12,033 bases of DNA, from NCBI GenBank assembly GCA_029856155.1, contig JAHQWL010000004.1, positions 1 through 12,033 on the forward strand, given 5' to 3'. Below are positions 1 through 12,033 of the stretch, in pieces. Source of the stretch: Promethearchaeia archaeon (lineage in GTDB: Archaea > Asgardarchaeota > Lokiarchaeia > Sigyniarchaeales > SOKP01). The notes beneath the pieces are model-generated. The model did not search any database. It saw only the letters and a program-made list of their open reading frames with translations, and was not told the DNA's origin. How positions within the stretch are numbered: position 1 is the first letter of the stretch; each line of letters begins with the position of its first letter. A program made the position numbers and the translations under genes.

Positions 1-1528
1 TAGTGTCAAGATTTAAAACATCTACAATTTGTTGAGTACCTTTAGAAGGAAGTGCTGCTGTAGATAAAACTACTAAATCCGCATCAATTATTACAATTTT
101 ATCTGTCAAGGATGAATAGACTCGAACTTTCACATTTTTAGTTTCAGGATCTTCAGAGATTTCACCTACTTTTCCTCGAATCATTTTAATACCCGCTTCT
201 TTGGCTCGTTCATAATACTCTTCAAATCCTTTTTCAGGAGTTCTTATGTCAATATAACAGATTGTTATGTTCGCATCAGGAAATTCTTCGAGTAATAACC
301 TTCCATTTTTTAGAGCAAGCATGCAACACACACCACTACAATAAGTTCGTTCATTTTCCCGACTTCCAACGCATTGTATAAAAACAATTTCTTTAGGTTT
401 CTTACTATCTGAAATTCGGTGCACATGGCCTTCAAGTGGACCATTTGGGGCAAGTATTCGTTCTAACTGAACTTGAGTTACGACATTCTCATATTCTCCA
501 TATCCATATTCACCAAAAGGTTCATATATATCCCAACCCGTTGCTATAATGATTGTACCAACTTCAACATCAACTTCTGTAGGCACTTGACTAAAATCAA
601 TAGCATCTAATTCACAAGCATCTACACATGAAAAACACTCAATACACGCGTCTCTGTCAATATCATATAGAAACGGTACTGCTTGACCAAAAGGAATATC
701 AATTGCTTTTCGCGCCCCCAAATGTTCATCAAAATAATTTGATACATAAACGGGACAAACTTCTGTACATGCTCCACATCCATTACATTCATCTGTAGTA
801 TAACGCGGTTTCTTTTCAATTGTTATCTTATAATTCCCGACGTGTCCTTCTACTTTCTTAACTTCACTATAAGTTAATAATTCAATATTCTCATTTCTAT
901 TGACTTCTAACATTTTTGGACCACAAATTCATATAGCACAGTCATCTGTAGGAAAAGTTCTGTCTAACTGAGACATTCTCCCACCTATCGTAGTTTTTTG
1001 ATCAACTAAATATATCTTAATGCCTTGATTTGCAAGATCGAGAGCTGCATTCATACCGCAAATCCCACCTCCAATAACCAATGTAGCTTTAGTGACCGGA
1101 ACTGTCTTAATTGGGACTGGCTCTAATCTTTTAGCTCTTTCAATTCCGCTTTTCACTAGGATTTTTGCTTTTTCTGTAGCCTCTTCTCTACTATCTGTGC
1201 ACCAAGAGCACTGTTCACGTACGTTTACCATTTGAAAGTAATAAGGATTTAAATCTGCTTTAGCAATTGTTCCTCGATAAATAACCTCATGTGTACGTGG
1301 AGTTCAAGCAGAGGCTACAATTCTATTTAAATTCTTTTCCTTAATATCCGCTATTATTTCATTTTGAGCATTATCTGTTCATAGAAAAGCATTTTTCTTA
1401 GCAATTACCACATCATCAAAAGTATTACTTACATATTCTACAAGCTCATCGCAATCTACTTTAGCCCTTATATTTACGCCTCATTGACAAGCATAGTATC
1501 CAATCCGATGATTTTCAGTATTACTCAT
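1..1528 (-). CDS. hdrA: Heterodisulfide reductase subunit A (FAD/Fe-S flavoprotein), putative selenoprotein with 4 in-frame TGA codons; 3' end runs off the window
   Basis: Manual translation from ATG at 1528: MSNTENHRIGYYACQ*GVNIRAKVDCDELV...NAFL*TDNAQNEIIADIKEKNLNRIVASA*TPRTHE...REQCSWC...LVIGGGICG (FAD binding)...LDRTFPTDDCAI*ICGPKM...CNGCGACTEVCP...CIECFSCVDAC (two ferredoxin motifs)...IIIATGW...QCVGSRENERTYCSGVCC...YIDIRT...DLVVLS. The only stops in 509 codons are TGA at 1481-1483, 1379-1381, 1304-1306 and 929-931 (codons 16, 50, 75, 200). An in-frame TAA three codons upstream of the ATG fixes the start. The track ORF 929..1231 is an internal piece of this gene. Confidence 0.96.
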
Positions 1529-1543
1529 CTCTTTTTACACATC

Positions 1544-1549
1544 CACCTC
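1544..1549 (-). promoter_or_regulatory. Shine-Dalgarno-like GAGGTG upstream of hdrA
   Basis: Plus-strand CACCTC at 1544-1549 reads GAGGTG on the minus strand, 15 nt before the hdrA ATG. This spacing is longer than usual. Confidence 0.35.
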
Positions 1550-2021
1550 TAGCTTTTACATAATTGTATATTCATAAATTTCTTAGATTTTTATTGGATG
1601 TTTTTTAAGTTCCAATATAAATCTCTTTTTAACGATCGATATTAAATATTTTTTTTAATTGTATTTACATTTTCAATATTTTTAATAGTTTTTGTTTCCC
1701 TATATAAGCAAATATTTGTAAAATCGTCACAATATCAGAATATTTTTAAGAGATAGTCAAAGAAAGAGGAATTTATGATCGATCTTAAACATTTGCATTT
1801 AAGAAATTTTTAATTTTTAGAGTTAAGAATGGGGGAATCACACTTTAGAGGAGATACTTTATATTTTTTATATTTCTGTAGTGGGAAATTGTTCACTTAT
1901 AAAAAATGAAAAAAAAAGTTTAAATTCTATTTTTTCTGTGTGAATTACTCAGATCCTTCGAGATTTTCAATAATTTTCCAGCTGATAGTATAAGAAGTTA
2001 TGCTAGAGATTCATCCTCAGT

Positions 2022-2047
2022 ATTATACTTTGGAATTATACTTTCGA
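2022..2047. repeat. 13-bp tandem duplication ATTATACTTT(G/C)GA x2
   Basis: ATTATACTTTGGA (2022-2034) is directly followed by ATTATACTTTCGA (2035-2047), in the divergent intergenic region. Confidence 0.55.
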
Positions 2048-2186
2048 AGATTCTTTTTAATATGAAAATTATCAATAAAAATATTTATACGTTATAGTTC
2101 AAATTCTAATTATATTATTTATTACGGCTATATAGAATATTACTTATTCGAGATTATTTAATCGCATTTGAGGGAGTAATCAAAGG

Positions 2187-5100
2187 ATGATGGAAAGTGA
2201 TCAGGTAAGGTTAATCCTAGAACGAGCCGAAAGGGAAGAGAGATCGTACAATTGGGCTTTAGTAACAACTTTGTATGAAGATGCATTAAAACTTTTCCAT
2301 AAGGAGAATAATGCAGAGAAAAAAGCGCAAGTTAATAAAAGGCTTGGTTATTCGTACGTGAAAGCAGCTAACCAAGTAGAAACTTCAGATAAATATAAAG
2401 AATTCGTGAATCTTGCGAAAGATGCTTATGAAAGAGCTGCAGGTTTTTTTTATGAAATAGGAGATAAAGCGCAAGAATTGGAGTGCCGAGCTGAAGCCTT
2501 TCACGATGCAGGATTGATTGCGATGAGTAAAAAGAAAGCACGAGAGGAATTTAAAAATTCCATTGAATTTTTCATAAAGTCAAGCGAAATTTTCTCTAAT
2601 GATAATGACCGATTGAGTAATGCAAGAGTTTTAACTCGAGCTGCGAAAACCTCATGGCTTTTAGTAACAAATTGCAATCAACGGGATGAACTATTACAAT
2701 TTAAAAAATCGGGAATAGAAATTTCAGAAAAAGCCTTGAAAATTGCAATGGAAGCTAATCATCTTGAAGCCATTGGAGAATCTCTGCTTGCTTTCGGTTT
2801 TATTAAGTTTGCTTTTGAATTGTGGATTGGTCCGTTTAGTTTTAATGGGCATACGAAGTATGAAACAGAAAAGTTTCTATCAAGTTTGGATGAAGCGATT
2901 TTACTTACTAAGGAATGTCAAAATGATGATATCTTAGCAAGAATTTATTTTATGTATGGCAATGCGCAATTTCATTTCGCAATTAGGTTTATTGAGGATG
3001 ATTGGGAACAAACACAATATTTTAACAAAGGCCTGGATTTTTGTGAAAGATCTTTAGAGTTCGTCAGGAACTCGAAAGATAAGCTCTTATTAGTAAGGAT
3101 TCTCTTTTGGTTAAATTATTTTACTACAATAGCGGGAAGATATAAGGTAATTCAGAAAAGAATTGTGGGAGATGTCAAAGAAGTGGAAAAAGCTGGCGTA
3201 ATTTTTGACTTTTCAAATACTCTTGGTTACTATTATTCTTATAGCATACCTGCTATGTACTATGGTACTTTTGCACGTAGGAGCTTTATAAGCTTGGAAC
3301 AAAGACAATTGTTTACTAAAAAAGCTATTGAATATGATAAGAATTTATTAGATCACACTTCATTTGCTCCATTTTTAGTATTTACCTATCAATTTTTAAC
3401 GGTTTTATACTCTCAGTTAGTATTATTCAGTTCAGAAAAGGAGGAATGTTATAAATTTTCGCAAGAAATGCTTAATTCTGCTAAAAAAGCTAAAGATATG
3501 GGTGAAAAATACGAAGGGGGTATGGTACGATCAGCAGGATATTCTTCCCTTTATAGAGCTTATAAAACATTAGCAGATATTAGTGAGGATAAGGAAAAGA
3601 AAATTGAAATGCTAAGTGCTGCAATAATTGAAGCCGAGAATAATCTTAGATTTATCGTAGAATCTCGAAGATTCATAATAACATTCCGTATCCGACTGGG
3701 ATTACTTTATGAGGAATTAAGCATACTTACAGTTGAAAACGATATATTAAACAAAGCAAAAGATCTATTTCTTGATTTAATCAGAGAAACTTCAAAATGG
3801 GGATTTTCTTATCATACAGCGACTATTTATGAGTATCTTGCCCGCATTGAAGATCGATTAGGTAATTATTCAATTTCTGCACAGCATTATGAAAATAGTG
3901 AAAAAGCACATGAAGTTTCATTAGAAAATATAAAATACAAACCCTTGAAACATAAAATTAATGAGAGAAGAGAATACTTAAATGCGTGGAATTTAATTGA
4001 ACTAGCAAAACTATCTCATAAAAGGGAAGATCATTTGAACGCCAAGAATTATTATGAGCAGGCAAGTCAAAAACTAACAGAATTAAAGTCATTTAGATAT
4101 GAAGCCAAATACTATACAGCATGGTCTATACTAGAGGAAGCCGAACTTTTTAGTAAAAAGGAAGAACATGAAGGAGCAATTAATTTTTATGAAAAATCTA
4201 TAAATAATTTTACCGAGGCTGGAGAAGATCTTAAATTAAATATGGAGAAATCTAAAGATAATGCTCAATTAGAGAGGATTGCTGATTTAATAAAAATTTC
4301 AGACCTGAGAATTCATTATTGTTCTGCCCGTAAGAATCTTGAGGAGGGGAGGTTATTAGCTAAGACAGGAGAGAATTTAATAGCAGCTGAAAAATTTTCA
4401 TCAGCAGCTTCACAATTTGCATCGATCTGTGAATCTTTTAAAAATGAGAGGGAAAAAGCGGAATTAGAAGCAGTTTTTTACTTATGTAAGGCTTGGGAAA
4501 ATATGGAATTGGCTGAAAGTTATCAAGATGCTAAAAGATTTTCCAATTCAGCTAATCTCTTCAAGAAGGCAGGTGAATTATATACCGAAAGTAAATTGAA
4601 ACTTTTAGCATCGGGTAATGCTAATATATGTTTAGCTTTAGAAATTGGCTGCAATTTCGATCAAATTATAGAACAGTCCCTTAAAGCCCGTTTGTATCCT
4701 CAAATTAAACTAATGCTTCGAAATGCTACAGAATCCTATAGAAAGGGAGGCTTTGATAAAGCTGCTGATTGGGCTTTTGCCACTTCCTCTTATTTTGATG
4801 CGGCTTGGAATATTATACAAGCTGACATAGAGACTAATCTGCAAAAGAAAACTCAATTATTAGATTTAGGTTCAAAACTATTGAAATCTACTGCTGAATT
4901 ATTTGGTAAAGCAGGATATGAAAGCAGAGAGAAGGAAGTTCTAGCACATTTTGATATGGTTAATAAGGAAGCAAAAATCATTATTTCCGCCTTAAACATG
5001 ATTAGTGAGCCTGATATCGCAAGAAGTACCACCGGTATCATAGCTCCTGCGTGTCCATTAGAAACCAGTTCATTGCCAAATCTTGGAGATGTCCGACAAA

Positions 5101-6026
5101 TTAGCGAGGACTTAGAGAAAAGCAAGGAAGAAATTATGAACAGAACCAAGAAATATCAACTAATAAACAAAGACCTTTTAATTGAACATCCTGAGCTTCA
5201 AAAAAATCAATTTAAGGTTGGAATTGCTCAAATAGGACTTTTTAAATCAGGAAATATCATGACCGAACTTTTCGAAGTGAAAAAATCAGGATTATTAGGA
5301 ATTAAAAGTGGAAACATTAAAGATATAAAGGAAAAAGTGAAAGATTTAATACAACAAGCAAAAGACGTAGGAATAAGCCTTTTAATATTTCCTGAAATGA
5401 CTATTGATCTTAATTACAGAGATGTTCTCGATGAACTCTTAGAAGTATCAAAAATTAATGAAATATACATAGTTCCCGGGTCGTATCATGATGAACAGAC
5501 AAAAAAGAATATAAGTGTGGTAATAGGTCCAAATGGTATTCTTTGGGGTCAAGAGAAATATATTCCTGCAACGATACATTTCGGCAAGGAAAGATTTAAA
5601 GAAGCTATTCAAACTGGTTCTCTACCTAGAAAAACCACAGTATGTAATACTGAATTTGGACGGATAGCGATTACAATTTGTCGTGATTTTCTTGACATGG
5701 ATCTTAGAGTAGAGCTGAAAAATCACGAACCTCACGTAGATATTATTATCAACCCTGCTTTCACACCAGTCACAGCAGATTTTAAAGCAGCACACTTCGA
5801 TGCGAGAAGATCCATTTTTGCCTATTGTTTCTTTGCTAATGTAGCGGAATTTGGTGAGTCCTTTATCCATACTCCTGAAAAAGATCGAACTGAAAGAAGC
5901 ATTCCCTCTCAACAAGAAGGATTGATTTACAAAGATATTGACCTCTTCAAGTTAAGATCTGAACGTAAAAAATGGGAAAAAGAACAATTAAAAGAAAGAG
6001 GGTTCATCCAAAGTACAAGAACGTGA
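2187..6026 (+). CDS. Large alpha-helical repeat (TPR/alpha-SNAP-like) protein with C-terminal carbon-nitrogen hydrolase (nitrilase superfamily) domain
   Basis: 1279-aa ORF with GAGGGAG at 2170-2176 upstream. About the first 940 aa show repeated A/Y/E/K helical motifs (AKDAYERAAGFF, SAQHYENSEKAH, AKNYYEQASQKL, AAEKFSSAASQF, LFKKAGELY). From about aa 1009 there are nitrilase motifs KVGIAQ, LLIFPEM (E1070), YIVPGS, GQEKYIP (K1124), FGRIAITICRDF (C1165), DIIINPA, FANVA and GLIYKDIDL. Confidence 0.88.
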   Translation: MMESDQVRLILERAEREERSYNWALVTTLYEDALKLFHKENNAEKKAQVNKRLGYSYVKAANQVETSDKYKEFVNLAKDAYERAAGFFYEIGDKAQELECRAEAFHDAGLIAMSKKKAREEFKNSIEFFIKSSEIFSNDNDRLSNARVLTRAAKTSWLLVTNCNQRDELLQFKKSGIEISEKALKIAMEANHLEAIGESLLAFGFIKFAFELWIGPFSFNGHTKYETEKFLSSLDEAILLTKECQNDDILARIYFMYGNAQFHFAIRFIEDDWEQTQYFNKGLDFCERSLEFVRNSKDKLLLVRILFWLNYFTTIAGRYKVIQKRIVGDVKEVEKAGVIFDFSNTLGYYYSYSIPAMYYGTFARRSFISLEQRQLFTKKAIEYDKNLLDHTSFAPFLVFTYQFLTVLYSQLVLFSSEKEECYKFSQEMLNSAKKAKDMGEKYEGGMVRSAGYSSLYRAYKTLADISEDKEKKIEMLSAAIIEAENNLRFIVESRRFIITFRIRLGLLYEELSILTVENDILNKAKDLFLDLIRETSKWGFSYHTATIYEYLARIEDRLGNYSISAQHYENSEKAHEVSLENIKYKPLKHKINERREYLNAWNLIELAKLSHKREDHLNAKNYYEQASQKLTELKSFRYEAKYYTAWSILEEAELFSKKEEHEGAINFYEKSINNFTEAGEDLKLNMEKSKDNAQLERIADLIKISDLRIHYCSARKNLEEGRLLAKTGENLIAAEKFSSAASQFASICESFKNEREKAELEAVFYLCKAWENMELAESYQDAKRFSNSANLFKKAGELYTESKLKLLASGNANICLALEIGCNFDQIIEQSLKARLYPQIKLMLRNATESYRKGGFDKAADWAFATSSYFDAAWNIIQADIETNLQKKTQLLDLGSKLLKSTAELFGKAGYESREKEVLAHFDMVNKEAKIIISALNMISEPDIARSTTGIIAPACPLETSSLPNLGDVRQISEDLEKSKEEIMNRTKKYQLINKDLLIEHPELQKNQFKVGIAQIGLFKSGNIMTELFEVKKSGLLGIKSGNIKDIKEKVKDLIQQAKDVGISLLIFPEMTIDLNYRDVLDELLEVSKINEIYIVPGSYHDEQTKKNISVVIGPNGILWGQEKYIPATIHFGKERFKEAIQTGSLPRKTTVCNTEFGRIAITICRDFLDMDLRVELKNHEPHVDIIINPAFTPVTADFKAAHFDARRSIFAYCFFANVAEFGESFIHTPEKDRTERSIPSQQEGLIYKDIDLFKLRSERKKWEKEQLKERGFIQSTRT

Positions 6027-6083
6027 GTCTTTGAAATATCTCTCTTGAAAGGTTTTTGAACGGTCTTTATAATATTGAAATTT

Positions 6084-7061
6084 CTAAGGAGCTTTTTCAT
6101 TTAAATATTCTTTATAATAATGAGATTTATTTAGTAAATATTTTTGTGCGATTGGTTTGAACATCATGGTAAAGAATCGTGAAATAGCAACCTTTTTCCT
6201 TACTGCATTGAAATAATCGTCGAGATTATACCGTTGATAATTCAGAAGTGCTTGACTTTTATCAGTTGTCATAAATCCACAATGAAATCCCCTATCTCGT
6301 CTGAAAGCTTCCTCAGGCAATTCATCAAAACCAATACCAAAAATATCTAGCATTTCCTTAAGATATTCTCGATAGGAAATTTGGCATCGTTCACCTCCAG
6401 CGATATGCAATATTTGGCCCCAAATCTCTTTACTTTCCACAGCATTAGTAAGAGCAAGACCAACGTCTTTAGTATCACAAATTTCAATACATGTATCAAG
6501 AGGCATTTCAAACATTAAAGGATCAATTTGCAATTTATTCAATGAAACGATGTATGTTAACCGAAATATCGCCCAGTCTAAACTCGAATTCTTAATTAAT
6601 TCCTCACACATTATTTTTTGTTTTGCATATTCATCATCATCATTAGGATTTGGTGTATCATTAGGTTTTATTAAGGGATTTTCAAGTCGATCACCATATA
6701 CTGCCACTGAAGATGTAAAAATAAGTTTTCGTTTATTAGGTTGACTTTCCATTGCCTTAATAATATTAACAGTTCCTCCCACATTCACCGATTCTGCAAA
6801 TTTTGGTTTTTTATCAGCAAGAGGAGGAATAATCGCTGCTACATGAACGACAACATCCATATCAGATACTGCTTTTTCCACATCTTTATAATTTCTTAAA
6901 TCTCCCCAAAATATTTCTGCAATTTTCTTATATTTAGTTGCTAATCGTTTATTCCTTTTAGTTTTAATATCGAAGATTCTAATATTATAATTTTTTTTAA
7001 GCAATTCATTCAATGTACTTAATCCTACATTGCCAAATGCTCCTGTTAATAAAACTTTCAT
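6084..7061 (-). CDS. NAD(P)-dependent epimerase/dehydratase family protein (extended SDR)
   Basis: N-terminal TGAFGNVG Rossmann motif, GDLRN, VVVHVAA, VNVGGT, FTSSVAVYG and catalytic YAKQK (YxxxK). Confidence 0.93.
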   Translation of the reverse strand: MKVLLTGAFGNVGLSTLNELLKKNYNIRIFDIKTKRNKRLATKYKKIAEIFWGDLRNYKDVEKAVSDMDVVVHVAAIIPPLADKKPKFAESVNVGGTVNIIKAMESQPNKRKLIFTSSVAVYGDRLENPLIKPNDTPNPNDDDEYAKQKIMCEELIKNSSLDWAIFRLTYIVSLNKLQIDPLMFEMPLDTCIEICDTKDVGLALTNAVESKEIWGQILHIAGGERCQISYREYLKEMLDIFGIGFDELPEEAFRRDRGFHCGFMTTDKSQALLNYQRYNLDDYFNAVRKKVAISRFFTMMFKPIAQKYLLNKSHYYKEYLNEKAP

Positions 7062-7135
7062 GATATATAACCGCTTTTCTTAAGCAGATCTTAAATTTAG
7101 CTTAAATTCTGCAATTTAAATATATTCTATTTTTA

Positions 7136-7158
7136 GATATGTCTTAATCTGATATATC
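7136..7158. promoter_or_regulatory. Putative operator GATATGTC-N7-GATATATC upstream of the SDR gene
   Basis: Two near-palindromic octamers at 7136-7143 and 7151-7158 with a 7-nt spacer. The same architecture recurs at 7193-7230 and 7905-7927. Confidence 0.55.
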
Positions 7159-7192
7159 CTATTATAAATAAAAAATAGTTTTCAAATATATA

Positions 7193-7230
7193 AATATATC
7201 GGAATCGAATATATCATGTTTCAATATATA
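7193..7230. promoter_or_regulatory. Putative triple operator AATATATC-N7-AATATATC-N7-AATATATA
   Basis: Octamers at 7193-7200, 7208-7215 and 7223-7230, with an exact 15-bp period. Confidence 0.55.
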
Positions 7231-7295
7231 AAAAAATTAAAAAAAGTGGTATGATTAAACGAGATTATTTACTTAAAGATCTTTCAGAATAATAT

Positions 7296-7874
7296 TTATT
7301 TATTCTCTTCTTTTAAACTTTCAATTCTTTGGTTAATCTCGTTAACAAAATTTTCTAATTTGTTAACTATTTTTGATAAGACAAGCTTTCTTTTTGTAAG
7401 AATTTTAAGCTTCTCATCATCAGTTTTTCCGATTAAACTTGCATCATCAATCAAGTCTGGACCAAATAAATCTTCGAAATCATTAGGGAGGGAGAAATTT
7501 GTGAGTCCTATGGTTGACATAATCATTGAAAGAAGAGATTTTCGCATATTTTGCTGTCTCTCAAGGAGTTTCTTTAAAGTTTTTCTACCTTTCTCAGTGA
7601 TTTCATAAACCTTTTTCTCTCTCTTTCCATCCATCTCAGTTTTAAATTCAATTAAACCTTTTTCTGTAAGTGATGAAAGATGTGGATATAAAGAAGAAGC
7701 TGTTGGATTCCATACTTCATATGTATCCTCTTTTATAGTGTGCATCAAGCTGTAACCATGAGAAGGTCCTTTTTCTAAAGCTAATAATATTAATGTGCTA
7801 ATGTGCCCTTTTTTCATAGATTGTTCAATTGCGTCAGCAATAACATCAATTTTTTCATTGTTTTTCCTACTCAT
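7296..7874 (-). CDS. PadR-family transcriptional regulator
   Basis: KKGHISTLILLALEKGPSHGYSLM, SLYPHLSSLTEKGLI and REKKVYEITEKGRKTL match the PadR winged-HTH pattern, followed by a helical C-terminal region. Confidence 0.93.
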   Translation of the reverse strand: MSRKNNEKIDVIADAIEQSMKKGHISTLILLALEKGPSHGYSLMHTIKEDTYEVWNPTASSLYPHLSSLTEKGLIEFKTEMDGKREKKVYEITEKGRKTLKKLLERQQNMRKSLLSMIMSTIGLTNFSLPNDFEDLFGPDLIDDASLIGKTDDEKLKILTKRKLVLSKIVNKLENFVNEINQRIESLKEENK

Positions 7875-7904
7875 AACACCGCAACACTAATTAATTCAAA
7901 AAAG

Positions 7905-7927
7905 TAAATATCAATTATAGATATATC
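7905..7927. promoter_or_regulatory. Putative autoregulatory operator TAAATATC-N7-GATATATC upstream of the PadR gene
   Basis: Octamers at 7905-7912 and 7920-7927 with a 7-nt spacer, 31-53 nt upstream of the PadR start codon. Confidence 0.5.
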
Positions 7928-8104
7928 AAATTCCGTAATAAATATTAATTTTTAGAGTTTTTATAAAAATTTTTTGAATAGAATTGTTAATGAAACATGA
8001 TGTTTTTGAATTTAGAAGCTAAAATAATAAATAAGTTTTTTAAGATTAGTGAAGATAATACTTAGTAAAGATAATGTAAACTTTAGAATGGTCTGATAGA
8101 TAAC

Positions 8105-8392
8105 ATGGTTTCTCAAATTGAAAAGTATAAAGAAAAAATTTTAGCGAAATTAAAAGAGCATGAGGTTAAAAGAGCCTCCTTATTTGGATCTATTGTAAGA
8201 GAAGAAATGACTGATGAGAGCGATATAGATATATTAATAGAATTTAAAGGAACTAAAAGTCTATTAGATTTGGCAAGGTTAAAAATTGAGCTTGAGGATT
8301 TGTTAAAATGCAAAGTAGATGTATTAACCTATAATTCTCTACACCCATTATTAAAAAATCAAATTCTAGCTGAACAGGTTAAGATTCTATGA
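8105..8392 (+). CDS. Minimal nucleotidyltransferase (MNT), MntA-type antitoxin
   Basis: 95 aa with LFGSIVREEMTDESDIDILIEF (GS-x10-DxD) and LEDLLKCKVDV. Its TGA stop overlaps the next start codon (ATGA at 8389-8392). Confidence 0.93.
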   Translation: MVSQIEKYKEKILAKLKEHEVKRASLFGSIVREEMTDESDIDILIEFKGTKSLLDLARLKIELEDLLKCKVDVLTYNSLHPLLKNQILAEQVKIL

Positions 8393-8727
8393 AAAAAAAT
8401 ATGAAAATATTTTTAGAGCATATTCTAGAAGCAATTAATTTAATTGAAGAATATGTTAAAGATAAGGAGAGATCAGATTTTTTGAAATCTATACAACTAC
8501 AAGACTCTGTAATTAGAAGGATAGAAATTATAGGGGAGGCTATTAAAAACATTTCTAGTGAGTTTAAAAGCAGTTATGAGGATATTCCTTGGAAAGAATT
8601 TACAGATATGAGAGATATTCTAATCCATCAATACTTCGGTGTGGATTTAGAACTTACATGGGAAGTTATTAAATTAGACTTGCCGAAATTGAAGAAATCA
8701 ATTATTTCTATAATCAATGAATCTTAA
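8389..8727 (+). CDS. DUF86/HEPN ribonuclease toxin (HepT-type)
   Basis: 112 aa with FLEHILEAI, RRIEIIGEAIK, IPWKE and MRDILIHQYFGVD (R-x4-H-x-Y HEPN motif); translationally coupled to the MNT gene. Confidence 0.93.
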   Translation: MKKNMKIFLEHILEAINLIEEYVKDKERSDFLKSIQLQDSVIRRIEIIGEAIKNISSEFKSSYEDIPWKEFTDMRDILIHQYFGVDLELTWEVIKLDLPKLKKSIISIINES

Positions 8728-8926
8728 AATTTTAGAGGGTTTTCTTCTTCAATTTTTTTTTCAGGAAAATTATTAGTTCTTAGCTTATAACATAATGGTC
8801 TCTTATAAATAAATTCCGTATTCGTATTTAAATAATCTTTAATTCTTGATTTCTTTCTGATGTTTAGATTATATTCATAAAATTATAAAAAATAAGATAA
8901 AAAATAAAATGAAGAATTTAACAATT

Positions 8927-9016
8927 TTATCTTTGCATTAACTCCGGTTTCATTAACACAATAAGTGAAAGAGGGATTATCCAGATTAGTATTGAGAAGA
9001 GTAACATCCATTCTAA
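8927..9016 (-). pseudogene. 3' remnant of a third DUF998-like membrane protein paralog
   Basis: Translates to LEWMLLFSILIWIIPLSLIVLMKPELMQR-TAA, versus LEWMLLFSILVWIIPITLIVLMKNELIPR at the end of 9724..10461. Similarity stops abruptly at about 9016, and an in-frame TGA lies at 9026-9028. Confidence 0.88.
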
Positions 9017-9019
9017 ATT

Positions 9020-9291
9020 ATAAGATCATAGGTAAGACTGATGTTGATAAGTGAGATAAATTTGATAATACTTTATGTAGATCTGCAATGCCATTCCCAG
9101 AATTTACAATACATCAAAAAGAAATAACTTCATATGCTGCAAAACATAGTTATTTTAATTCACCAAAAAGAATTAGTACAAATAAAATAGCAGAGCATTT
9201 TGAAATTTCAGTTTCAGCCGTTAATAAGCTATTATAGAAAGTAGAAAATATAGCAATGGAATTTTTCTTTGGAAAATATCACATTGAATAA
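9020..9291 (+). pseudogene. Degraded 3' part of an HTH_10 (bacterio-opsin activator-type HTH) transcriptional regulator
   Basis: The frame reads YKIIGKTDVDK*DKFDNTLCRSAMPFPEFTIHQKEITSYAAKHSYFNSPKRISTNKIAEHFEISVSAVNKLL*KVENIAMEFFFGKYHIE*. This fits the HTH_10 pattern LT.RQ.E....A...GYF..PR......LA....IS.S.....LR.AE. Internal stops are TGA 9052-9054 and TAG 9235-9237; the final TAA is at 9289-9291. The 5' boundary is approximate. Confidence 0.8.
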
Positions 9292-9389
9292 CACGAATTT
9301 AGAAGTTTTAAAAATAGTAGAAAAATTTCAGATATAATGCTTATAATTTACCATCTATAACCCAACAGAAATAACGTTCTTTATTATCT

Positions 9390-9545
9390 TTAAAGTGGTA
9401 ATGCGATAATTCCTAATATTATAAGATAGAATATTACCGAAATAACAATAAAAGCTGCTAGCCAATTATGAATCCTATCTAACCGTTTATTGATTTTCAT
9501 TAATTCATTTACAATATTATCCTTCGAATCTTGAATTTCACTCAC
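9390..9545 (-). CDS. Small (51 aa) tail-anchored membrane protein, not in the ORF track
   Basis: GTG start 7 nt after AGGAGG (9553-9558). Sequence MSEIQDSKDNIVNELMKINKRLDRIHNWLAAFIVISVIFYLIILGIIALPL-TAA: a polar amphipathic N-terminal half, then about 23 uncharged, mostly hydrophobic residues to the C-terminus. Confidence 0.7.
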   Translation of the reverse strand: MSEIQDSKDNIVNELMKINKRLDRIHNWLAAFIVISVIFYLIILGIIALPL

Positions 9546-9723
9546 GTCATTGCCTCCTATTAATTTAATTAATAATAATTATATTTTAGGAAACACACTC
9601 TTAAAAATCTTCTTTTAAAATGTTAACACAGAAATAATAAAAAAAGTTGTATTATTAAGATTTCAAACGCACATTTCAAAAAAAAATAATATTTTATATT
9701 TAGATTTCTTTCTTCATTTTATT

Positions 9724-10449
9724 TTATCTTGGAATCAACTCATTTTTCATTAGCACAATGAGGGTAATTGGGATTATCCAGACTAATATTGAGAAGAGCA
9801 ACATCCATTCTAACAAGGGAGTGCTATCAATTAAATTCAGAATAGTGACAATTAATGGCCCAAATATTCCATAGATTCCCAAAATTTTTGGTATCTTAGT
9901 ATTATATAATACAATTAACCATCCCATGAAGAAAGCACCAAAAGTAAAGCCCCCAAAAGCGAGATAAGACATAATACCGTGCGGTCCTTGTCCTAAGACT
10001 CTTAATGCATCATAATCACGATCTGCACTGAATATTCCTACCCCAATATAACCAAAATTCCCTATAAGGCTAAAAAAAAAAGCAAAACTGCTTAAGCGAA
10101 AACGTAATCTAGAGTAATGATGTTCTTTCAATTCATTTCTTTTAGGTAATGGAGCAAGTAATTTTTCCATATAGTACGTAAGTGGAATAGTCATCGATCC
10201 CGCTATGATACAAGCAATATCATATAAAAATGGAGCGGGAGTGTGATTACTTGATCCTAAATCAGAAATCCAATTATCCCAAATAGTATATCCATCTGGA
10301 TCAAGAACCGCTGCTATGATAACGCCTATTATTAGCAATAAAATATATCCCACCATAACGATCATAGCACTGAGTTTCACAACATTGAACTTTGTCGCAA
10401 AATTGTATAATTTTGCTCTTATTTCATTAATTGATTCGCGTACTGTCAT
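9724..10449 (-). CDS. DUF998-like multi-pass membrane protein (paralog 1)
   Basis: About 6 hydrophobic segments with GYTIWDNWISDLG, GVGIFSAD and a conserved His (HGIMS). Start placed at Met5 of the track ORF (10449) because MTVRESINEIRAKLYN aligns with MPIRQSINKTRAKFYN of the neighbour; 10461 is the alternative start. Confidence 0.8.
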   Translation of the reverse strand: MTVRESINEIRAKLYNFATKFNVVKLSAMIVMVGYILLLIIGVIIAAVLDPDGYTIWDNWISDLGSSNHTPAPFLYDIACIIAGSMTIPLTYYMEKLLAPLPKRNELKEHHYSRLRFRLSSFAFFFSLIGNFGYIGVGIFSADRDYDALRVLGQGPHGIMSYLAFGGFTFGAFFMGWLIVLYNTKIPKILGIYGIFGPLIVTILNLIDSTPLLEWMLLFSILVWIIPITLIVLMKNELIPR

Positions 10450-10569
10450 AATAGTGTTCATTTTCTATTTTTATTAATTATAGTTGACTTAAGCGAATAT
10501 AAATGTAATTATATTTTAGAGATTTTTAATATTCAGCGTAAAAGAAGTTTTTAAAAAAAAAAGTATTTT

Positions 10570-11289
10570 TTATTTTGGTCTTAATTCTGATTTTTGCATT
10601 ATCATAAATACAAGTGGTATTATCCATAGAAGAATCGAGAATAATAATATCCATTCCCATAATGCTTCCATCGTATAAAGAAAAGCAAATAGCATACTTG
10701 GTGGTCCTATTATTCCATAAATTCCAAATAATTTTGGTATTTTAGTATCATAAAGTACAATAATCCATCCAATAAAGAAGGCTCCTAATGCAAATCCAGT
10801 GAATGAGAAAAAGGAGAATACATCATGATAACTTGCGAAATCTAATAAAGGATAATTCCGATCTTCGCTAAAAATCCCCACAAAAATATAACCTATATTT
10901 CCCATCAAACTAAAGAAAAATGCATTACTCCCTAGTCTAAATCTTAGGCGTGAAAAGTGCTGTTCTCGTAAATTCTTCCTTTCTGGTAATGGAGCAAATA
11001 AATTTTCAATGTAAAATGTTAATGGGATAGTCATAATTCCCGCGAATATACATGCGATATCAAAAATAATTGGTACAGGAGTATAATGACTTCCTCCCAA
11101 ATCTGAAATCATACGTGTCCAAATAGTATATCCATAAAGGCCCCATATCGCTGCTATGATAACTGCAATTAGAAGAAGCGAAAGATAAATTGCTATTACG
11201 ATAATCGAACTTTTCTTGATAAAGTTATAATTAGTGACTATATTGTAAAATTTAGCTCTTGTCTTATTTATAGATTGACGTATTGGCAT
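10570..11289 (-). CDS. DUF998-like multi-pass membrane protein (paralog 2)
   Basis: GYTIWTRMISDLGGSHYTP, FVGIFSED, YHDVFS and WEWILLFSILLWIIP; collinear with paralog 1 over its full length. Confidence 0.8.
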   Translation of the reverse strand: MPIRQSINKTRAKFYNIVTNYNFIKKSSIIVIAIYLSLLLIAVIIAAIWGLYGYTIWTRMISDLGGSHYTPVPIIFDIACIFAGIMTIPLTFYIENLFAPLPERKNLREQHFSRLRFRLGSNAFFFSLMGNIGYIFVGIFSEDRNYPLLDFASYHDVFSFFSFTGFALGAFFIGWIIVLYDTKIPKLFGIYGIIGPPSMLFAFLYTMEALWEWILLFSILLWIIPLVFMIMQKSELRPK

Positions 11290-11426
11290 AGTAATTTACA
11301 TACTTTATGTTTTTTTAATTCTATGAAAAAATAACTTCAATTTTATTGAATAAATAGAGAATTAGATTTAAATGAAAATTTATAAAAAAAAAATCTTAAA
11401 ATTTTTAAAATTACATCGTAATAGCT

Positions 11427-11912
11427 TTATGTGATATTATTTCTCAATTTTCTATGTATTAGAGTAAGAAATACAATTACAGAAATTCCTAAAATAACCG
11501 ATAATCCGAAATAACCCGGAATTTGTGGGCCTCCATCTGTTGGACAGCCACCGACACCTATGATAAGACATACTGAAGCAGAACCACCTTGGTTACACGT
11601 AGCGGTTACCTTAACTTTGTCATTAGTGCCAGCTGTTATATTGTATGTATAATAAAAATTGTTCGCAGTTGGTTGGCTTGTATAAGTTTCAGTTATTACT
11701 ATGATATCGTTAACCTCAACTACCACTTTCGATATGTAGTGAACATTTGGATCATCAACTGGATGAGAAATTCCTACAGTAATGGAACTAGGGTTCGAGT
11801 GATAACTCAAATTCATAGAATATGGTTGGTGAGCTCTTGCATTTTGAGTTCCAACCAATGTAGCGGCTATAAAAAAGATTAATAATACAAAATATAGTTT
11901 TTTTTGTGACAT
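11427..11912 (-). CDS. Secreted beta-sandwich protein with SOR/desulfoferrodoxin-like His/Cys motifs and a Loki-CTERM-like C-terminal sorting signal
   Basis: Signal peptide MSQKK-hydrophobic-ARA|HQP, a beta-strand-like core with HPVDDPNVHYI and ATCNQGG, and a C-terminal GGPQIPGY + TM helix + HRKLR. GGAGA lies upstream of the ATG. Confidence 0.75.
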   Translation of the reverse strand: MSQKKLYFVLLIFFIAATLVGTQNARAHQPYSMNLSYHSNPSSITVGISHPVDDPNVHYISKVVVEVNDIIVITETYTSQPTANNFYYTYNITAGTNDKVKVTATCNQGGSASVCLIIGVGGCPTDGGPQIPGYFGLSVILGISVIVFLTLIHRKLRNNIT

Positions 11913-12033
11913 TTTTCTCCAATTTTAACTATTAGATTTTTATTATGAACTATTCAGACAAAATTTTATTTAAATATTCCTCTTTACGATGACGCAAATG
12001 TCAGAAATTGCCTTAGACTTCTGAAAAATAATG

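Follow-up and report, generated by a model that had tools for sequence, protein, structure and literature searches.

HdrA proteins with up to four selenocysteines (Sec), placed at conserved Cys positions that include the canonical site near residue 200, have been described from Lokiarchaeota, where they always occur in tandem with a two-Sec VhuD encoded directly downstream on the same strand (Mariotti et al. 2016, Mol Biol Evol, PMC4989117). In these loci HdrA always stops at UAA or UAG, and up to six UGAs over about 2 kb are served by one lokiSECIS 3' of VhuD; its core is AUGA...GA, its stem has 9 bp and its A-rich apical loop 11 nt (PMC4989117). A 2024 survey in ISME J counted 1439 selenoprotein sequences in Asgard archaea, the most numerous families being HdrA and FrhD/VhuD (PMC11227280).

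Close counterparts are also found in the VhuD-associated HdrA proteins of Methanococcales, represented by M. maripaludis (9sfi, PMC13518236) and, in a Cys form, by M. thermolithotrophicus (5odc). These share with the locus analysed here the same domain order, 50-57% identity (judged by eye), the Sec position in the DCxxU motif and the two Sec positions of VhuD. The methanogen HdrA has a single Sec (Sec197) and an archaeal-type SECIS, whereas the protein described here has three more predicted Sec residues, all of them N-terminal, and its gene shares a SECIS of eukaryote-like type with vhuD; further, the host is a non-methanogen, unlike the hosts of Methanococcales HdrA. The F420H2-linked HdrA-MvhD fusions of the HdrA2 type, found in Methanosarcinales (NF040770), form a third group for comparison. 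They are the best NCBIfam match of our protein, and an FrhB-like F420-binding subunit adjoins the hdrA-vhuD pair here, but the HdrA2 fusions have no Sec and MvhD is a separate gene in our locus.

The window analysed here is the entire 12,033-bp contig C3 from the genome of a Promethearchaeota (Lokiarchaeota) archaeon (4.10 Mb in 104 contigs, about 97% complete, 5.7% estimated contamination). Judging from sequence comparisons, the four in-frame UGAs of its hdrA are very probably Sec codons of a functional HdrA-family gene. The locus matches every listed feature of the HdrA-VhuD tandem of Mariotti et al. and shows no essential difference from it. A preliminary description of this DNA had asked whether a four-Sec HdrA was already on record; since such a protein with a shared SECIS was published in 2016 (PMC4989117), the gene is a further, well-supported case of an arrangement already known.

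The hdrA gene and its four UGA codons

Translation of the minus strand from position 1528 to position 2 yields a single frame of 509 codons that lacks TAA and TAG and has TGA only at codons 16, 50, 75 and 200, as the preliminary description had stated. In a random frame, TAA or TAG would be expected about every 16 codons, by arithmetic for a genome of 30% GC. An in-frame TAA two codons 5' of the ATG at 1528 fixes the start of the gene. Upstream, an AT-rich intergenic region (1529..2186), presumably containing promoters, separates hdrA from a divergent ORF of 1279 aa. Six metatranscriptome runs contained only 5-8% of the words sampled from this DNA.

The reading frame leaves C3 at the contig end and resumes on contig C30 across a 127-nt end overlap, bases 1-127 of C3 matching the start of C30 in reverse complement. 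C3 encodes codons 1-509 (2..1528, minus strand), which match 5odc_A over residues 5-507 with an E-value of 6e-162; C30 supplies the last 138 codons and the TAA stop (L030:128-543), as read by translation across the overlap. The joined gene has 647 codons, the same four TGAs and no TAA or TAG before its TAA stop. The interval 929-1528, to which the gene had been assigned, does contain all four TGAs, but hdrA itself spans 2-1528 and continues to C30.

Within this genome the link between C3 and C30 consists solely of the 127-nt overlap; the supporting synteny comes from relatives, whose single long contigs agree in gene order and in the C-terminus. We consider it extremely improbable that the TGAs reflect sequencing or assembly errors, a chimeric join of the two contigs, or a genome-wide reassignment of UGA. 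Such concerns arise from the nature of the data, a metagenome-assembled genome (MAG) with the contamination estimate given above and a gene cut at a contig end. The relatives' contigs speak against a chimera, and contigs from four independent sequencing studies all keep the TGAs: no variant among those listed falls on the four codons, with 15 weaker differences in this comparison lying outside the variants listed. The bearing of stop codon usage on reassignment is considered below.

The read-through protein matches 5odc_A over nearly its full length, and 9sfi, 8rvu and 7bkb score similarly. Its domain order is that of HdrA: an N-terminal Fe-S domain, a thioredoxin-reductase-like FAD domain, an inserted ferredoxin and a C-terminal ferredoxin. 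The N-terminal domain (aa 1-135; 1124..1528, minus strand) is homologous to the HdrA domain with the [4Fe-4S] 'shuttle' cluster, HA3/A3, and holds three of the four putative Sec residues together with Cys14, Cys26, Cys107 and Cys110. The thioredoxin-reductase-like domain has the FAD-binding motif GGGICG at aa 153-158 (1055..1072, minus strand), with Pfam matches to NAD_binding_8, Pyr_redox_2 and FAD_oxidored over residues 149-227. Its cluster Cys set, Cys386, Cys397, Cys401 and Cys402 (QCVGSR...YCSGVCCM; 323..373, minus strand), was identified from the alignment with 5odc_A and is conserved in 80 orthologs. The inserted ferredoxin domain (aa ~240-315; 584..811, minus strand) has two CxxCxxCxxxC motifs, whose Cys columns are also kept in the 80 orthologs, and matches Fer4_9, Fer4 and Fer4_10 over residues 241-310. 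The motifs of the C-terminal 2x[4Fe-4S] ferredoxin are encoded on C30.

In NCBIfam, the HdrA2 exception model NF040770 gave the best match, with 627 bits for the truncated 509-aa query against a curated cut-off of 1100; the HdrA equivalog models NF041778 and NF041891 reached 501 and 483 bits with the same query, also under their cut-offs (overall range 1100-1400). Because these scores lie below the curated cut-offs, we assign the protein to the HdrA-family flavoproteins and not to the proven CoM-S-S-CoB reductases. Nor is the setting that of a CoB-CoM heterodisulfide reductase with HdrB/HdrC in a methanogen, the neighbouring CCG protein being only a weak HdrC match.

All four UGA codons align with cysteines of methanogen HdrA. 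Codon 16 (1481..1483, minus strand; CQ-U-G) corresponds to Cys13 of M. thermolithotrophicus HdrA, in the CHCG motif, codon 50 (1379..1381, minus strand; FL-U-TD) to Cys46 (YMCAD) and codon 75 (1304..1306, minus strand; ASA-U-TPR) to Cys71 (AACSPR). Codon 200 (929..931, minus strand; DDCAI-U-IC) corresponds to Cys197 of 5odc_A and is the canonical HdrA Sec site: it aligns with the X in M. maripaludis 9sfi_A, where the paper on that structure places Sec197. U200 is the second residue of a C197-x-x-U200 pair. With about 32 of the 647 columns being Cys-aligned, the chance that all four TGAs would fall on such columns is about 6e-6. That the TGAs occupy conserved Cys positions, as first proposed from the DNA alone, is borne out by the solved HdrA structures, by paralogs in the same genome and by Sec/Cys pairing at site 50 among 80 orthologs.

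The N-terminal domain gave no Pfam match over residues 1-140. An AF2 model of these residues (pLDDT 79) superimposes on the N-terminal domains of HdrA with TM-scores of 0.83-0.88. In Foldseek searches with this model, the next-best matches after HdrA were MvhD chains, at TM-scores around 0.5 and mixed with riboflavin/lumazine-synthase folds; on the model, the resemblance to MvhD is thus one of fold level only. BLASTP found no significant similarity between the HdrA N-terminal domain and VhuD (E 11). A comparison of small custom profiles with hhalign gave a collinear alignment (probability 13%, E 0.002), a weak lead in which U16 is placed on U15 of VhuD, U50 on Cys41 and U75 on U66.

A SECIS element downstream of vhuD and the decoding machinery

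A VhuD/MvhD gene of 153 codons begins 6 nt after the hdrA stop (Pfam FlpD, E 2e-41). It has TGAs at codons 15 and 66, which align exactly with the two X (non-standard) residues of M. maripaludis VhuD (9sfi_K); these two positions are the known Sec sites of VhuD (PMC4989117). At its end lies a SECIS element (L030:1008-1042), consisting of ATGA (AUGA), a perfect 9-bp stem with the 11-nt loop ACAAAUUCUAG, and GA. The stop codon of vhuD is the UGA within the AUGA core, a double use that has been described for VhuU.1 (PMC4989117).

The SECIS is found in the same position wherever an ortholog locus extends far enough downstream, and the arrangement of hdrA, vhuD and SECIS in tandem recurs in 16 orthologs from the same genus. 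In an alignment of 59 sequences, double-sided changes occur in 39 cells and involve seven of the nine stem pairs. The observed values were not attained in any of 500 shuffles, and sliding the 3' partners by 1-3 columns left 1-3 such cells. The percentage of paired positions in this alignment is inflated, as only sequences with no more than one mismatch in the stem had been chosen.

A scan of the region 3' of hdrA-vhuD with Rfam returned no SECIS family, only chance matches with E-values above 4; lokiSECIS apparently has no Rfam model. A loose pattern scan of the whole genome produced 69 SECIS matches, mostly due to chance at 30% GC, of which only those with an 11-nt A-rich loop beside selenoprotein genes are credible. 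With the same loop filter, no SECIS motif was found downstream of an HdrA paralog on contig C98.

Local hairpins after the four UGAs of hdrA were absent (z-scores 0.2-1.0), and there was no second SECIS-like motif between hdrA and the end of vhuD. Given both results, a single SECIS would have to serve six UGAs across about 2.4 kb.

The genome encodes a complete Sec pathway, as expected if the preliminary reading of the TGAs was right. A tRNA-Sec scores 62 bits, above the Rfam cut-off, and has the anticodon TCA (UCA) according to ARAGORN. Directly adjoining it is SepSecS (483 bits), and an EFSec-like gene lies 4 kb away (239 bits against a cut-off of 242; clear best match). A PSTK-like gene (156 bits against an NCBIfam cut-off of 290) is likewise the clear best match, and the SelD gene carries an in-frame TGA of its own.

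Elsewhere in this genome, TGA is an ordinary stop codon, which implies site-specific recoding in hdrA and contradicts a reassignment of UGA. It closes 218 of 1681 ORFs with at least 300 codons (13%), a share similar to that of TAG. Within the window, the TGA at 6024-6026 ends the 1279-codon ORF, which has no in-frame TGA, and the TGA at 8390-8392 ends the MNT gene of an MNT/HepT pair, which is covered over its full profile. These were the two stops on which the case for recoding at specific sites had originally been built, and that case holds.

On C30, vhuD is followed by genes for a ferredoxin-FrhB-like protein (506 aa), a Fer4+CCG HdrC/B-like protein (425 aa) with a weak HdrC match in NCBIfam, a double HdrA-like protein (1013 aa) and a Cys-type MvhD. 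This gene content suggests that the cluster may encode an F420- or ferredoxin-linked complex, either bifurcating or confurcating.

Conservation of the UGA codons

Five HdrA paralogs of this genome, including the one described here, have in-frame TGAs, and these form a nested set. Sites 16 and 200 are TGA in all five, the paralog on contig C21 adds site 75, and the hdrA described here adds sites 50 and 75. Site 50 is Cys in the other paralogs of the genome. All five TGA-bearing genes stop with TAA, and in the three TGA-free paralogs used for comparison all four sites are Cys.

Among orthologs from the same genus, all four TGA codons are shared by 15, with identities of 85-93%; two others, at 79-81% identity, carry TGT at codon 50. 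For a wider comparison we used 80 orthologous loci from named Promethearchaeota MAGs. Sites 16 and 75 were TGA in all 78 orthologs that cover them and site 200 in all 80, with no other codon at any of the three. In contrast, site 50 was TGA in 55 orthologs and TGT or TGC in 23, a direct Sec/Cys pair. The number of predicted Sec residues was four in 54 loci, three in 23 and five in 4. The fifth, present in four relatives, is at position 301 or 614; in Mariotti et al. no gene exceeds four, and the C-terminal site is a different one (PMC4989117).

Standard ORF calling recovers only fragments of hdrA, of 100 and 304 aa, as had been anticipated. The 100-aa piece (codons 101-199) has been deposited as a protein in its own right, in public entries named 'heterodisulfide reductase subunit A' or 'FAD-dependent oxidoreductase', while the exact 304-aa fragment had no match in the protein collection searched. 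Taken by themselves, these fragments would fit a pseudogene, or a gene broken by nonsense mutations from which only such pieces are made. The probability of this is close to nil, as 54 of the 80 orthologs, from different species-level MAGs, share all four TGAs, and as only Cys columns are affected in a frame of 647 codons devoid of TAA and TAG. Against same-genus orthologs, dN/dS is 0.05-0.10 (about 0.06) at dS values of 0.4-1.7, indicating strong purifying selection, and it is alike in the N-terminal 133 codons, where UGAs occur, and in the remainder. Conservation of the TGAs together with purifying selection excludes a pseudogene. The orthologs are free of frameshifts and of relaxed selection, and we regard this reading as effectively refuted.

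A further possibility is that the UGAs are read through mostly as Cys or another residue by near-cognate decoding, either generally or under selenium limitation. All four sites are Cys in homologs, and the free movement of site 50 between TGA and TGT/TGC among orthologs implies that Cys is functionally tolerated there. Against near-cognate decoding stand a complete Sec pathway and a covarying SECIS conserved at every locus. It would also be hard to reconcile with the codon usage: the 80 orthologs have 28 conserved Cys columns besides the four Sec columns, and all 28 alternate between TGT and TGC, whereas TGA is constant at sites 16, 75 and 200 over dS values above 1. This argues that at these three sites the TGA itself, and not merely a Cys-like residue, is under selection. 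We therefore consider near-cognate decoding very improbable. The proposal that all four UGAs are decoded as Sec draws support from the Sec/Cys pairing, the decoding machinery, the SECIS and the conservation of the codons.

Possible roles of selenium in the HdrA N-terminal domain

In our proposed mechanism, hdrA would encode a full-length, electron-bifurcating flavoprotein of the HdrA family in which the four UGAs are read as Sec. The eukaryote-like SECIS in the 3' UTR of vhuD, about 2.4 kb from the first UGA, would direct this decoding, so that one element would act on all six UGAs of a single hdrA-vhuD transcript. The protein would dimerise as methanogen HdrA does. Residues U16, U50 and U75 would be located on or beside the low-potential 'shuttle' [4Fe-4S] cluster HA3 of the N-terminal domain, and in the conserved C-x-x-C/U pair adjoining the bifurcating FAD, U200 would be the second residue. 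From the positions at HA3 and in the C-x-x-U pair, selenium would lie at the site that first accepts the low-potential electron, or next to it.

In published HdrA structures the N-terminal domain acts as carrier of the shuttle cluster (PMC9012536, PMC12350162, PMC13580544). Cys197 of the partner protomer has been described as a ligand of the N-terminal cluster (PMC9012536), and two cryo-EM studies from 2026 describe the pair equivalent to Cys194/197 as holding an unknown ligand or serving as a selenylsulfide relay (PMC13580544, PMC13518236). The sources thus differ on Cys197, and the role of the CxxC pair is debated. Mariotti et al., writing before the structure of 2017, took the multi-Sec sites as non-ligands of clusters (PMC4989117). 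In a literature search we found no paper that maps the multi-Sec sites of HdrA onto HA3.

Across the proteins compared, the Sec sites are nested: 200 alone (methanogens), 16 and 200 (every Sec-type paralog of this genome), then 75 in addition, then 50, and rarely 301 or 614. U16 corresponds to Cys13 and also, though the alignment is weak, to the 'additional' Cys16 of MvhD, which is not a ligand and has U15 as its counterpart in the VhuD described here; U200 corresponds to Cys197/Cys205.

The strict co-occurrence of Sec16 and Sec200 hints, speculatively, at two residues acting together. We consider it possible, if rather unlikely, that the nested Sec pattern marks the chemically active residues of a mobile-arm mechanism in HdrA. 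In such a mechanism, U16 and U200 might swap as the fourth ligand of HA3 or form an Se-Se or Se-S relay from HA3 to the bifurcating FAD, and U50 and U75 might make HA3 largely selenolate-ligated.

Beyond documenting a further case of a published arrangement, the locus offers small additions, namely the fifth Sec in four relatives and the mapping of the sites onto the HA3 domain and the debated CxxC pair. As public gene calls fragment hdrA, inventories of Hdr in Asgard archaea undercount it. More generally, the orthologs constitute a natural experiment, in which a strictly conserved set of Sec residues within one ortholog group points to residues that do chemistry and do not only hold a cluster.

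Contig end and annotation of hdrA

The contig studied here breaks off inside hdrA, the minus-strand HdrA-family gene at positions 1528 to 2, in a genome that contains many HdrA paralogs. Bases 1-127 of the window, which is a complete contig, are the reverse complement of bases 1-127 of contig C30, on which the gene continues, and this 127-base identity is an overlap in the assembly graph. Public annotation splits hdrA: the stretch between codons 101 and 199 (window 932-1231, minus strand) is a separate protein of 100 residues in both NCBI and JGI, where the deposited fragment, a member of a 40-member cluster, is named either "heterodisulfide reductase subunit A" or "FAD-dependent oxidoreductase".

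The SECIS element and the vhuD stop codon

In vhuD, the gene following hdrA on C30, the stop codon is the UGA within the AUGA core of the SECIS element (L030:1008-1011, contig C30); a terminating UGA therefore lies inside the very element proposed to recode six upstream UGAs. Of the 16 same-genus orthologs that offer sufficient sequence, nearly all show the same coincidence of stop codon and core; a single one does not.

Other genes in the window

Divergent from hdrA is an ORF of 1279 residues (2187-6026, plus strand). Its architecture is unusual, combining TPR repeats with a carbon-nitrogen hydrolase domain at the C-terminus (residues 1043-1258), and Pfam matches are absent from most of its length. 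A toxin-antitoxin pair follows on the plus strand (8105-8727): a 95-residue MNT nucleotidyltransferase is paired with a HepT/HEPN RNase of 112 residues, and the stop and start codons of the two genes overlap in ATGA. Two DUF998 membrane-protein genes (245 and 239 aa; 9724-11289, minus strand) are tandem paralogs.

Additional probable Sec codons in HdrA

Whereas at most four Sec per HdrA were reported previously (Mariotti 2016, PMC4989117), four hdrA orthologs from other Promethearchaeota MAGs have a fifth in-frame TGA. In L055 it is codon 614 (L055:1501+), in the C-terminal ferredoxin motif (CDG-U-GIC), and in L072, L094 and L112 codon 301, in the inserted ferredoxin motif (CFS-U-VDAC); both sites are classical [4Fe-4S] ligand positions. 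Since another HdrA paralog in a relative's genome (G002:C2:318461-319981) also has four in-frame TGAs, at only 53% identity to the window HdrA, the four-Sec state may have arisen more than once.
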